From NCBI GenBank assembly GCA_937928735.1, contig CALFVF010000008.1:1971-65970 (forward strand): a stretch of 64,000 nucleotides of DNA, read 5' to 3'. The DNA comes from an uncultured Verrucomicrobiales bacterium (lineage in GTDB: Bacteria; Verrucomicrobiota; Verrucomicrobiia; Verrucomicrobiales; Akkermansiaceae). Every line of letters starts with the position of its first letter. Positions within the stretch are counted from its first letter, which is position 1. A program made the position numbers and the translations under genes. The notes beneath the pieces are model-generated. The model ran no database searches and was not told the origin of the DNA. It saw only the letters and a list, made by a program, of their open reading frames with translations. Below are positions 1 through 64,000 of this stretch, one piece after another.

Positions 1-407
1 CTGACCGGTTTGCCTTCGATGACTTTTGCCTCAGTGACGACGCCGTCGCGCAGTGCTTTGAGGGGAATGACTGGAGGAGGATTTCCGGGCTGACGGCTTT
101 CGACTTCGATCAAGGTTTCCCCTCGCTCGACTCGATCTCCAATACGTGTGTTTACCTTTAGAGCTCGCCCCGGGATTCGTGAAGAAATAGCATAGCCATG
201 TCCGGGAACATCTTCGACACGGCCAATTGCAAAGACGGATTCATTGAAGACCCGCTCTTCGACCTCGATGGTTTCGAGGCGAAGGTTTTTCACACCTGTC
301 TCATTGAGAATGATGGTGTTCGCGATACGCTCGGGATCAATGGCTTCCTCAGCGTGAAGCGGAGTGAGGCAGAGAAGTGAGAGGAGGAAAAATGATGATG
401 ATTTCAT
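1..407 (-). CDS. RND efflux periplasmic adaptor (CzcB/CusB-like), N-terminal part, runs off window
   Basis: Own translation from ATG at 407: MKSSSFFLLSLLCLTPLHAEE..ISSRIPGRALKVNTRIGDRVERGETLIEVES..LKALRDGVV. Signal peptide plus lipoyl-like half motifs; directly downstream of a TolC-family gene. Absent from the ORF track because it has no stop in the window. Confidence 0.78.
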   Translation of the reverse strand, partial: MKSSSFFLLSLLCLTPLHAEEAIDPERIANTIILNETGVKNLRLETIEVEERVFNESVFAIGRVEDVPGHGYAISSRIPGRALKVNTRIGDRVERGETLIEVESRQPGNPPPVIPLKALRDGVVTEAKVIEGKPV

Positions 408-436
408 CGGATTTTTTTAAAGTGTGTGAGTGAGAT

Positions 437-1738
437 TTAGCCATTGGTCGCAGTGAGATAGCGCGAGCGGGCTTTGTGGAAATTCTGGCGGGCTTCGAGA
501 ATGGTGAGTTTGAGCGAAAGCTCCTGCTCACGAGCACGAAGGACATCTTGCAGCGGCACTTGGCCGCTTTGGTAAGCAGTGCTGACTTGGGCAAGGTTCT
601 CCCGTGCTTTGGGAATGAGATTCTTATCAATCCGCTGTGCGAGCTTCTGCCATTGAGTCATTTCCGCATAGGCCGCACGGACTTCTGCTGTGATGTTTTT
701 TTGCAGGGCAAGCGTGGTGAGATCCAAACGTTCACGCTCAGCCGCAGCCTCGCGGATATTGCCAGGAGTCTTGGGATCGGTGCCGAGAGGCATGCTAAAC
801 CGAATACCTACGATGACCTCCAGTTCTCCACCCTCGGGCTCGTCCTCCTCGCGGCCGAGACCAGCGAAGACACCGAGATCGTAGTCAGGAATTCCCTCGG
901 CCTGAGTCAGTGAGATAGTTTCTCCAGCAGACTTGGCTCGAAGGCGAGCGGCGGCGAGATCAGGTCGATCTTTTGGAATGGTGACAAGCATGGGTGGCAG
1001 GCTTGTCGGAGGTAGAGTGCCCGCGACAGAGAGTTCGGTTTCCTGATTGAGCCCTAGAACGGGTTTCAGTTTGGCCGCTGCAAGGTCGATTTGAATCTGG
1101 ATTTGCTCAGTCTTCGTCTGGATTCGAGTCACCTCGATTTCAGCCGTCGGAGCCTCTAACAAGGACGCTTCACCACGTTCCGCCGCCTCGTTGATAAAGT
1201 TGGCGAGTTCTTGCGCGTTTTCCGACTGCTTTTGTAGTAGGGCTTGCTCTTCTCTGAGAGCAAGGATTTCAATCAACTGTTCGCGAGCTTCGTCGACAAG
1301 GAGTCGCTCGGTATCGGCGACTTCGGCACGAGCGGCTTCTACGAGTATTGAGGAGACTCGTTTCTCAAGAAGTAGTCGGTTTGTTCTGGGAAAGCTTCGA
1401 GAGATACCTGCCGTCAGGAAGGGCTCGCGCAGATTCGCAGTGGTTTCAAACTCCACTTCAACGGTGGGGTTTGCTCTCAAGCCAGCCTTCTGCAAACGCC
1501 CTTGAGCGGCATCGATTAGCTTTCGAGCGGCAGTAAGGTTAGGGTTATTCCGCTGCACGAAGCTTCGGAGATTCGACAAAGTGAGAGCTACGTTTCCATT
1601 GTCAATGTAGCCGATGCTTTCGACAGCGATCTTCTTCGCTGAAGGTTTAACGGGAACAATTGGAAACTGGTTTGTTTGGGAGGAGCAGCATGGTGCTCCT
1701 AGTAGTAAGATAGGTAGAAAATAAAATAAGGCTTTCAT
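437..1738 (-). CDS. TolC-family outer membrane efflux factor (CzcC-like)
   Basis: Two OEP-type repeats (NPNLTAAR..NPTV; RPDLAAAR..IPDYDL) and helical coiled segments; likely start MKALFYF at 1738. Confidence 0.85.
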   Translation of the reverse strand: MKALFYFLPILLLGAPCCSSQTNQFPIVPVKPSAKKIAVESIGYIDNGNVALTLSNLRSFVQRNNPNLTAARKLIDAAQGRLQKAGLRANPTVEVEFETTANLREPFLTAGISRSFPRTNRLLLEKRVSSILVEAARAEVADTERLLVDEAREQLIEILALREEQALLQKQSENAQELANFINEAAERGEASLLEAPTAEIEVTRIQTKTEQIQIQIDLAAAKLKPVLGLNQETELSVAGTLPPTSLPPMLVTIPKDRPDLAAARLRAKSAGETISLTQAEGIPDYDLGVFAGLGREEDEPEGGELEVIVGIRFSMPLGTDPKTPGNIREAAAERERLDLTTLALQKNITAEVRAAYAEMTQWQKLAQRIDKNLIPKARENLAQVSTAYQSGQVPLQDVLRAREQELSLKLTILEARQNFHKARSRYLTATNG

Positions 1739-1844
1739 GCCAGTAGCTGTTGAATGTGAGTGCAACCGCCTCACACCAATCACATCGGTGGGGCGAGTTC
1801 ATTGATTCATGTCGACACACAAGTGGTGCCGCGCAGCTACGAGT

Positions 1845-2237
1845 TCAAAGCCTCACTACGCCAAAACGAAGATACACCGGAAGATCTGGCGGCGGTCTGG
1901 CAAAATCGGAAGGAACAATCGGATTCCGGGGGCGAAAAAGATTCTCTGGAGAGAAAGCGGCAAACGATCCGAAGATACCTTCGTCCGATGACGAATGATC
2001 GCTTTCCGGTGTGGCACGGACAAAGTCATCAACCTCTAAGTCGATCTCCAAATGCTGGTCTTCGCACGGCTCCTGTCCATCGGAGCAATCTGAAGGAGCC
2101 TCTTCTTCATGGGAGTGTGAACACTCCGAATGACCTTCAACCTCATGCTGTCCAACAAAAATCTCCGTCGTGCCTTCGCAAAATCCTACCGCCGACACCT
2201 GAGTGAGTGTCACGGATAGCATGGCCAGAAGCGCCAC
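1845..2237 (-). CDS. Small exported His/Cys/acidic-rich protein upstream of czcCB (CzcI/DUF2946-like leader) ending in ARPPP
   Basis: Hydrophobic N-terminus, HSECSHSHEEE and C..C..H clusters, C-terminal RPPP. Position matches czcI-type genes. True start uncertain: the frame is open further upstream without an ATG. Confidence 0.6.
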   Translation of the reverse strand: MALLAMLSVTLTQVSAVGFCEGTTEIFVGQHEVEGHSECSHSHEEEAPSDCSDGQEPCEDQHLEIDLEVDDFVRATPESDHSSSDEGIFGSFAAFSPENLFRPRNPIVPSDFARPPPDLPVYLRFGVVRL

Positions 2238-2605
2238 CAGAGATGAAAGTCGTTTTCCGATAGCAGAATGTCTCTCTTTTAGAGAAATACGTCAAATGAT
2301 TAGTTCACTGAAAAGTCAGTTCTGCCTTTAAGTTTCACAGCAAGAAAAGGGATAAAAATCGGCATGGATGATAAAGCATCAAATATGAGAAACTGAGACT
2401 TTGGAGTTACAGCACCAAGCTCTCTCAAACTGCGTCCCATTGAGCGTCTATCAAGAAGCTCAGAGAGCGCAGACCGATAGAAAAGCCATAGAAAACACCT
2501 ACTATAGGTCACCTCCGATAACCTCATTTCTGAAAATATCTCCAGTTTCTCCATCTCTGTGCTGCCCTCAATTCTGATGAATTCATTCAAAAGAAACTTG
2601 TCTGC

Positions 2606-3070
2606 TTAGCTATTATATCGCTGATGCAGTGGGAACTGACCATCGGTTTCAATGTCATAGTCAAGTTTCGGCGTAGCAACTTGTGGACTAAAGGGAGGAA
2701 TACCGCCGCCTCTATGGTAAAGGTGCTTCTCCATTCCTGTAAAACGACCGCAGCATTCCAGTATCAGGTACGAATACTGTGAATCGACGAAATCAACTTT
2801 GACGTTGATCCATTCTGGCACTTTGCCTTTACGATAGAGAAAGGCCGCCGCTTCAGCCTCATTTTTGGCGGGAAGAGTTGTCCATTGTGGGACCTCTTCA
2901 CCCGGGAAAATCTCCTCATCGTCCTTTAGAGAATTACCGTCATAGGAGCAATTTGGAACGATGAGTAATCTGGCTTTGTCAGGTAGTTCGTCAGAAACGA
3001 ATCGCCTTGTTGTCTCAAGGGTGCTTCTGATTGCCTCTCGAAGATTCGTCTGGAAATCGCCTTGTGTCAT
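2606..3070 (-). CDS. Hypothetical protein
   Basis: 154-aa ORF with globular composition (VPEWINV, ECCGRF); no family recognised. Confidence 0.55.
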   Translation of the reverse strand: MTQGDFQTNLREAIRSTLETTRRFVSDELPDKARLLIVPNCSYDGNSLKDDEEIFPGEEVPQWTTLPAKNEAEAAAFLYRKGKVPEWINVKVDFVDSQYSYLILECCGRFTGMEKHLYHRGGGIPPFSPQVATPKLDYDIETDGQFPLHQRYNS

Positions 3071-3252
3071 CGATGGTTATTTTGAAGCTAATTCTTCTTT
3101 CGCTTAGTACCGTTTCTTTTCTTGTAGGTCTGAGGGTTGAACATGTTTCGTACTTTAGAAAAAATACCTTCTGTAGATCAATGAGGTAATTTTTGACTAT
3201 ATTGGAACCTAAACTGAATCTTGTTTAGAATACCATGAAGGTCTGTTTAATG

Positions 3253-3271
3253 TGTAACCATAATGTAACCA
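3253..3271. repeat. TGTAACCA direct repeat (11-bp period), candidate integrase arm-type sites
   Basis: TGTAACCA at 3253-3260 and 3264-3271, about 120 bp beyond the tRNA 3' end. Confidence 0.4.
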
Positions 3272-3358
3272 CTTTTTTGTAAGAAATGGCCGTAAATGGG
3301 ACGAAATGTGAATAATGGTAAAATTTCGTTTAGAAATAAATTATGCGGTAAAAAAGGA

Positions 3359-3390
3359 GGCTGAATCCTTATTTTATAAAGGATTCAGCC
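3359..3390 (-). terminator. Perfect 12-bp hairpin just 3' of tRNA-Sec
   Basis: GGCTGAATCCTT-8nt-AAGGATTCAGCC, followed on the minus strand by TCCTTTTTT. Confidence 0.6.
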
Positions 3391-3393
3391 ATT

Positions 3394-3488
3394 TGGCGGA
3401 GGGGGAAGGAATCGAACCAACCCGGGACCATTACAGCCCCACAACGGTTTTGAAGACCGCGGCGACCACCAGGCACACATCACCCTCC
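3394..3488 (-). tRNA. selC: tRNA-Sec (anticodon UCA), structurally irregular
   Basis: 95 nt; anticodon arm GCGGT-CTTCAAA-ACCGT; long variable arm GGGGCTGTAATGGTCCC; TTCGATT T-loop; GCCA end. T-stem, acceptor and D-stem contain mismatches. Confidence 0.8.
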
Positions 3489-3496
3489 GTGGGTGT

Positions 3497-3656
3497 TATA
3501 CCAACTCAAAAAACTATCTGGTAGAATTCGCTAGATCTTTGAGGAGATGCCATCGTTGTCATTCATCGGAGATGCTCGCATCACCGATGGGTTCCGCCTT
3601 GATCTCACACCAAATCTCTGCGCGATTTTACCAGTTAGTTTTCCTCATTAGTATTA
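3497..3656. mobile_element. ERIC-like miniature inverted-repeat element, copy 1
   Basis: ~160 bp with TATACCAA..TTAGTATTA ends and ~30-bp imperfect terminal inverted repeats; highly similar to 45190-45351 and 59947-60108. Confidence 0.8.
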
Positions 3657-3753
3657 AAAAGAGTTATATTTATGGGGAGTTATTCGTCAATGAAGTTTGT
3701 CAGTTTCTGCCTTCATGCTGAGACGAATAGCTACTGAGATGAATAGCCGAGCC

Positions 3754-4065
3754 CTACATATTGAGACCTGGGATATTCATCCCACCAGTGAGTTTACCCA
3801 TTTCACTTTCGGCGAGTTGCTTACCTTTGGTAATAGCTTCTTGGACTCCTTGGAGGACGAGAGTCTCTAAGAATTCGGCGTCTTCTGGGTCGATGATGGA
3901 TGGATCTATCTTAATGCTCTGGACTTCGCCCGCTCCTGTGGCGACGACGGTGACTTTACCTCCACCTACGGCTGTTTCGACAGTCTGGTTGGCGAGGTCT
4001 TCTTGAGCTTTCTGCATCCCAGCTTGCATTTGCTGAGCCTGCTTCATGAGTTTGTTAATATTCAT
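3754..4065 (-). CDS. ybaB: YbaB/EbfC nucleoid-associated protein
   Basis: MNINKLMKQAQQMQ..GGGKVTV..IDP..D.E.LE motif; directly downstream of dnaX. Confidence 0.95.
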   Translation of the reverse strand: MNINKLMKQAQQMQAGMQKAQEDLANQTVETAVGGGKVTVVATGAGEVQSIKIDPSIIDPEDAEFLETLVLQGVQEAITKGKQLAESEMGKLTGGMNIPGLNM

Positions 4066-4115
4066 CGTTGTAGTGATCTTTAAGAAATGGAGTGAGGGTA
4101 AGAAGCTGTCTTGAT

Positions 4116-5870
4116 CTAAGAGGTAAGTGTGCCTTTGAATATTTCAAGTGCCTTTTTAATGAGAGGGTCGTTGTGGAATCTTTCGTCGTTGGCTTGGTTG
4201 GCGTTTCCTTGATCTTGGTTGCCTTCTTGAGTAGGTGATTTTTGAGTGCTTTGGGCTTGAGGCGTGTTTGCACTAGTGGGTTGATTCGTAGAGAGTTCAC
4301 TGGGCGAGGGCTCGGCTGGTTGGTTGGACTCTTCTGGGGCTGAGGCGATGAGGCCCTCGAGTCGATTATTGAGCTCGTTGATGTTCTTTGCTCTGCCGAG
4401 GTCTTGAGATCCAGTTTGGCTGTCTGTTTGTTGGGGAACGTTTGCCGTTTGATTTTGAATTGGCTCCGTAGGAGGTTCTGCGATGGGAGCTAGAACTGAA
4501 TCTGCATTTGCTTCTGGAGCTATGTCTGGAGCTGTAGTTTGCTGTGGAGTTTCAGAGATCAGCTCTGATACGGGGAGTTTTTGAGGAGTCGCTGCTGGAG
4601 TTTCTTGAGCTGGGATAGCTTCTGGTAATTCTTCAGTAACTGGAGCGGTAGGAGTAGCTGATTGTTGGGATTGTGAAGACTGTGCTGTTGTGAGTGGCTT
4701 GGTCGGCTTGGTCGGCTCGGTTGGTTCAACTTGGACGGGGCCAGCCCCTGCTAGGGCTTTGATGACATCACTGATGCGGACATCTCCGAGTGATTGAATG
4801 GCCTTGATAATGCCAATTTCAAAATGGAGGCGTTTATTCGTCGCCCATTTCATTCGAGATTCTGTGGCGGCGAATATGTCTACGAGATGAAGTAAGCGCT
4901 CTGTGGGAAGGGCAGAAGCGGATGTGTAGAGAGGCGTCCAGAGTTCTTCGGGGATGCCATCATGGCTGGCTGCTGGGTCGACTTTGGCGATCAGTAGGGA
5001 GCGTAAGCATCCGATGGTGTCATCGAGTAGCTGGCCGAGTTCCTTTCCTGAGTCTGCTTGTTGGTGGAGCAGAGAAAGGGCGGTGGAGGTTTGTTTGGTG
5101 AGAATGTTCTGGGTTAGGCTGGCGACTGTCTCGCGCGATGTGAAGCCAAAGACATTGAGAACATTATGCTCAGATATATGGTTTCCACAGAAGGCGACGA
5201 GCTGGTCGAGCATGGACTGGGCGTCTCGCATGCCGCCTTCTGCTCCCTTAGCCACTGCCCATGCGGCAGAGGTGTCGAGTGTGACATTTTCTTCTTCGGC
5301 AATGTAGGTGAGGTGCTTGGCGATGATTTCTGTAGAAATCGGGCGCAGGTCAAATCTCTGACATCGCGAGATGATGGTGGGAAGAATCTTGTTTGGCTCT
5401 GTGGTGGCAAAGATGAATTTGACGTGAGCTGGAGGTTCTTCGAGTGTTTTTAGAAGGGCGTTAAAGGCGGCATTGGTGAGCATGTGTACCTCATCAATGT
5501 AGTAGATCTTAAAGCGGCCTGAACTCGGTGCGAAGTGGACGTTTTCACGGAGTTCGCGGACTTGTTCGACTCCATTATTGGAGGCTCCATCTATCTCTAG
5601 GACATCGAGTGCGCGTCCTTCTGCGATTTCTTGGCAGATGGGAGCCTCTGGGTCGAAGTCTATGGAGGGGCCTTCTGGGCAGTTGAGAGCCTTTGCGAGT
5701 ATGCGCGCTGTCGAAGTTTTTCCAGTGCCTCTGGGGCCGACAAACAGATAAGCGTGAGCGAGTCGTTCCTGCTCGATTGCGTTACGAAGTGTTTGGACAA
5801 CGTGGTCTTGGCCGAGGACATCGGCGAATGTTTTTGGACGATATTTTCTGGCGAATACCTGATAGCTCAC
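4116..5870 (-). CDS. dnaX: DNA polymerase III gamma/tau subunit
   Basis: ARKYRP, GPRGTGKT, EIDGASN, DEVHML, SRCQRF; low-complexity P/T/Q linker; GTG start at 5870. Confidence 0.97.
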   Translation of the reverse strand: MSYQVFARKYRPKTFADVLGQDHVVQTLRNAIEQERLAHAYLFVGPRGTGKTSTARILAKALNCPEGPSIDFDPEAPICQEIAEGRALDVLEIDGASNNGVEQVRELRENVHFAPSSGRFKIYYIDEVHMLTNAAFNALLKTLEEPPAHVKFIFATTEPNKILPTIISRCQRFDLRPISTEIIAKHLTYIAEEENVTLDTSAAWAVAKGAEGGMRDAQSMLDQLVAFCGNHISEHNVLNVFGFTSRETVASLTQNILTKQTSTALSLLHQQADSGKELGQLLDDTIGCLRSLLIAKVDPAASHDGIPEELWTPLYTSASALPTERLLHLVDIFAATESRMKWATNKRLHFEIGIIKAIQSLGDVRISDVIKALAGAGPVQVEPTEPTKPTKPLTTAQSSQSQQSATPTAPVTEELPEAIPAQETPAATPQKLPVSELISETPQQTTAPDIAPEANADSVLAPIAEPPTEPIQNQTANVPQQTDSQTGSQDLGRAKNINELNNRLEGLIASAPEESNQPAEPSPSELSTNQPTSANTPQAQSTQKSPTQEGNQDQGNANQANDERFHNDPLIKKALEIFKGTLTS

Positions 5871-6072
5871 AAGTGCGAGATTAGGCAGCAGGCTCAAAAG
5901 GGCAATAGAAGAATTTGCCTTTTGAAATTCTCTCTCAAGTCGGGGGCATCGTGGAGACCGAAGGCGAATTGGGGTGGAATAGTTTTCTTGGACGCTTTAT
6001 GTAAACGAGGCTGGCGTAATTATTATCTCTGTGAGTGGGTAGTTAGTCACTAGATTAAGAGCTTAACGGAAT

Positions 6073-7047
6073 ATGAGTTCTGGGAAGGGGCTGATCCAAA
6101 GAAGAGAGAGCGTAGTATCGTGTATGGAAAAGACACAATTGAGAATGAAACACACATATGGAAGGCTAAGGGCCTTAGTAAGAATCATTTTGTTAGGTGG
6201 TGCCTCAGGGCTTGCCTTGTCGACGGCTTTTGGAGAAGAAATCGGTGAGAGGGCGTATCAGACGCATTGTATGGCGTGCCACTTGGTCGATGTTCGCGCT
6301 GTTGGCCCCTCTCTGGTCTATATAGCGCAAACATACCCTGAGAGCTCGCTGGATGAGTTTAAGAAATGGGTGAAGAATCCCGGTAAGAAAGATCCAAGAA
6401 TGATCCAGATGCCAGCTATGGGGCATGTGAGTGATGCTGATTTAAAAGACATTCACAGCTTCGTTCTCAACAGTACTCGAGGGAAAACTGAAAAAGGAGG
6501 GAGTAAGCGCTTCCCTGATTTTGTCGAGCCAAAGCGGCCTTTACCTTATGTGGTGAGAGGTTTTTTCCCCGATGCGAGCCCGGCTTCAGTTGCTATTGTG
6601 ATGAAGAATAAAGTCAGTGTTTGCTGGGATACAGAGATTTGTCGCATTCGCTATATTTGGTCGAATTCTCGCACGAATTTGAACAATTACTTTGGGCCGA
6701 ATAAGCTTCAGGTTGAACCTTATCATAAGGAACTGCGTGAGCCTCTCTTTCTCACACTCTCAGAAGAGAGCCCTGAATTCTTAGGCTACCGACTAGTTGA
6801 TCGTAGCCCCGAATTTCACTACAAGTTAGATGGTGGAGTGGAAGTCCGTGAACTCGTGAAGCAGGCAGAAAATGGAGAGATTCAGAGACACTTCACAGCA
6901 TCTGGAATCACTGAGGAAATTAAGATTAACCTATCTGTAGAAGGCAAGCTAGTCATGACATCAGACTCCGGAAGAGTACAGGATAACTGGCTTACTCTCA
7001 CGCCATCTGAGGCTTCTCAATTCACTCTTACTTTAAACGCAAAATGA
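6073..7047 (+). CDS. Exported c-type cytochrome domain protein with C-terminal beta-rich domain
   Basis: CMACH haem motif, distal MPAM, hydrophobic signal region; overlaps the next gene (ATGA). Start may be downstream of 6073. Confidence 0.75.
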   Translation: MSSGKGLIQRRESVVSCMEKTQLRMKHTYGRLRALVRIILLGGASGLALSTAFGEEIGERAYQTHCMACHLVDVRAVGPSLVYIAQTYPESSLDEFKKWVKNPGKKDPRMIQMPAMGHVSDADLKDIHSFVLNSTRGKTEKGGSKRFPDFVEPKRPLPYVVRGFFPDASPASVAIVMKNKVSVCWDTEICRIRYIWSNSRTNLNNYFGPNKLQVEPYHKELREPLFLTLSEESPEFLGYRLVDRSPEFHYKLDGGVEVRELVKQAENGEIQRHFTASGITEEIKINLSVEGKLVMTSDSGRVQDNWLTLTPSEASQFTLTLNAK

Positions 7048-9164
7048 TCACGAGACTCTCTATTGCTCTCCTCTGCCTCACTAGTCCTCTTGTCGCTGAA
7101 GATTGGCTAGATTACTACAAGGTAGAAACAGTACCCACGCCCAAAAATGTCAACCCCCAGCTAGGTGGGGTGACGACTCTTAGTGACGGCCGTATTGCCG
7201 CCTGTTTCTATAGCGGGGAGGTGATGATCTATGACTCGAAGGCCGAGAACTGGACTGCCTTTGCTCAGGGCTTACACTGCCCGCTGGGGGTGTTAGAGGA
7301 TGAAGATGGCTCCTTACTGGTTATGCAGTGGGCTGAGCTCACCAGACTGAAGGACACAGATGGCGATGGAATAGCAGATCACTATGAGACAGTTACCGAT
7401 GACTTTGGTCTGAGCGGCAATTACCATGAATTTGCCTATGGCCCTGTTAGGGACTCGAAAGGAAATCTCTACGTGTCACTGAATGTCGCCTCGAATCAGC
7501 TGGGTATTTTTAAAGATGTTAGAGGGCCTTTTTCTGAAATCGGGCTTGATCGCAGTGTGATGGAAAACGGCAAGCGCAATTCCGAGGAGTGGAAGAAACG
7601 CAAAGGAGAAGCTGGGCGGATGTACTCGCGAGTCCCATACCGTGGCTGTATTCTCCAAATCACTCCTGCTGGTGAGACAAAGCGCTTTGCCTACGGGCTG
7701 CGCTCTCCTGATGGCCTTGGAGTGGATGAACAAGATCGCTTGTGGGTGACAGATAACCAAGGAGACTGGAGAGGTACAAGTCCACTCTATCATGTTGAGG
7801 AAGGGGGCTTCTATGGGCACCCTGCTTCATTGATCTGGAAAGAAGGCTGGACGCGCGACCCACTCACAGTATCAGTGAAAGAGTTAGAGCAGATGCGGAC
7901 AAAGGCCGCTGGTCTCTTCCCACATGGCGAGCTGGCGAATTCACCGACTCAGCCAATTCCCACTATTGATCCTAAGCTCTTTGGATTGCCGAAGGGTGAG
8001 CTACTTATTGGAGAGATGAACCAGCCACTTCTTGTTCGCTTTCTAAAAGACGAAGTAGGTGGAGTGATGCAGGGCACAATGATTCCGTTTTTATTTAGTC
8101 TGGAGTTAGGCATGGGCAGTCACCGACTCGCCTACACGGATGATGGCGCACTCTGGATTGGGAAGACTCACTTGAAGTGGGCTGGTCAAGAAGGAATGCG
8201 TAAAGTCACATGGAATGGGACGCAGCCATTCCTAGTCGATGGTGTGAAATTACAAGAAAAGGGGTTTAGCGTGAACTTTAACCAAGAGTTAGGAGAAGCA
8301 GATCCAGTCTTTAGTGTGAAACGTCATACCTACGAGTACGGACCAAAATACGGGTCACCAAAGATCGATGAAGCGACTCTAGAAGTCCTCAAGACACAAG
8401 TAGCAGGTGATCGCCGCTCTGTAGAGCTAACGCTACCTGAGATCAAAGAAGGCTATTTGTACACCATTGAGATAGAAAACGGTGAGACAAAGCAAGGTCA
8501 AGCACTGATGGATAAGATCTTGCGCTACAATGTTGTCAAAGCCCTAGGTGGGGAAGGTGAGAAAAAAGCCTCTCAGCAAACCAGCGATGCAGTAGATCTG
8601 TTAGGTGATCCGCAGCTCTCTCTATGGCGTTCTAATAAGAAAAAATCAAATGAGCAGACGGGGCAGTGGAGCCTCTCTGATGGGGTGCTTTCTCGAGGCC
8701 ACGAAAAGGCTGGGAGTCTAAGCACCAAGAAGAAGTACAAGGACTTCGATCTGCAATTTGAGTTTAAAATCTCAGAGGAAGGTAATAGCGGGATTATCTA
8801 TCGTGCCAAGGGACGTGGCCTAGAGTACCAGCTTCTTGATGATGCGCGCCATGTTCGCGGAAAGGAAGCGAAGTGGTCTACTGCAGCCATCTATGACCTC
8901 TATGCTCCCGTGGAGGGTAAGGTCTACCACCCAGCGGGAAGCTGGAACTCTGGACGTATAGTTGCGAAGGGAAATCACGTTGAGCATTGGCTCAATGGGA
9001 AGAAGGTCCTTGAGGCAGAGATAGGCTCTGAGACGTGGAATACACGTTTTCTGAGGAGCAAGAACAAGGCGATCAAAGACTTTGGCACTCATTCTAGTCC
9101 TATTTTATTGCAGGATCACGGTGCTGACGTGCACTTTCGTAATGTTCTCATCAGTGAGCTCTAA
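7044..9164 (+). CDS. Exported sorbosone/glucose dehydrogenase-like beta-propeller protein with C-terminal DUF1080 domain
   Basis: Signal peptide; DTDGDGIAD, YHEFAYGP, GLRSPDG, DNQGDW propeller motifs; C-terminal FKISEEGNSGI..WN..GNHVEHWLNG..LQDHG..V.FRN. Confidence 0.75.
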   Translation: MITRLSIALLCLTSPLVAEDWLDYYKVETVPTPKNVNPQLGGVTTLSDGRIAACFYSGEVMIYDSKAENWTAFAQGLHCPLGVLEDEDGSLLVMQWAELTRLKDTDGDGIADHYETVTDDFGLSGNYHEFAYGPVRDSKGNLYVSLNVASNQLGIFKDVRGPFSEIGLDRSVMENGKRNSEEWKKRKGEAGRMYSRVPYRGCILQITPAGETKRFAYGLRSPDGLGVDEQDRLWVTDNQGDWRGTSPLYHVEEGGFYGHPASLIWKEGWTRDPLTVSVKELEQMRTKAAGLFPHGELANSPTQPIPTIDPKLFGLPKGELLIGEMNQPLLVRFLKDEVGGVMQGTMIPFLFSLELGMGSHRLAYTDDGALWIGKTHLKWAGQEGMRKVTWNGTQPFLVDGVKLQEKGFSVNFNQELGEADPVFSVKRHTYEYGPKYGSPKIDEATLEVLKTQVAGDRRSVELTLPEIKEGYLYTIEIENGETKQGQALMDKILRYNVVKALGGEGEKKASQQTSDAVDLLGDPQLSLWRSNKKKSNEQTGQWSLSDGVLSRGHEKAGSLSTKKKYKDFDLQFEFKISEEGNSGIIYRAKGRGLEYQLLDDARHVRGKEAKWSTAAIYDLYAPVEGKVYHPAGSWNSGRIVAKGNHVEHWLNGKKVLEAEIGSETWNTRFLRSKNKAIKDFGTHSSPILLQDHGADVHFRNVLISEL

Positions 9165-9189
9165 GTGCCAAAATGAGTATGAGAATCAC

Positions 9190-11691
9190 TTAGAAGAGAT
9201 CAAGCTGTGGACTTGGGGACTCAGGGAGAGTGTTAGGTATAGGTGAGTTAGAGCTATCTTTGTTAGATTTTGGTTGTTTAGCGCGCTTAGAGGAAGGTTT
9301 GGAAGAATTCTGCTCTAAGTGCTCAAGAATCTCCTTCGCTCGTGCAACGATCGAATCTGGAAGGCCTGCTAGTTTAGCCACTTGGATGCCGTAGGACTTG
9401 TCTGCGGTGCCTTGGAGGATCTTGCGCAGAAAGATAATGTCATCATTCCATTCTCTCACAGCAACATGGCAGTTCTGTACTGCGGTCTTGCTCTTCGCCA
9501 GTTCAGTAAGTTCGTGATAGTGGGTAGCAAATAGGGTTCTTGAGCGGAGAATATCGTGGAGATATTCGGCGACTGACCAGGCGATGGAGAGACCATCAAA
9601 GGTGGCGGTGCCACGGCCGATTTCATCGAGAATGACGAGGCTCTTCGCAGTCGCATTATTCACAATGAGGGAGGTTTCATTCATCTCGACCATAAAGGTA
9701 GATTGCCCCTTAGTGAGGTCATCACTGGCACCAACTCGACAGAAAATCCGATCCACTAGTCCGATGTGGGCACTCTTCGCGGGGACATAAGCGCCAATCT
9801 GAGCCATGAGAGTAATCAGGGCGACTTGGCGAATATAGGTGGATTTACCAGCCATGTTAGGCCCTGTGAGAATCACTAAGCGAGAGGCTTCTGCATCAAT
9901 GTCTGTGTCATTGGCGACGAATTTCTCGGCCACCATGGTTTGTTCTAACACAGGGTGCTTACCCTCTATGATTTGGAGGTTTTCGCTATTATCGATGAGC
10001 GGTTTGACGTGTCCTTGGAGCTGTGCAATTTCAGCAAATCCTAAGAGAATATCGAGAGTGGCTAGTGCGTCAGCCGTCTGCTGGAGTGGGTCTATGTGTT
10101 CACAGACTTGCAGGCGGAGTTTTGTGAACTCTTCTTGTTCGAGCTGTTTGCCACGTTCTTGGGCGCCGAGGACTTTATTCTCCATCTCTTTGAGCTCTGG
10201 AGTAATAAAGCGCTCTGCATTGGCCATGGTTTGCTTCCTGTGGTAGCTCTCGGGGACTTTAGAGCTATTGGCTTTGGTCACTTCAATAAAGTAGCCAAAG
10301 ACATTATTGTATTTGATCTTTAAAGAGTCGATCCCTGTTTTCTGGCGCTCACTTTCCTGTAAGCTAGCCATCCAGGATTTACCTTCTGTGGCGGCAGCGC
10401 GGCATTCATCGAGTTCTGTGGAGTAGCCATCTCGGATGACTCCTCCGTCTTTGAGCTGGGCGGGTGGCTCATCTGTGAGTGCGCGCTCGAGAAGCTCAAC
10501 AACTTCCTCAAAGGTATGGATCTTGGTGAGTAAATTTTTGGCTAAAACACTGTGCTCAGTCATCGTCTCGAGATCATTGCGCAGAGCAGGCAGGTGACTC
10601 AGAGAAGTTCCCAGTGACTGAAGGTCACGTGGACTGCCTGCACCCTGTGAGAGACGACTAGTGGTGCGCTCTATATCGCGAATGCCTTTGAGCGTATCAC
10701 GGCACTGTGAGAGCACAAAGGGCTGGTCGAGAAAGCAGGAGATCAATTGTTGGCGATTGTGGATGCTCTCGAGGTCTTTGAGAGGGTGGAGTATCCAGTC
10801 TCTGAGCTTTCGGGCTCCCATGGGGGTGGCTGTGTTATCGAGTGTGCCTAACAGGCTGTGTTTTTTACCAGAGCGAGAGTCAACGAGATCGAGATTAGCC
10901 TGTGAGGCAGTATCAATGAGAACATGCGAGTCGAGGTGACGCACCGAGATCGAGCGCAGGTGGGTGCAGGAGCGTCTGAGTTGGTGGCTGAGGTAGTGGA
11001 GAATCGCACCTGCAGCGGCATTGGCAGCAGGCATGTTTGCGCAGCCAAATCCATCCAGAGACTGGACTTTAAAGTGTTCTTTAAGAGCGTGCTCTGCTTG
11101 ATCCAGCTCGAATGTGTAGCCATCATAGGGCATCGCCTGAATGTGCTGGCCTAGGGTTTCGACTTGATTGTCAGCAAGAATGGTTTCAGAGGCTTTTAGG
11201 CGAGTGAGCTCGTCTTTGAGCTGCGTGATGTCTTGGAATTCTGTTACGCTGAACTCACCAGTAGTGTGATCTGCGCAGGCGAGTCCATAGGTTGATTGAC
11301 TCTGATAGACTGCGGCTAAGTAGTTATGTTTACTGTCATCAAGGAGATTAACATCATGGACTGTGGAGGCTGTGATAATCTGGGAGACCTCGCGCTCTAC
11401 TAACTTACCAGCGACTGGTGTGGATGTTTGCTCGCCAATAGCGACTCGCTTGCCAGCTTGGATCAGCTTAGCGATATAGCCTTGTGCTGCGTGGTGGGGG
11501 ACTCCACACATTGGAGTTTCGTGCCGTTTTGTTAGGGCGACATTAAGAATAGAAGCAGCTTCTTTGGCATCTTCAAAAAACATTTCATAGAAATCACCCA
11601 AGCGGAAAAACAGAATCATATCATCTGGCAGAGAGCGCCTCATGGTGAGGTACTGATCCATCATCGGGGTTTGTTTTTTCTGCTTAGCCAT
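9190..11691 (-). CDS. mutS: DNA mismatch repair protein MutS
   Basis: TPMMDQY, FRLGDFYEMF, TGPNMAGKSTY, STFMVEM, DEIGRGT, FATHYHEL. Confidence 0.98.
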   Translation of the reverse strand: MAKQKKQTPMMDQYLTMRRSLPDDMILFFRLGDFYEMFFEDAKEAASILNVALTKRHETPMCGVPHHAAQGYIAKLIQAGKRVAIGEQTSTPVAGKLVEREVSQIITASTVHDVNLLDDSKHNYLAAVYQSQSTYGLACADHTTGEFSVTEFQDITQLKDELTRLKASETILADNQVETLGQHIQAMPYDGYTFELDQAEHALKEHFKVQSLDGFGCANMPAANAAAGAILHYLSHQLRRSCTHLRSISVRHLDSHVLIDTASQANLDLVDSRSGKKHSLLGTLDNTATPMGARKLRDWILHPLKDLESIHNRQQLISCFLDQPFVLSQCRDTLKGIRDIERTTSRLSQGAGSPRDLQSLGTSLSHLPALRNDLETMTEHSVLAKNLLTKIHTFEEVVELLERALTDEPPAQLKDGGVIRDGYSTELDECRAAATEGKSWMASLQESERQKTGIDSLKIKYNNVFGYFIEVTKANSSKVPESYHRKQTMANAERFITPELKEMENKVLGAQERGKQLEQEEFTKLRLQVCEHIDPLQQTADALATLDILLGFAEIAQLQGHVKPLIDNSENLQIIEGKHPVLEQTMVAEKFVANDTDIDAEASRLVILTGPNMAGKSTYIRQVALITLMAQIGAYVPAKSAHIGLVDRIFCRVGASDDLTKGQSTFMVEMNETSLIVNNATAKSLVILDEIGRGTATFDGLSIAWSVAEYLHDILRSRTLFATHYHELTELAKSKTAVQNCHVAVREWNDDIIFLRKILQGTADKSYGIQVAKLAGLPDSIVARAKEILEHLEQNSSKPSSKRAKQPKSNKDSSNSPIPNTLPESPSPQLDLF

Positions 11692-11722
11692 GGTGATGTC
11701 CTAGGAATGTTAGAAAGAGTGG

Positions 11723-12751
11723 TTATTTTGTCGCCTCAAAGCACTTAAAGCCATCTCGCTCACCAATAGGTTTCACCATGCGGAAGAGAGAGTGCAGTGT
11801 GGACTCGTAGGGTAGGTGTAAATTAGCAACAAGGTAGAGCTTTCCACCTGGCTTTAAGTGCTTGTGCGCTTGCTCAAGAAACTGAAGGCCAAGTTCAAAG
11901 TCGGTGTCTCCACCTGTGTGAAAGGGTGGGTTCATGAGAATCCAGTGAAATGGGCGAGGTGCTGAGATACCTTTTGTGATGTCACACCAGTGAAAATGTG
12001 TGATGTCTGGAGCGGGGAGGTTTAGCTCTGCAGCCCGTAGGGCTCTCTGGTCGAGCTCATAGAGGTGGAGTTCTCGTATTTTATGGCGTTTGGATAAGAC
12101 TTGCTGGCTTAAGAATCCATAACCAGCGCCAAAGTCAGCCCCTGTACCATACCAAGATTGGTCAGTGAGATACTCAGCAAGTAGCTTAGAGCCGAGGTCG
12201 ATCTTATCTGCGGAAAATATCCCCGGTGTGGTATGGTAAGAGGTTCCCTTGATCACTGTGTAGCTATCTAACAGCGCCCAGTCTGTAGCCAGAGAGCCTT
12301 GGTAAGCTTCTGTTTTCTCAGAGCGTAGTATCTTGCACTTCGACTTCGAGATAGATTCGACTTGGCCAAAGAGAGCGGAGAGTTGTTTTTTGGCGAATTG
12401 TGCGCCTTGGCGGTTTTGGGCGATGGTGAACCAGGTGCCGTTGTCACTGAGGTGCTTTGAGTAAACGCCCAGTGTGGCGCGGGTCTCGAACTGGAACTTG
12501 GTGCCGAAGTGGAGCACTAAGTCGTAGTTGGAGTGCTGCTCGGGATTGAGAGTGTAGTCTGTTTCACGGTGTGCTTTCCAGGCATCGGCGTGAGTCGCAT
12601 TGTGAGTGACCACAGTAATGTTAGATCCCTTGAGGTGTTCGAGGTAGTTTCCTGGTGGGCAGTGAATGAGGAGTACATTGGTGGATGAGACCTCGACTTC
12701 AGAGAAGTAGAAGCTCAGAGCTTGGAGAGAGAGTTCTGTCGCGCTATCCAT
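11723..12751 (-). CDS. rsmC: RsmC/MTS-family SAM methyltransferase (16S rRNA m2G-type)
   Basis: PGIFSADKIDLGSKLL, DFGAGYG, NPPFH, L.PGG.LYLVAN. Confidence 0.75.
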   Translation of the reverse strand: MDSATELSLQALSFYFSEVEVSSTNVLLIHCPPGNYLEHLKGSNITVVTHNATHADAWKAHRETDYTLNPEQHSNYDLVLHFGTKFQFETRATLGVYSKHLSDNGTWFTIAQNRQGAQFAKKQLSALFGQVESISKSKCKILRSEKTEAYQGSLATDWALLDSYTVIKGTSYHTTPGIFSADKIDLGSKLLAEYLTDQSWYGTGADFGAGYGFLSQQVLSKRHKIRELHLYELDQRALRAAELNLPAPDITHFHWCDITKGISAPRPFHWILMNPPFHTGGDTDFELGLQFLEQAHKHLKPGGKLYLVANLHLPYESTLHSLFRMVKPIGERDGFKCFEATK

Positions 12752-12754
12752 GGT

Positions 12755-13513
12755 TTATTGGAACGTGATTTTCACAGGACAGTGGTCAGAGCCCAAGACA
12801 TCCGCTAAAATTGTGGAGGAGGTGATACGGTCTCTCAGAGAGGGGCTGGCACAGAAATAGTCAATTCTCCAGCCGATGTTCTTACTGCGAGCTGCTGCCC
12901 GGTAGCTCCACCATGAGTAGGCGCCTTCGAGATCGGGGTGAAACTCCCGAAATGTGTCGAGATAGCCAGCTTCTAGAATCTGGGTGAAGTTCGCTCTCTC
13001 TTCATCTGAGAAACCTGGGTTCTTACGATTGGACTTCGGTCTCGCAAGGTCGATTTCTTGGTGGGCGACATTGAGGTCTCCGCAGAAGATGACGGGCTTC
13101 TTGATCTCTAGGGACTGGATGTAGTGGAGGAAGTCCTTATCCCAGCGGCAGCGGTACTCGAGACGCTTTAATTCGCTCTGAGCATTAGGCGTGTAGACGG
13201 TGACGAGGTAGAAGTCTGGATATTCTGCTGTGATGACTCGGCCCTCTGTGTCGTGTTCTTCCATACCGATACCGTTAGAGACACTGAGTGGCTTCTCTTT
13301 TGTTAGAATTAATGTGCCTGAGTAGCCAGGTTTTTCTGCTGAGTTCCAGTACTGATGATAACTATCAAACTCAGCAGGAAGATCCACTTGCTCTTGGCGG
13401 GCTTTGGTTTCTTGGAGACAGAGAATGTCAGGAGATTCTTGATCGACCCACTGGGCAAAGTCTTTTTTTAGAACAGCGCGCAGGCCATTGACGTTCCAAG
13501 AGATGAATTTCAT
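12755..13513 (-). CDS. xth: Exodeoxyribonuclease III (AP endonuclease)
   Basis: [40 protein letters not shown]. Confidence 0.96.
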
Positions 13514-13665
13514 GGACGTAGTGTGCTACGCCATGAGGCAAGGGGTCAAGGTGATTGGAAGTTCAAGGGAGAGAGAGTTTTGGCCACTTAAGATTCAGAG
13601 AGTGAAGTGACCGGGTAGTGAGTAAGATAGTTAGTGAACTAAGTCTCATCTCAAGGATCAGGGAT

Positions 13666-13697
13666 AAAAAAAGCAGCAGAAATACTGCTGCTTTTTT
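13666..13697. terminator. Bidirectional intrinsic terminator
   Basis: A7-GCAGCAG-AAATA-CTGCTGC-T6 downstream of the sigma gene. Confidence 0.8.
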
Positions 13698-13733
13698 AGA
13701 GTGATTGGTCGCTAGAGCTGTAATGACTCCGCC

Positions 13734-14612
13734 CTAAGCTGGGGTGACAGCGGAACTGCTGCCAAAGGGCGGATGACTAGATGGCATAGGCTTGTCCTTA
13801 CGGCGTAGAGTCTTGCGCATCTTATCGAGTGCGACATTCTGTAGCTGGCGAATACGTTCTCTTGTAACACCGAACTCTAGGCCAACTTCTTCGAGAGTCA
13901 TTGGATTCTTACCATTAAGGCCGAATCTTGCATCAATGATACGATGTTCACGTTCATCGAGAGTCTCTAGGAGATTATCGAGTTGGTCGTGCATGTTTTT
14001 ACTCTCTAGTGCGTCAAAAGGATTCAGGGCTGCTTCATCACCAATGATATCACCGTAGTCGCTAGTCTCATCCTCGTGCACTGGTGCATCGAGTGAGGCT
14101 GGTCGCTGGGCAGCCTGCTTGAGCATGGCGAGCTTGCGACGCGGCACTCCGAGTTCTTCGGAGAGTTCATCATCAGTGGGCTCTCGCCCGAGGTCTTCTG
14201 TGAGTAGTGAGGAGATACGGCGCATGCGAGCGATTTTATCCACCATGTGAACTGGCAGCCGAATCGTCTTGCTCTGATTAGCGAGAGCACGCTTGATAGA
14301 CTGCTTGATCCACCATGCAGCGTATGTGGAGAGTTTACCGCCCTTTTCTGGGTCAAAGCGCTCCACGGCCTTCATGAGGCCGATATTGCCCTCAGAAATT
14401 AGGTCAGAGAGTGGTAGACCGTAGGCTGAGTAGTCTTGAGCTATCTTGACGACGAGGCGGAGATTAGCGCGAATCATGTGCTCTCGTGCTTTTTTATCAC
14501 CGAGCTTGATACGTTCTGCGAGTTCCACTTCCTCTGCTGGTGTGAGTAACTCTGTTTTGGAAATTTCGCGCATATAGATGCGGAGATTACTGTCGCTGTC
14601 TTTTGTGCTCAT
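13734..14612 (-). CDS. Short RpoD/RpoS-family sigma-70 factor (regions 1.2-4, no region 1.1)
   Basis: LRLVVKIA, DLISEGNIGLMKAVERFDP, STYAAWWIKQ, TIRLPVH, TLEEVG..VTRERIRQ. Confidence 0.93.
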   Translation of the reverse strand: MSTKDSDSNLRIYMREISKTELLTPAEEVELAERIKLGDKKAREHMIRANLRLVVKIAQDYSAYGLPLSDLISEGNIGLMKAVERFDPEKGGKLSTYAAWWIKQSIKRALANQSKTIRLPVHMVDKIARMRRISSLLTEDLGREPTDDELSEELGVPRRKLAMLKQAAQRPASLDAPVHEDETSDYGDIIGDEAALNPFDALESKNMHDQLDNLLETLDEREHRIIDARFGLNGKNPMTLEEVGLEFGVTRERIRQLQNVALDKMRKTLRRKDKPMPSSHPPFGSSSAVTPA

Positions 14613-14950
14613 TGGTCTTTTGTTTCTATACACTTGGTTTGGCTTTTTGGGAGGTCTTTTAACAAATGGTAGAGGGTTGTGGATTTCTAAGTTAAAAGCT
14701 TTCTATGGAATGTTATTCTATGGTTTAGCGTTTCTAGAGCACACAGATGTTTGTGTAATTCTAGTTTTTCTCGACATGGGTAAGATGACTTAAGTTCTGA
14801 TTTATTCAAAGATTATTTTTCTTTTTTTACTGAAAATTCGGAAAATATAAATTATTTCAATAAACGAGTATTTTTTCGTTAAATTCTAGTCAAAACGAGT
14901 CTGGTAGTTACACTATATAAACTGCTCTTTAAGGAGGAAACTTTCAAATT

Positions 14951-15445
14951 ATGTTATTAGAACAGAACATAACCATAGCGATGACGCCAGCTATGACGAG
15001 CGTGGCTTGGCTAGCAGTGCTAGTCGCCCCGGTGCTTTTGTACGCGCTGAGTCATAAAATCGGAATCATCATGACCTATCTCTGCGCTCTAGTCGCTCTC
15101 TGGGTGACGATCACCTCTTGGCAGGATCTGGAGTTGGCCAGCAGTAAGGAAGTGTCCATTTATCTACCATGGGCCATGGCCTTGACGCTGCTACTTCACG
15201 GAATTGCCCTACTCGCAAAGCGTATTAGCGTATTTGGGAATCTCAGCGGGATTGGCCTGGTGAGTATTAGTGTGGCACTAGCCAGCGTACTGGATAGAGA
15301 AGACCTAGAAAATCTCGATGAAAAGCTCATCCTCAAAGAGGAGGAACAAGGAGCCAGTCCGCAGCAAAGAGGTACCCCACAGCAATCCCGGATCAGAACA
15401 AAGCGTAATGAACATCTAAGGATCAACTTAGGTGTTGATCCTTAG
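14951..15445 (+). CDS. Hypothetical membrane protein (about 4 TM)
   Basis: Four hydrophobic segments followed by a charged tail. Confidence 0.6.
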   Translation: MLLEQNITIAMTPAMTSVAWLAVLVAPVLLYALSHKIGIIMTYLCALVALWVTITSWQDLELASSKEVSIYLPWAMALTLLLHGIALLAKRISVFGNLSGIGLVSISVALASVLDREDLENLDEKLILKEEEQGASPQQRGTPQQSRIRTKRNEHLRINLGVDP

Positions 15446-15502
15446 TGTTACCATTTAGCTCTTCAATCACTTTGATCTTGCAGGGGGTGTATTGACCACA
15501 AG

Positions 15503-16681
15503 TTAGCGATTAGGGGCGAGCTGAAGGGTATAGCCCTTAAAAGAGCATGTCTCGCTCATAGCTGGTAAAATAGGGTGATCCGCTCTTTGTTGGTGCGTGG
15601 TGAGTAGTCTGAGCGTTTTTTTCGCAGAGACTGCAGAGTCCACAATAAGTTCAAGTAATTCTCTCTGGTGGACTTGTGGGTGTGCGGAGAGGGTGGTGAG
15701 AGTGCCGTCTTTGGTCAGGAGTTCAAGGCTACGGGTGTGGAGTTCCTTGAGGTTTTTAAGAAGATCTTTGAGCTTCTTTGTAGGGACAGTGCTACGAGAA
15801 AGATCAATAATGACAGCGTCATAATGAGAGTCACAACGCTTAAGAAAGGCAAGAACGTCAAATTGGATAGAATCGATAGAAGCTGAATTGAGTTCTGCAT
15901 TACGTTTCAGCAGAGTCTGGGTGTGCTCACATCGATCTACAGCAGTTACCTTAGTAGCACCCGCCTTTGCGCAGCTGGTAGCGAGAGCTCCATTTCCAGC
16001 GTATAAAATAAGGACATTCTTACCTTTGATGTATTGCTGGAGTGCGGCGTGCGAATGCAGGCTATTATATAGGTCAAGTTGCTGGAGTGGTAGCAGGCTC
16101 TCTGGTTGGTAAACATCGACCTCAAAGTGAGTGCTTCCGACTTGAGTGAGGAATGTTTTTTGGTCCTCCCCATAGAGAGTACGGGTTTCTTGAGGGATGC
16201 CCTCAGAGACTAATTCATGGGCATGGTTACAGAGAGTGATACTTGTAGGAGAGAGTAACTTGGTGAGAACCTCGACTATGAGCTCAAGTTTCTGGTACAT
16301 AGCGAGAGTGCTCACTTGCAGGAGAATGTGCTCACCGTATTGGTCAACGATGACTCCTGGTAGGCCATCAGAGTCGCTCCAGACCAGGCGACATGGAGAC
16401 GACTCTAGTGTCGGGTAGTTCTCCCTGAGTTCAATGGCTTGGGAGATTCTTCGTTGTAGGAATTCATGATCAATACTTTGTTTTCTTCTAGAAAATCGGC
16501 GCGCAACAACTTGGGAATGAGGCTGGAAGATAGCTGTGCCCAAGGGCCTGTCTCGGTAATCTTTTAGAGTAATTGTATCTCCGGGCTGAGGGTCTCCAAA
16601 AAAAGTCTTCACTTCAGATGAGAAGACCCATTCGTGACCGTGGAAAATGCGTGAGCGTGGTTTAACTATCAATCCTGACAT
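15503..16681 (-). CDS. rlmI: RlmI-family PUA-domain SAM methyltransferase, divergent active site
   Basis: GHEWVFSSEV, SDSDGLPGVIVDQYG and DHP..ET tail; DPP and catalytic Cys motifs not conserved. Confidence 0.75.
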   Translation of the reverse strand: MSGLIVKPRSRIFHGHEWVFSSEVKTFFGDPQPGDTITLKDYRDRPLGTAIFQPHSQVVARRFSRRKQSIDHEFLQRRISQAIELRENYPTLESSPCRLVWSDSDGLPGVIVDQYGEHILLQVSTLAMYQKLELIVEVLTKLLSPTSITLCNHAHELVSEGIPQETRTLYGEDQKTFLTQVGSTHFEVDVYQPESLLPLQQLDLYNSLHSHAALQQYIKGKNVLILYAGNGALATSCAKAGATKVTAVDRCEHTQTLLKRNAELNSASIDSIQFDVLAFLKRCDSHYDAVIIDLSRSTVPTKKLKDLLKNLKELHTRSLELLTKDGTLTTLSAHPQVHQRELLELIVDSAVSAKKTLRLLTTHQQRADHPILPAMSETCSFKGYTLQLAPNR

Positions 16682-16746
16682 AGTGAAAAATTGTGATCTA
16701 GCTTGGACTAGCTGGAATCATTGAGCAGGTCAACTAGTAAGCGGAT

Positions 16747-16956
16747 CCTTAGAGCAGCTCTTGAACCCAGATAATACATCATCTGGATTGAAACTGCCAT
16801 TCAAGATAGCTCTTAAGGTGAGTTTCGGTAATTTTATTGCTAAACACATCATCAGATTTCACCATCTCTGCGTTGCCCATAATGCTTATACATTCATACA
16901 GAAGATATTGTGTTTGCCCTGGGCTAAAGCAATCTGAAGGCATTTCTTTACCGAAA
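16747..16956. ncRNA. Candidate structured non-coding RNA
   Basis: Long hairpin 16747-16818, plus a perfect 9-bp helix 16823-31/16948-56 enclosing further short helices; no family assigned. Confidence 0.3.
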
Positions 16957-17048
16957 GCTGGTGACTGGAGGTGCCCTCCTATGGGGTGAAAACGGTTTTT
17001 CTTTTCCTCTTGATTTCGCATAGCGAAAGTTCTAAATGTTTCAATAGT

Positions 17049-17312
17049 ATGGGAAAACAATATGCTAAAATAAATAAGCGTCGACGCAGAAAAAGTTATT
17101 TACGTCGCCAAAAAAGCAAACTGCCAGTAAAACTCAAGAGTACTACGAAGTCAGAGAAGAATGAGGATGGGTCAGCTACAGGAAAAGCCCCCGCCGCGAA
17201 AAAAGTGGCGAAAAAAGCCGTCAAAAAAGTAGCGAAGAAAGCAGCCAAAAAGGTAGCGAAAAAAACAACGGCGAAAAAAGCAGCCAAGAAAGCCCCCACA
17301 GAAGAGGCTTAA
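17049..17312 (+). CDS. Histone H1-like Lys/Ala-rich protein
   Basis: MGKQYAKINKRRRRKSYLRRQK followed by about eight KKxA repeats; ATG at 17049. Confidence 0.75.
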   Translation: MGKQYAKINKRRRRKSYLRRQKSKLPVKLKSTTKSEKNEDGSATGKAPAAKKVAKKAVKKVAKKAAKKVAKKTTAKKAAKKAPTEEA

Positions 17313-17451
17313 AATAGAGCACAAAAACCTATGAATGCCGCAGAAATGAGTGAAAAAGGCTCTAGGTAAACGTACATTACTCCTCAGAGCTAGGGTCTTG
17401 TAAATAAGTCACTCTTGATCATTACCAAAGCCAAGAGCTAGTATCAATGAG

Positions 17452-17484
17452 ACCTGTGATCCGTAGAGATCACAGGTTTTTTTT
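17452..17484 (+). terminator. Intrinsic terminator
   Basis: ACCTGTGATC-6nt-GATCACAGGT followed by a T run. Confidence 0.8.
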
Positions 17485-17651
17485 AATCATAGAGGGTCGT
17501 TGGTGGGTCACCTAGTGGGCTGAATCAGATAACTCAGATTGTGCTGTAGCAGAAAAAGCATAATTTTAGAAATACCCCCTAAAGGGTAGCTCTGATTGGA
17601 TACTGGCATACCAAGAGATAACTAAAAACAATACGGAACACACCCTGAGAT

Positions 17652-18152
17652 ATGGCAGACATTCCACAGCAGAAAAAATCGCCACAAGAGCTTCGTGAAG
17701 TCGTGAGACAGCACTCATTGGAGCCCTTGGTGCCGCAGTCGATTGTTCATAAGAAAATTCTCCATCCACTGGGAGTGGGCGTGTGCTATATACTCTCACT
17801 AGCTGGTCTTGGGATTTTATTCTACCCATTGATTGTATGGAAGAGGCCCTTGTCATCTCACCATGGTGGCTTTATGTGCTTTCTCTCCTTACTCGTCATG
17901 GTGTTTGCAGGTGGTTATTATTTTCACTGGGTGCGAATTGCCGGGGACAAAGGAGAAGTGAGGGGAGATGAGTTTACCTATCAGGAAATACTAGAAGAGA
18001 GTGCAGATAGAGGCAGGAAAGAAGAGATGAGTACTGAGCAACTAGAGCGCTACCTCGAAGAATTACGCCAAGAAAATGAAAATGATCCAGATTATAAGAA
18101 ATGGATCGAAAATCAACCAAAGCAAGAGGCTCCAGAGAGCAGAGGAAGCTAG
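17652..18152 (+). CDS. Hypothetical membrane protein (2 TM)
   Basis: Two hydrophobic segments and an acidic C-terminal tail. Confidence 0.6.
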   Translation: MADIPQQKKSPQELREVVRQHSLEPLVPQSIVHKKILHPLGVGVCYILSLAGLGILFYPLIVWKRPLSSHHGGFMCFLSLLVMVFAGGYYFHWVRIAGDKGEVRGDEFTYQEILEESADRGRKEEMSTEQLERYLEELRQENENDPDYKKWIENQPKQEAPESRGS

Positions 18153-18386
18153 CGTGAAAGAAGCTTAGAGAATCAAAATAAACTAGAACTATCGGCCTGA
18201 GCCAAGAGTGTCGAAAGTAAAGAGTCGTAAAAAGCGACATCTTTCTTCTAAGAAAGCAACGATTCCTCTTGCCGATCAGACAAGAATGGGGTACTGCCGC
18301 CCTCCGCCAGTGCCACTTTGTCTTCAAAAAGCTCTGTGGCACAGGATATCGCGCTTAAGCAAAATCAATCGCTGACCCGCAAAACA

Positions 18387-18956
18387 ATGACACCAACACT
18401 ACAAACATACTATAAGGATAAAGTATTCTCAGCTCTTCAGAAAGAGCTCGGAGTGTCGAATCCCCACGAGGTTCCGGCCTTGGAGAAAATTGTTGTGACC
18501 ACACATTGTGGTCGTGCCGCAGATCGTAAGCAAGCTGTCGAGGACAGCGTCGCTGAAATCGCCAAGATTACAGGTCAAAAGCCCTCTGTTTCCTACGCCC
18601 GTAAGTCTGTTGCGAACTTTAAGGTTCGTGAAGGAGAGGCAGTAGGTGCTCGCGTGACACTACGCGGAGCGCGCATGTGGGAGTTCTTAGATCGTTTTAT
18701 CAACGTGACAGCTCCTAATATCCGTGACTTCCGTGGTATTTCACCAAAGAGCTTTGATGGAAGAGGGAATTACGCGGTAGGTTTTTCTGACCAGTCTGTT
18801 TTCCCTGAAGTTGAGCTGGATCAAATTAAGCGCCAGATTGGATTTGATATTATTTTTGTCACAACAGCAGACACAGACGACGCAGGTCGTGCTCTTCTGC
18901 GCCAGCTAGGAATGCCGTTCCGCGAGAATCCTAAGAAGGATGAAACTGCGGCTTAA
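18387..18956 (+). CDS. rplE: 50S ribosomal protein L5
   Basis: ITGQKP..ARKSVANFKVREG..GARVTLRG..MWEFLDR; ATG at 18387. Confidence 0.97.
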   Translation: MTPTLQTYYKDKVFSALQKELGVSNPHEVPALEKIVVTTHCGRAADRKQAVEDSVAEIAKITGQKPSVSYARKSVANFKVREGEAVGARVTLRGARMWEFLDRFINVTAPNIRDFRGISPKSFDGRGNYAVGFSDQSVFPEVELDQIKRQIGFDIIFVTTADTDDAGRALLRQLGMPFRENPKKDETAA

Positions 18957-18991
18957 ATTCAAACATCTATAACGAGTAACAATTTTATATT

Positions 18992-19393
18992 ATGGCAGTT
19001 CTAAGTGACCCCATTTCAGATTTTTTGACCCGCTTGAAGAATGCTTCAAGAGCCGGCAACGAATCCTTTGTAGCGCCTTATTCCAAAATCAAATCAGACA
19101 TCGCTGAAATTCTTAAAAAAGAAGGCTATATCTGGAATTTTGAAGTAAAAACAGAAGGCAAATTTCCTGAAATCGAAGTCAAGGTGAAATACAGCGATGC
19201 CGGTGAGCCAGTGCTCACAGACCTCAAGCGTGTATCTAAGCCAGGTCTTCGTCAATATGTCGGTGCGGATGAAGTTCCGCGTGTTCTCAACGGCTTAGGT
19301 ATCTCCATTCTCTCTACCTCTAAGGGTGTGATGAGTGGCTCCTCTGCTCGCAAGCAAAACTTAGGTGGTGAAGTGATCGCCAAAGTTTGGTAA
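18992..19393 (+). CDS. rpsH: 30S ribosomal protein S8
   Basis: DPISDFLTRLKNA, RVSKPGLRQY, STSKGVM, GGEVIAKVW. Confidence 0.98.
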   Translation: MAVLSDPISDFLTRLKNASRAGNESFVAPYSKIKSDIAEILKKEGYIWNFEVKTEGKFPEIEVKVKYSDAGEPVLTDLKRVSKPGLRQYVGADEVPRVLNGLGISILSTSKGVMSGSSARKQNLGGEVIAKVW

Positions 19394-19414
19394 ATTTAAA
19401 AAGAACTCGATCAA

Positions 19415-19954
19415 ATGTCACGTATTGGTAATAAAGCCATCTCTTTTCCAGAGAAGGTGAAAGTAACAGTTCAGGGAACAGCCGTTTCCGTAGAAGGCCC
19501 TAAGGGTAAGCTTGAGTGGAGTCTTCCACTCGGAATTACAGCGAAGATAGAAGACTCAGCAGTCGTTGTTGAGCGTGCCGACGAATCTCGTCAGCTTCGC
19601 GCACTTCACGGTACAGCTCGTTCACTCATCAACAACATGGTGATTGGTGTTCACGAAGGATTTAAGAAAGATCTTGAGATCATTGGTGTCGGTTTCCGTG
19701 CAGCAGTGAAAGGCAAGAATCTTGATTTATCTCTCGGTAAGTCTCACCCAATCATTCACCCAATTCCAGAAGGTCTCACTGTCAAAGTGGAGAAGAACAC
19801 AAGTGTTTCTGTAGAAGGAATTGACAAGCAACAAGTCGGTCAGTTTGCCGCTGAAGTGCGTGGTTACTACCCACCTGAGCCATACAAGGGTAAAGGGGTA
19901 CGCTACGTAGGAGAGTACGTCCGTCGTAAGGCTGGTAAGTCTGTTGGTAAGTAA
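19415..19954 (+). CDS. rplF: 50S ribosomal protein L6
   Basis: MSRIGNK, GPKG, HGTARSL, PEPYKGKGVRY. Confidence 0.98.
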   Translation: MSRIGNKAISFPEKVKVTVQGTAVSVEGPKGKLEWSLPLGITAKIEDSAVVVERADESRQLRALHGTARSLINNMVIGVHEGFKKDLEIIGVGFRAAVKGKNLDLSLGKSHPIIHPIPEGLTVKVEKNTSVSVEGIDKQQVGQFAAEVRGYYPPEPYKGKGVRYVGEYVRRKAGKSVGK

Positions 19955-19984
19955 GAATCAGAAACGAATAACCATTCTAATATA

Positions 19985-20341
19985 ATGAGTAAAATGAATC
20001 GTCAGGATGTCCGTAAGCGCATCCACCGTCGTATCCGTAAAAAGGTTTCTGGAACAGCTCAGCGTCCGCGCCTTGCTGTGAAGTATTCTAACCAGCACAT
20101 TTACTGTCAGCTAATTGATGACGTTGCAGGTAATACACTTACTTCAGCCTCATCACTCGACAAATCAGTAGAATCACCAGCTTCAAATAAAGAAACTGCC
20201 CAAAAGGTAGGCGCTCTTATTGCAGAGCGTGCCAAGGCTCTTAAGATCGAGAGCGTTGTCTTTGATCGTGGTGGTCACCTCTTCCATGGTAAGGTCGCCT
20301 CTCTCGCAGATGCTGCTCGCACCGCTGGTCTTCAATTCTAA
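19985..20341 (+). CDS. rplR: 50S ribosomal protein L18
   Basis: [35 protein letters not shown]. Confidence 0.97.
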
Positions 20342-20355
20342 CCACACACCGAAAC

Positions 20356-21018
20356 ATGTCTGAAAATACAGAAAATAAACCAGCTGAGAAAGCTGAAACA
20401 AGCGCTGCTACTCCAGCCAGTACTGCTGGTGCCCCAACAAATGGTGCAAGGCAAGATGAGCGTGGTGGTCGTGGCCGTGGTCCTCGTAGAGAGCGTCCTC
20501 AGCGTCAGGCTCCTCCAAAGCCAATGACCGAAGACGGTAAAGAGCTTCAGGAAAAAGTCGTTTTCATTAACCGCTGTGCGAAAGTTGTCAAAGGTGGACG
20601 TCGTTTCTCCTTCTCAGCCCTCCTCGTTTCCGGTGACGGTGAAGGACGCATTGGTGTCGGATTCGGCAAGGCCAAAGAGGTCGCTGAATGCATCAGAAAA
20701 GCTTCTGAGACAGCTCGCCGCAGACTAGTGAGAGTGTCTATTGTTGAGGGAACTATCCCACATGAGACATATGCTGAATACGGTGGTGGTAAGGTTCTTC
20801 TTAAGCCTGCCTGCCCAGGTACTGGTGTTATTGCTGGTGGTGGTGTCCGTGCTGTGTGTGAGACAGTGGGTATCAAGGACGTTCTTGGAAAGTCCCTTGG
20901 TTCTAATAATCACGCTAATGTTGTGAAAGCGACAGTGAAGGCTCTTTCTCAGCTACGTACTCGCGAGACAGTTCTTAGCTCTCGTGGTAAGAAAATCGAA
21001 GAGAAGAAAGCTCTCTAA
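20356..21018 (+). CDS. rpsE: 30S ribosomal protein S5 with N-terminal extension
   Basis: [31 protein letters not shown]. Confidence 0.98.
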
Positions 21019-21078
21019 TTATTCTAGGCGGAGAGCAGTGAATGCTCTCTCCGCGTCATTCTAAACGAACTTATATAT

Positions 21079-21519
21079 ATGGAACTTCATAATCTTAAGC
21101 CTAACACAGGGTCTAAGCACCGTGTGAAACGCCTAGGTAAAGGTGAGAGCTCTGGTCTTGGTAAGACATCAGGTAGAGGTCACAAAGGACAGAAATCACG
21201 CTCAGGTGGTGGTGTTCGTCCTGGCTTTGAAGGTGGTCAGATGCCATTGCACCGCCGTCTTCCTAAGCGCGGCTTCAACAATGTCCGCTTCGCCGATAAA
21301 GTGGTTACAGTGAACTTGTCCAAACTCGAATTCCGTTTCGAGGACGGTGACACAGTGAACGAGGAATCACTTCGTGCTAAAGGACTTATCAAAGGATCCT
21401 TTGATAAAATCAAGATTCTTGGTGTTGGTGAACTCAGCAAGAAGCTCACCATCGCAGTAGACGCGTACAGTGCCACTGCTAAAGAAAAGATTGAAAAAGC
21501 AGGCGGGTCGATTAGCTAA
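21079..21519 (+). CDS. rplO: 50S ribosomal protein L15
   Basis: GKTSGRGHKGQKSRSG, FEGGQMPL.RRLPKRGF. Confidence 0.98.
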   Translation: MELHNLKPNTGSKHRVKRLGKGESSGLGKTSGRGHKGQKSRSGGGVRPGFEGGQMPLHRRLPKRGFNNVRFADKVVTVNLSKLEFRFEDGDTVNEESLRAKGLIKGSFDKIKILGVGELSKKLTIAVDAYSATAKEKIEKAGGSIS

Positions 21520-21634
21520 TCTTCCTCCTCTGTGGAAAGGTGCCTAACAGTGCCTTTTATTACTTTTGTGAGGAAGCACTTGCGTGCTTCCTCACTTTTG
21601 CTTATCAAAAGCCCAGTTTAATTCTAATAACACA

Positions 21635-23149
21635 ATGATTTCCGCTTTCGCGAATACTTGGAAAGTCCCCGAGCTTAAAGAGCGCATTATTTATGTGCTA
21701 CTCATGATTGTGATCGTGCGCCTTGGTGTGCATGTCACATTACCTGGTGTCAATAGTGTCGCTATTGAGAACTTCCTACTCGATCGAGCTTCTAAGGGCG
21801 AGAGTAGTGGTGGTCTACTCGGGATGATGACCACGGTGTTTTCCGGTGGTGGATTACAAGCACTGGGTATCTTTGCACTGGGTATTATGCCCTACATTTC
21901 AGCCTCCATCATGATTCAGCTCATGACCGCTGTGGTGCCAAAATTAGCCAAACTCTCTCGTGAAGACGGTGGACGCCAGAAGATTAACCAATACACACGT
22001 ATCGTCACTATTGTGATTGCCCTAGTGCAGGGTTTCATGCTGGCGAAGGGTATGCTAGGTAATCCTAGCTACATTCCTGGTTTCCAAGGATTTGACCCAG
22101 CGATTCACGGTGAGCTTGTTCTTAATAAAGGGTGGACGTTTATGCCTACCATCGTGCTCACCATTGTCGCTGGTACACTGCTTCTCATGTGGATTGGCGA
22201 CCAAATGACAGAGAGAGGTATTGGTAATGGTACATCCATGATTATTACCGTAAATATTATCTCTTCTCTCCCAGGTGCCTTAACACTCATGTGGACCACT
22301 CTCATTGGTTCTGCAGGCACAGCGGGTGCTGTCTTTGTGGTCTTCTTGATCGCATTCTTGATTTTTGTTGTAGCGGCTGTGATTTCCATCACACAAGCAC
22401 AGAGACGTATTGCCATCCAGCACGCAAAGCGTGTTGTCGGGCGTAAGCAGTTCGGTGGAGGTCAGACTCAGTATCTTCCACTGAAGCTTAACTATGCGAA
22501 TGTGATGCCAATCATTTTTGCCACTGCGATCTTAGGTCTTTTCCCAATGATTGGGCAGATGTTTAGTGCGGGATGGGCCCAGTCGATCAATGAAGTTCTC
22601 TCCCCAAATGGTGGTTGGTACTATGTGATTGCTGGTATCATGATCTTTTTCTTCTCCTACTTCTGGGTGGCAACCATGTTCCAGCCTTCTGAAATTGCGG
22701 AGAACCTCAAGCGCAGTGGTGGTTACATCCCAGGTGTTCGCCCAGGTGAGCCTACAGCGAAGTTCTTAGATTTTACGATGACTCGTCTGACTTTCGCCGG
22801 TGCAGCATTCTTGACCATTATCTTCATGCTCCCGTGGGGTGTAGGTCTCATGCCGAGACTCTTTGATGGGGAAACACTGCCCATTATTGTGACTGGTTTC
22901 TTTGGTGGAACTAGTTTGCTGATCATGGTGGGTGTTCTCCTTGATATCATGCGCCAAGTGGAAACACACTTGCTCCAGCGCGAGTATGATGGATTCCTCA
23001 GAAAAGGTAAGCTGAAGGGTGGCCGCTATGATAAGCGTGGGCAGGCAAGAATTTCCCAAGGGAGTGGCTCAGCTGTTTACCTCATGGCGATTGTTGCTGT
23101 CTTTGTTGTTCTTGGTGTTGTTGCCATGACAATCAATGGACTTAAGTAG
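21635..23149 (+). CDS. secY: Preprotein translocase SecY with extra C-terminal hydrophobic segment
   Basis: ALGIMPYISASI, GIGNGTSMII, YLPLKLNYANVMPIIFA, IPGVRPG, GGTSLLIMVGV; ATG at 21635. Confidence 0.97.
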   Translation: MISAFANTWKVPELKERIIYVLLMIVIVRLGVHVTLPGVNSVAIENFLLDRASKGESSGGLLGMMTTVFSGGGLQALGIFALGIMPYISASIMIQLMTAVVPKLAKLSREDGGRQKINQYTRIVTIVIALVQGFMLAKGMLGNPSYIPGFQGFDPAIHGELVLNKGWTFMPTIVLTIVAGTLLLMWIGDQMTERGIGNGTSMIITVNIISSLPGALTLMWTTLIGSAGTAGAVFVVFLIAFLIFVVAAVISITQAQRRIAIQHAKRVVGRKQFGGGQTQYLPLKLNYANVMPIIFATAILGLFPMIGQMFSAGWAQSINEVLSPNGGWYYVIAGIMIFFFSYFWVATMFQPSEIAENLKRSGGYIPGVRPGEPTAKFLDFTMTRLTFAGAAFLTIIFMLPWGVGLMPRLFDGETLPIIVTGFFGGTSLLIMVGVLLDIMRQVETHLLQREYDGFLRKGKLKGGRYDKRGQARISQGSGSAVYLMAIVAVFVVLGVVAMTINGLK

Positions 23150-23238
23150 TCGCTACCATTGATTCTATATTATTGACTCTACACCATTTGGTGAGAAATC
23201 ATTTAGTGGTCTCAGACTCGACTTCGTAGTACGCTAGA

Positions 23239-24051
23239 ATGGCAAAACGTAAAAAAAGGAGTTCACGTATCCATATTAAATCTCCTGAGGAGATTGAGGA
23301 GATGCGTGTTTCTTGTGAAATTGCTAGTCAAATTCTACAGAGTACAGCGAAGTTCATTGAAGCTGGCAAGACGACCAAAGAAGTCGATTTATTTGCAGCG
23401 GCACAAATCAAAGAGCATGGCTGTGAAAGTGCCTTTTTGGGCTACCGAGGCTTCCCTGGAAATATCTGTATTTCACCCAATGCTGAAGTCGTTCATGGTA
23501 TCGGTGGCGATTATGTGATCCAGGACGGAGATGTGATTAGCATTGATGTCGGTATTACAAAAAATGGCTGGATAGGTGATAATGCGACAACAGTTCCCGT
23601 GGGTGATATTGATGATGACACGAAGCGTCTATTAGCTGTGACGGAACAAGCCCTCTACGAGGCTATAAGTTATGCGAGAGAGGGCGAATACTTAGGTGAC
23701 TTGTGTGCTGCTGTTTCTGATTATGTCTCCCAGTTTAAGATGGGTGTGGTCAAAGAACTAGTTGGCCACGGTGTCGGCAGAGACCTCCACGAAGAACCAT
23801 CTGTGCCAAATTTCCGCCCTGCTGGTAAAACGCCAGTGTTGCGAACAGGCATGGTCTTGGCGATTGAGCCGATGATTAATCTTGGAACCGCACGAGTGGA
23901 CTTCCTTGATGATGGATGGACGGTGAAGACAAAGGACCAAAAGAATTCAGCCCACTTTGAGCACACTGTGTGCGTGGGTGAGCATGCACCTGATATCTTA
24001 ACGGCTCGCCCTAGAGAGGCTACTCCAGAGTTATTGGGAATTAGTCTATAA
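23239..24051 (+). CDS. map: Methionine aminopeptidase type I
   Basis: VVHGI, ISIDVG, GHGVG, AIEPMIN, SAHFEHT. Confidence 0.96.
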   Translation: MAKRKKRSSRIHIKSPEEIEEMRVSCEIASQILQSTAKFIEAGKTTKEVDLFAAAQIKEHGCESAFLGYRGFPGNICISPNAEVVHGIGGDYVIQDGDVISIDVGITKNGWIGDNATTVPVGDIDDDTKRLLAVTEQALYEAISYAREGEYLGDLCAAVSDYVSQFKMGVVKELVGHGVGRDLHEEPSVPNFRPAGKTPVLRTGMVLAIEPMINLGTARVDFLDDGWTVKTKDQKNSAHFEHTVCVGEHAPDILTARPREATPELLGISL

Positions 24052-24145
24052 GTTCTTCTGAAATATCCTCGCCTGATTGGCGGTGTTTTTATTGACTTGT
24101 TTAAAATTAACTAGTTTTTTGGAAGTGCTTGGTTAGCATAGTGCT

Positions 24146-25189
24146 ATGACATTTTCAAAGAGAACTTGGTTAGCCGTAGTGTGCTGTTCACTAGTGACAA
24201 GTTTGAGCTCAGTTATCGCTCATGAGGGTGAACATGATTCTGAAGTTGAACTCATGGATGATGTGTACACTGGTAATGGAGCATTTCGATTTCTGGCAAA
24301 TTCTAGCTGGGGCAGCTTAGAGGGGAGAAAAAAGATTGGGCCTACCCACGGCGGAGTTGTCATCGATAAATCTGGAAACATATATGTCTCAACAGATGCG
24401 TCCCACGGTATACTTGTCTATGATGCTGAGGGGAATTATCTCAAATCTTTGAGTAAAAACTTGGTTGGAATTCACAGTATGGCTCTGAGAGAGGAAAATG
24501 GGGAAGAGTATTTGTACTGCGCTCATTTAAAAGGGAAATCATCTCTTGGGCCAGGCCGCTTTGTGAAGCTAACATTGGATGGTGAAGAAGTGCTTCAGAT
24601 CCCGAATGATCAAACCGGGGAAATCCCGAGAGGTTTAAAAGGTGTGACAGGAGTTGCCGTGACCAATGAAGGGGAGATTTTTCTGAGTTGTGGCTATGGT
24701 TCTAACTATATTTTAAAATTTGATGCAGAAGGGAAGTTCTTGCACCATTTTGGCGGCAAAGGAGGAAAGAATCATCTGTTTAATCGACCGCACGGTATTT
24801 CTATTGATACTCGCTATGAGGAGCCGAGATTGTTAGTAGCTGATCGTGAGAAGATGCGCTTAGTGCATTTTGATCTAGAAGGTAAGCTCATCGCTGAATA
24901 CGCGACTCACCTCAGACGCCCTTGTGCCGTCTCATTTCACGGCGAGTACTGCGCAGTGGCTGAGTTACAAGGCAGGGTGACCATTCTCGATAAGCAGGGA
25001 ACACCTGTAGCGTTTCTAGGAGATAATCCTAAGCAGGAACAATGGGCTAAATTCGGAGTACTCCCAGAAGCCCAGAAGAAAGGTATCTTCTCAGCACCAC
25101 ACGGCCTTAGCTATGATAAAGACGGTAACTTATACGTGCAAGACTGGAACAAGTCAGGCCGACTGACAAAGCTAACCTGGCAGCGTTGA
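24146..25189 (+). CDS. Exported NHL-repeat six-bladed beta-propeller (peptidylglycine lyase-like)
   Basis: Signal peptide; PTHGGV, GIHSM, SCGYG, FNRPHGI, VADRE, RRPC, SAPHG. Confidence 0.8.
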   Translation: MTFSKRTWLAVVCCSLVTSLSSVIAHEGEHDSEVELMDDVYTGNGAFRFLANSSWGSLEGRKKIGPTHGGVVIDKSGNIYVSTDASHGILVYDAEGNYLKSLSKNLVGIHSMALREENGEEYLYCAHLKGKSSLGPGRFVKLTLDGEEVLQIPNDQTGEIPRGLKGVTGVAVTNEGEIFLSCGYGSNYILKFDAEGKFLHHFGGKGGKNHLFNRPHGISIDTRYEEPRLLVADREKMRLVHFDLEGKLIAEYATHLRRPCAVSFHGEYCAVAELQGRVTILDKQGTPVAFLGDNPKQEQWAKFGVLPEAQKKGIFSAPHGLSYDKDGNLYVQDWNKSGRLTKLTWQR

Positions 25190-25249
25190 GTCAACCTGAG
25201 TGCAATCTAAGAGAAAGTAGGTGACCGGAGCCACCACTAAGACTTAGTT

Positions 25250-26134
25250 ATGAAACAGTTGGTACTACGATTTCTACTCACCCTACTTGCGGTCTTGTCT
25301 GGCACTACGATCAGCGCTGCTGCAGTACAGGAAGCGCGTTGGGGAATCGTTTTTGAAAAAGCTTACGTCTGTGAAGCTAAACCATACGTTTCCGATGAAT
25401 GTATAGCCCCAAAGAAGACAGGGAGGGTTCTTTGCTTTGCCGCTGGAATTGAGGTGGCGACCTCTGAGGGAAGCATTCCGATCGAAGAGATCAAAGAGGA
25501 TGACCTGGTCTTGGCGTTTGACTTCGAAATCAGGGAAGTGTTCGAACGGGAAGTATATGAAAGCCATCATAGCTCCACCAAGGGATGGGTTCTGGTAACC
25601 ACCGATAAGGGCGATGAGATCTTAGCTACTCGGTTTCACAGATTTTGGATTAAGTGTGCTTCTGAGTGGATCGAAGCTATAGAGCTTGAGAGAGGAATGG
25701 TTCTCCAGCTTGCGTCGGGTGAGAATGCGACGATTATTTCGGTTAAGGCAAAGCTTCTGGATCGACAGGAGAAGGCCTATAATTTTGAGGTTCGAGATCT
25801 CCATAATTACTTCGTTGGAGAATCGAGAGCGTTGGGACTGAAGCTTGCAAACCAAGGATCCGAAGCTGCCGAGAGGTCAGCTGAAGCGATAACACTTGGG
25901 CAAATGAACAAGGCTAGGAGAATTCCTGGTGTGGATGCTGTGCATCTAACTTTGCCTCCTAATACTGGAATGTTCGACAATCCAGGAGTAAAGCCACATG
26001 CCCATGGTGTAGACCATAAGGGCAAGCCTTGGTCGGTGAATATTGATGGCACACCCCATAATATTAACACTAAGAAGGGCTCGATTCCGAAAAAGGTTAG
26101 GGAGACTCTTCGTGCAGCTGGTTGGGATTGCTAA
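25250..26134 (+). CDS. Compact polymorphic toxin: signal peptide + PT-HINT domain + 93-aa C-terminal toxin tip
   Basis: Hint from C62 (CFAAG..IEEIKEDDLV..ILATRFHRFW..EWIEA.EL..G..AYNFEVRDLHNYFVG) to N201; tip contains PHAH..NIDGTPH. Confidence 0.8.
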   Translation: MKQLVLRFLLTLLAVLSGTTISAAAVQEARWGIVFEKAYVCEAKPYVSDECIAPKKTGRVLCFAAGIEVATSEGSIPIEEIKEDDLVLAFDFEIREVFEREVYESHHSSTKGWVLVTTDKGDEILATRFHRFWIKCASEWIEAIELERGMVLQLASGENATIISVKAKLLDRQEKAYNFEVRDLHNYFVGESRALGLKLANQGSEAAERSAEAITLGQMNKARRIPGVDAVHLTLPPNTGMFDNPGVKPHAHGVDHKGKPWSVNIDGTPHNINTKKGSIPKKVRETLRAAGWDC

Positions 26135-26664
26135 TGACTGATAAAGAGATACAGCGAATACTGCGTGAAAACAGTTTTGGTTCTGCAGTAGAATCCTTTA
26201 TGGGAATGCCCGATAAAAGCATCTATATCACCCGGCATGTGTTCGAAACGCATCTGCGCGCAGGAGTAGATGCAATTGATGGCGTTTTTGCAGGATCTTT
26301 ACTTTTTCTGGAATGGATTCAGGAAGCAAAAACCCTTAATGTTTGCGGGGTTGGCTGGGGCGTAATTTCGTTAACTGTGACCGATTCGTGGCTGTCAGCA
26401 AGCGAAGCAGATCTACAGAAATTACGAGTTCCGGCACCCTATTTGTCGGTTACGTTGTTCAAGTTGCCCGTTGACGAGGAATTGCATTTACAAAAGAAAC
26501 CTGGATCTGAGGATGTTGCTCTAGGCGTGTTTGAAAATGTCGCTTGGTCGGGAGAATTGTTTAATCGGGAATGCAGGAAGAACCTCGATCAGTTTGATCT
26601 CTGGCGATATACGCCCCCTAAATCGCATGAGTTTGTTGAGCATTATTGGGTTGTTTATTCATAG
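26134..26664 (+). CDS. Putative cognate immunity protein
   Basis: Starts in a TAATG overlap with the toxin stop; soluble; no signal peptide. Confidence 0.65.
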   Translation: MTDKEIQRILRENSFGSAVESFMGMPDKSIYITRHVFETHLRAGVDAIDGVFAGSLLFLEWIQEAKTLNVCGVGWGVISLTVTDSWLSASEADLQKLRVPAPYLSVTLFKLPVDEELHLQKKPGSEDVALGVFENVAWSGELFNRECRKNLDQFDLWRYTPPKSHEFVEHYWVVYS

Positions 26665-26787
26665 ATCTTTGGAGGCATCCGGGAGTACATCGTTGTTTGA
26701 CAAAAGTGATGTCAAAAAGGGGGAGGAGACCCCGAAGGCTCAGGAAAGAAAAAAGAAAAAGAAAAAAAGAAAGGAGCTTGGAAAAAG

Positions 26788-26859
26788 TAGGCCTACTAGG
26801 ACTCGAACCTAGAATGACTGAATCAAAATCAGTTGTGTTGCCGATTACACCATAGGCCT
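26788..26859 (-). tRNA. tRNA-Gln (UUG)
   Basis: AGGCCTA/TAGGCCT acceptor stem, CTGA-TTTTGAT-TCAG anticodon arm, GGTTCGAGTCC; CCA not encoded. Confidence 0.93.
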
Positions 26860-27080
26860 GTTTGTAAAGCTGGAATCTAGTACCCTAAACGCTCAGCGCG
26901 GCGAAGAATTAGAGGATGTGCCTAAAGAATGCAACCCATAAATTGTGAAAAATTTCAGAAACTCAAAAAGATTGAATGAATCTAGTGGTGAAGCGTCGTA
27001 TTTAGGAGTACGATTTCACTGAGAAACGTTGACAGAACCAGCGAATAACCAATACTTCACTACCAACACTTAAGACACTT

Positions 27081-27500
27081 ATGAGAACACTATACAGACT
27101 TTTAGTTGCTGCGACTTCTTTGACACTAGGAACAGCTAGCGTCTACGCAGAAGACGAGACTCCTCTCGCGAAAGAGATGAGTGAAACAAGCTCCGCTCTG
27201 AAATCTCTACGCAAGATCGCTAAGGACGACTATGTTGGTGGAGCTGCTGCGGCACGCACCGCGCACGAGGCTTTCTTAAAAGGTATGGTTTACCCTGCCG
27301 CAGCAATTGAGGCGATGCCTCCGGGTCTTGAGAAGGCAAAGGCACTTGCTGATCAGAGACGCATTAATGGTCTCGCCTATGCCGCTCTCTGCGAGCTAGA
27401 GATGGCTTACCTTGCGAAGGATGATGCTGCGATCAAGGCGGCCACCACGAAGATCAAGGAAGTAAAAAAAGAGGGTCACGATAAATACGAAGACAGTTAA
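27081..27500 (+). CDS. Exported cytochrome b562-like four-helix protein
   Basis: Signal peptide, early EM, all-helical composition, C-terminal KKEGHDKY. Confidence 0.65.
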   Translation: MRTLYRLLVAATSLTLGTASVYAEDETPLAKEMSETSSALKSLRKIAKDDYVGGAAAARTAHEAFLKGMVYPAAAIEAMPPGLEKAKALADQRRINGLAYAALCELEMAYLAKDDAAIKAATTKIKEVKKEGHDKYEDS

Positions 27501-27505
27501 TTGTC

Positions 27506-27772
27506 TTGCCCGCTAAGAAAAAGAAGAAAAAGCCACTCGAAGGGAAACACCTCATCAAGGAGGTGTGCCGCTTGATTCGAGTGGCTCGTTCGTACTGGGA
27601 CGCGCACAATAACCGCTCATGCCGCAGAGCGCGTGAGCAGGCGATGGCTCTCTATGAGACACTCACTCCAGAGCAGCGTGAGCAGGTACCACAGGTGCTG
27701 AGAGTCTGGCTACGCTACCGCAGTGAAAAATACTTTGGAGCTCACCGCACCGCACCTAAGAACCGTAGTTAG
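27506..27772 (+). CDS. Small basic hypothetical protein
   Basis: TTG start, tightly packed after the b562-like gene. Confidence 0.55.
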   Translation: MPAKKKKKKPLEGKHLIKEVCRLIRVARSYWDAHNNRSCRRAREQAMALYETLTPEQREQVPQVLRVWLRYRSEKYFGAHRTAPKNRS

Positions 27773-27900
27773 GTCGACATCTTTGTTTGAACTGATTTAG
27801 TTAGATAAATGAACCCAGAATGCACGTGGAGTAAGTGAAAAGATTAGAACAAATAGTACAGTTCAAACGAGTGAGAGAGGCCTGATTTCTGTTAGTAGAC

Positions 27901-28986
27901 ATGACGAACTCGATCACACAGCCTGACTTCGCGTATTTCTTTTTGAGTCTCATTCTAGAGGGGGCTCCTTACATTTTATTAGGCACCCTTATTAGTGGTT
28001 TTATTGATGTGTATATGCCCTCGGGTCTACACGAAAAAATCCTTCCTAAAAAAAAGGTGCCAGCCATTTTGATGTGTGGCCTCCTGGGCATCTTTATCCC
28101 GGTCTGTGAATGTGCTGTAGTGCCTGTGATTCGGCGCTTGGTGGCGAAAGGACTACCCGTGAGCTGTGCGTTTACCTATATGTTAGCCGCGCCGATTGTG
28201 AATCCCATCACATGGTTTAGTACGGCGACAGCATTCTCTGAGCAGCAGCAGTGGCTGGTGACATGGTCGCGTATGGGACTGGGCTACTTGATTGCTGTGA
28301 CAGTGGGTTTGATTCTAATGATAGTTCCCATTGAGAGAATCCTTAGGGACTCTCTTCTTAAGGTGATCCGCTCTGAGGGTGATCGTGTGGATGATGCGGA
28401 GTGCTCATCTCATTCTCATAGTGGTAAGTGCGGGCATCATGAGCACCATGATCATGCACATGCAGAGAGCTGCTGTGACCACGCACACCACCACTGTGAT
28501 CACAGTCATAGCCACGATCACGCGCAGGATCACAAAGGCCATAAGACTGAGAAATCTTCACCAGATCGACTCGTGCTTGCGATGCGTTCAGCGATGCGGG
28601 ACTTCATCGATGTCGGGGTGTACTTCTCTATCGGAGTGTCTCTGACTGTGCTCTTTAACTTATCCATTGCTGGAAATAATAGCGTGCTAGATGGTCTGGC
28701 GGCCAATGAATGGAGTGGTACCGCCACGATGATGGCACTTGCCTTTGTGCTGAGTGTTTGTAGTACCAGTGATGCCTTCATGGCAGCCACTCTGCATACC
28801 TTTAGTTATGGGGCGAAGATGGCCTTTATGGTTTTGGGCCCGATGCTGGATGTGAAACTCATTTTCCTCTACCAAACTGTGATGCGCGGGCGCTTTCTCC
28901 TCTGGTTGAGTCTTGGGTTATTTATTGGGGTCGGCCTGCTGTGTATTGGTTGGCAAGCTATTGTGGAGGTCATTTTATCGAGATAA
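27901..28986 (+). CDS. DUF318/YcgR-like metal permease with His/Cys-rich loop
   Basis: PVCECAVVPV, AAPIVNP, LSVCSTSDAF, GPMLDVK, and a ~50-aa poly-His insertion. Confidence 0.85.
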   Translation: MTNSITQPDFAYFFLSLILEGAPYILLGTLISGFIDVYMPSGLHEKILPKKKVPAILMCGLLGIFIPVCECAVVPVIRRLVAKGLPVSCAFTYMLAAPIVNPITWFSTATAFSEQQQWLVTWSRMGLGYLIAVTVGLILMIVPIERILRDSLLKVIRSEGDRVDDAECSSHSHSGKCGHHEHHDHAHAESCCDHAHHHCDHSHSHDHAQDHKGHKTEKSSPDRLVLAMRSAMRDFIDVGVYFSIGVSLTVLFNLSIAGNNSVLDGLAANEWSGTATMMALAFVLSVCSTSDAFMAATLHTFSYGAKMAFMVLGPMLDVKLIFLYQTVMRGRFLLWLSLGLFIGVGLLCIGWQAIVEVILSR

Positions 28987-29793
28987 ATGATGGAGCGTTT
29001 ACAGAGAATCTTGTTTTCCCTAGCTGTCATGACCTGGGGTGGGGCTCTCGTGTACTTGTATCAGTCAGGGCACGTTGTCTCCTATGTGAGTGAGAAGTTT
29101 CATTTAGTCTGTCTCATCGGGGGGCTCGCTATGTTAGTTCTTGGTCTCTTTAATCTACTGACTTCTGGAGTGGAGTCTTCCTGTCATCATGGGGATGAGT
29201 GCGGGCATGAGCATGATCATTCTGATATGAATCCCGTGATGTCTCTAGGGATCATGATTTTACCCATAGCACTCTCTCTGCAGTGGTCAGAGCATCGACC
29301 AAGTGAGGTGCTACTGGAGAATAAATCCACACAAGATGTGGATCCTGAGGCTCTTAGTTTTCTCAATAACTTACCACCATACACTCTGGAAACTCTTGAG
29401 GAGACGCGCAGCAAGAATGCTCAGGGTGCTTATCAAGTGAATATTTTTGAGCTCTTCTACTCTGCGGGAGATCGTGAGGTGGAGAAGATCTTTGATGGTC
29501 TGAGCTTTGAGACAGAAGGAAGAATTAGGGATGAGAAGCGGCGCAACCCTACAGGGAAGCGAATGCGCCTCTACCGCCTCCAAGGAACATGCTGCGCGGC
29601 GGATGCAATCGCGATTCCTCTGGGTCTAGAATTTGAGGGAGAACTCAGTGATATCCCGCATCACTCGTGGGTGAAGGTGTCGGGTGTGATGAGCTATGAG
29701 CAAGAAGGCAATCGTACCTATCCAGTTCTGCAAGTAACAACGATCGAAGAATCCACCGCCCCATACGGTGAGGACTTGTTTTCGACCCGCTAA
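28987..29793 (+). CDS. TIGR03943/DUF1980 (YcgQ-like) permease partner
   Basis: TM helices, CHHGDECGHEHDH, R...TCCAADA, WVKVSG; adjacent to the DUF318 gene. Confidence 0.8.
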   Translation: MMERLQRILFSLAVMTWGGALVYLYQSGHVVSYVSEKFHLVCLIGGLAMLVLGLFNLLTSGVESSCHHGDECGHEHDHSDMNPVMSLGIMILPIALSLQWSEHRPSEVLLENKSTQDVDPEALSFLNNLPPYTLETLEETRSKNAQGAYQVNIFELFYSAGDREVEKIFDGLSFETEGRIRDEKRRNPTGKRMRLYRLQGTCCAADAIAIPLGLEFEGELSDIPHHSWVKVSGVMSYEQEGNRTYPVLQVTTIEESTAPYGEDLFSTR

Positions 29794-29823
29794 TTGATTC
29801 TCTAACTTAACGATCTGCAAACA

Positions 29824-30279
29824 ATGGATGTGTATTTTCTAAGGCATGCCAAAACGGAGCCTACCGAGACAGAACCCGTTCTCTCAGAAAAAGGCAGAAG
29901 GCAGCTGGATTCGATCACGGAGCAAATGCGTCAGCGAGATATGCGACCCAGTGTGATCTTGACGAGTCCACGGCTGCGCGCGCGCCAGAGCGCAGACTAT
30001 GTGGCTGATGCCATTGGCTACGGGGAGGTGTCTGAGGAAGGCTGGATTGCAGAGAATCTCCCTGCTGAGCAGTGGCTGCGTGAGCTAGCTGTGTATCAAG
30101 AGTTCGCATCCATTATGGTCGTTGGGCATGAGCCTGATATCTCACGTGTGGCTGAGTGGCTGATGGGTGTGCAATTCGGAGCGGTGAAGATGAAGAAGGC
30201 GACTTTACTGTGGCTACAAGGAATCACTCCGCCGAGTCGCGGTGCGACACTACGGCTTCTATTACCCCCAAATTCGTAG
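29824..30279 (+). CDS. sixA: Phosphohistidine phosphatase SixA
   Basis: YFLRHA, LTSPRLRARQSA, VGHEP. Confidence 0.85.
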   Translation: MDVYFLRHAKTEPTETEPVLSEKGRRQLDSITEQMRQRDMRPSVILTSPRLRARQSADYVADAIGYGEVSEEGWIAENLPAEQWLRELAVYQEFASIMVVGHEPDISRVAEWLMGVQFGAVKMKKATLLWLQGITPPSRGATLRLLLPPNS

Positions 30280-30328
30280 CTCTTGAGTGACTATGTGGTG
30301 TTAAAGTGGAGAAATAAGAAAATCGTTG

Positions 30329-30345
30329 TTGCGAATCTATCTCAA
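30329..30345. promoter_or_regulatory. Fur/iron-box-like 7-3-7 palindrome upstream of feoA
   Basis: TTGCGAA-TCT-ATCTCAA, about 40 bp before feoA. Confidence 0.45.
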
Positions 30346-30383
30346 TTGGTTAATTTATCCATCATTCCACCGACTTTCTCTCT

Positions 30384-30632
30384 ATGGCCATCACTCCGAC
30401 GACTCTCCTTTCTGAAACCACTCACACCTTGTCGAAGGCAGAAGTGGGTATCCACTGTATGATTCAGAACGTGGACGGGAGTTCAAAGAAACAACTCCAA
30501 GACATGGGATTTATGAAAGGAGTGGAGGTGAAGAAGCTGAACTGTGGCAGAACCATTGTCTGCATGGTGAGTGGAGTGAAGCTAGCTGTGAACCGCAAGC
30601 TCGCAGATCAAGTGATCGTGCACACACACTAA
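30384..30632 (+). CDS. feoA: Ferrous iron transport protein A
   Basis: LQDMGF..G..V..L..G..I..V.G..LA SH3-like pattern; precedes feoB. Confidence 0.8.
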   Translation: MAITPTTLLSETTHTLSKAEVGIHCMIQNVDGSSKKQLQDMGFMKGVEVKKLNCGRTIVCMVSGVKLAVNRKLADQVIVHTH

Positions 30633-30695
30633 CATTTTTATCTGAATTGAGTTTCATCAAAGCTTTTATTCGTACCTTAGTACTCTAACACTAAC

Positions 30696-32624
30696 ATGCA
30701 AGATTCAGCGCAGAGTCATCGTGTCGCCCTCGTGGGGAACCCTAATGTCGGTAAAACGACTTTATTCAATGCCCTTACGGGAAGTCAGCAGAAGGTCGGG
30801 AATTTCTCTGGAGTCACTGTGACGAAGAAGTCTGGAGAATTCCGCACGCCTTATGGCGTGAAGGTGGAGCTCGTGGATCTACCGGGTTGCTACTCACTGG
30901 ATCCAGAGTCAAAGGACGAGCAAGTCACCTGTGATTTCCTCCAAGGGAAAGTCACTGGCGAAGCCCTACCGGATGCCGTGATCTGTGTGGTGGATGCCTC
31001 TGCACTTGAGCGCCACCTGCCTCTAGTTCTCCAAGTTCTTGAACTTAAGTTGCCAGTCATCATTGCTCTCAATATGGTGGATGTGGCGCAGAAAGCTGGT
31101 GTCAAGCTCGACCCCACACTACTGGCGGAGGAACTCGGAGTGGACGTGATAGCGATACAGGCGAATCAGGCCAATAGTTCAAAGGGGCTACTAGAGCTCA
31201 AACAGGCCTTACAGTTTCCATCATCCTCGGAGATCAGTCCTTCCAAGACGACTCTCCCTTGGCTTAAAGAAGATGCCGAGGAGCTACGTGTGGCGAGAGG
31301 GGAATTTGTGCAGCAGCTCTCTAAGAAGGCCGCTCGTAGGGAAGATCAGGCGACGTTGTTATTCTCCGATAAGCTCGATGGTGTCTTGCTGAATCCTCTC
31401 TTTGGCTGGCCGATTCTTGTACTAACGATGCTAGTGGTGTTTTATTCTCTCTTCACTCTTTCTGCTTATCCGATGGACTGGATCGATGGAGTCTTTGGAT
31501 CCATAGGTGAGTGGGTGGAGTCCAGTATGCCGGCGGGTGACCTGCGAGATCTACTCACAGGTGGGGTGATTGCAGGTCTAGGGGGGACGCTAGTTTTCTT
31601 ACCCCAGATTATGATTCTCTTCTTCTTCATAGGACTTATGGAGATGAGTGGCTACATGAGCCGTGCCGCCTACACGATGGATCATCTGATGGCTCGCGCG
31701 GGACTCAGTGGGAGTGCTTTCTTACCTCTTCTGAGTGCGCACGCGTGTGCGATTCCAGGTATCATGGGAGCGCGTACGATCCGTAGTCGAAGAGAGCGCT
31801 TGATTACGATTTTGATCGCACCTTGGATGAGCTGTACCGCTCGTTTACCAGTCTACACGACGATGATTGCACTCTTGCTACCAGGAGTCAGTGGTTGGGC
31901 GAAGGCCGGTATCATGGTGGGTATCTATTTGTTAGGTATATTGGGAGCTCTCATTGCTGCGAGATTACTAAAGACAAGAATTGCGGAGGATGAGAAAGAG
32001 CAGCACTTCATGCTTGAGCTGCCGCCATTTCGCTGGCCTCAGTTTGGCCTGCTGTTTCGACAAATTGCCTCGAAGTCAGTGAGTTTCCTAAAGCGCGCTG
32101 GAACTGTGATTCTTGGGATTTCGATCTTACTCTGGGCACTAGAAACGTATCCAAAGCCAAAAGAAGGTGAACCAGCAGCAGAAGATAGCTCACTGGCACT
32201 CGAGCAGTCCTACATGGGACAGCTTGGCAAAGCCATCGAGCCTGTGGTCGAGCCTCTGGGCTATGACTGGCGTACTGGTACCGCTGTAGTCGCATCTTTT
32301 GCCGCGCGTGAAGTCTTTATTTCGAATCTAGCGATTACCTTTGCTGCGGAGGCGGATGATGAAGACGAAGCACAGCAGACACTTCAGGATAAATTAGCGG
32401 CAGCGACTTGGCCAGATGGTCGTAAGCTCTACACACCGATGACTTTACTGAGCCTGCTGGTGTTCTTCATCTATGCTCTGCAGTGTTTCCCGACCTCAGT
32501 GGTAGTCGCGCGGGAGGTGGGCTCTTGGAAGCTGGCTGCTGGACAGTTCCTTGGAATGGGCGCATTTGCTTATGCTGCTGCCTTGATTGTCTACCAAACA
32601 GGACGTATGCTAGGTTATGCATGA
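30696..32624 (+). CDS. feoB: Ferrous iron transporter B
   Basis: GNPNVGKTT, GNFSGVTV, DLPG.YSL, NMVD, CAIPGIM, MSCTARLP. Confidence 0.96.
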   Translation: MQDSAQSHRVALVGNPNVGKTTLFNALTGSQQKVGNFSGVTVTKKSGEFRTPYGVKVELVDLPGCYSLDPESKDEQVTCDFLQGKVTGEALPDAVICVVDASALERHLPLVLQVLELKLPVIIALNMVDVAQKAGVKLDPTLLAEELGVDVIAIQANQANSSKGLLELKQALQFPSSSEISPSKTTLPWLKEDAEELRVARGEFVQQLSKKAARREDQATLLFSDKLDGVLLNPLFGWPILVLTMLVVFYSLFTLSAYPMDWIDGVFGSIGEWVESSMPAGDLRDLLTGGVIAGLGGTLVFLPQIMILFFFIGLMEMSGYMSRAAYTMDHLMARAGLSGSAFLPLLSAHACAIPGIMGARTIRSRRERLITILIAPWMSCTARLPVYTTMIALLLPGVSGWAKAGIMVGIYLLGILGALIAARLLKTRIAEDEKEQHFMLELPPFRWPQFGLLFRQIASKSVSFLKRAGTVILGISILLWALETYPKPKEGEPAAEDSSLALEQSYMGQLGKAIEPVVEPLGYDWRTGTAVVASFAAREVFISNLAITFAAEADDEDEAQQTLQDKLAAATWPDGRKLYTPMTLLSLLVFFIYALQCFPTSVVVAREVGSWKLAAGQFLGMGAFAYAAALIVYQTGRMLGYA

Positions 32625-32826
32625 TGCTCAGTCAGTGGCCGCCCTCGCTGTGGTCTTTCTCACTCTGTTGCTCTTTTTTCTCCAATTCTTAAAGAAGAGA
32701 AAACAGAGTCAAAGCCCAGGCTGCTCAGGAAGCTGTGATTGTGCTCTAAAGCCAAAGGCGAAGATTAGTCGCCTGAAGGCGGGTGCTAGCCGCTTAAAGG
32801 TGAATAGAGCAAAAACGCCTAAATAA
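32617..32826 (+). CDS. FeoB-associated Cys-rich small membrane protein
   Basis: One TM segment then GCSGSCDC; overlaps the feoB stop. Confidence 0.65.
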   Translation: MHDAQSVAALAVVFLTLLLFFLQFLKKRKQSQSPGCSGSCDCALKPKAKISRLKAGASRLKVNRAKTPK

Positions 32827-33108
32827 TCTAGATAGGATGATCCCAGGAAGGAGCGCCTCACTACGGAGAGAGTGATTTGATGCCTACCACAAGGATCACA
32901 ATAAGGAGGAGAGTGGCAAGTTTCTTGAACCAAGAAGACTTCCACCAGTTACAGATAAGTCATAGCATGGTGTGATCCTACACCATAGTTCGTCTGTGAC
33001 GAGTCATATAAGGTCAAAAAACGATCTTGTAGAGTTGACTGATAGAAAATTGCCTTGGATAGCTACGGTGAACTCTATTGACTATAGCGGTAATCTCATG
33101 GAGAGAGA

Positions 33109-34374
33109 ATGACGCCACTGCTGAGGAAAATTTTTGGGCTTAACTGGGTGCTCGTATTAACGATGTACGGGATGCTCGTGTTTGGTGTGTATTCTATCGA
33201 GAGTGCAGCTCGCCATCTCGAAGTGGGAGGTGAAGCGATAGCGAATCGCCAGAAGCTCTGGATTATTGTTGGTACTGTAGTTTATTTCACTACTGCCCTC
33301 ATCGACTACCGCTGGATTCGCTGGCTGTCCTTACCGATGTATCTCGTGGGAATTGGTCTGATGATTGCCGCTCTCAAGGTGGGGAATGAAGTGCACCAGC
33401 TTAGTTTTGCAGGAGTGAGCTTTCAGCCAGCGCAGTTCGCGATTGTCGCAGGCTTCATTACACTGGCGTGGTGCATTCAGGACTTGCCCAAATGGCACCC
33501 CATTCTGGGACTTCCTGCCATAAAGATGGCTGTCATTGGCGCTGTGACAGTGATTCCATTTCTCCTCGTGGCCATGATGGGGGATATGGGTTCAGCCATT
33601 GTGTGGATACCCGTAGTTGCTGTGGTCATGCTCGTTGGCGGGGTGCCGTGGCGCTACCTTCTTCTGCTGACATTTTTAGGGTTAGCAGCACTGCCTCCAC
33701 TTTACTTTATTGTGCTACCAAGTGTTTCTGATCGTGGCACCGAGCGTATTGAGCTGTATCTGGATACTCTGAATGGAAAAGAAATCGATATCAGTGGTGC
33801 GGGCTACGCGCAGCATTATGTGACGACAGAAATCGGCTCAGCAGGCTATCACGGGAAAGGCTGGATGGCCTCAAAGGAGACAGGCTCACTGCATGCTCGG
33901 CGCTACATTCCCTATAAGACCGCGCACAATGACTTTATTTTCGCCATTGTCGGGGGGGAGCAAGGATTCAAGGGGAGTTTACTTTTAATTACCTTTTTTA
34001 GTCTGCTGATGATCTTGTGTTTATTTATCGCGTTTTACAGCCGAGACATGAGTGGGCAGGTGATTGTGAGTGCTGTAGTAGCGCTGTTTTTTGCCCATAT
34101 GTTTGAGAATATAGGCATGTGTATCGGGCTCACGCCGATCACAGGGATACCACTGCCGCTGATTAGTTACTCAGGGACATTTGTCGTCATGTGTATGTTT
34201 ATGCTAGGACTCGTCCAGAGTGTCTGGGTGCATCGAAATCATGAGCTCGCTGAGCAGAAAGAAGAACCCTTTGTTCCATCCACGAGAGGGAAGCAAATCG
34301 TCACAGGTAAGCGGCGAGGAGAGGCTCGAGAGAATCCAAATTCGACAGTACAGCGAGGTGTTGTACCTCGATAA
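33109..34374 (+). CDS. rodA: SEDS-family protein RodA/FtsW
   Basis: SFQPAQF, DMGSA, AHNDFIFA..GEQGF, ITGIPLPLISYSGT. Confidence 0.88.
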   Translation: MTPLLRKIFGLNWVLVLTMYGMLVFGVYSIESAARHLEVGGEAIANRQKLWIIVGTVVYFTTALIDYRWIRWLSLPMYLVGIGLMIAALKVGNEVHQLSFAGVSFQPAQFAIVAGFITLAWCIQDLPKWHPILGLPAIKMAVIGAVTVIPFLLVAMMGDMGSAIVWIPVVAVVMLVGGVPWRYLLLLTFLGLAALPPLYFIVLPSVSDRGTERIELYLDTLNGKEIDISGAGYAQHYVTTEIGSAGYHGKGWMASKETGSLHARRYIPYKTAHNDFIFAIVGGEQGFKGSLLLITFFSLLMILCLFIAFYSRDMSGQVIVSAVVALFFAHMFENIGMCIGLTPITGIPLPLISYSGTFVVMCMFMLGLVQSVWVHRNHELAEQKEEPFVPSTRGKQIVTGKRRGEARENPNSTVQRGVVPR

Positions 34375-34461
34375 TGAGCCAATCAGAGATACCCTATAGA
34401 AGTCAGCAGGGCAAGGTGCCTAGACATTGACAGAAAAAGGTAGCTAAGGCATAGATCGTGC

Positions 34462-35211
34462 ATGAGTTTACTACTGGGAGTCAATATTGATCATATAGCC
34501 ACGCTACGCCAAGCACGCTACGCCCTACAGCCAGATTCTCCCAATGCCGAACCTAGCCCATTAGACGCCGCAGAGGATGCGAAAGCCGGGGGAGCTGACT
34601 CGATCACCATTCACGTGCGGGGAGATCGCCGCCACATGCAGGAGCAAGACGCCTATCAAATTCGCGAGCACAGCACACTACCGCTGAACCTCGAGATGGG
34701 GAATACAGAGGAAATGATGGCAATTGCCCTAAAACTGAAGCCAGAATTCGTCTGTCTAGTACCAGAAACGCGCGAGGAAGTCACCACCGAAGGGGGGCTG
34801 GATGTCGTAGAACACTATGAGGAACTCGCACCAAATGTAGAGCGCCTACAGAAGCAAGGGGCAAAGATCAGCATGTTTATTGACCCAGACCTCGAACAAA
34901 TCGAAGCTTCAGCGAGAATTGGTGCTGAAATGGTCGAGCTACACACAGGTTGTTTTGCCAATGCCTTTGGCTGTGAGAGAACCTACGAGATAGAGCGCCT
35001 CATAGCCGCAGCAGAACTAGGACATAAACGCCAGCTCCAGATCAATGCAGGGCATGGCATCAACTATAAGAATCTAGAAGACCTCTATGAGGTACCGCAC
35101 CTCACGGAGCTTAATATCGGTCACAGCATTATTGCGAGGGCCGTACGAGTTGGGCTTACCCAAGCAGTGCGTGAAATGCGTGAACTCATGGCCTCTTATC
35201 CGCAGAGCTGA
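34462..35211 (+). CDS. pdxJ: Pyridoxine 5'-phosphate synthase
   Basis: LGVNIDHIATLRQAR, DRRH, LNLEM, ELHTG, NAGHG, LNIGHSII. Confidence 0.97.
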   Translation: MSLLLGVNIDHIATLRQARYALQPDSPNAEPSPLDAAEDAKAGGADSITIHVRGDRRHMQEQDAYQIREHSTLPLNLEMGNTEEMMAIALKLKPEFVCLVPETREEVTTEGGLDVVEHYEELAPNVERLQKQGAKISMFIDPDLEQIEASARIGAEMVELHTGCFANAFGCERTYEIERLIAAAELGHKRQLQINAGHGINYKNLEDLYEVPHLTELNIGHSIIARAVRVGLTQAVREMRELMASYPQS

Positions 35212-35223
35212 CCAAACAAAACG

Positions 35224-35607
35224 ATGAATTTATACGGGATAGGGATCGATGTAGTTGAGGTAGGGCGCATAGAGGAAGCTCTCCAGGGGCAAGGAGAGCG
35301 ATTTCGCAACAAGCTCTTCACCCAGAATGAGCAAGAGTACTGCCAGCGACAGGCGAATTCCGCCCTGCACTACGCAGCACGCTTCGCCGCGAAAGAAGCT
35401 GTCGCTAAGGCACTGGGGACAGGCATTGGTAAAGAACTAGGCTGGCTAGACATGGAAATCACACGAAAGCCAAGTGGCGAGCCCTCGGTGGTACTGAGTG
35501 GAAATGGAAAAGAATTCGCTCAAGCTCAAGGAATTAGCCTGATTAAAGTCAGTCTGACTCACGCCAAGCTCTATGCCGCGGCGAATGCCGTAGCCATGAG
35601 TGCGTGA
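35224..35607 (+). CDS. acpS: Holo-ACP synthase
   Basis: GIGIDVVE, RFAAKEA..KALGTG, VSLTHA. Confidence 0.95.
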   Translation: MNLYGIGIDVVEVGRIEEALQGQGERFRNKLFTQNEQEYCQRQANSALHYAARFAAKEAVAKALGTGIGKELGWLDMEITRKPSGEPSVVLSGNGKEFAQAQGISLIKVSLTHAKLYAAANAVAMSA

Positions 35608-35720
35608 AAAAAATCGAAATTTGTAGCAGTTTTTCATTGTCAAAGTTCACGTTTCTGTGCATTTTCCCGCCGTCTCAACGGTCTACGAAAGTAAACAGAG
35701 AGACAAAAGAAAATAACTAT

Positions 35721-35795
35721 TCCGGCGTAGCTCAGCGGTAGAGCGGGTGGCTGTTAACCACTAGGTCCTTGGTTCGATCCCAAGCGCCGGAGCCA
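35721..35795 (+). tRNA. tRNA-Asn (GUU)
   Basis: TCCGGCG acceptor, GGTGG-CTGTTAA-CCACT anticodon arm, GGTTCGATCC, GCCA end. Confidence 0.96.
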
Positions 35796-35860
35796 TTTTA
35801 AAAGACCCTTTAGCCTTAATTGGTTGCAGGGTTTTTTTGTGTCTATGTCCAAAATCAGGC

Positions 35861-35880
35861 TTGAGATAGATTGAGATAGA
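35861..35880. repeat. TTGAGATAGA x2, candidate integrase arm-type sites
   Basis: Perfect 10-bp tandem repeat between tRNA-Asn and the integrase. Confidence 0.45.
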
Positions 35881-35912
35881 AAAAGGCAGATTTCCTTTGT
35901 TTCTGTCATAGT

Positions 35913-37103
35913 TTGAGCATGGCTAGCGTGTACAAACAGAAAGACAGTGAGTTTTGGTATGCCAGCATCTACATTTGGGATGAGAAAAAAAAGAAGCGAT
36001 GCAGGAAAAGGGTGTCTACCAAGACGAAGTGTGAAGACCAGGCACGAGCATTTGTGGCGCAATTAGAGCGCGTGGCGGAGACTGCCAGAGCTATCGCCAC
36101 ACAGACTGTGACAAAGGAATATGCCGAAAAGTTAGTTCTCGAGATACTCATGGCCGCCAATGTCAAAGTTACAGGAAATCTCGAAACACCATCAATAGGT
36201 GAATGCTTTGCAAGGTATCTAGACATCCACGGCAAAAAGGTGAAGGAGAGGTCCCTCTACATGTACAGGGGGTATTCTGATAGCTTTCTGGAATGGGTGC
36301 CAGATAAAGACTTGAAACTGGACTGGTTTGATAAAAGCAAAGCAGAAGACTACTATGATTTTTTACTGACTCAATACGCACCGAAAACCGCGAAAGAGAA
36401 GTTCCGATATGTGTCGCGCGTGCTTGAGACTCAGGTTGGCGAAGCAATTAGCTACAACCCTTGTCTCAAAGTTAGCCTGACTAAGCACAAAGACGAGCTA
36501 GAGAGAAAGGCAATGAGCTTGGAAGAGGTCTACAAAATCATCGAGTACTTACAAAAGCCTGATTCCCTGCTCCGAGATAGAGAGTGGTTGAAAGTCGTAT
36601 TGCTAGCGGTGTCAGCAGGGCGCAGGATAGAGGATGCAGTCACGATGAAGTCAGCCGCCATAAAAGACGGTATCCTAACATACGGGCAAATGAAGACCTC
36701 TAAGGACATCACTTGCCCTATCGTGGTGCCACTGTGGCTAGATTTACTCACTGTGGACACGGAATACATTTGTCCAGATTTGCAGAAAGAGTTTGTGGCT
36801 AACAAAACCTTCAAGCTGAGTAGCGAGTTTACACGAATCGTTTCCTCAGCAGGAGTAGAGCAGACCGTGAAAGTGTTATCGAACACTGGGAGGGGAGTGG
36901 CTCAAAAGACTTTCCATAGTCTGAGGCATACTCTGAGAACATCGATTGTTTCTTCTGGCGGGTCAGATGCTCAGGCAGACTTGATACTAGGTCACAGCGA
37001 GAGCCAGGGGAAAGCATACACGCACTCAGAGATAGACGCTATGAGAGCAATGCTCGAGCGAGTGTTCATACCCCTCGAGGAAGGCGGTCGTAGTCTGGAT
37101 TAG
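35913..37103 (+). CDS. Tyrosine recombinase/integrase
   Basis: GRRIED (R), QMKT (K), FHSLRH (HxxR), LGH, AYTH (Y); N-terminal arm-binding-like domain. Confidence 0.92.
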   Translation: MSMASVYKQKDSEFWYASIYIWDEKKKKRCRKRVSTKTKCEDQARAFVAQLERVAETARAIATQTVTKEYAEKLVLEILMAANVKVTGNLETPSIGECFARYLDIHGKKVKERSLYMYRGYSDSFLEWVPDKDLKLDWFDKSKAEDYYDFLLTQYAPKTAKEKFRYVSRVLETQVGEAISYNPCLKVSLTKHKDELERKAMSLEEVYKIIEYLQKPDSLLRDREWLKVVLLAVSAGRRIEDAVTMKSAAIKDGILTYGQMKTSKDITCPIVVPLWLDLLTVDTEYICPDLQKEFVANKTFKLSSEFTRIVSSAGVEQTVKVLSNTGRGVAQKTFHSLRHTLRTSIVSSGGSDAQADLILGHSESQGKAYTHSEIDAMRAMLERVFIPLEEGGRSLD

Positions 37104-37181
37104 CGTAAAAAGTGGTGGTCATCGACTTATCATCTTTTCAGGTGGAAAAAATTGTGATGTGTTAGCTTCACCTTATTCCTC

Positions 37182-37622
37182 ATGAAGTTACTACTCGTTA
37201 TTATTAGCCTTATTTTCCTGCTGGGGCAATCGTATGCTGACCGTCTGACCATTGTGAGCCGTTGTATCAGTCTTGCGGATGCTGATACGATCACAGTGAG
37301 AGCTGTTGATCAGAATTTCAAAATTCGTCTTGTAGGCATAGACTCTCCAGAGAACGGGCAAGAGTATGGCTCCAAAGCTCAAAGGGCAGGAAGTATTGAG
37401 CCTATGGCGCCATGGGACTTTCGTGCTATAGGTAAAAAGCTAGCAGTCATCAAAGAGCAGAGAGAGCAATATCCAGACCAAACACAGGGAAGTCTAAAGT
37501 ACTGGCTCAATACCAGTTCAAATTCTCGCAACAACGAGGGCTGCAGGCACTACAGTAATATGAAGCGGGGAAGGCCTTGCGAAGCGCATGAGGGGAAAGC
37601 AAGCGGAATTTGTGGAGGGTAA
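37182..37622 (+). pseudogene. Thermonuclease (SNase) homologue with in-frame internal deletion
   Basis: DADTI..IRLVGIDSPE.GQ.YG joined directly to P.APWDFR; the central DRYGR region is missing. Confidence 0.65.
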
Positions 37623-37648
37623 GGTAGAGAGTTTAATGAAATAGATAT

Positions 37649-38707
37649 ATGGAGAAATATAGTATAGCGAACCCAGAAGATATTACAGTGATATTGGCGA
37701 AATTTATTGACCCGAAATTTGAAATATCAGACATAGTTAATCTTGACGAAATTTCCAATTTAGCGCTCCGAATAAAATTGGATGGAACACCTTGGAAAGG
37801 TTATGTGAATCAAAAAATAGCAAAATTCATTTGTGATGCTGAGTTGCAAATACGTGAGACTTTAGTATCTTTGGGACTCGAAGAATACGAACTACCAGAG
37901 CAAATAATTCACTTAAAGATCGAAGAGGGATCTTCCGAATTAATACAGGCATTAACAAAGTTTTTTGAAGTTTTAAAGGGGATGAACACTAAACACTGCA
38001 TATTCGGATTAATCGCCATTTCAATGGTTTTAGGTATTCCAAATATTGATAATATCATCAAAGAATGGACATCAACAGAGAAAGCTAGGATTCAAGCTGA
38101 GTTAGACAAAGAGAAAGCTAGGATTCAAGCTGAGGTAGACATAGAGAAATCTAAAGCTGAGCTTGAAAAACGTAAAGCTGAACTTGGAATGATGGATACT
38201 GTAATAGAGCAGAACGCTAAGATTTCAACTCATGCTTTTCAGTTGCAAACCCCTCAAAAACGACTTGTTAAATCCATGGGGGAAAAGGATAAAATTCAGT
38301 TTTCTAACGGTGAATATTTGAGCAAAGAAAGAGCTAAAAAACTGTTTATTAAAGGCGATCGATCCAAAGCTGATAATTATTTTCTAGATGCTCCGTATAA
38401 AATTGAAAACTTGAATACTCCTATAGATGGCGATTGGAAGGTTAAATTGTTATGGGGAGATCACGGATTTACGGCTACTCTTAAGCTTGACACGGAACAA
38501 TATAAAAAATTTACAGAGGCTTATAACACTGCTCAGAAGGAGGGCAAACCTGTAACACTAGACCTTCAAGTTACAGCATCTGTTAATAAAAACGGAGTTA
38601 CTAAAGCTGAGGTTGTTCATGTAGGAAGCCCTCGAGAAAATGCGATCACATTAGGTGTAGCAATCGATATATCTAATGGTAAATCTTTGAATGTAGTTGA
38701 TGAGTAA
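37649..38707 (+). CDS. Hypothetical AT-rich island protein with one TM and coiled coil
   Basis: 352 aa, IEEGSS motif, 33-bp tandem duplication at 38078-38143. Confidence 0.75.
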   Translation: MEKYSIANPEDITVILAKFIDPKFEISDIVNLDEISNLALRIKLDGTPWKGYVNQKIAKFICDAELQIRETLVSLGLEEYELPEQIIHLKIEEGSSELIQALTKFFEVLKGMNTKHCIFGLIAISMVLGIPNIDNIIKEWTSTEKARIQAELDKEKARIQAEVDIEKSKAELEKRKAELGMMDTVIEQNAKISTHAFQLQTPQKRLVKSMGEKDKIQFSNGEYLSKERAKKLFIKGDRSKADNYFLDAPYKIENLNTPIDGDWKVKLLWGDHGFTATLKLDTEQYKKFTEAYNTAQKEGKPVTLDLQVTASVNKNGVTKAEVVHVGSPRENAITLGVAIDISNGKSLNVVDE

Positions 38708-38917
38708 GTGAGTAGCCACAAAGTAAAACAGAACCTTGCCAGAAAGGGTTGGCCTAGAGTAAGAGTTTGGAACGGGGGATCTTGCGATCGCATATACGTG
38801 AGTAGTGATAATGGCGAGGAATGTGGCTACATACAGTTCCCTAAATATGGGGGGATTGATTACGAGCCTCTAAGGAAACATAAGAATGAAATTCGTCGGG
38901 CTGTCGAGGGCAGATGA
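38708..38917 (+). CDS. Small hypothetical protein
   Basis: GTG start abutting the upstream stop; 69 aa. Confidence 0.45.
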   Translation: MSSHKVKQNLARKGWPRVRVWNGGSCDRIYVSSDNGEECGYIQFPKYGGIDYEPLRKHKNEIRRAVEGR

Positions 38918-38979
38918 AATTTATATAAATATAGAATTCAGCTCTTTAAGAAATAAGGTTCTCAACTTAACTATCACAC

Positions 38980-39957
38980 ATGATTTTTGAATATTTAACA
39001 ATTCAAGATAGTGTCAAAAAAACTATCTTCGAACTTAACCCTGGTAAAAGTCCCTACTATTTTTTGGTTGTTTGTATTCTTATCGGATCTTTTCCTATTA
39101 TCGATACTCTAAGTGGTATTCCTTTTAGGGTTTTTGGTTTAATTTATATAGCTTTTCTGACTTACTTCACAGTTTGTTCAGTAAAACAGAGAATAGAAAA
39201 TTTAGATGGACTCAATGAAACCAGACGTATTCAGCGTTTAGCCAATATTGGGCTGCCATTTATATTTATTGGTGCTAATTCAAATCTATTAGTATTCAAA
39301 GAAACAGCGATGATTTGGGCCCTAGTTATGGCAGTAGTACAAATTGTTATGTTTTTGTTTTTTACAAAGGATAAACCGAAACAAAGTGAATTAAACCAGA
39401 ATATTTCCCAGAATCTAGTGATTACTAATGCACTATTACTCAGTTGCATTGTGGCAATCGGCAAAATGTCAGCTAACGATGCAGCTTCGATTAACTGGGA
39501 CGCTAGACCTCAAGAGCAGACTCCAGAGCAGACTCAAGAGCAGACTCCAGAGCAGACTCCAGAGCAGACTCCAGAAGCTGTTGGAGGTAGTTTTAAAGAT
39601 GTTTTCGATGACCGCAGAGATGGTGATCCTAGCACTCCAGAAATGCGCCAAATACTTGATGCACGAAGTTCTTTAGGTGGACCTATAACAAGCGCTTTTT
39701 ATGGAATTTTATACGATAAAGAAGGTTCTCTAGTTAGTCATGATCAGTGGCGAGCTATTGCACATCATAAAACTTCTTTGCGCTATAAATACTTTGCGAT
39801 TTCATTGACTTTAATTTGGGTGATTTCTTTATTAGGTTACACAGCTTTGTTTAATAAGCCCTCTGAGGGATATGAGGACAATGAAGAAGCTGGTATAGAT
39901 TCGAAGCCGAAGAATCCAAAACCGAAGGTAGTACGGCCGGTTATTCGGGACTTTTAG
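38980..39957 (+). CDS. Hypothetical multi-TM island protein with (P/Q)EQT repeats
   Basis: About six hydrophobic segments; 12-bp tandem repeat. Confidence 0.7.
   Translation: MIFEYLTIQDSVKKTIFELNPGKSPYYFLVVCILIGSFPIIDTLSGIPFRVFGLIYIAFLTYFTVCSVKQRIENLDGLNETRRIQRLANIGLPFIFIGANSNLLVFKETAMIWALVMAVVQIVMFLFFTKDKPKQSELNQNISQNLVITNALLLSCIVAIGKMSANDAASINWDARPQEQTPEQTQEQTPEQTPEQTPEAVGGSFKDVFDDRRDGDPSTPEMRQILDARSSLGGPITSAFYGILYDKEGSLVSHDQWRAIAHHKTSLRYKYFAISLTLIWVISLLGYTALFNKPSEGYEDNEEAGIDSKPKNPKPKVVRPVIRDF
39511..39575 (+). repeat. 12-bp coding tandem repeat C(A/C)AGAGCAGACT x5.5
   Basis: Directly visible in the sequence. Confidence 0.9.
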
Positions 39958-40552
39958 AATGCTCTTCGGGAGTTTGATGATCAATAGATTGTTTTGAATT
40001 TCCAACGATATCCGCTACAATCGGAGTATAAACAAAAAAAGTAACAACTATTAAAATAAATAATAAAAATTTGATAATTGCAATGGATTCGGCCCTAGAT
40101 TTGATTGTTAGGTCGTTTTTTATGATACAATCTTGAATTGCCATAGCTTGTCCAATTTTCATGTAGTGCAGATCATTTTTCAAAAAATTTTTATTAATTA
40201 TAGAATGAGGTTCGCTGTAGGGTGGGGAAATATATGAAGATCTCATTGTTAATGAGTAAAGTATTATCATTAACAAAAAGAATGAACATGTAATTGCAGC
40301 AATTTGTGACATGCCTTTTGTCTTGTATACGGCTACAAATAAAACAGGTATCAGTGAGAATAAGATTGTGTTCAATTTAGCTAATTTATTTGAAAGTATA
40401 TCGTAGCACTCAATTTTATATAGTGCATGGTTGCGACTTTCTTCAAGTATCCAATCGATCTTGTCTGGATCTTTTAGAAAGTTCGCAGGTATTTCGTTAT
40501 ATTGTTTAACTAAGTTAAAGGCTTCAGGTTTTTTTTCGAAAAAAATTAGCAT
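39941..40552 (-). CDS. Hypothetical ~3-TM island protein
   Basis: Helix-TM-TM-loop-helix-TM layout; 3' end overlaps the convergent gene. Confidence 0.7.
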   Translation of the reverse strand: MLIFFEKKPEAFNLVKQYNEIPANFLKDPDKIDWILEESRNHALYKIECYDILSNKLAKLNTILFSLIPVLFVAVYKTKGMSQIAAITCSFFLLMIILYSLTMRSSYISPPYSEPHSIINKNFLKNDLHYMKIGQAMAIQDCIIKNDLTIKSRAESIAIIKFLLFILIVVTFFVYTPIVADIVGNSKQSIDHQTPEEHSKSPE

Positions 40553-40607
40553 GTTTTAGGTGTGATTTTGAATTGATAGATTAGCTATACTAAAGAATTA
40601 TGATTTT

Positions 40608-41067
40608 ATGATTGGATCAATCTTATCCGCCCTGTGTGTGTTTGGTTTCTGTGTTGCTCAAGCTGACGAACCTCAGAAGTTCGATACAGTGAAGGAAATG
40701 ATGCATGAATTTAGTGAATGCACTGCACCCTCTGGAACTTTAAAAATTATTTGCGAAGACCCTCTACATATTCAAGTCTCAGTTGAGGATGTGAAGACAA
40801 CTCTCGAGGAATATTCCTAAAGAGTTGATACCGAGTAACCGTCAAAAATTCGTTTATATGGAAAAATATGAGAGGACTATTCGTATTTCTAGAGCCAACG
40901 CTCTAATGGCTATTCAAGAGTATTATGATGTTTCTGGTTTTGAAGATCTATCAAAGGCTGAATATGGAACTCTATATTATGCAGAATCAGGAGCTCCAGG
41001 CGTTCACAAGTTTTTTAGGACGCTAACTAGTTACGGTTTTATCAAGAAGCAGCTACTAATTTACTGA
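40608..41067 (+). pseudogene. Probably one exported-protein gene split into two fragments
   Basis: Signal-peptide ORF 40608-40820 and ORF 40825-41067 are 4 bp apart and read like consecutive parts of one protein (inference). Confidence 0.45.
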
Positions 41068-41305
41068 GTGTTATGAATTTGTAAAGGTAGTCTGCGTTGT
41101 CACTCATCTCGTTATGAGTAGCTAGGCGTGTTTGAAAACGCTTGAGCGTGAGCTCATTATCATTCATGAAGACATAGATGTCACTTTTCTGGATTTGTTG
41201 GACTTTACATTTGTCTTTAGGGAGGTAGTAGACGAGGGCGCCATCTGGTACGGTAGGTTCCATGGAGTCACCACAGACTTGGTAGACGATGTAGTTGGGA
41301 GAAGC
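41042..41305 (-). pseudogene. S24 peptidase (LexA/phage repressor C-terminal) fragment
   Basis: In-frame YIVYQVCGDSMEP..DG..TLKR..SDNADY; an upstream in-frame TAG removes the HTH. Confidence 0.7.
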
Positions 41306-41454
41306 CTATGTAACGTGACCCGTTCTAAGAATATTATATGAAAACATCAAATATGGGCTACCCTTGGATTCAAAAAAAAGAAGGTTTTGCCATTAGTTTC
41401 GATAAGCAAATAGATTTCTTTCTCTTTTTGAGAGGTTCAATCTCACTAGGGTCG

Positions 41455-41562
41455 ATTCCCCGCCCCTTGGGGCGCACTATGTATGAATGAGCCAATTCAT
41501 ACATGAATAAAGACTACTAAGCTTACACTATTCTAAATACCCCGCTGCTTGCGGCGGGGTTG
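41455..41562. repeat. Triple-hairpin element resembling IS200/IS605-type ends
   Basis: CGCCCC-TT-GGGGCG, ATGTATGAAT/ATTCATACAT, ACCCCGCTGC-TT-GCGGCGGGGT. Confidence 0.5.
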
Positions 41563-41648
41563 TTTATTGGGTGAGCTCTCTAGTTGCGGGTTTTTTTAGT
41601 AGGTGATTTTTCTTTTCACCTGACTGAGAGCACCTAGTGTGAAGCGTT

Positions 41649-42353
41649 ATGAAGTATGCGCTGTTATTGATGTTGGTTTCCTCTGGATTAGTGTGTCAGG
41701 CGAAGGAAAAGGGTCGGCTTATTTTTGAAGATGATTTTGAGCGTTCTGAGTCACAGGAGGAGAAGGATGAGCCTGGGAATGACTGGACGACGAGTAGTGA
41801 GAAGACTGCAAAAGGCCACAAGCAGGTAGATCTCAGAGATGGCTATATGTTTATTTACACACATGAGGAGGCCAATCATGCGACTTCTGTGCGCCAAGAA
41901 TTTGAATTTGAAGAGGGGAGACTCGCCTTGCGGGTTCGATTTGAGGATTCCTCTGATACGATCAATTTAAATTTCGCAGACCCGAAGGAAAAGTCTGTTC
42001 ATGCAGGTCATTTATTTAGTGTAGAGATTGGGACAAAACAAGTTGTACTTAAAGACCTTAAAACTGGGGTGATGTCCAAGGAAATCAGGGAGGCAAGGAA
42101 AGCGAAGTCTCTGACTAGTGAACAAGAAAAAGCACTTCAGAAGAAGTCAAAGAAATTTAAAAATAAGATGAAAGCTGGCAAGTGGCATGACATCGAAGTT
42201 GAGGTTTCAGGGGATACTCTCTCTTGTTCTGTGGATGGGAAATTGGTGGGAGAGTTCAGCTCAGAAGGCTTTTCTCATGAATCAAAGAGAATGATTCGTC
42301 TCTTGGTCTCTCAGCAGGCAAGTGTTGATGAGGTGCGCATTTGGAAGTTCTAA
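41649..42353 (+). CDS. Exported beta-sandwich (ConA/DUF1080-like) hypothetical protein
   Basis: Signal peptide, IFEDDFER, KWHDIEVEVSGD..VDGK, DEVRIW. Confidence 0.65.
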   Translation: MKYALLLMLVSSGLVCQAKEKGRLIFEDDFERSESQEEKDEPGNDWTTSSEKTAKGHKQVDLRDGYMFIYTHEEANHATSVRQEFEFEEGRLALRVRFEDSSDTINLNFADPKEKSVHAGHLFSVEIGTKQVVLKDLKTGVMSKEIREARKAKSLTSEQEKALQKKSKKFKNKMKAGKWHDIEVEVSGDTLSCSVDGKLVGEFSSEGFSHESKRMIRLLVSQQASVDEVRIWKF

Positions 42354-42466
42354 GAATTTTTGCCGTGTTCTTATTGGCTGAAATAGTGGCCTTTAGGGTC
42401 TATGGTTTGGGCTGTGGCAAAAAGAATGCTTGTCCTGGTGGGTTGGTAAATGCTAGTTCGTAGTTT

Positions 42467-45088
42467 ATGAGAAAGTTGTTACTACTTCTCTCTTTTATGA
42501 GCTGCGCGCAAGCGGAGAACCTTGAGAGAGTGGCTAACACGAGTCTATCACTCCCCTCTGATGAGCCCGTGGACGCAGAATTACGTTTGGAGAATGCCTT
42601 TGGGACTATGGTCTTTGATCAGCCCGTTTGTGTGCGTTCTCTTCCTGAGGATACCCGTGCCGTATTCATTGTCGAAAAGACTGGTCGAATCCAACGGGTC
42701 GATTTATCCAATAACACGAGAACTGTTTTCCTCGATGTAGCGGCCTTTGCTCGCTCTCAAGGCTGGCAGTTATTAACAAGAGGCGAGCAAGGACTGCTGT
42801 CAGTGGCCTTTCACCCTGATTTTAATAACAACGGGTTTTTCTACGTTTTCTACTCTGTTAATTTACCGAATCCGACTGCGAGTAATCCTGGTGCGTTCTT
42901 GCGCCATCAGCGTGTGGCGAGATTTCAGGCGAATGGCCAGCCTGGTAGCTATAATGAGACGACGAGCACTGACCTGAGTAGTCATGTGTCTATGATTACT
43001 CAGGTGGATCAGGCGAGTAATCACAATGGTGGGGACATGCACTTTGGGCCAGATGGCTATCTCTATATCTCTCTGGGAGATGAAGGTGGTGCGAATAACC
43101 AGTTTAATAATGGTGGGGTGATTGATAATGATTTTTTTGCGGCGATTTTACGTATTGATGTGGACAATCGAGAGGGGAATCTCGCGCCAAATCCCCACAC
43201 CAATGACCAAGGTTCTCAGACTCTATCGATAGGGCCCGGGACGTACAGTATCCCTGCGGATAATCCTCTCATTGGTGTGACATCGCACTTGGGGCGATCT
43301 GTTTCACCTGGGGAAGTGCGTACAGAGATGTGGGTGACGGGGCTGCGTAATCCGTGGCGGATGTTTTATGATGAGCTTGAGGACCACTGGTATGTTGCCG
43401 ATGTTGGTCAAGGAAGGCAGGAAGAAATTAACATTGTCACTGGTGGGGAAGATTGTGGCTGGTCGCGGCGTGAGGGGTTTCTGGATTTCCCGCGTGTTAG
43501 TTCAGTTCCAGATGCTTTTACGGGGCCTGTGCATGTGTATGGTCGCCGGGATGGGCAGAGTATTACTGGGGGAATTGTGTATCGAGGTGATCGGCTTCCT
43601 GAGTTAATTGGTACCTACATTTACGGGGATCATAGCACTGGCAATATTTGGTCTTTGAAGGAGACAGAGGATGGGCGAGAAGCGGTACTGCTTGCGGGAC
43701 TCAGGGGGGTGGCTGCCTTTGGCGCGGATCCGCGGAATGGTGATTTGCTTTGCTGTGATCAGAATTCGAATGTTGTGATGCGCTTGGTGCGTAGTGAGAG
43801 TGTGGATGCTCCTCCTGCGAGGCTTTCGGATACAGGGGCATTTGCTAGTCTGAGCTCTATGGAACCTAATGCTGGTATCTATGAATATAGTGTGAACCAT
43901 CCTTTCTGGTCAGACCACGCTCAGAAAAGGCGCTGGTTTAGTCTTCCCGATACGACATCTGTGATGAACTTCTCAGCAGAGGGTCAGTGGGATTTCCCAG
44001 CTGGGCAGGTGTGGATCAAGCACTTTGACCTTGAGAGAGTACGTGGAGATAGCTCGACGAGTCGACCTCTAGAGACTCGCTTTTTAGTTCGGACAGACAG
44101 TGGTGTTTACGGTCTTTCCTATCGCTGGCGTGAAGATGGCTCAGATGCTGATCTTGTAGGAGCCTCTGGGGCGGAGGAGGTACTGAATATTTCTGTAAAC
44201 GGAGATGAGCAGCAGCAAACATGGGTCTACCCAAGTCGTGTGGACTGCCAGACATGTCATAGGGCTGAGAGTAACTACGCGCTCGCATTTAATACACGAC
44301 AGCTGAATTTAAACGGGGTACTTGGAGTGGATCAGATCGATGCTCTTCATTGTGCGGGCTTTTTGGATGTGGAGCCTGCGAGCTCGGTGAGTCTGGAGAA
44401 GCTTCCTGCACTAGAGGATGCCGAGACGAGTACGGAGGCGCGTGTGAGAGCCTATCTGGATGTGAACTGTGGTATGTGCCACCAAGGAAGTGCGGGCGAT
44501 ACACCAGGGAACTTCGATGCTCGCTGGAGTACACAAACAGACCTAGCGAACTTGATTGATGGATTATTAGAGGATGATCGTGGCGATAGTGCAAATCGCG
44601 TGCTCGTACCTGGTGATGAGGCGCATTCGATGCTGATTGCTCGACTCACTGGGGATGAGCCTAGGATGCCTCCTCTGGCAACAACTGAGGTGGATGAAGC
44701 CGCTATCGCGCTGATTCGTCAGTGGGTGTCTAATGAGCTGGAGAGTCGTGAAAGCTATGAGCAGTGGGCGCAGCGCACAGGTGCTGGTGCGCGTGAGGCG
44801 GATGATGACCTAGATGGGGCTTCAAATTTATTAGAATACCTCACGAGTACTGATCCTACAGATAGTGAGGATCAGTATGCACTAGAACTCACTGCTGGGA
44901 GGGTGGATTTCGTGCAGCCTGCTAATCGCCGTGTGGTGATAGAGGAGAGTAAGGATCTCACACTCTGGGAAGTACTCGAAGCCCAAGGGAATCAGAGAAG
45001 TGTACCTGCGGAAGAGCTAAGCCGTCAGCTAGACCTACCTGATGATGAAGAGACGCTCTTTTTGAGAGCTCGTGTGGAGGGACTCTAG
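42467..45088 (+). CDS. PQQ-type glucose/sorbosone dehydrogenase propeller fused to dihaem cytochrome c region
   Basis: GEQGLL..AFHP, NHNGG..FGPDGYLY, GLRNPWR, DVGQ; CQTCH and CGMCH; MPP. Confidence 0.85.
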   Translation: MRKLLLLLSFMSCAQAENLERVANTSLSLPSDEPVDAELRLENAFGTMVFDQPVCVRSLPEDTRAVFIVEKTGRIQRVDLSNNTRTVFLDVAAFARSQGWQLLTRGEQGLLSVAFHPDFNNNGFFYVFYSVNLPNPTASNPGAFLRHQRVARFQANGQPGSYNETTSTDLSSHVSMITQVDQASNHNGGDMHFGPDGYLYISLGDEGGANNQFNNGGVIDNDFFAAILRIDVDNREGNLAPNPHTNDQGSQTLSIGPGTYSIPADNPLIGVTSHLGRSVSPGEVRTEMWVTGLRNPWRMFYDELEDHWYVADVGQGRQEEINIVTGGEDCGWSRREGFLDFPRVSSVPDAFTGPVHVYGRRDGQSITGGIVYRGDRLPELIGTYIYGDHSTGNIWSLKETEDGREAVLLAGLRGVAAFGADPRNGDLLCCDQNSNVVMRLVRSESVDAPPARLSDTGAFASLSSMEPNAGIYEYSVNHPFWSDHAQKRRWFSLPDTTSVMNFSAEGQWDFPAGQVWIKHFDLERVRGDSSTSRPLETRFLVRTDSGVYGLSYRWREDGSDADLVGASGAEEVLNISVNGDEQQQTWVYPSRVDCQTCHRAESNYALAFNTRQLNLNGVLGVDQIDALHCAGFLDVEPASSVSLEKLPALEDAETSTEARVRAYLDVNCGMCHQGSAGDTPGNFDARWSTQTDLANLIDGLLEDDRGDSANRVLVPGDEAHSMLIARLTGDEPRMPPLATTEVDEAAIALIRQWVSNELESRESYEQWAQRTGAGAREADDDLDGASNLLEYLTSTDPTDSEDQYALELTAGRVDFVQPANRRVVIEESKDLTLWEVLEAQGNQRSVPAEELSRQLDLPDDEETLFLRARVEGL

Positions 45089-45155
45089 GTCAAGTATAGG
45101 CCGAGTGACTTTACTGGAGAATGACTTCACTGGTAGAAGCCTGATAGAAGCTTGA

Positions 45156-45188
45156 ACCACCTTCGTAGTGGAGACTCGCGAAGGTGGT
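45156..45188. terminator. Hairpin between convergent genes
   Basis: ACCACCTTCG-13nt-CGAAGGTGGT. Confidence 0.5.
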
Positions 45189-45189
45189 C

Positions 45190-45351
45190 TCATACCAACT
45201 CAAAAAACTATTTGGTATAATTCGCTAGATCTTTGACGTGATACCATCGTTGTCACCCATCGGAGATGCTTGCATCACCGATGGGTTCCGCCTTGATCTC
45301 CCGCCAAATCTCTTCGCCCTTTCTACCAGTTAGTTTTCCTCATTGGTATGA
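45190..45351. mobile_element. ERIC-like miniature inverted-repeat element, copy 2
   Basis: TCATACCAA..TTGGTATGA; aligns with copies 1 and 3. Confidence 0.8.
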
Positions 45352-45360
45352 GAGCGATAT

Positions 45361-46854
45361 CTAGCTGGCCATAGAAGAGTTCTCGAGGATTTCTTTCACA
45401 ACTCTGGCAGGATTCACCCCTGTGAGTTTTTCTTCGAGACCGTGGCTGAGGAATTTTAATTTTCTATGATCGAGGCCACAGCGCTCAAGGATTGTCGCAT
45501 GTAGGTCTCTGACATGGACTCGATCTTCTTCTCTGGTGATGTTAAAGGAGTAGTCGTCTGTCTCGCCGTGGATGTGCCCTTGTTTGACACCAGCACCTGC
45601 CATCCACATGGAGAAGGCTCTGGGGTGATGGTCACGGCCATAGTCGGTTTTACTATTGCCTTGGTTGTAGACGGTGCGGCCAAATTCTCCGCCAAAGATA
45701 ATTAGGGTGTCATCAAACATTCCTCTGCGTTTGAGGTCTTGGATGAGGGCGTAGCAGGCCTGGTCGACGTCTTTACACTGTCTTGGTAGATCGCGCTTGA
45801 TATTACCGTGCTGATCCCAGCCACGGTGGAAGAGTTGGACAAATCGAACTCCTCGTTCAAGTAAACGTCTAGTTTTTAGTGCACAGTTAGAGAATGATCC
45901 TGCGACTTTGGCCTCTTCTCCGTAGAGTTCATAGGTGAGTTTATCTTCTTGGGATAAGTCTGTAAGTTCTGGGACAGATGTCTGCATACGGTAGGCCATC
46001 TCATACTGCTGCATGCGTGTTTGTATCGAGGCATCGCCAACAGCATCTAGGGTGAATTGATTGAGCTTGTTTAGGCCATCGAGCATGTCTCTGCGGATTT
46101 CTCTGGAGATACCCGGGAGGTCTTTGAGATAGAGAACGGGGTTTTCGTCTGCGCGTAATTTCACACCAGAATACTTTCCTGGTAGATAGCCAGAGCCATA
46201 GACTCTCGGGGCGAGGGCTTGAGGGGAGCGGATGCCGCTGTTCTTGGCCACCATGGTGACAAAGGTGGGCAAGTCTTCATTCATCGAGCCGAGTCCATAG
46301 GACAACCATGAGCCAATAGAGGCTTTGTTAGGCTGAATGGAGCCTGTGTAGATGAGTTGATTGGCCGGCTCGTGGTTAATGGCATCTGTGTGCATGGAGC
46401 GAATCACTGTGATGTCATCCGCCATTTTCTGGTGATAGGGCAAGAGGTCTGAGATCCACATGCCACTTTCACCACATTGTTTAAAGTCAAAGCTAGAAGC
46501 TGCTACCGGGAAGTTGCTCTGCTTTGAGGTCATGCCTGTGAGGCGCTGCCCGGACGCGACTAAGAAGTCTTTGATGTCTTTCCCGTGCAGCTCTTTGAGC
46601 TTAGGTTTGTAGTCGAAGGTTTCAAACTGTGAGGGGGCGCCGATGAGCGAAATATAGACAACTCGCTTCGCACGTGCTGGGAAGTGGGGCAGTGGTTGCT
46701 GTGGGGACTTCGTAGTGCCAGCTGAGGCTGTACTAGGTAGGAGTGATGCGAGTGCTGCTGATCCGAGTCCGAGAGCATTTTTGCGAAAGAATTGTCTTCT
46801 ACTAACGGTTGCGTTATTTAGCTCTAGAGTTGAGAGAATGTCGCTGTAGTTCAT
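45361..46854 (-). CDS. DUF1501 sulfatase-like protein with Tat motif
   Basis: SRRQFF, GAPSQFETFDYKP, GVRFVQL, WDQH, GEFGRT, GRDHHP. Confidence 0.9.
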   Translation of the reverse strand: MNYSDILSTLELNNATVSRRQFFRKNALGLGSAALASLLPSTASAGTTKSPQQPLPHFPARAKRVVYISLIGAPSQFETFDYKPKLKELHGKDIKDFLVASGQRLTGMTSKQSNFPVAASSFDFKQCGESGMWISDLLPYHQKMADDITVIRSMHTDAINHEPANQLIYTGSIQPNKASIGSWLSYGLGSMNEDLPTFVTMVAKNSGIRSPQALAPRVYGSGYLPGKYSGVKLRADENPVLYLKDLPGISREIRRDMLDGLNKLNQFTLDAVGDASIQTRMQQYEMAYRMQTSVPELTDLSQEDKLTYELYGEEAKVAGSFSNCALKTRRLLERGVRFVQLFHRGWDQHGNIKRDLPRQCKDVDQACYALIQDLKRRGMFDDTLIIFGGEFGRTVYNQGNSKTDYGRDHHPRAFSMWMAGAGVKQGHIHGETDDYSFNITREEDRVHVRDLHATILERCGLDHRKLKFLSHGLEEKLTGVNPARVVKEILENSSMAS

Positions 46855-46866
46855 AGGAATAGCAGA

Positions 46867-49329
46867 TTATTTAGTGAGTGCTTCATCGAGATTAAGGACT
46901 TGGCTAGCGACCATGGTCCATGCGGCGAGCTCAGCGGCATCTATATCTTTATTAGGGCGTGAATTGCCCACAGTGAGGAGCTTTTCACTGAGTTTTGGCT
47001 GCTCCTTGTAGTGCTCATGAAGAGTCTCGAAGTTGCTCATAGCAACTGTTCTTTCTGCATCATTCAACTTACGAGAGAGTACACTGAGGGTGATGTGGTC
47101 GAGAGTCTGAGATGGTGTTTTTGAGTGGAGGCTAGCTACGGTGGCGAGTGCTCTTGCGGCTTCTACAAACTGAGGGTCATTGAGCAGAACCAGAGCCTGT
47201 AGTGGGGTGTTAGTACGAGTTCTCGATGTGCAGGATACCTCTCTGCTTGTTGCGTTAAGTATCTCCATACTGGGGTGGAGGGCTTGGCGTTTCCAGTAGG
47301 TGTAGAGTGAGCGGCGATAGAGGTCTTCCCCTTTTGACTGCACGTAGTGCCTGGAGCTTGATTTTTTCATAGAAATGAGCCACAGACCCTTTGGTTGGTA
47401 GGGTCTCACAGAAGGGCCTCCGAGTTTTCGTGATAGAAGCTCAGAGGTGGCGAGTGCTACATCGCGGATTTGTTCGGCATCGAGGCGGTATCTGGGGCCT
47501 CTTGTTAGGAAGTGGTTTTCTGGGTCTTTGGTGCGGTTTTCATCCGTCGCTATGGCGGACTGACGATAAGTGGCGGAGGTGACAATGGTCTTTAGGAGGT
47601 GGTGAATGTCCCAGCCTGATTCAATAAAGTCTCTCGCTAACCAGTCGAGTAGCTCTGGGTGTGTGGGGTGGCCTCCCATGGCGCCGAAGTCTTCATTGTT
47701 TCTCACAAACCCTTGGCCAAAGAGATAGGACCAGAATCGATTGACAGTGACTCGTGATGGTAGTGGATTATCCTCAGCGACTAGCCAATGTGCTAGGTCG
47801 AGTCGATTTGGGGTGGAGTGACTTCTCTTTTGATTTGTGGCGGAGAGGCTGAGAGGGGGTAAAATAGCAGGTGTATTGGGCGTCACGCGCTCTCCCTTTG
47901 AGGCATAGCTGCCGCGAAGTAAAACATGGGCGTATGGTTCGCTGTCTGCTTTTTCTTCGTAAATGAGAGTGGTGTCGCCTTTGGAGAGGATGTGTTGGAT
48001 TTCCTTTTTTAGCTCGCTAACTTGGGCTTTGAGGGTCTCGTCTGTTTTTTTACGATTGAGCTGTTTCTCTAGTTTTTTGAGTTCACTTCTGGCAGTACTG
48101 AGACGTTTGCCAAGCTCAGCTGGGCCTGTGTAGAGAATAGGTGCATTGTTTGCGTCGTCAGTTTCTGAAATTGAGGTTGTGTTATTGCGGAAGAATGCAC
48201 TGAGTTGGTAGACTTCCTTGGTGCTGAGTTGGTCAAATTTATGATCGTGGCATGAGGCGCAATTTGTGGTGAGGCCGAGCCATGTTGCGGCCATACTATC
48301 GACTCGGTCTTGAGCATAGATAGCGGCATATTCCTCTGGAATAAGGCCTCCTTCACCAGAGGTTGGTAGGCAGCGTAAGTAGCCAGTCGCGATCTTTTGG
48401 GAAGTGGTGGCTTCGGGAAGTAGGTCGCCTGCTAGTTGCTCTGTGCTAAATTGGTCAAAGGGCATGTTCTCCTGAAAGGCCTGAATAACCCAGTCCCTAT
48501 AGAGCCATATGGTACGGTGATGGTCGTGGTGAATGCCTTGTGTATCTGCGTAGCGTACGACATCGAGCCAGTGCCTCGTCATGTGCTCGGCATAGGCCTG
48601 AGTGTGGAGGAGCTGATCGACTTTCTCTTCGTAGATGGTGTCAAAGTCTCTAGTGTCATTCATCCAGAGTGTGATTTCATTTTGAGTGGGAGGGAGGCCT
48701 GTTAGGTCAAGAGTGAGGCGTCTGAGTAGTCTGGATTTATTTTGTTGAGGATTTGGCGTGAGATTTTGTTCTCTATGCTTCGCTGCAATGAAGTGATCAA
48801 TTGGGTTTTTCACCCATGTTGGGTCAGCTTTAGGTAGATCGGTTTTTACCGCTTTCACATAGGCCCAATGAGGCTCATACTCTGCTCCTTGGCGGATCCA
48901 TTCTTTCACAAGTTCGATGTCTTCTTTGGACATGATTTTCCCATGTGCTGGATCTCGTGATGGATGAAGAGGCATGACTTCATCTGGGTCACTACTCTCC
49001 ATGAGCTCGATCATATAGGATTTTTCTGGGTGTCCTGGGACAATGGTGGGGGGTGAGTTCTTACGCTCTGCAAAGGCGAATTCCTCAAGATCAAGTCGAA
49101 GGGGGTCGTCTTTTGGTTTGCGAGATGAGCTGTCAGGGCCGTGACAAAAAAAGCAGTTTTCTGAGAGAATGGGCTGTATGTCGCGGTTGTATGAAATCTC
49201 TCGCGCATTAGCTGCAGATAGTGTAATTAATGCTATTAGGAAGGCACTAAAGAGTAAAATGTCAGTGAGATGGTGGAACCAATTTGCTCTGCTGAAATGT
49301 GAGCTGTGTACTGGAAGTGTGCGTATCAT
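46867..49329 (-). CDS. Planctomycete cytochrome C + DUF1549 (PSCyt2) + DUF1553 (PSD1) protein
   Basis: CFFCHG, WLDVVRYAD, CASCHDHKFD, VNRFW, THPELLD, TNTPLQAL.LLN. Confidence 0.9.
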   Translation of the reverse strand: MIRTLPVHSSHFSRANWFHHLTDILLFSAFLIALITLSAANAREISYNRDIQPILSENCFFCHGPDSSSRKPKDDPLRLDLEEFAFAERKNSPPTIVPGHPEKSYMIELMESSDPDEVMPLHPSRDPAHGKIMSKEDIELVKEWIRQGAEYEPHWAYVKAVKTDLPKADPTWVKNPIDHFIAAKHREQNLTPNPQQNKSRLLRRLTLDLTGLPPTQNEITLWMNDTRDFDTIYEEKVDQLLHTQAYAEHMTRHWLDVVRYADTQGIHHDHHRTIWLYRDWVIQAFQENMPFDQFSTEQLAGDLLPEATTSQKIATGYLRCLPTSGEGGLIPEEYAAIYAQDRVDSMAATWLGLTTNCASCHDHKFDQLSTKEVYQLSAFFRNNTTSISETDDANNAPILYTGPAELGKRLSTARSELKKLEKQLNRKKTDETLKAQVSELKKEIQHILSKGDTTLIYEEKADSEPYAHVLLRGSYASKGERVTPNTPAILPPLSLSATNQKRSHSTPNRLDLAHWLVAEDNPLPSRVTVNRFWSYLFGQGFVRNNEDFGAMGGHPTHPELLDWLARDFIESGWDIHHLLKTIVTSATYRQSAIATDENRTKDPENHFLTRGPRYRLDAEQIRDVALATSELLSRKLGGPSVRPYQPKGLWLISMKKSSSRHYVQSKGEDLYRRSLYTYWKRQALHPSMEILNATSREVSCTSRTRTNTPLQALVLLNDPQFVEAARALATVASLHSKTPSQTLDHITLSVLSRKLNDAERTVAMSNFETLHEHYKEQPKLSEKLLTVGNSRPNKDIDAAELAAWTMVASQVLNLDEALTK

Positions 49330-49616
49330 AATCAGATAATCAGGATCATCATTGGAAACTTATTGCTAGGTTAAATGAATACCTAGGCGAAGCCAGTGTA
49401 TGGAGTATTACTCGTAACATCCTGATTACGTTGATTTTGAGTATGTTCTTTCTTTTGGCGTGTTCTGTAATGTTGTTTGTCGGCGCAGGGGAGTTAGTGG
49501 AAGATGAGCACGCTAAGATACCTATTTGTTTATCCTTTGATTTCTATGATGATCGCATCAATTGGGCGTATTTTGAGGTGGTGTGAGGGTTGAGGTGGTA
49601 TGAGGGAGAGATTATT

Positions 49617-50534
49617 TCAGTGGGAGCTTTCTGGTTGCAGGTCGCCCATTGCCCATTGGATACCATTGAGGTAGATGGCTAAGACATCTGGGTTCCAGTA
49701 CATATCGTGGTTGTGACCAATGGAGCAATAAAAGACGCGGCCTTTCCCGTGAGTTTTTGTCCAAGAGACACCAAAGTCATTGTCTGTGCGGCGGACCTTT
49801 TTCACTGTTTGGTCACTTTTTGAGGGGTCAAGCCGGAGTAGCATCTCGCATTTGGAAGAGTCATAAGGATCTTTATGTTGATAAATTTCTTCTTTGAAAC
49901 GCAGAGGCTCACCCTTGAGGTGGGCGACTATCGGGTGGTGTTTTGCGGCTGGTTCGACATCAATGTGCACTGGAGATTTCGCGCGCCAAGGATGACCCCA
50001 GAAGTAGCCACCAATCATGGCGCCATATTCTGGCCAGTCATAGAATGTGTCAGTCGCTGCATGAATACCAACAAAAGCCCCTCCTTCTGTAATGTAGCGC
50101 ATGAGGTTTTCTTTAAGGGTGTCTGAGAGCTCATGTGCTGCGGTGATTTGCTGCTCTGTCATAGCCACTAAAGCAGCCTTGTTAGGTAGAAATACTTCTT
50201 TGGTGGTATTGAGAAAACAGATGGCATCAAACTGATCAATAGCGTCTTTCTGGAAATGCTTTAGATCGTCACTAACAACGGCCTCAAAGGCCCCTGTCTT
50301 CTCCCCAAGCATGGGGAAGGCAATTTTTGCGGTGTCTATTGACTTGTGCCGAAAGCCGTTGGTGACAGAGAAAATAAGAATTTTGCGCGGCTGAGTTGGC
50401 TCGGCGAGGGCCGTTGGTATTGCTTTAGCTATTCGACTCTCTGTAGTAGCTGAGTCCGCTTGAGGTGCTGCGATGCTGATGACTGCGACGAGAGCTAGTG
50501 CCGCCGTGGAGAGAATGAGTGGTGCATGAGGCAT
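49617..50534 (-). CDS. ThuA-like domain exported protein
   Basis: GFRH.SI, GGAFVGIHAATD, GG.F.GHPW, EEIY, GRVFYCSIGH. Confidence 0.85.
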   Translation of the reverse strand: MPHAPLILSTAALALVAVISIAAPQADSATTESRIAKAIPTALAEPTQPRKILIFSVTNGFRHKSIDTAKIAFPMLGEKTGAFEAVVSDDLKHFQKDAIDQFDAICFLNTTKEVFLPNKAALVAMTEQQITAAHELSDTLKENLMRYITEGGAFVGIHAATDTFYDWPEYGAMIGGYFWGHPWRAKSPVHIDVEPAAKHHPIVAHLKGEPLRFKEEIYQHKDPYDSSKCEMLLRLDPSKSDQTVKKVRRTDNDFGVSWTKTHGKGRVFYCSIGHNHDMYWNPDVLAIYLNGIQWAMGDLQPESSH

Positions 50535-50565
50535 GAGTGAAGAGTGTGTGTCGGGGTGGTGAGGC

Positions 50566-51063
50566 TCAGCGTTGACGAGGAAGGCGCTTACCCTCCACTC
50601 GGGCTTTAATGAGATTTGGGCATGATTTTTTGATGCGTAGTTGGTCGCAGCTCGCCTCGATGCGGATAGCTTGTGCTACGGGAGTGTATCCCATTCTTTT
50701 ACTCAAGCAGTCATTGAGGAGCTCCACGTGAGTGTCTTCAAATTCGAGGACTTTACCACAGTCCACACAGATCAGGTGATTATGCGCGGGGCGGTCCAGA
50801 AAGTTAGGGTCATAGGTTTTGACTTCTTCTCCGAGGTCGATTTCATGTAGTAAACGCGCCTCCACGAGTAATGAAATCGTGCGGTACACAGTTGCTCTTG
50901 AGGCGCCAGAGTTAGTCTTGCGAACTCTCTCCCAGAGCTCATCAGCGGTGAAATGCTCATCTTTTGAAAAGATTTCCTCGACGATGACATTGCGCTGTGG
51001 GGTGTTTCTTAATCCCTTTTTTTTAATGTGGGCATTAAGCCGCTCTTGGATAGCTGGATCCAT
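50566..51063 (-). CDS. fur: Fur-family transcriptional regulator
   Basis: GLRNTPQR, H.TADEL, SRATVYRT, HNHLICVDCG, C-terminal Cys pair. Confidence 0.9.
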   Translation of the reverse strand: MDPAIQERLNAHIKKKGLRNTPQRNVIVEEIFSKDEHFTADELWERVRKTNSGASRATVYRTISLLVEARLLHEIDLGEEVKTYDPNFLDRPAHNHLICVDCGKVLEFEDTHVELLNDCLSKRMGYTPVAQAIRIEASCDQLRIKKSCPNLIKARVEGKRLPRQR

Positions 51064-51209
51064 ATAGCGCATAGATTATCGAGTAATGCAGAGAGAAGAA
51101 AGATCAAAGTAGCTAAAGAGGTGGCCTATTTTTATCTGTCGTCGTCTTCTTGGCCCGATTCTTTATTTTGGAGATTGGCATAGACTGTGGAACCTTCTTG
51201 AATAGCCCT

Positions 51210-51686
51210 ATGAGGTATTCTTTGCTCACCGTATTGAGGTGTTTTTTTGTCACCATATTTGTGCTGCTGCTGGGTGCATGTGCGAATAAAGAGATTCTCC
51301 ATGTCGATGTCTTTCATTTGAAGTCTACGAATCTCGAAAGTACTCGTGTAGGCATGGTGCGTGGCGAGCAGCGCAAACGCCTCTATGGAGCAGTGACTGA
51401 ACAGCAGCAGCTAGAGAGAATAGGACTCTACTACACAGCACTATGGAATGATCCGAATCTGGCCCAAGAAAGCGGAACGTTGAAGTTTGAATACCTTCAG
51501 CACATTACTGGGGCAAAAGTGCAAGTTCTGGAGTATACAATTCCCACCGGACAGGTGAAAGGGTCGGTTGATTTCAGTATTATAGGGAGCAATTACATTC
51601 ATAAAGGGAGAGTTCTGGCGTGGCGACTCACATACAAGCGTGATGGTGAAGTCATAGCCTCAGAACAATCTTACTTATGGGAGTAG
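51210..51686 (+). CDS. Hypothetical lipoprotein
   Basis: LLGAC lipobox after a hydrophobic stretch. Confidence 0.65.
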   Translation: MRYSLLTVLRCFFVTIFVLLLGACANKEILHVDVFHLKSTNLESTRVGMVRGEQRKRLYGAVTEQQQLERIGLYYTALWNDPNLAQESGTLKFEYLQHITGAKVQVLEYTIPTGQVKGSVDFSIIGSNYIHKGRVLAWRLTYKRDGEVIASEQSYLWE

Positions 51687-51688
51687 AG

Positions 51689-52606
51689 ATGAGTTCTTCA
51701 AATGGAATTCCCGAATCAATGAATGATCGAGCCGATAGCACAAAGCGAGGGAAACTAGCTAAGGCTGCCATGCGATTTTCTGTCCTAGGCAGTGGTAGTG
51801 GTGGAAATGCAACTTTGTTAGAGTGTCAGCAGACGAGACTGTTGATCGATGCAGGACTGAGTGCAAAACAAATATTGCTGAGGCTGGATCAGCTTAACAT
51901 CAAGCCTGAGAGTCTCGATGGTATCGTGCTAACTCATGAGCACGGTGATCATGCAAGAGGGGTTGATGTACTACTTCGAAATCGCAATATCCCTGTTTAT
52001 GCGAATGCATTGACTAAGGAAGCGATGAGCTGGTCTATGAAGAGTACTGTGTCATGGCGTGTCTTTGAGACCGGGCAGCCCTTTCGTGTGGGTGATGTAG
52101 AGGTGTTTTCTTTTCCTATTCCACATGATGCGGCTGATCCAGTTGCCTTTGTGATAGAAGGGAGTGGAGCGCGCTTTGGTGTGTTGACAGATGTAGGGTA
52201 TGTGACTCAAGGGATGATTCAGAATCTACAGAATCTAGATGCGTTCTTTGTGGAGGCGAACTATGATGAAAAACTCCTTGAAGAAGACACAAAACGACCA
52301 TGGGCGACGAAGCAGAGAATCGCCTCAAAGCATGGGCATTTATCAAACACCCAAGCAAGTGAATTAATCGCTCAGGTGGCAAGTGAGCGGCTCAGTGAGA
52401 TTATGCTCGTGCACCTGAGTAGTGACTGTAATTGCCCACAAAAAGCCATTGAGAGAGTGAGGAGTGAATTAGGGAGTGAAACTTGTGCAGAGGTGAATGT
52501 TTCATGTGCCAGCCAGAATGAAGTGTCATCATGGATCCATTTTGGAGAAGTGGTTCAAGCAGAGGAGGTGGCCCCCACTATTTTCAAGCAAGGGCAGTTA
52601 TTTTAA
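51689..52606 (+). CDS. MBL-fold metallo-hydrolase (YycJ/WalJ-like)
   Basis: LGSGSGGN, THEHGDH, PHDA, EANYD, GHLSN, HLS..N. Confidence 0.88.
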   Translation: MSSSNGIPESMNDRADSTKRGKLAKAAMRFSVLGSGSGGNATLLECQQTRLLIDAGLSAKQILLRLDQLNIKPESLDGIVLTHEHGDHARGVDVLLRNRNIPVYANALTKEAMSWSMKSTVSWRVFETGQPFRVGDVEVFSFPIPHDAADPVAFVIEGSGARFGVLTDVGYVTQGMIQNLQNLDAFFVEANYDEKLLEEDTKRPWATKQRIASKHGHLSNTQASELIAQVASERLSEIMLVHLSSDCNCPQKAIERVRSELGSETCAEVNVSCASQNEVSSWIHFGEVVQAEEVAPTIFKQGQLF

Positions 52607-52619
52607 GAGAAAGAGAAAC

Positions 52620-54725
52620 GTGTTTGATCTAGTCAGTGAATATTCTCCCCAAGGGGATCAGCAGCAAGCTATTGAAAAGCTACTGAAGTCCATTCAGCAC
52701 GGGAATCGCCATCAGACTCTGCATGGTGTCACAGGTTCAGGGAAGACCTTCTCTATGGCTAATCTGATTGCAGGCGCCAATAAGCCGACGCTAATCATGA
52801 GTCACAATAAGACGCTAGCAGCGCAGCTATACTCAGAATTTAAGAACTTCTTCCCCAATAATGCCGTGGAGTACTTCGTAAGCTACTTCGATTATTATCA
52901 ACCAGAAGCTTATATTCCACGAACAGACACTTATATCGAGAAAGACTCGTCCACCAATGAGGAGATTGAGCGACTAAGGCTCAGTACAATGGGAAGTCTC
53001 ATTACCAGAAAGGACGTGATCGTGGTGGCTTCAGTCAGTTGCATCTATGGTCTAGGTAGTCCGGAGGACTATCAGAATATGATGCTGCCCATTCACCAAG
53101 GCATGCAGATCTCTCGTGATGAGTTTCTTAACTCTATTGTGGAATTACAGTTTGAGCGTAACGACATTACCTTTAGCCGAGGTCAGTTCCGCGTGAGAGG
53201 GGATGTCGTTGAACTTCGTCCTGCCTACTTGGAGGATACCGCTGTCAGGATAGAATTTTTTGGAGATGAAATCGATCGAATCTCTGAGGTGAGTGCTGCC
53301 TCGGGGAGTAAACTGGGCTCGATGAAGGAGTATGTGCTCTTTCCTGCAAAGCAGTTTGTCACCTCAAAGCCAAAGGTCGCGAAAGCCATTCAGCAAATTC
53401 GCAAAGAGATGAAGAGTCGTGTGGCTGAATTTGAAAGCCAGAATAAGCTGATAGAAGCGCAGCGTATTCGTATGCGTACAGAATACGATATCGAGATGAT
53501 GCAGGAATTGGGCTTCTGCCAGGGTATCGAGAACTACTCCAGACATCTTACTGGGAGAGAGCCTGGGGCGACACCAGGAACGCTATTAGATTTTTTCCCA
53601 GATGATTTCTTAATACTCGCCGATGAGAGTCATGTGACGATTCCTCAAGTAGGTGGTATGTACGAGGGAGATCGGAGTCGGAAGGCTTCACTCGTTGAGC
53701 ATGGCTTTCGCCTACCAAGTGCCATGGATAATCGACCGCTGAAGTTTGATGAATTCATGAAACGCACACGCCAGTGCGTGTATGTCACAGCGACTCCTGG
53801 TCCCTTTGAGATGATGAACTCACGACCAGACAATAAGCAATATATCCCTTGGAAGCGGGGAGAGCTCTCAGCAAATCAGGCGATGAAATTGATTCGTAAA
53901 ACCCTTAAAGTCAGCAGTTCAAGCGAACCAGTCGAAGACTTCGAGGTGGAGAGGAGAGGTTCACATTTAATTGTGGAGCAAATCATTCGCCCTACAGGTT
54001 TGTTAGATCCTGTTCTCACGATGTATCCACTCGATGGCCAGATTGATAAAACTATTGAACTCGCACAGAGTCGTGTGGACTTAGGTGAGAGGGTATTGGT
54101 CACAACGCTGACGAAGAAAACAGCGGAAGACCTCAGTGACTACCTCAAAGGCGTGGGACTGAAAGTAAGCTACATTCATGCCGATGTAGGTGCCATTGAG
54201 CGTGTGGAAATTCTGCGCTCCCTCCGAGCAGGGGAGGTGGATATTCTTGTGGGGATTAATCTTTTGAGAGAAGGGCTCGACTTACCAGAAGTGTCACTAG
54301 TCTGCATTCTCGATGCAGATAAAGAAGGTTTCTTGAGGAATGAAACCAGTCTCGTGCAAACAGCGGGGCGTGCCGCTAGGCATGAGAAAGGAGAGTGCGT
54401 GTTATTCTGTGACGTTGTCACAGATTCGATCCAAGCTCTTCTGGATGTCACGAACTACCGCCGTGCCAAACAGATTGCTCATAATGAGCTACACGGAATC
54501 ACACCACATAGTGTCGTGCGACCAGTCCAGAAAAGCTTGCAGCAATACAGAGATGACAAGTCAGAGTCCCATCTCGCCGCCGCCGAAGATACTGAGGAGT
54601 ATTCTCCAGCCAAGTTACTCGCCCAGCTAGAGAAGGAAATGCAAGAGGCCTCCGCACTATTAGAATTTGAACGAGCCGCTCATCTGAGAGACCAGATTAA
54701 GGCACTGAAGGCAGAGAAGAAGTAA
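52620..54725 (+). CDS. uvrB: Excinuclease ABC subunit B
   Basis: GDQ, GVTGSGKT, HNKTLAAQLY, YYQPEAY, DESH, NLLREGLD, GRAAR; GTG start at 52620. Confidence 0.98.
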   Translation: MFDLVSEYSPQGDQQQAIEKLLKSIQHGNRHQTLHGVTGSGKTFSMANLIAGANKPTLIMSHNKTLAAQLYSEFKNFFPNNAVEYFVSYFDYYQPEAYIPRTDTYIEKDSSTNEEIERLRLSTMGSLITRKDVIVVASVSCIYGLGSPEDYQNMMLPIHQGMQISRDEFLNSIVELQFERNDITFSRGQFRVRGDVVELRPAYLEDTAVRIEFFGDEIDRISEVSAASGSKLGSMKEYVLFPAKQFVTSKPKVAKAIQQIRKEMKSRVAEFESQNKLIEAQRIRMRTEYDIEMMQELGFCQGIENYSRHLTGREPGATPGTLLDFFPDDFLILADESHVTIPQVGGMYEGDRSRKASLVEHGFRLPSAMDNRPLKFDEFMKRTRQCVYVTATPGPFEMMNSRPDNKQYIPWKRGELSANQAMKLIRKTLKVSSSSEPVEDFEVERRGSHLIVEQIIRPTGLLDPVLTMYPLDGQIDKTIELAQSRVDLGERVLVTTLTKKTAEDLSDYLKGVGLKVSYIHADVGAIERVEILRSLRAGEVDILVGINLLREGLDLPEVSLVCILDADKEGFLRNETSLVQTAGRAARHEKGECVLFCDVVTDSIQALLDVTNYRRAKQIAHNELHGITPHSVVRPVQKSLQQYRDDKSESHLAAAEDTEEYSPAKLLAQLEKEMQEASALLEFERAAHLRDQIKALKAEKK

Positions 54726-54762
54726 AGGAAGGGTAATCAGCGAGAGTCCACACTCCTACGCA

Positions 54763-56919
54763 CTACTTGATCACACGGTTCACAACGATGAGCCAGTTCA
54801 TCACGTTCACAGGTGGTAGCTGTGCGGGGTGAGAAATGGACTCTAGTGAAGCTGTGATTGAAGCTGTGTTGATGGCATCTTGAGCATTTCTTAAGTCTAA
54901 TACATTGATCGCATTGGCATTACCATCAGCGAGTGACCCAACACTACCTTGCACGTTGATTGCAAGGTCACCTTCTGTTCCATAGCGGATCTCTGGAGCA
55001 AAAACTGAAGTTGGAGGGAATAGAGGATCAGTGAAACCTGGACGAGCTGGTGTCCCAGCGGGGTAAGGAACATTGTTAAAGTCAGATTTAAAATATGTTC
55101 TTAAATTACTCACATAGGAGAAGCCGGATGTGTAAGCTGTGAGATCTTCTGTGCCTATTAAGACGACATAGGGGAATTGTTGGGGGGGAGATGTGCCGTC
55201 TGGAAGAAGAGGCGTAGGAATAACGGGAGCATCAAAGCTGAGGCCTGTTTCGTCTACGCCGTCTCTGTGATCAGGGTTAACAGTGATAGAGTGGTTGATA
55301 TCGAGGCCAGCAGCATCTGGTAATGTCGCAAGGTAGCCAGCAATACGATCTAGGTGAATGTTTAGTGTGACATCACCATTAGGTAAAACACCCTGGAAGA
55401 AAGGAAATGTGTCAAAGCCTGGGTCAGTGGCCGAGTTTGGCCATGGTGTAGCTAAGGGACCAGTACCACCTATTCTGATTGGAGTTGGAATTGGTGTCCC
55501 ATCATTTTGTAAGTAAGTGAAGCGAAGTTCAATAGGTGTTGATCCTGCGAGTTGAAAAATATCAAGTTTCATAGCTGTTTGGTTGCAGCCTCTACTGTAT
55601 TCAAAAAAGTGTTCGTAGGAGGCTCTATTACCAGCTATAGGGTTAGGGGCAAAATTGGCTGCAAAGCGATCAAAGAAGGCTGGGCCTTGGCCTAAGCTAA
55701 CAAAAATCGATTTGGCAGAATCAGAGGACTTAGCGATGGGGAAGAAATCGAGATTTTGATTCTCGTAGGTAGTTTCATTAGCAGTTGTAATTCCAGTGGT
55801 CGGGTCAACAATTCTATCTGCTTCACCGACTCTGACATTACCGTCAAAATTCGAGGTTTCTTTAGTGGTGATTCGGTCTACAGCTAATTCACCACTGGTG
55901 GTGAGTCGTTCGGAGTAGATGCCACCTTGGATACCGATATTGGCAGCATCTGCCCAGCTAGTGCCATCTCCAAAGCTACCTAGTTGTGTGAAGGTATTTG
56001 AGTTGATCGCTAGTTGAGATGGGATTTCATAGACGGACAAAATGTATTCGCGGTCGATGAAATTTAAGTTACGATTACCTTGGTTTTGATTGTTAACAGC
56101 CAGACCTGTATTGGGCGCATCTCTGATTTCAGATTGCATGAAGAGTCTCCACCAGTTTTGTTTTGCAACGATAGGTTGCCCTGGAGCAGCGTAACCAAAA
56201 GATATATTAGGGTATGGAATGAGATTAAATTCTGGATAGATGGTCGAATCTGCTTGTAATTGAGCATTTTGAGCTGCGGTGGTTGGATCGGTGTTGTCGT
56301 AGGTGTAAGACGAGCTTAAAAACATATGACGAATACGATTCTGCATTTGAACTCCAGCTGGGTGGTCATTAGGGCGAGCTGTCAAGTTGCTGTTGATTCC
56401 TCGTAAAGTAGTTACAGGAGGGTATTCTCCGTTGATAGTTGCGTTAATTTGTCCAGTCCATCCTGGTGGGTTGTCTGTAGGGTGAACTACGCCTAGTAGT
56501 TGTCGGCCAAATACATTGTTTATTCCCGTGTTTGCAGAGCGAGCTGTATTCAGTCCAAAAGCGTTTAGCTGTTGGTTGTAATTGCCCTGTAGTTTAGACG
56601 TTACTGCAGCTTGATTAGTCAACGAACCTAACCTAGTTTGAGTTCTTGTAGGGCCATCGCCCGCAAGCGAATTATCAATCATATTATTCGCCAAAAACTT
56701 AGGTGTTAGACCAACTAAAGAAGTCAAAAAAGCCTGCTCCTTCTGGTTGTAGTCGAGCTGGAGCTGAGCTTTCTTCTGGGTTTCTAGAGAACGAAGCGAA
56801 ACATCATAGGTATGCTGCAGTAGAATGAGTGAAACAATTCCAGTGAAGAGAACCATGAGAATGGCTCCATAACCGCGGCGAAGTGAAGGTTGATTTGAGG
56901 TTTTTTGTGAGATGATCAT
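54763..56919 (-). CDS. Large surface protein with PilX-like prepilin N-terminus
   Basis: RRG^YGAILMVLF hydrophobic helix; N/T/G-rich beta-type body. Confidence 0.55.
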   Translation of the reverse strand: MIISQKTSNQPSLRRGYGAILMVLFTGIVSLILLQHTYDVSLRSLETQKKAQLQLDYNQKEQAFLTSLVGLTPKFLANNMIDNSLAGDGPTRTQTRLGSLTNQAAVTSKLQGNYNQQLNAFGLNTARSANTGINNVFGRQLLGVVHPTDNPPGWTGQINATINGEYPPVTTLRGINSNLTARPNDHPAGVQMQNRIRHMFLSSSYTYDNTDPTTAAQNAQLQADSTIYPEFNLIPYPNISFGYAAPGQPIVAKQNWWRLFMQSEIRDAPNTGLAVNNQNQGNRNLNFIDREYILSVYEIPSQLAINSNTFTQLGSFGDGTSWADAANIGIQGGIYSERLTTSGELAVDRITTKETSNFDGNVRVGEADRIVDPTTGITTANETTYENQNLDFFPIAKSSDSAKSIFVSLGQGPAFFDRFAANFAPNPIAGNRASYEHFFEYSRGCNQTAMKLDIFQLAGSTPIELRFTYLQNDGTPIPTPIRIGGTGPLATPWPNSATDPGFDTFPFFQGVLPNGDVTLNIHLDRIAGYLATLPDAAGLDINHSITVNPDHRDGVDETGLSFDAPVIPTPLLPDGTSPPQQFPYVVLIGTEDLTAYTSGFSYVSNLRTYFKSDFNNVPYPAGTPARPGFTDPLFPPTSVFAPEIRYGTEGDLAINVQGSVGSLADGNANAINVLDLRNAQDAINTASITASLESISHPAQLPPVNVMNWLIVVNRVIK

Positions 56920-57075
56920 GTCAGGAAAGGTGAATTATAGGTTTAGGGAGGTTCCTGATAAGGAGTGTTTTAGATGTGAAATCTTTCCGCTATTAAAGGT
57001 TCAGATGGTTCTTAGGTCAATCTTTTTCACAGATCAAGCTTCACAGCGTCGGGCGATGTGATTAAGCTCCGCTGC

Positions 57076-57675
57076 ATGTGGAAGTTTATTTCTCTTCTCG
57101 TCTTTTCGATATTGCTCATTAGCACCCGCTTGCTGGGGTCTAGTGACTCTTGGTGGCTCTATAATGTGTCGCCCTTTATCGCCTTATTTTTCTGCGGTTC
57201 TTTTTATAAAGAACGCAGTACTTGGCTATTGCCGCTGGTAGCTGTGGTCTGGGTACTGACAAACCCCATTTCCTCGATGATGCAGGGATTTAGTCCATGG
57301 CACACTAGCTTGTGGGTTACACTATTGGCCTTTACGGTGATCGTGTGTTCTGCAAGCGCCTTCAGAAAGACATTTGGCACGCCTAAAAGTGCTGGTGTGA
57401 TGCTGCTGTGTGCCACTCTGGCTGCCTGCTGGTTCTACTTTCTGACCAACAGCGCGAGCTTTTTTCTCAGTTCTAGCTACGCGAAGACTTGGCAAGGCTA
57501 CACGCAGGCGATGTGGTTTGGTCTGCCAGAGTTCCAAGTGCCAACTTGGGTGTTTTTTCGCAATTCACTCTGTTCGACTGTGAGTGTCTCCATGTTATTT
57601 TACTGGGCGATGCAGCCTGTCAGAACTAAGCAGAAAGAAGAGATCAGACTTGCCAGTGTGCCTGAGAAGCGCTAG
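57076..57675 (+). CDS. DUF6580-like membrane transport protein
   Basis: N.SP..A..LF.G, FFLTN, Y.KT..G..QA...GLP, FFRNS. Confidence 0.65.
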   Translation: MWKFISLLVFSILLISTRLLGSSDSWWLYNVSPFIALFFCGSFYKERSTWLLPLVAVVWVLTNPISSMMQGFSPWHTSLWVTLLAFTVIVCSASAFRKTFGTPKSAGVMLLCATLAACWFYFLTNSASFFLSSSYAKTWQGYTQAMWFGLPEFQVPTWVFFRNSLCSTVSVSMLFYWAMQPVRTKQKEEIRLASVPEKR

Positions 57676-57746
57676 ATGCAGATCCCCTAATAATAGACAG
57701 AGAGTAGACTAAGTGGTTTTGTAGAAAACCAAAGAATTGAACCATT

Positions 57747-58817
57747 ATGGAAGCGACAACTTCACAAGATTATTCGCAAGCACCGATCAATCAGCAGTTA
57801 AGTGCTGAGGATAAGATAAACCTGTATCGTAGCATGGCGCGTATCCGCCGCTTTGAGCAAGAGTCTCTCAAGCGCTATCAAGGCGGTCAGATGGGTGGAT
57901 TCCTCCACCTCTATATTGGACAAGAGTCTGTCGCTGTAGGCACTCTCTCTCTCTGTGGGCCACATGATCACGCTATTACCGCGTATCGTTGTCACGGACA
58001 TGCTCTGGCGAGTGGCATGTCGATGAAAGAATGCATGGCAGAGCTCTATGGTCGCATTGATGGATGCTCGCGCGGTAAGGGGGGCTCGATGCACTTTTTT
58101 GCGCCAGATAAGAATTTCTGGGGAGGCCACGGTATTGTCGGTGGTCAGACACCACTCGGACTTGGTCTTGCCTATGGGGTGAAATACCTCGGCCTGGAAG
58201 GTGCCTGTTTCTGCTATTTAGGAGATGGAGCAATTAACCAGGGAGCGTTTCATGAATCTCTCAATATTGCTGAACTTTTTGATATTCCAGTGATCTATGT
58301 GATTGAGAATAATGGCTACTCCATGGGGACTAGTCAGGTGCGCTCCTCAGCATTTAAGGAGACACTCGCTCGCCGTGCTGAAGCTTACGACATGGAGTGG
58401 GATGTGGTGAATGGAGAAGACATTTACGAAGTTCGTGCGAAATGCCATGTTGCTTTAGAGCGAGCGCATAAGGAGAAAAAACCGACACTGCTCGAGTTAA
58501 ATACCTACCGCTACTATGGACACTCAGTGGCCGATGCGAATGCGAAGAAGTACCGCTCTCCTGAGGAAGTGGCAGACTACAAGAAGAATCACGATCCGCT
58601 AAATTTGTGGAAAACGCGTCTGCTCGCAGAGGGGGTTTTGAGTGAGGAAATAGCCAAGGAGATCAATAAAGAAGTGAGGCAAGAAGTGCTTGATGCAGTC
58701 GCCTTTGCTGAGGCTTCACCAACTCCGGGGGTCGAGACCATCACAGAGGATGTCTACTGGGAGGTGGATAACAATACAGAAGCTGGGAACACAGGACGCC
58801 ACTTCTTTAATGATTAA
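57747..58817 (+). CDS. pdhA: Pyruvate dehydrogenase E1 alpha
   Basis: GFLHLYIGQE, YRCHG, GKGGSMH, GDGA.NQG, YRYYGHS. Confidence 0.93.
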   Translation: MEATTSQDYSQAPINQQLSAEDKINLYRSMARIRRFEQESLKRYQGGQMGGFLHLYIGQESVAVGTLSLCGPHDHAITAYRCHGHALASGMSMKECMAELYGRIDGCSRGKGGSMHFFAPDKNFWGGHGIVGGQTPLGLGLAYGVKYLGLEGACFCYLGDGAINQGAFHESLNIAELFDIPVIYVIENNGYSMGTSQVRSSAFKETLARRAEAYDMEWDVVNGEDIYEVRAKCHVALERAHKEKKPTLLELNTYRYYGHSVADANAKKYRSPEEVADYKKNHDPLNLWKTRLLAEGVLSEEIAKEINKEVRQEVLDAVAFAEASPTPGVETITEDVYWEVDNNTEAGNTGRHFFND

Positions 58818-58840
58818 TTTTTAACGCGCTAGATCTAGAT

Positions 58841-59827
58841 ATGAGAACTTTACTATATCGTCACGCTCTGCGTGAGGCTTTTGATGAAGAATTAGAGCGG
58901 GATGACAATGTCGTCCTGATGGGGGAGGAAGTTGCCCAGTACAATGGAGCCTATAAGGTGACAGAAGGCCTCTGGCAGAAATGGGGAGACAAGCGAATCG
59001 TCGATACACCGATTTCAGAAGCTGGGTTCATTGGGATGGGTATCGGAGCTTCCATGCTCGGAGTGCGACCTGTGATGGAGCTGATGTTTTGGTCATTCCA
59101 TTCTGTGGCATTTGACCAGCTAGTGAATAATGCAGCCTGCATGCGCTACATGTCAGGGGGACTTGCGAACTGCCCAATTGTAGTGCGTGGCCCTGCCAAT
59201 GGTGGAACCAACGTGGGGGCGACTCACACGCACACGCCAGAGGGGCTCTTTGCCGCTTTCCCAGGACTTAAGGTTGTCTCACCGGCCACTCCTGCGGATG
59301 CGAAAGGCCTTATGAAATCAGCGATTCGTGATAATGACCCAGTCTATGTCATGGAGAATACCTTACTGTACGGAATGGAAGGCGAAGTTCCAGACCCGGC
59401 AGATGGTGATTTTGTCATTCCCCTTGGGAAAGCTGAGGTGAAGAAAGAAGGCACTGACATCAGTCTTATTGCACATGGTCGCTCGACTCTGATCGCTCTC
59501 GAAGCCGCAGAAATTCTTGCCGCTGAGCATGGGATCAATGCAGAAGTGGTTGACTTACGCTCGATTCGCCCGCTCGATGAGGAGACAATCATGCAGTCTG
59601 TGCGGAAAACTCACCGCGCAGTTCTTGTGGATGAGTCGAAGCCTTTCTGTGGAGTTTCCGCGCAGATCACAACAATGATCCAGGATCAATGCTTTGATGA
59701 TCTAGACGCACCCGTGAAGCGTGTCTGCACTGTGGACGCCCCTGGTATCTACGCGCCAGCACTCGAGGTGCCTCATCAGCTACCGACTGCGAAGCGAGTG
59801 GTTGAGCAAGTGCTCTCGATTCGCTAG
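58841..59827 (+). CDS. pdhB: Pyruvate dehydrogenase E1 beta
   Basis: MGEEV, DTPISEAGF, VRGPANG, EVVDLRSIRPLD. Confidence 0.93.
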   Translation: MRTLLYRHALREAFDEELERDDNVVLMGEEVAQYNGAYKVTEGLWQKWGDKRIVDTPISEAGFIGMGIGASMLGVRPVMELMFWSFHSVAFDQLVNNAACMRYMSGGLANCPIVVRGPANGGTNVGATHTHTPEGLFAAFPGLKVVSPATPADAKGLMKSAIRDNDPVYVMENTLLYGMEGEVPDPADGDFVIPLGKAEVKKEGTDISLIAHGRSTLIALEAAEILAAEHGINAEVVDLRSIRPLDEETIMQSVRKTHRAVLVDESKPFCGVSAQITTMIQDQCFDDLDAPVKRVCTVDAPGIYAPALEVPHQLPTAKRVVEQVLSIR

Positions 59828-59858
59828 TTCTACCAGTTAGTGTTTTGAGTTGGTATTA
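59828..59858. repeat. Solo inverted terminal repeat of the ERIC-like element
   Basis: TTCTACCAGTTAGTGTTTTGAGTTGGTATTA is the reverse complement of the element's left end. Confidence 0.75.
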
Positions 59859-59900
59859 GCTTTCAGCACTAGGCTTTGATCTATTCTCGAATACGTAACT

Positions 59901-59936
59901 CCTAGATTCTGCCTCTGATACAGGCGAGAATCTAGG
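59901..59936. terminator. Hairpin between pdhB and the convergent gene
   Basis: CCTAGATTCT-GCCT..AGGC-G-AGAATCTAGG. Confidence 0.5.
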
Positions 59937-59946
59937 GATGTTATTT

Positions 59947-60108
59947 TATACCAACTCAAAAAACTAACTGGTAGAATTCGCTAGATCTTTGACGAGATAC
60001 CATCGTTGTCACCCACCCGCAGATGCTCGCATCACCGATGGGTTCCGCCTTGATCTCCCACCAAATCTCTTCGTGCTTTCTACCTGTTAGTTTTTCTCAT
60101 TGGTATTA
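59947..60108. mobile_element. ERIC-like miniature inverted-repeat element, copy 3
   Basis: TATACCAA..TTGGTATTA; overlaps the 3' end of the minus-strand gene. Confidence 0.8.
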
Positions 60109-61024
60109 GAATAAGAAAATTTCGCACAGGCTTGTGCCAGAATGGCTTGAGATGTGTGGACTTCGAGTGAAGGCGGGCTGATACCCAGAGGTCTGAGGAT
60201 CTCCCTCCGTCCAGATTAATTGCCGTGTGAATGGGAAAGCCAGCGATGGATCGGCCAGCAAGAGTTTGGCTGAGTTCTGCTAGACTACAGGCACTGGTGA
60301 GGCCGAGGCACCAGTGGTGCTTGCCGTCCCAGGCGATGAAGCTTCTCACTCGTGCATTAGAAGTATTGAGCCCAGAGATAGGCTGCTTGTTTTCTGCAAG
60401 AAAGGGCCCTGTTTGTAGCCAATTTGAGTACTTAGAGCTCTCAATTTGGGAGAAATGCTGGCGGCGAATGATTTGAGAAGGAGCTGTGCGTGACCACAGG
60501 AGGTAGCCACTACCCAGAGAACTGGGGTTGTTATGCCCACGCTGCTTTCCTTGGCTTTTGAGACGACCTAGGGGAGATCCCTCAGGTGTGAAGAAACCAG
60601 CGTTGATCGCGGCGAGTGCAGAGTACTTCTGACCAACTTGTTTCGCGTCTGCGTACTGGGAGCCTGGGCCACGGGGCTGATCAATGAGGGAGAGATTATG
60701 GTTCCGGTCATCAAATTTCACTAGAGAGAAGCGAATACCCTCGATTTTTTTTTCTAGAAACTGGGTCTTTAGAGTCGGTTGGTTCTCTGTAGGTAGAGAG
60801 ACTAGGGGGGTGTTTTTGGGAGTCTGGGGTGAAAGAGTGGGGCGTGTTTGGTCTCTAGAACTGAGAGGTTTTCTATCGATAAGAGAAGAATTAGCGGTTT
60901 TGTTAGGAGTTGGGTGGGACAGGAGCTCAGGCATGGGTGCTATGGGAGGAGTACCCCGAGAAGGTGATGAGACTTGGCAGCTAGTGAGTGCCAGACTGAG
61001 TGTGAGTATCCAGATGAGTTTCAT
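60080..61024 (-). CDS. Phosphodiester glycosidase-family (NAGPA/DUF2233-like) lipoprotein
   Basis: LTSC lipobox, AAINAGFF, LQTGP.L, RSFIA, AINLDGGRS. Confidence 0.8.
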   Translation of the reverse strand: MKLIWILTLSLALTSCQVSSPSRGTPPIAPMPELLSHPTPNKTANSSLIDRKPLSSRDQTRPTLSPQTPKNTPLVSLPTENQPTLKTQFLEKKIEGIRFSLVKFDDRNHNLSLIDQPRGPGSQYADAKQVGQKYSALAAINAGFFTPEGSPLGRLKSQGKQRGHNNPSSLGSGYLLWSRTAPSQIIRRQHFSQIESSKYSNWLQTGPFLAENKQPISGLNTSNARVRSFIAWDGKHHWCLGLTSACSLAELSQTLAGRSIAGFPIHTAINLDGGRSSDLWVSARLHSKSTHLKPFWHKPVRNFLILIPMRKTNR

Positions 61025-61899
61025 GAGCTTTGTGATAGACCGTGGGTTGGAAAAGGCTCACCGAGTAGCCATTTTCTGAGAACCTCTTTATTCGCTGTGA
61101 GATTGCCAATGACTCTGTAGCGAGAGTGTTTGAGCGATCGCGCAGCCTCAGAGTCCTGATCAACAACTTCCTTCGGAAAGATGCCAGAGGCATGGATGAA
61201 GCGAAAGTCCTCTTCTGTGGTGACAACAAACGCGACATGATTATCTAAGCCAACGATGTGGATACCTGTGGGCAAGGAGCGAACGATGTCGACATAGCGC
61301 GAGTATTCCGTGCCGACTTTAATCAGCATGGCCTCGCGTGGCAGAAAGGTCGCAATGATTGTTTGCGAAGCTTGTTGTGCGAGAGGGATTCGATCCACTC
61401 GGAATCCCGCATCACGCAGAATGGTGGAGACATAGTAGCCACAGGCGATATGGCCCTCACCAGGAATGGTGGCTGTTCCATTGAAGTCCCATGGAGTGCC
61501 CAGCCAGCAGCGCATGAGCTCGGGAAGTGTTTGATTGAGTAGATCTTGCGCTTGCTCAAGGATTCTATCCTGTTCTTGGGGGTTACTTAGGGCGAGGTAC
61601 TGCTGAGAGAGTTCTTGCTGTTGGAGGCTGAGTTCTTCGAGCAGAGACTGATAGCGTGCGGGATCGGGCGTTTGTTGGGGAGTGGGACGACTAGGACTGG
61701 GAAACCAAGCTTGGAGAGCGCGCGAAATTCGCTGTGAATGCTTCTGCGGGTCGGAAGAGATTTGAAAAATGAGCACTAAGGCCAGTAGGGTGAGTGAGCT
61801 GACTGCGAGGACTAAGAGAGTGCGTGGTCTTGTAGCAGGGAGAGCTGCAGACTCTGCGTTTTCGTTTGATTTATTTGGGGATGTTCTACGCGCACTCAT
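61021..61899 (-). CDS. Membrane-anchored NlpC/P60-like papain-fold protein
   Basis: TM anchor, W.GTPWDF.G, IACGYYV, NHVAF, FIHAS (Cys-His-His). Confidence 0.6.
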   Translation of the reverse strand: MSARRTSPNKSNENAESAALPATRPRTLLVLAVSSLTLLALVLIFQISSDPQKHSQRISRALQAWFPSPSRPTPQQTPDPARYQSLLEELSLQQQELSQQYLALSNPQEQDRILEQAQDLLNQTLPELMRCWLGTPWDFNGTATIPGEGHIACGYYVSTILRDAGFRVDRIPLAQQASQTIIATFLPREAMLIKVGTEYSRYVDIVRSLPTGIHIVGLDNHVAFVVTTEEDFRFIHASGIFPKEVVDQDSEAARSLKHSRYRVIGNLTANKEVLRKWLLGEPFPTHGLSQSS

Positions 61900-62051
61900 C
61901 GCTGAAAAGGGATGTTGAAAGGTCGAGAAGCGAGATCAAAGAGAAAAATAAGATTTCATCAAAAAGGCCTTATGGGTGGCAGCCTATGGAAATCACCCTT
62001 TAAACAGCTCTCGTGACTTGCAGTGTTTCGTTCTCAGGCTAGGGTTAGCGC

Positions 62052-64000
62052 GTGGCAAAACTTGATCAAACTATCCGTATTGTAGGGGCGAGACAGCATA
62101 ATTTAAAAAACTTTGATCTCGAGCTGCCTCTCAATGAGCTCACCGTGATCACAGGCCCCTCGGGATCTGGGAAATCATCACTCGCATTTCACACGCTCTA
62201 TGCAGAAGGTCAGCGCCGCTATGTGGAAACATTTTCTCCCTACGTGCGCCAGTTTCTCGATCGCATGGATAAGCCCGCTGTGGATCGAATCGATGGTATT
62301 CCACCAGCGATTGCCGTGGAGCAGAAGAATGCCATTCGTACGACTCGCTCGACGGTCGGAACACTAACAGAACTGAATGATTACCTGAAAGTCATTTACC
62401 CGAATCTCGCGAAGGCATATGACCCTGAGACTGGTGAGGAAATTTCACCGGATACGGCACAAGATGTCTCTGCGCAGTATCTTCGTGATAGCGAGGGTGA
62501 GGCGCTGCTAGTTCTCTTTCCTCTAAAAGGGCCCACCGAGGGAGATCTTGAGCCTTTTTTAGAGTTTTTGAACCAACAGGGCTATATGCGCCTGTGGGTG
62601 GATGGTGAAATCGTGCGAACAGACGAGCCAGGGACTCTCACTCGCTTACCAGAACCATTACTAGTGATTCAGGATAGAATGACAGTGAGCACGAGGAATC
62701 GCTCACGACTCAATGAAGCACTAGAAGCCGCCTTTCAGTTAGGCAAGGGGACGTGCTATGTCCATAGTCAGGAGACTCTGAAAGAATACAGCACGCTCTG
62801 GAAGAACCCTAGCACAGGACTAGAGCTGAGAGCGCCGAGCTCGGCGATGTTTTCCTTTAATTCACCCCTTGGTGCCTGTGAGCACTGCCGAGGCTTTGGC
62901 CGAGTGATCGGTATCGATCTCTGGAAAGCGATTCCCAATCAGACCATTAGCCTCAGAGACGGTTGTGTGAAGCCGTTCCAGACCTCTCGTGGAGAGGAAT
63001 GTCAAGATGACTTGATTCGCCTTGCTGGAGAGGTGGGAGTGGACATCGACTGCGCATTTGAAGATCTCGATGAAGAGGCACAGGACTGGGTGCTCTACGG
63101 AGACCGAGGAGAAGAGGAGGAGACTTGGCCCGCTGAGAGTTGGTATGGGGTGAAAGGCTTCTTTGATTGGTTAGAAACGAAGGCCTACAAGATGCATGTT
63201 AGAGTGTTTTTGAGTCGCTATAGAGCCTACACAGCCTGTCCGGAGTGTCAGGGGAAGCGCCTAAAGTCAGATGCATTATGCTTTAAGATTGATCAGAAAG
63301 CACTCCCTGATCTGTGGCAAATGCCCGTGGTGGAATTGTTAGAATGGGTGAAAGGTATCCAGCCCACAGAAAAAAAAGAAGAAGAGGGTCTAGGGAGTTC
63401 CACAAAGTTAGCCTTAGCTGAGATTCTCTCACGACTGAATTATTTGAATGAAGTCGGCCTAGGCTACCTGACACTGGATCGAGCAGCACGAACACTGAGT
63501 GGAGGTGAAATCGAGAGAGTGAACCTCACAACATGCCTTGGTGCTGACCTGACTAACACTCTTTTTGTTCTCGATGAGCCGACTGTAGGGCTGCATGCAC
63601 GTGACATTCACCGTCTAACTAAAGTGATGAAATCACTCCGGGATAAAGGAAACACTGTGGTGGTGGTGGAGCATGAAGAGGCAGTCATGCGCCAAGCAGA
63701 CCGTATTATTGATATGGGGCCCGCAGCGGGTGAGGCCGGTGGCGAGATCGTGGCGAACGTGAGTGCTCGCCAATTACGAACGAAGACAATACTCAAAAAA
63801 CACCCGAACTCAACGACCTTGCCTTATCTTGTCGGGGAGAAAAAGATCGCTCTACCTGCGAAACGCTCAAGGACAAAAGCACAGCTTAAGCTCAAAGGAG
63901 CGCGGAAGCACAATATTAAAAAACTCGATGTCGAGATCCCGCTTGAGCTCTTTGTCTGTGTGACGGGTGTTTCAGGTTCTGGGAAGTCGACTCTTGCGCA
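62052..64000 (+). CDS. uvrA: Excinuclease ABC subunit A, runs off window
   Basis: Own translation from GTG 62052: GARQHNLKN, TGPSGSGKSSLAF, EGQRRYVE, LSGGE, LDEPTVGLH, VVEH, second GVSGSGKST. Confidence 0.95.
   Translation, partial: MAKLDQTIRIVGARQHNLKNFDLELPLNELTVITGPSGSGKSSLAFHTLYAEGQRRYVETFSPYVRQFLDRMDKPAVDRIDGIPPAIAVEQKNAIRTTRSTVGTLTELNDYLKVIYPNLAKAYDPETGEEISPDTAQDVSAQYLRDSEGEALLVLFPLKGPTEGDLEPFLEFLNQQGYMRLWVDGEIVRTDEPGTLTRLPEPLLVIQDRMTVSTRNRSRLNEALEAAFQLGKGTCYVHSQETLKEYSTLWKNPSTGLELRAPSSAMFSFNSPLGACEHCRGFGRVIGIDLWKAIPNQTISLRDGCVKPFQTSRGEECQDDLIRLAGEVGVDIDCAFEDLDEEAQDWVLYGDRGEEEETWPAESWYGVKGFFDWLETKAYKMHVRVFLSRYRAYTACPECQGKRLKSDALCFKIDQKALPDLWQMPVVELLEWVKGIQPTEKKEEEGLGSSTKLALAEILSRLNYLNEVGLGYLTLDRAARTLSGGEIERVNLTTCLGADLTNTLFVLDEPTVGLHARDIHRLTKVMKSLRDKGNTVVVVEHEEAVMRQADRIIDMGPAAGEAGGEIVANVSARQLRTKTILKKHPNSTTLPYLVGEKKIALPAKRSRTKAQLKLKGARKHNIKKLDVEIPLELFVCVTGVSGSGKSTLA

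What the first reader, a model, noticed from the sequence alone, without database searches (positions are those of the whole stretch)
1739..2237. Possible metal-sensing arrest-peptide leader controlling czcCB(A)
Seen: an exported His/Cys-rich ORF ends in ARPPP, 13 codons before its stop. In the 106-nt spacer, GTAGCTG (1834-1840, just after the stop) can pair with CAGCTAC (1743-1749, just before the czcC ATG), and two small hairpins lie at 1755-1790. Known: RAPP-type motifs stall ribosomes (ApdA/ApcA class), and DUF2946 leaders with a metal-binding motif plus RAPP regulate downstream copper transport genes. Inference: an RPPP variant couples Zn/Co/Cd sensing during export to efflux expression. 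The 7-bp helix alone is not statistically strong.
Basis: partly seen in the sequence, partly recalled or inferred. Interest (0 to 1): 0.65.

Follow-up and report, generated by a model that had tools for sequence, protein, structure and literature searches.

The report
Metal-sensing leader gene clamping czcC start
A small exported, cysteine/histidine-rich leader gene in front of a heavy-metal efflux pump ends in a conserved proline-pause tail, and its last codons base-pair with the start codon of the pump's first gene; it is a new verrucomicrobial version of the known copper-sensing CutF/CruR leader switches.

Summary
A 130-aa exported Cys/His-rich ORF (2237..1845, minus strand) has ARPPP 13 codons before a UGA stop. 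A 106-nt spacer follows, then czcC-czcB-czcA.

The leader's last four codons, the stop and 11 further nt (1857-1834) pair with the czcC AUG and its first four codons (1749-1725). That is 22 of 24 positions in most relatives. Two conserved hairpins lie inside it.

The leader has no Pfam or NCBIfam match. It belongs to a family found in 87 of 301 genomes of one verrucomicrobial family. Members precede OEP, HlyD-type adaptor or multicopper-oxidase genes.

Conserved features:
- four Cys;
- 54-57 residues from the last conserved Cys to the polyproline;
- 13-14 residues from the polyproline to the C-terminus;
- an ...RL end;
- UGA in 28 of 29 loci, although UGA is the rarest stop in this genome.

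This is a CutF/CruR-type metal-sensing leader in a new form. The geometry differs: a ribosome at PPP cannot reach the helix, only one at the last codons or the stop can. Only polyproline is conserved, not R-x-P-P. Stalling, metal identity and the sign of regulation are untested.

The parts
2290..2295 (-). TTGACG, a -35-like box
   Evidence: TTGAC(N) (TTTAC in L005) lies at a fixed distance before the invariant ATC in all ten close loci: 29 nt after the hexamer in nine, 30 in L004. In other subfamilies 29-30 nt separate it from GTG starts and 32-34 nt from the ATG starts of L017 and L039. The strict sigma-70 scan found no promoter, so the promoter is inferred.
2259..2261 (-). Invariant ATC, the probable non-canonical start codon or transcript 5' end of the leader
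   Evidence: ATC is invariant in 10 of 10 loci. Several of the following codons (3, 5, 7, 8) vary mainly at third positions, as in coding sequence. L004 and L003 lack a canonical start at the position of GTG 2237. In four loci a stop codon lies 3-4 codons upstream of ATC. Other subfamilies have GTG or ATG at this position.
1845..2237 (-). Leader ORF of 130 aa from GTG 2237 (138 aa if it starts at ATC 2261), stop TGA at 1847-1845
   Evidence: Ten homologues at 54-90% identity. No Pfam or NCBIfam family.
2190..2237 (-). Signal peptide: h-region LLAMLSVTL and a VSA|VG cleavage-type site
   Evidence: Read from the sequence. AF2 models residues 2-13 as a helix. Conserved in all homologues. No dedicated signal-peptide predictor was available.
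2016..2189 (-). Cys/His-rich putative metal-binding segment, residues 17-74
   Evidence: C20, H31, C39-S-H41, C51, P57-C58 and H62 are invariant among close homologues. C20, C39 and P57-C58 are about 90% conserved family-wide. AF2 confidence is low.
1905..2015 (-). Linker, residues 75-111, variable in sequence but nearly constant in length
   Evidence: The distance from the PC[DE] Cys to the first Pro of the polyproline is 54-57 aa in 39 of 45 family members.
1887..1904 (-). FARPPP, residues 112-117, the candidate ribosome pause site (PPP codons 1895-1887)
   Evidence: Invariant in the close homologues, with synonymous changes in the Pro codons. PP(P) is present in 45 of 49 family members. A PPP stall is shown experimentally for CutF (bioRxiv 10.1101/2025.02.05.636593).
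1848..1886 (-). Conserved 13-residue tail, DLPVYLRFGVVRL
   Evidence: Conserved at the protein level with synonymous variation, but R129 is AGG and L130 is CTT in 10 of 10 loci. The tail is 13-15 aa in 46 of 49 parsed family members; the three outliers include two (L020, P0023) where the script matched an upstream FPP instead of the EPPPP run (true tail 14). The ...RL end is nearly universal.
1834..1857 (-). 5' arm of the stop-start clamp helix: the last four codons, UGA and 11 nt of spacer
   Evidence: RNAalifold and RNAfold. 96% of cells are paired in ten loci. Removed in silico by a ribosome at the stop, but not by one at PPP.
1725..1749 (-). 3' arm of the clamp helix: 11 nt upstream of the czcC AUG, the AUG (1738-1736) and the first four codons
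   Evidence: The second codon AAA is identical in 10 of 10 loci and the third, GCC, in 9 of 10.
1813..1831 (-). Hairpin 1: CGGCAC/GUGUCG here, CACGGCAC/GUGCCGUG in most relatives
   Evidence: One pair shows the series G:C, G:U, A:U, and the loop is variable. A hairpin starts about 6-17 nt after the stop in most family loci.
1767..1795 (-). Hairpin 2: CACCGA/UUGGUG inside CGCC/GGCG
   Evidence: Two pairs show changes on both sides (C:G to A:U, U:A to C:G), and several are G:U, G:C or A:U.
437..1738 (-). czcC-like outer-membrane factor, 433 aa, with a lipoprotein-type signal MKALFYFLPILLLGAPC
   Evidence: PF02321 OEP, E = 6e-36. ATG 1738 is the start: gene callers chose the equivalent ATG in the metagenome loci, and in L005 the upstream in-frame ATG runs into a stop.
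3..407 (-). 5' part of czcB, the membrane-fusion adaptor; it continues off the window, followed by czcA
   Evidence: In the genome, czcB is C8:1232-2377 and the czcA N-terminus is C8:1-1239, cut by the contig end.

Best explanation
The small ORF is a cis-acting, exported leader of the CutF/CruR kind, a nascent-chain metal sensor. It sets how often czcC, and probably the whole czcCBA operon, is translated.

Shown by sequence and comparison:
- The leader's last four codons, its UGA and the next 11 nt form a long helix with the czcC AUG and its first codons.
- A free mRNA therefore hides the czcC start, which has no Shine-Dalgarno sequence.
- Only a ribosome standing on the leader's last codons or stop occupies the 5' arm and frees the AUG.

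Inferred:
- The leader is exported while it is being made.
- When the peptidyl-transferase centre reaches the polyproline, the last conserved Cys lies about 55-57 residues back. It has then just left the ribosome tunnel and the SecYEG channel.
- Metal binding (or blocked disulfide formation) in the Cys/His segment changes the pull on the chain.
- That change sets how long the ribosome waits at PPP, and so how many ribosomes reach the stop and open the clamp.
- The conserved 13-residue tail, the ...RL end and the UGA probably lengthen the stay at the stop.

For an efflux pump the output should be ON with metal. With this geometry that needs metal to speed release from PPP or to prolong the stay at the stop. 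CutF does the opposite: it melts its hairpin directly from the PPP site.
For: - The leader-OEP-MFP-RND order and a 103-106-nt spacer recur in ten close loci.
- The spacer DNA is 86-88% identical, while the leader proteins are 54-90% identical.
- The clamp helix pairs 22 of 24 positions, with 96% of cells paired. The whole structure is 95% paired, against 30-40% for slid partners. Folding z = -2.9 (window) and -6.3 (R. marina).
- Codons inside the helix are frozen (AGG, CTT, TGA, AAA in 10 of 10), while the Pro, Val and Leu codons nearby vary synonymously.
- Analogous stop-region to start-region pairings occur in other subfamilies. Duplex p <= 0.007 for the L020/L027/L029 and L039 types. In the L040/L037 type the 5' arm lies at +5 to +20 after the stop.
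- Masked folding: a ribosome at the stop removes the helix, a ribosome at PPP does not.
- Family-wide rulers: Cys to PPP is 54-57 aa, and PPP to the C-terminus is 13-14 aa.
- UGA is the stop in 28 of 29 loci, against 16% of long ORFs in this genome.
- Downstream genes are OEP, HlyD/CusB-type MFP or multicopper oxidase. These are the same classes as for published CutF-like leaders (PMC9973294).
- AF2 gives no stable fold (pLDDT 56). This fits a transient sensor better than a structural protein.
- The genome has EF-P.
- CutF precedent: a Cu-dependent, EF-P-sensitive stall at PPP, four Cys, an essential Sec signal, and a C-terminus ...GPPPRL.
- CruR precedent: a conserved ruler between the metal motif and the arrest motif.
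Against: - There is no experimental evidence of stalling, export or metal response for any member of this family.
- The clamp helix shows no pair with changes on both sides within the close subfamily: 13 pairs are invariant and 5 vary on one side. Its support is therefore thermodynamic and conservational, plus analogy between subfamilies.
- PPP is 13-14 codons from the stop, so the CutF mechanism cannot be transferred directly. The sign of regulation has to be postulated.
- The tail after PPP is conserved as protein, even in L017, which has lost the prolines. It may therefore act in the finished protein.
- Arg before the prolines is not conserved.
- The start codon is unresolved.
Confidence: 0.55

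Rival explanations
1. Termination-pause variant. The real arrest point is the UGA stop, not PPP. The whole conserved 19-residue C-terminus (FARPPPDLPVYLRFGVMRL) sits in the exit tunnel when the ribosome reaches UGA, with PPP near the constriction. It slows RF2-dependent release, as TnaC or SpeFL do. The ribosome paused there covers the 5' arm of the clamp and holds the czcC AUG open. Metal binding to the exported part modulates this pause.
For: - Conservation runs right up to the stop. In known arrest peptides it ends at the arrest point.
- The PPP-to-C-terminus length is fixed at 13-14 residues.
- The ...RL end is nearly universal, and UGA is used in 28 of 29 loci although it is the rarest stop in this genome.
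- In this subfamily the G of UGA is mismatched in the helix, so pairing does not explain the choice of UGA over UAA.
- The 5' arm lies where a terminating ribosome sits, and in the L040/L037 type (L028/L032 by inspection) entirely after the stop.
- The one locus with TAA (L017) has also lost RPPP.
Against: - No known arrest peptide has this sequence.
- The base after the stop is U in most loci, 23 of the 29. From memory, that is an efficient termination context in E. coli.
- PPP is a proven stall site in CutF.
- The 54-57-residue ruler points to PPP, not the stop, as the position where the sensor domain has just emerged.
Confidence: 0.2
2. Ordinary accessory protein. The ORF encodes a small periplasmic metal-binding protein, a CzcI-like accessory, chaperone or regulator that acts after release. 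The helix is plain translational coupling that keeps czcC in step with it. The prolines and the tail are structural or interaction motifs of the mature protein.
For: - The protein is conserved along its whole length, including the tail.
- The tail survives loss of the prolines in L017.
- CzcI of Cupriavidus is a small periplasmic protein upstream of czcCBA without a proline motif (PMC9973294 discussion).
- Translational coupling by start-site occlusion is common (general knowledge).
Against: - AF2 finds no fold.
- The linker varies in sequence but is fixed in length, a ruler known from CruR.
- Polyproline within about 15 residues of the C-terminus, a Sec signal, Cys/His ligands and OEP/MCO neighbours together make up the published CutF-like signature.
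- A weak or non-canonical start and a single copy per operon fit a sensor better than a stoichiometric partner.
Confidence: 0.18
3. RNA-only element. The structured 106-nt spacer is itself the sensor: a riboswitch-like or protein-binding RNA, or an RNase processing site. The leader peptide sequence is irrelevant to control.
For: - The spacer is more conserved than the leader protein, and two hairpins show covariation.
- A GCUC[AG]G...UUGAGC hairpin recurs after the stop in 11 of 29 family loci.
Against: - No Rfam family matches.
- Hairpin loops and junctions differ between subfamilies.
- In a riboswitch of this shape, ligand binding would stabilise the closing helix and switch an efflux pump off.
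- It does not explain the conserved peptide features or the two length rulers.
Confidence: 0.05

Closest known systems
CutF of Rhodobacter capsulatus (cutFOG) and 'CutF-like' proteins (PMC9973294; bioRxiv 10.1101/2025.02.05.636593)
   Same: - A small (<150 aa) Sec-exported leader with four Cys.
- A PPP motif near the C-terminus, and a C-terminus ending in RL.
- The downstream gene's initiation region is hidden in an RNA structure that leader translation must open; it acts in cis.
- Neighbours are OEP, MFP or multicopper oxidase.
   Different: - No detectable sequence homology, and no DUF2946 hit.
- Here PPP is 13-14 residues, not 2, from the C-terminus, so the stalled ribosome cannot reach the helix.
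- The structure is a long-range helix of about 24 positions. It joins the stop region directly to the AUG across a 106-nt structured spacer. In CutF it is a local stem-loop over a Shine-Dalgarno sequence.
- A conserved post-proline tail and a UGA stop.
- The phylum is Verrucomicrobiota.
CruR (Bp2923) of Bordetella pertussis, DUF2946/PF11162 (PMC9426467)
   Same: - An upstream ORF with an export signal and a metal motif.
- A proline arrest motif, and a conserved number of residues between the two (45 there, 54-57 here).
- A long intergenic region (162 nt there).
   Different: - CruR has CXXC and RAPP three residues from its end.
- It acts through Rho-dependent termination and switches an importer OFF with copper.
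- It is independent of EF-P and of its signal peptide.
- Here there is no CXXC, no RAPP in the window copy and no Pfam match, and the downstream gene is an efflux component.
RAPP/RGPP arrest peptides ApdA, ApcA, ApdP and SecM (PMC7897499, PMC10951233, PMC10987492, PMC12992588)
   Same: - RPPP is an RxPP sequence. Ala-to-Pro variants of ApdA and ApdP keep part of their arrest activity.
- Some relatives carry RAPPP or RGPPP.
- The motif sits in a small exported protein upstream of a regulated gene.
   Different: - Arg is not conserved in this family.
- The motif is not at the C-terminal end.
- The downstream genes are metal-resistance genes, not Sec/YidC components.
- The sequence upstream of the motif is unrelated.
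TnaC / SpeFL-type termination arrest peptides (from memory)
   Same: - A conserved peptide that runs up to a stop codon (UGA in TnaC).
- A ribosome held at the stop would control the downstream genes.
   Different: - Those peptides sense a small molecule inside the tunnel and control Rho access.
- Nothing here shows inhibition of termination.
- The sensor part here is exported.

Membership tests
CutF-like proteins (operational definition of PMC9973294) | Protein shorter than 150 aa | tested here: met
   130 aa from GTG 2237, or 138 aa from ATC 2261.
CutF-like proteins (operational definition of PMC9973294) | N-terminal Sec-type signal peptide | tested here: met
   Judged by inspection only: h-region LLAMLSVTL, VSA|VG site, and a KR n-region if the start is ATC. 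AF2 models a helix at residues 2-13. Conserved in all homologues. No SignalP-type tool was available.
CutF-like proteins (operational definition of PMC9973294) | [quoted passage not shown] | tested here: met
   The last 15 residues are PPDLPVYLRFGVVRL. P116-P117 sit at the very edge of this window.
CutF-like proteins (operational definition of PMC9973294) | Cys and/or His metal-binding motif in the exported part | tested here: met
   C20, C39-S-H41, C51, P57-C58 and H62 are conserved. Metal binding itself was not tested.
CutF-like proteins (operational definition of PMC9973294) | [quoted passage not shown] | tested here: met
   czcC (PF02321) lies 106 nt downstream. Relatives precede OEP, HlyD-type MFP or multicopper oxidase genes.
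CutF-like proteins (mechanism) | Metal-dependent ribosome stalling at the proline motif that opens the downstream initiation site | not testable with these tools
   Needs toeprinting, pulse labelling or reporters. In silico, a ribosome at PPP does not open the helix.
DUF2946 / PF11162 (CruR family) | Match to the Pfam model | tested here: not met
   No hit at E <= 1 for the window protein or for any of 22 family members.
DUF2946 / PF11162 (CruR family) | CXXC copper motif | tested here: not met
   The leader has no CXXC. Its Cys residues are at positions 20, 39, 51 and 58.
DUF2946 / PF11162 (CruR family) | RAPP motif about three residues from the C-terminus | tested here: not met
   The motif is RPPP, with 13 residues after it.
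DUF2946 / PF11162 (CruR family) | Conserved spacing between the metal motif and the proline motif | tested here: met
   54-57 residues in 39 of 45 members, across a linker of variable sequence. CruR has 45 +/- 2. This is an analogy of design, not evidence of homology.
RAPP-type arrest peptides (ApdA/ApcA/ApdP) | Invariant Arg followed by a small residue and Pro-Pro at the arrest point | tested here: not met
   The window has RPPP, but relatives have E/D/N/Q/S before the prolines.
RAPP-type arrest peptides (ApdA/ApcA/ApdP) | Encoded upstream of a Sec/YidC pathway gene | tested here: not met
   The downstream gene is an OEP of an HME-RND pump.
Known metal riboswitches and other Rfam families | Match to a covariance model | tested here: not met
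   The only hit in 1600-2400 is a chance snoRNA match, E = 3.1.
CzcI of Cupriavidus metallidurans | Sequence similarity to CzcI | not tested
   No CzcI sequence was at hand. The literature says CzcI lacks the C-terminal proline motif.

The most novel reading that the evidence does not exclude
The family would be a two-checkpoint nascent-chain sensor, in which the stall site and the RNA switch are physically separated. A force-sensitive polyproline gate is placed by a 54-57-residue ruler, so that the Cys/His segment has just emerged in the periplasm. A second, peptide-programmed pause follows at an RF2-read UGA stop: the 13-residue tail ending in RL. There the ribosome sits on a stop-start clamp helix and licenses initiation 106 nt downstream. 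Metal would then act by releasing the ribosome, not by holding it, at the proline site. That is the opposite logic to CutF with the same parts. The mRNA may in addition be leaderless and start with AUC.
Probability: 0.2. Interest if true: 0.7.

Novelty: new variant of a known kind. Interest (0 to 1): 0.5.

Why it matters
CutF and CruR showed that bacteria can read periplasmic copper through a nascent exported peptide. How general this is, and how the geometry can vary, remains open.

This locus adds several things:
- A lineage-specific, unannotated family in Verrucomicrobiota, with no homology to DUF2946 detectable by the Pfam model.
- It has the same parts list as CutF and CruR, but heads RND-pump, adaptor and multicopper-oxidase genes.
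- Its layout shows that a ribosome held at the prolines cannot be what opens the switch.
- Two conserved length rulers and an unusually conserved UGA stop give precise, cheap mutational tests.

It also explains how an HME-RND operon with no regulator gene in the 4 kb upstream might be controlled. For annotation, these leaders and their spacers are currently missed or called from wrong start codons.

Tried and rejected
- Upstream GTG 1783 as the czcC start: rejected. In L005/L006 the equivalent frame hits a stop, and gene callers and the signal peptide favour ATG 1738.
- Selenocysteine read-through of the leader UGA. I considered this because a tRNA-SeC gene lies 1.1 kb upstream and a hairpin follows the UGA. 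Rejected, for three reasons. A 1-nt indel shifts the frame after the UGA between window/L007 and the other loci. The 'extension' is not conserved. L025 has TGA TGA.
- Known RNA family: none found.
- Intrinsic terminator or strict sigma-70 promoter in 1600-2700: none found.
- Fold-based classification: the AF2 model is too poor (pLDDT 56, pTM 0.21), so no fold search was run.
- Alternative pairing that would let a ribosome at PPP open the clamp: none found in masked folding.
- Duplex tests with long search windows and few shuffles were uninformative. I replaced them with start-window tests. Several subfamilies (L025, L033, L041-L043) still show no significant stop-start duplex by that measure.
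- Assignment of the pump to Cu/Ag or to Zn/Co/Cd from the TM4 motif AVGMVVDDAIVDVEN: left open.
- Supplement search of PMC9973294 for Verrucomicrobia: no text held.

Full report
**What is there**

On the minus strand an ORF runs from GTG 2237 to TGA 1847-1845 (130 aa). It begins with a hydrophobic segment and a VSA|VG site. A segment with four Cys and several His follows, then an acidic and serine-rich linker. The ORF ends FARPPPDLPVYLRFGVVRL.

After a 106-nt spacer comes an outer-membrane-factor gene (ATG 1738, PF02321, E = 6e-36). Then comes a membrane-fusion gene. In the genome, czcB (381 aa) and the first 413 codons of a CusA/CzcA-type RND gene follow, up to the contig end.

**The leader is a real, conserved gene without a family name**

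It has no Pfam or NCBIfam match. None of 22 relatives matches DUF2946. Ten homologues (54-90% identity) keep C20, H31, C39-S-H41, C51, P57-C58, H62 and the whole FARPPPD.LPV..R.G..RL end.

All loci that could be read have the order leader, OEP, MFP, RND. The spacer is 103-106 nt in each. One of these loci is in Rubritalea marina DSM 17716.

A profile search of 1.8 billion representatives finds only 14 clusters. A six-frame search finds the family in 87 of 301 genomes of the same GTDB family (11 of 20 genera, up to five copies per genome). In a 300-genome sample of the phylum it finds only the window's own genome and one other genome of the same family. The family is therefore lineage-specific.

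Other members precede OEP genes, HlyD/CusB-type adaptors or multicopper oxidases. These are the same neighbour classes reported for CutF-like leaders.

**The RNA**

The spacer is more conserved (86-88% column identity) than the leader protein.

The 5' arm is AAUGAGGCUUUGAUGCCCGUAGCU: the last four codons, UGA and the next 11 nt. It pairs with AGCUACCGGCAUGAAAGCCUUAUU: 10 nt upstream of the AUG, the czcC AUG and its first four codons. Stop and start codon lie opposite each other.

In the window the arms are 1857-1834 and 1749-1725. The structure is both MFE and centroid, with z = -2.9 and 0 of 200 shuffles as stable. In R. marina z = -6.3.

Across ten loci 95% of cells pair, against 30-40% when the partners are slid. 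Two inner hairpins carry the compensatory changes:
- Hairpin 1 (1831-1813) shows G:C, G:U, A:U at one pair.
- Hairpin 2 (1795-1767) shows C:G to A:U at one pair and U:A to C:G at another.

The long helix itself has no double changes in this shallow set: 13 pairs are invariant and 5 vary on one side. Its support is different. Codons inside it are frozen (Arg AGG, Leu CTT, TGA and Lys AAA in 10 of 10), while neighbouring Pro, Val and Leu codons vary synonymously.

Other subfamilies have their own stop-region to start-region pairings:
- CUUUGA with UCAAAG at -22 to -5 of the AUG in L020/L027/L029.
- A 5' arm at +5 to +20 after the stop, paired across the AUG, in L040/L037 (and L028/L032 by inspection).

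Not every subfamily gives a significant duplex. No Rfam family matches.

**Geometry**

Masking a ribosome footprint at the prolines leaves the clamp intact. The mean unpaired probability of the AUG region stays at 0.27. Masking a ribosome at the stop removes the clamp, and the value rises to 0.50.

So the switch is worked by a ribosome on the last codons or the stop, not by one held at PPP, 39 nt upstream. In CutF, PPP is two residues from the end (...GPPPRL), and the stalled ribosome itself melts the stem-loop.

**What is conserved in the peptide**

In 49 family sequences the prolines are nearly universal, but the residue before them is not. The variants are RPPP, RAPPP, RGPPP, RGSPP, EPPPP, DPPPP, NPPPP and QPP. 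The motif is therefore polyproline, not an RAPP variant. RxPP with x = Pro does keep partial arrest activity in ApdA and ApdP.

Two lengths are fixed:
- 54-57 residues from the PC[DE] cysteine to the first proline (39 of 45), across a linker of variable sequence.
- 13-14 residues from the prolines to the C-terminus.

The first ruler recalls CruR, where a 45-residue spacing between CXXC and RAPP is needed for regulation. It is about the length needed to span the ribosome tunnel plus the translocon (my inference).

The second ruler needs its own explanation, together with three other facts. The tail is conserved as protein. The ...RL end is nearly universal. UGA is the stop in 28 of 29 loci, in a genome where UGA ends only 16% of long ORFs. 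In this subfamily the G of UGA is mismatched in the helix, so pairing does not explain it. L017, the one locus with TAA, has also lost the prolines.

AF2 gives no stable fold (pLDDT 56). EF-P is present in the genome.

**Most likely mechanism**

I read this as a CutF/CruR-type nascent-chain metal sensor coupled to a stop-start clamp (confidence 0.55).

Shown:
- the parts;
- their conservation;
- the occlusion of the czcC start;
- that only a terminating ribosome can relieve it.

Inferred:
- co-translational export;
- a pause at PPP whose length depends on metal binding or disulfide formation in the Cys/His segment;
- hence control of how many ribosomes reach the stop;
- a tail/UGA-dependent dwell at the stop.

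An efflux pump should be ON with metal. With this geometry that requires metal to speed release from PPP or to lengthen the stay at the stop.

Rivals:
- The arrest point is the stop itself (0.2).
- An ordinary periplasmic accessory protein with plain translational coupling (0.18).
- An RNA-only sensor (0.05).

**Comparison and novelty**

The leader meets every item of the operational CutF-like definition. The PP motif sits at the very edge of the 15-residue window. It fails the tests for DUF2946: no Pfam match, no CXXC, and no RAPP at the end. It also fails those for the ApdA/ApcA class.

It works like CutF or CruR but is not a demonstrable member of their sequence family. Its layout differs: a distant proline site, a conserved tail, UGA, and a long-range clamp over a structured 106-nt spacer. 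I rate it a new variant of a known kind.

Earlier notes of this scan describe similar leaders in other phyla. They agree with this reading but are not independent evidence.

**Limits**

- Nothing here shows stalling, export or a metal response.
- The metal is unknown. The RND is of the CusA/CzcA family, with TM4 motif AVGMVVDDAIVDVEN.
- The start codon and the transcript 5' end are unresolved.

Noticed in passing
window 2295-2259 (-); L003-L013, L017-L043: A TTGAC(N) box (TTTAC in L005) lies before the leader's start position: 29-30 nt before the GTG starts and the ATC, 32-34 nt before the ATG starts of L017 and L039. The start codon is GTG in many subfamilies, ATG in a few, and an invariant ATC in the window's subfamily. 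L004 (R. marina) and L003 have no canonical start that would keep the signal peptide. This suggests a leaderless or near-leaderless mRNA that may initiate at AUC.
   Followed up: partly
window 1847-1845 (-); 29 family loci: UGA is the leader's stop in 28 of 29 loci, although only 16% of long ORFs in this genome end in UGA (TAA 49%, TAG 35%). In this subfamily its G is mismatched in the helix. The reason is unexplained.
   Followed up: partly
L017 (G023:C41), protein P0011: A sister copy has lost the prolines (…AKITPNLPVFLRFGVMRL), uses TAA and has a much weaker stop-start helix, but keeps the tail and the OEP gene. It is a natural 'PPP-minus' variant that could be compared experimentally.
   Followed up: partly
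L024, L026, L028, L030-L033, L035-L037, L040: +4 to +12 after the leader stop: A hairpin GCUC[AG]G-(covarying inner stem)-[UC]UGAGC follows the stop in 11 of 29 loci. In L037 and L040 the sequence UUGAGCC occurs a second time directly before the downstream AUG. GCUCAG could therefore pair with either copy, which would make a mutually exclusive switch.
   Followed up: partly
L030, L033 (multicopper oxidase); L020, L027, L029, L034, L039 (HlyD/CusB-type protein, about 450 aa, starting MSL...): Paralogous leaders of the same family head multicopper-oxidase and membrane-fusion genes. Some genomes hold up to five copies.
   Followed up: partly
window 1844-1647 (-): In the window only, the frame stays open for 66 codons after the leader UGA and encodes a CDWC motif. 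This comes from a 1-nt deletion and a 2-nt insertion relative to the other loci, and it is not conserved.
   Followed up: yes
window 3394-3488 (-): A tRNA-SeC gene (anticodon TCA) lies between ybaB and the leader locus. L007 has the same dnaX-ybaB neighbourhood, with other small genes in between.
   Followed up: partly
window 2606-3070 (-) and 2300-2590 (-): Two ORFs (154 and 96 aa) between the tRNA-SeC gene and the leader have no Pfam match; the 154-aa ORF also has no NCBIfam match (the 96-aa ORF was not run there).
   Followed up: no

Follow-up and report, generated by a model that had tools for sequence, protein, structure and literature searches.

A putative chimeric small secreted toxin with a truncated Hint domain, and its candidate immunity gene, in an uncultured Verrucomicrobiales bacterium

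The Verrucomicrobiales are little studied and abundant in the sea. We analyzed a stretch of 64,000 nucleotides from an uncultured member of this order, family Akkermansiaceae (hereafter the window; positions 1,971 to 65,970 of contig CALFVF010000008.1, assembly GCA_937928735.1, forward strand), in which two genes, ORF1 and ORF2, lie next to a tRNA gene (Table 1). The two reading frames overlap by a TAATG, in which the stop codon of ORF1 (26132-26134) shares a nucleotide with the ATG of ORF2 (26134-26136). An earlier note, made from the sequence alone, had recognized this overlap; the length of 177 aa that it gave for the second frame becomes 176 aa when counted from the ATG. The same note had placed the pair 3' of tRNA-Gln, and this tRNA gene is indeed the neighbor, but it is convergent with ORF2, the two 3' ends facing each other across 122 bp. 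Upstream, the neighbors of the pair are secY, map and a gene for an NHL-repeat protein.

Table 1 Features of the ORF1/ORF2 locus (positions are those of the window)
Feature	Position	Strand	Description	Basis
ORF1	25250..26134	+	294 aa; putative chimeric small secreted polymorphic toxin made of leader, truncated PT-HINT and tip	ORF list
Putative Sec-type signal peptide	25250..25324	+	aa 1-25; predicted cleavage after the S-A-A-A stretch	by eye
Mature leader, conserved	25325..25432	+	aa 26-61, VQEARWGIVFEKAYVCE...APKKTGRVL; common to Hint-less mini-toxins	leader alignments
PT-HINT	25433..25831	+	aa 62-194; Cys62 and T127-x-x-H130 present, last block GVLVHN missing
C-terminal tip	25832..26131	+	aa 195-294; unnamed toxin-tip family
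ORF2	26134..26664	+	176 aa; candidate cognate immunity protein, divergent member of an unnamed family
tRNA-Gln(UUG)	26787..26859	-	convergent with ORF2; break of synteny and of the assembly graph	ARAGORN

The pair sits at a variable spot. The genome of the closest relative is syntenic with the window at tRNA-Gln and in the genes past it, and has other genes on the toxin side; on the other flank, the comparison with empty sites in relatives runs as far as secY-map-NHL, where the contig of that genome stops just behind the NHL gene. The pair recurs free of indels in two marine metagenome assemblies, identical in one and with 8 SNPs in the other, and the contigs of both runs break off or fork at tRNA-Gln. 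A protein identical to ORF1 is also present in the 5.8-billion collection. The G+C content of the pair (0.46-0.48) is like that of its surroundings, and we found at the pair no G+C anomaly, no att-like direct repeats and no adjoining integrase. Since the base composition matches the surroundings, the pair does not look like a fresh, unselected import.

ORF1 begins with a putative Sec-type signal peptide, as had been read from the sequence before: K2 and R7, a hydrophobic core at F8-L16 and S-A-A-A at 22-25 can be recognized by eye, and the same n/h/c layout is kept in ten homologous leaders, with no conserved Cys at the lipobox position of the leader family. We found the homologous leaders in genomes from the same family, using first ORF1 and afterwards a profile of the leader as the query. 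Residues 1-58 of ORF1 recur on at least 10 other proteins, only 120-175 aa long, from Verrucomicrobiales genomes and metagenomes; the first ~58 residues of these siblings are 35-48% identical to those of ORF1, after which the sequences diverge completely. An HMM of the leader matched two copies in one genome (G018, E 1e-40) and one protein in another (G047, E 3e-24), and six further leader proteins comprise four on JGI metagenome contigs plus P0022 and P0023 (word-index search). The leader is rare: counting clear matches only, 4 out of the 401 genomes sampled from the family have it, and a pattern scan of the genomes of 185,579 species added only one further genome. It belongs to no family in Pfam, NCBIfam, PADLOC or PHROGs.

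What follows the leader differs from sibling to sibling, and leader-bearing proteins other than ORF1 carry at least eight different tips. One sibling ends in TreTu_C (PF24691, E 1e-37) and is followed by a TriTu gene (E 1e-8); another ends in an LHH nuclease (PF14411, E 1e-28), with a SUKH gene (E 5e-21) behind it. An unnamed tip precedes an RraB-family gene (E 1e-12), one tip is ADP-ribosyltransferase-like (NF041482, E 5e-13), one has a PIN-like end by a weak match only, and several more siblings bear unnamed tips. The TreTu/TriTu and LHH/SUKH pairs show that the leader carries genuine antibacterial tips. Thus, looking for the same leader on different tips, which the earlier note had proposed as a check, gave a positive answer, with immunity genes after some of the tips. 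Hint and stalk are absent from all siblings, in which the leader is joined directly to the tip, and ORF1 is the only gene that joins the leader to a Hint domain. It is the leader, not the Hint, that defines this class of stalk-less toxins. The note had proposed a stalk-less and self-processing class; the stalk-less Sec-type polymorphic toxin survives this comparison, but self-processing as a mark of the class does not, since no other member has a Hint.

The Hint domain of ORF1 is significant as a match to PF07591 (E 1e-15; 58.6 bits, where the cut-off is 27.7) but it is not complete. The match runs over aa 69-194 and covers model positions 2-127 of 137, compared with 1-136 in the homologue P0004. 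C62 (in CFAAG) and block B, T127-R-F-H130, align with the family consensus, and ORF1 also retains a "DLHNYFVG" block. The consensus at this point reads HNYFVGxxGxLVHN, and all other homologues have G-x-LVHN at the block position. When ORF1 (HNYFVGESRA-LGLKLANQ) is aligned with its closest relative, P0002 (HNYFAGEQGVLVHNDTSPPPILGIQHANK), it shows an 11-residue gap exactly where GVLVHN and a linker are expected. The "full PT-HINT" assigned earlier to aa 62-201 therefore shrinks to aa 62-194, model positions 128-137 being unmatched.

A frameshift was rejected as the cause of the missing block because both other frames have stops there, and the loss is thus an in-frame deletion. An assembly error was rejected because the two metagenome assemblies hold the pair without indels; the deletion is also present in the second strain, the one with 8 SNPs. 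The stretch "LKLAN" might be taken as a substitute for block G, but it lines up with LLGLKLANKSA, conserved where the tip begins, and the model shows it as a helix.

In type A BIL/Hint domains, the C-terminal junction is cut by cyclisation of the terminal Asn, with the preceding His assisting (PMC4031507). In Rhs toxins, the Hint frees the tip through such a cyclisation. Measured against these domains (PF07591), ORF1 scores above the cut-off and has the N-terminal Cys and the TxxH, but its C-terminal His-Asn block is deleted, so that canonical release of the tip is not expected. It would be tempting to picture a complete PT-HINT that cuts itself at the C-terminal end and so releases a tip with nuclease activity, because the match is significant and homologous toxins show just that arrangement; with the His-Asn block for Asn cyclisation absent, and with "LKLAN" belonging to the first helix of the tip, we consider this extremely improbable. 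Canonical self-release of the tip is accordingly graded here as unlikely, and ORF1 probably lacks self-cleavage. A cut at the other end of the domain can also be imagined, in which the Hint would form a thioester at Leu61-Cys62, as in Hedgehog or type B bacterial intein-like domains, the leader would be cut off after export, and Hint-tip would be the active toxin. Cys62, block B T127-x-x-H130 and the "DLHNYFVG" block are all kept, yet it is the whole terminal strand of the fold that is missing and not two residues, so that the domain may not fold, and the other toxins of the leader family need no such cut. We regard N-terminal processing as rather improbable.

The rest of ORF1 has a different history from that of its leader. 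The alignment of ORF1 with P0002 starts shortly before the Hint, reaches the C-terminus and shows 42% identity in 262 columns; P0002 itself is the last part of an Rhs protein, in a frame that stays open as far as the beginning of its contig. Most homologues that bear the tip have it behind an intact PT-HINT. An Rhs core or YD shell is recognizable ahead of Hint-tip in P0002, P0009, P0013 and P0014; in P0018 the tip directly follows the Rhs core, and P0011, P0012 and P0017 are short, Hint-truncated "orphan" copies. The cassette of Hint, tip and ORF2 derives from Rhs-type toxins, being of the type usually found at the end of giant Rhs toxins or, as an "orphan", next to them. ORF1 itself matched no RHS_repeat or Rhs core model in Pfam or NCBIfam. 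Its own genome has a single PT-HINT and, on other contigs, two Rhs proteins that carry neither the leader nor a PT-HINT, so we rejected the possibility that the pair serves a resident Rhs gene as a spare cassette. The earlier note had named a truncated orphan of a longer stalk gene as the outcome that would speak against its proposal. Half of this is what we found, as homologues of Hint and tip do lie on long Rhs genes, but ORF1 is not a bare truncated orphan because it brings a leader of its own, and that leader belongs to another family of toxins.

The ~100 residues after the Hint form the tip and include PHAHG and WSVNIDGTPH. The His motif had been pointed out before, in a tip of 93 aa at aa 202-294; the motif holds, and the tip bounds move to aa 195-294. 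A profile of the tip searched against 1.84 billion representatives returned 13 proteins at E<=1e-10, of which 12 bear the tip, in every case (12/12) at the C-terminus. The top match, P0007, was set aside as a spurious adhesin of 4481 aa with 33 matching stretches, whose Ig-like repeat shares only the hairpin motif "DGKTWSVNIPG". The tip family is rare, with about 13 clusters. Nine residues are invariant in it (P249, H250, W261, N264, G267, H270, L287, G291 and W292), and all nine are intact in ORF1.

The tip had no match among the named families, as the earlier note had supposed. We found no family for it in Pfam, NCBIfam, PADLOC or PHROGs, and its profile had no match among PDB sequences; matches to MelC1 were dismissed as noise, being below the cut-off (E 0.009) and seen with 2 of 14 members. 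An AlphaFold2 model (pLDDT 81) has two helices, three strands and a final helix, and in Foldseek searches with this model the best hits were at E 0.23 (PDB) and 0.37 (BFVD), with TM below 0.4. Comparison with an LHH tip indicated no relation (hhalign probability 0.1). Filing the tip among the His-Me finger nucleases (HNH/EndoVII: AHH, LHH, GH-E, Tox-HNH and others) was also rejected, as there is neither an HMM nor a fold match and the invariant H250 stands at the start of a strand, not at its end, where the beta-beta-alpha-metal fold has its catalytic His (strand 1), with H270 in a loop. The nuclease-type tip of the earlier note is therefore not borne out by HMM, PDB sequence or fold. The invariant H...N...H pattern suggests a hydrolase, possibly a nuclease, and a metal- or His-dependent hydrolase is possible. 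Position and association mark the tip as putatively toxic.

Two members of the tip family have Glu in place of His252, and both of these also lack the C-terminal Cys. This covariation, from two sequences only, hints that H252 and C294 may work together, perhaps on a metal.

ORF2, like the tip, has no family in Pfam, NCBIfam, PADLOC or PHROGs. A word-index homology search with it returned itself alone, its structural model is poor (pLDDT 59), and Foldseek with that model gave no match. Its family was identified via synteny. Five other toxins that bear the tip are each directly followed by a gene, and these five genes make up one family, with pairwise E values from 1e-11 to 1e-28 and the motifs WHIDRHV, PYLIIDDEWL and PPHVYVCL. 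An HMM built from these five genes has ORF2 as its sole match among the 314 reading frames of the window (E 8e-5), and BLAST aligns ORF2 with the gene downstream of P0017 at 28% identity (E 2.5e-6); with 16.5 bits, ORF2 is a weak member of the family. Counted over the loci, a gene of this family lies directly downstream of the tip in 5 of the 6 other tip loci with readable DNA, the exception being L031, where an unrelated gene follows. It is above all from this conserved pairing that we infer ORF2 to be the immunity protein cognate to the tip. The earlier proposal of a new immunity family agrees with this result, as ORF2 falls in an unnamed family that stands behind the same tip in five other toxins.

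Our analysis shows directly how ORF1 is built from its domains, that its ancestry is chimeric, and that the tip family is linked to that of ORF2. Taken together, we read the pair as a polymorphic toxin of the Sec type, chimeric and with a vestigial Hint, next to the gene for its immunity, and give this reading a probability of roughly 0.65. The leader (~58 residues) consists of the putative signal peptide and ~35 conserved residues and is the constant N-terminal module of a family of tiny, putatively exported toxins of the Verrucomicrobiales, joined directly, in these mini-toxins, to interchangeable toxic tips. At some point recombination would have joined an Rhs-type cassette to the leader and displaced the earlier tip. 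ORF1 would then be exported by Sec, and presumably by a further route beyond Sec; the tip most likely stays on the remnant of the Hint, which would act as a spacer. Once exported, the tip would damage a competitor cell, while ORF2 would bind and block it in the producer cell.

The same locus can be read as a relic, that is, as a decaying fusion that is no longer deployed as a weapon and in which the truncation of the Hint would be the earliest lesion to be seen; ORF2 may then persist only as protection against neighbors that carry the same tip on Rhs toxins. The reading frame, the signal peptide, the leader motif and the nine invariant tip residues are all intact, however, the translational coupling to ORF2 is preserved, and the same structure occurs in two strains, with a base composition that argues against a fresh, unselected import. 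Decay would fit the deletion of the catalytic block of the Hint and the joining of leader to Hint in this one gene only. It would also fit the differences between the strains, which in ORF1 amount to 3 non-synonymous and 2 synonymous changes, with none in ORF2 or in the tip, and the fact that the locus was found in none of the RNA runs searched. We leave a small but real chance to the relic and keep the chimeric toxin as the favored reading.

If the chimeric toxin is functional, its delivery calls for attention, because a periplasmic protein of ~270 aa would have to get across the outer membrane and then into a target cell. The very short leader turns this into a testable question, namely how a small toxin leaves a diderm producer and how it enters the target. 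As a long shot, which we consider improbable, the conserved ~35 residues may suffice by themselves as an address tag, one that belongs to an undescribed route of export or delivery in the Verrucomicrobiales. Were this true, toxins of ~100 residues that act in the cytoplasm, by ADP-ribosylation of EF-Tu or by DNA cleavage, could leave a two-membrane cell and enter a rival with no stalk, Rhs cage, T5SS or T6SS marker or translocation domain, and the Hint of ORF1, with its front end kept and its back end lost, might cut the cargo from the tag after export.

The locus adds three undescribed families from the Verrucomicrobiales, the leader, the tip and the immunity protein, to the inventory of polymorphic toxins. 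It offers a clear natural example of cassette exchange between two delivery architectures, in which an Rhs-type Hint-tip-immunity cassette would have been captured by the leader of a mini-toxin, and, with the Hint truncated, nature has provided a test of whether a toxin that has lost its stalk can do without self-cleavage. The principle of a signal peptide, a constant N-terminus, a variable tip and a downstream immunity gene has been known since 2012; it is extended here, not overturned.

Compared with the Rhs toxins that carry PT-HINT and this tip, and with the orphan cassettes, ORF1 and its neighbor are homologous in the Hint, the tip and the downstream gene. They differ in that ORF1 has neither Rhs repeats nor an Rhs core, that its N-terminus is the leader, and that its Hint is devoid of GVLVHN. 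In architecture, ORF1 resembles the Sec-type toxins. A signal peptide followed by a lineage-specific constant N-terminal domain and HINT is a recognized layout of Sec/T2SS polymorphic toxins (PMC3482391, Table 1, section 37), and HINT is listed among their processing domains (PMC3482391, Table 1). MafB/MafI of Neisseria, Microscilla-N, APD1 and APD2 (Zhang et al. 2012, PMC3482391) share with the leader family a signal peptide, predicted by eye in the latter, a lineage-restricted constant N-terminus, interchangeable tips, an immunity gene directly downstream and the absence of an Rhs or filamentous stalk. In contrast to MafB and its kin, what is constant here past the signal peptide amounts to only ~35 residues and not to a globular domain, the full length is 120-175 aa, rising to 294 aa where the Hint is present, and the hosts of the leader are marine or aquatic Verrucomicrobiales; unlike mafB, ORF1 has no mafA-like partner gene nearby. 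The Salmonella Rhs effector TreTu ADP-ribosylates EF-Tu (PMC9825190), and TreTu/TriTu as well as LHH/SUKH are pairs found on the leader siblings, whereas the window carries a tip and an ORF2 of unnamed families.

In the family of the toxin's C-terminal tip, His252 and the C-terminal Cys co-vary: both residues are present in every member except the two homologues P0018 and P0019, which carry a Glu at position 252 and also lack the final G-W-x-C.

The gap between ORF2, the candidate immunity gene, and the 3' end of tRNA-Gln is filled by an A/G-rich tract, within which several contigs from metagenome run X2 break. Two adjoining genes encode membrane proteins with long loops rich in His, Cys and Asp (HSHSGKCGHHEHHDHAHAESCCDHAHHHCDHSHSHDH). 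The two resemble a pair of permeases for metal handling and are kept together with tRNA-Gln in the closest relative.

Features in the window around the tip and tRNA-Gln
Feature	ORF1 residues	Window position	Remark
His252 and C-terminal Cys of the tip	252, 294	26003-26005, 26129-26131	
A/G-rich tract		26740-26786	aggaaagaaaaaagaaaaagaaaaaaagaaagg; between ORF2 and the tRNA-Gln 3' end
Two adjoining membrane-protein genes		27901-29793	361 and 268 aa

Two ORFs of the closest relative, G049 of the same genus (L011 1420-1890 and L015 898-1800), contain only the C-terminal half of PT-HINT, joined to other tips. VWVHN is intact in both, and one of the two has a hydrophobic N-terminus. Both ORFs resemble Hint-tip cassettes that are orphaned or truncated.

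A homologue with a complete PT-HINT, P0004 (469 aa; locus L003, ENA contig ctg318528_10x_l, 1-13410), begins with a signal peptide and a short piece with a Rhs-core-like DPLGL at its end, followed by the complete PT-HINT and a different tip. It is immediately preceded by a tyrosine integrase, and on both sides there is a gene block (HTH, 146-aa, 76-aa and 942-aa primase), as if an integrative element had been tandemly duplicated.

On L035, a metagenome contig with a leader-TreTu toxin, we observed two further small ORFs (809-1177 and 2280-2654) that have in common an N-terminus distinct from the first leader, in which a signal peptide precedes DFG(R/H)(W/S)S(I/L)AA(K/N). Their tails differ and each is followed by a small ORF, and this N-terminus may represent a second mini-toxin leader family within the same arrays.

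In another leader-bearing genome, G047 (L023 1312-3049), a C-terminal piece of a Rhs protein and the 77-aa gene downstream of it are directly followed by a 124-aa leader-bearing ORF, which a 386-aa transposase-like gene adjoins. This arrangement places leader toxins and Rhs cassettes side by side, an adjacency that would favour recombination of the kind inferred for the window, in which a Rhs-type cassette would have been joined to the leader.
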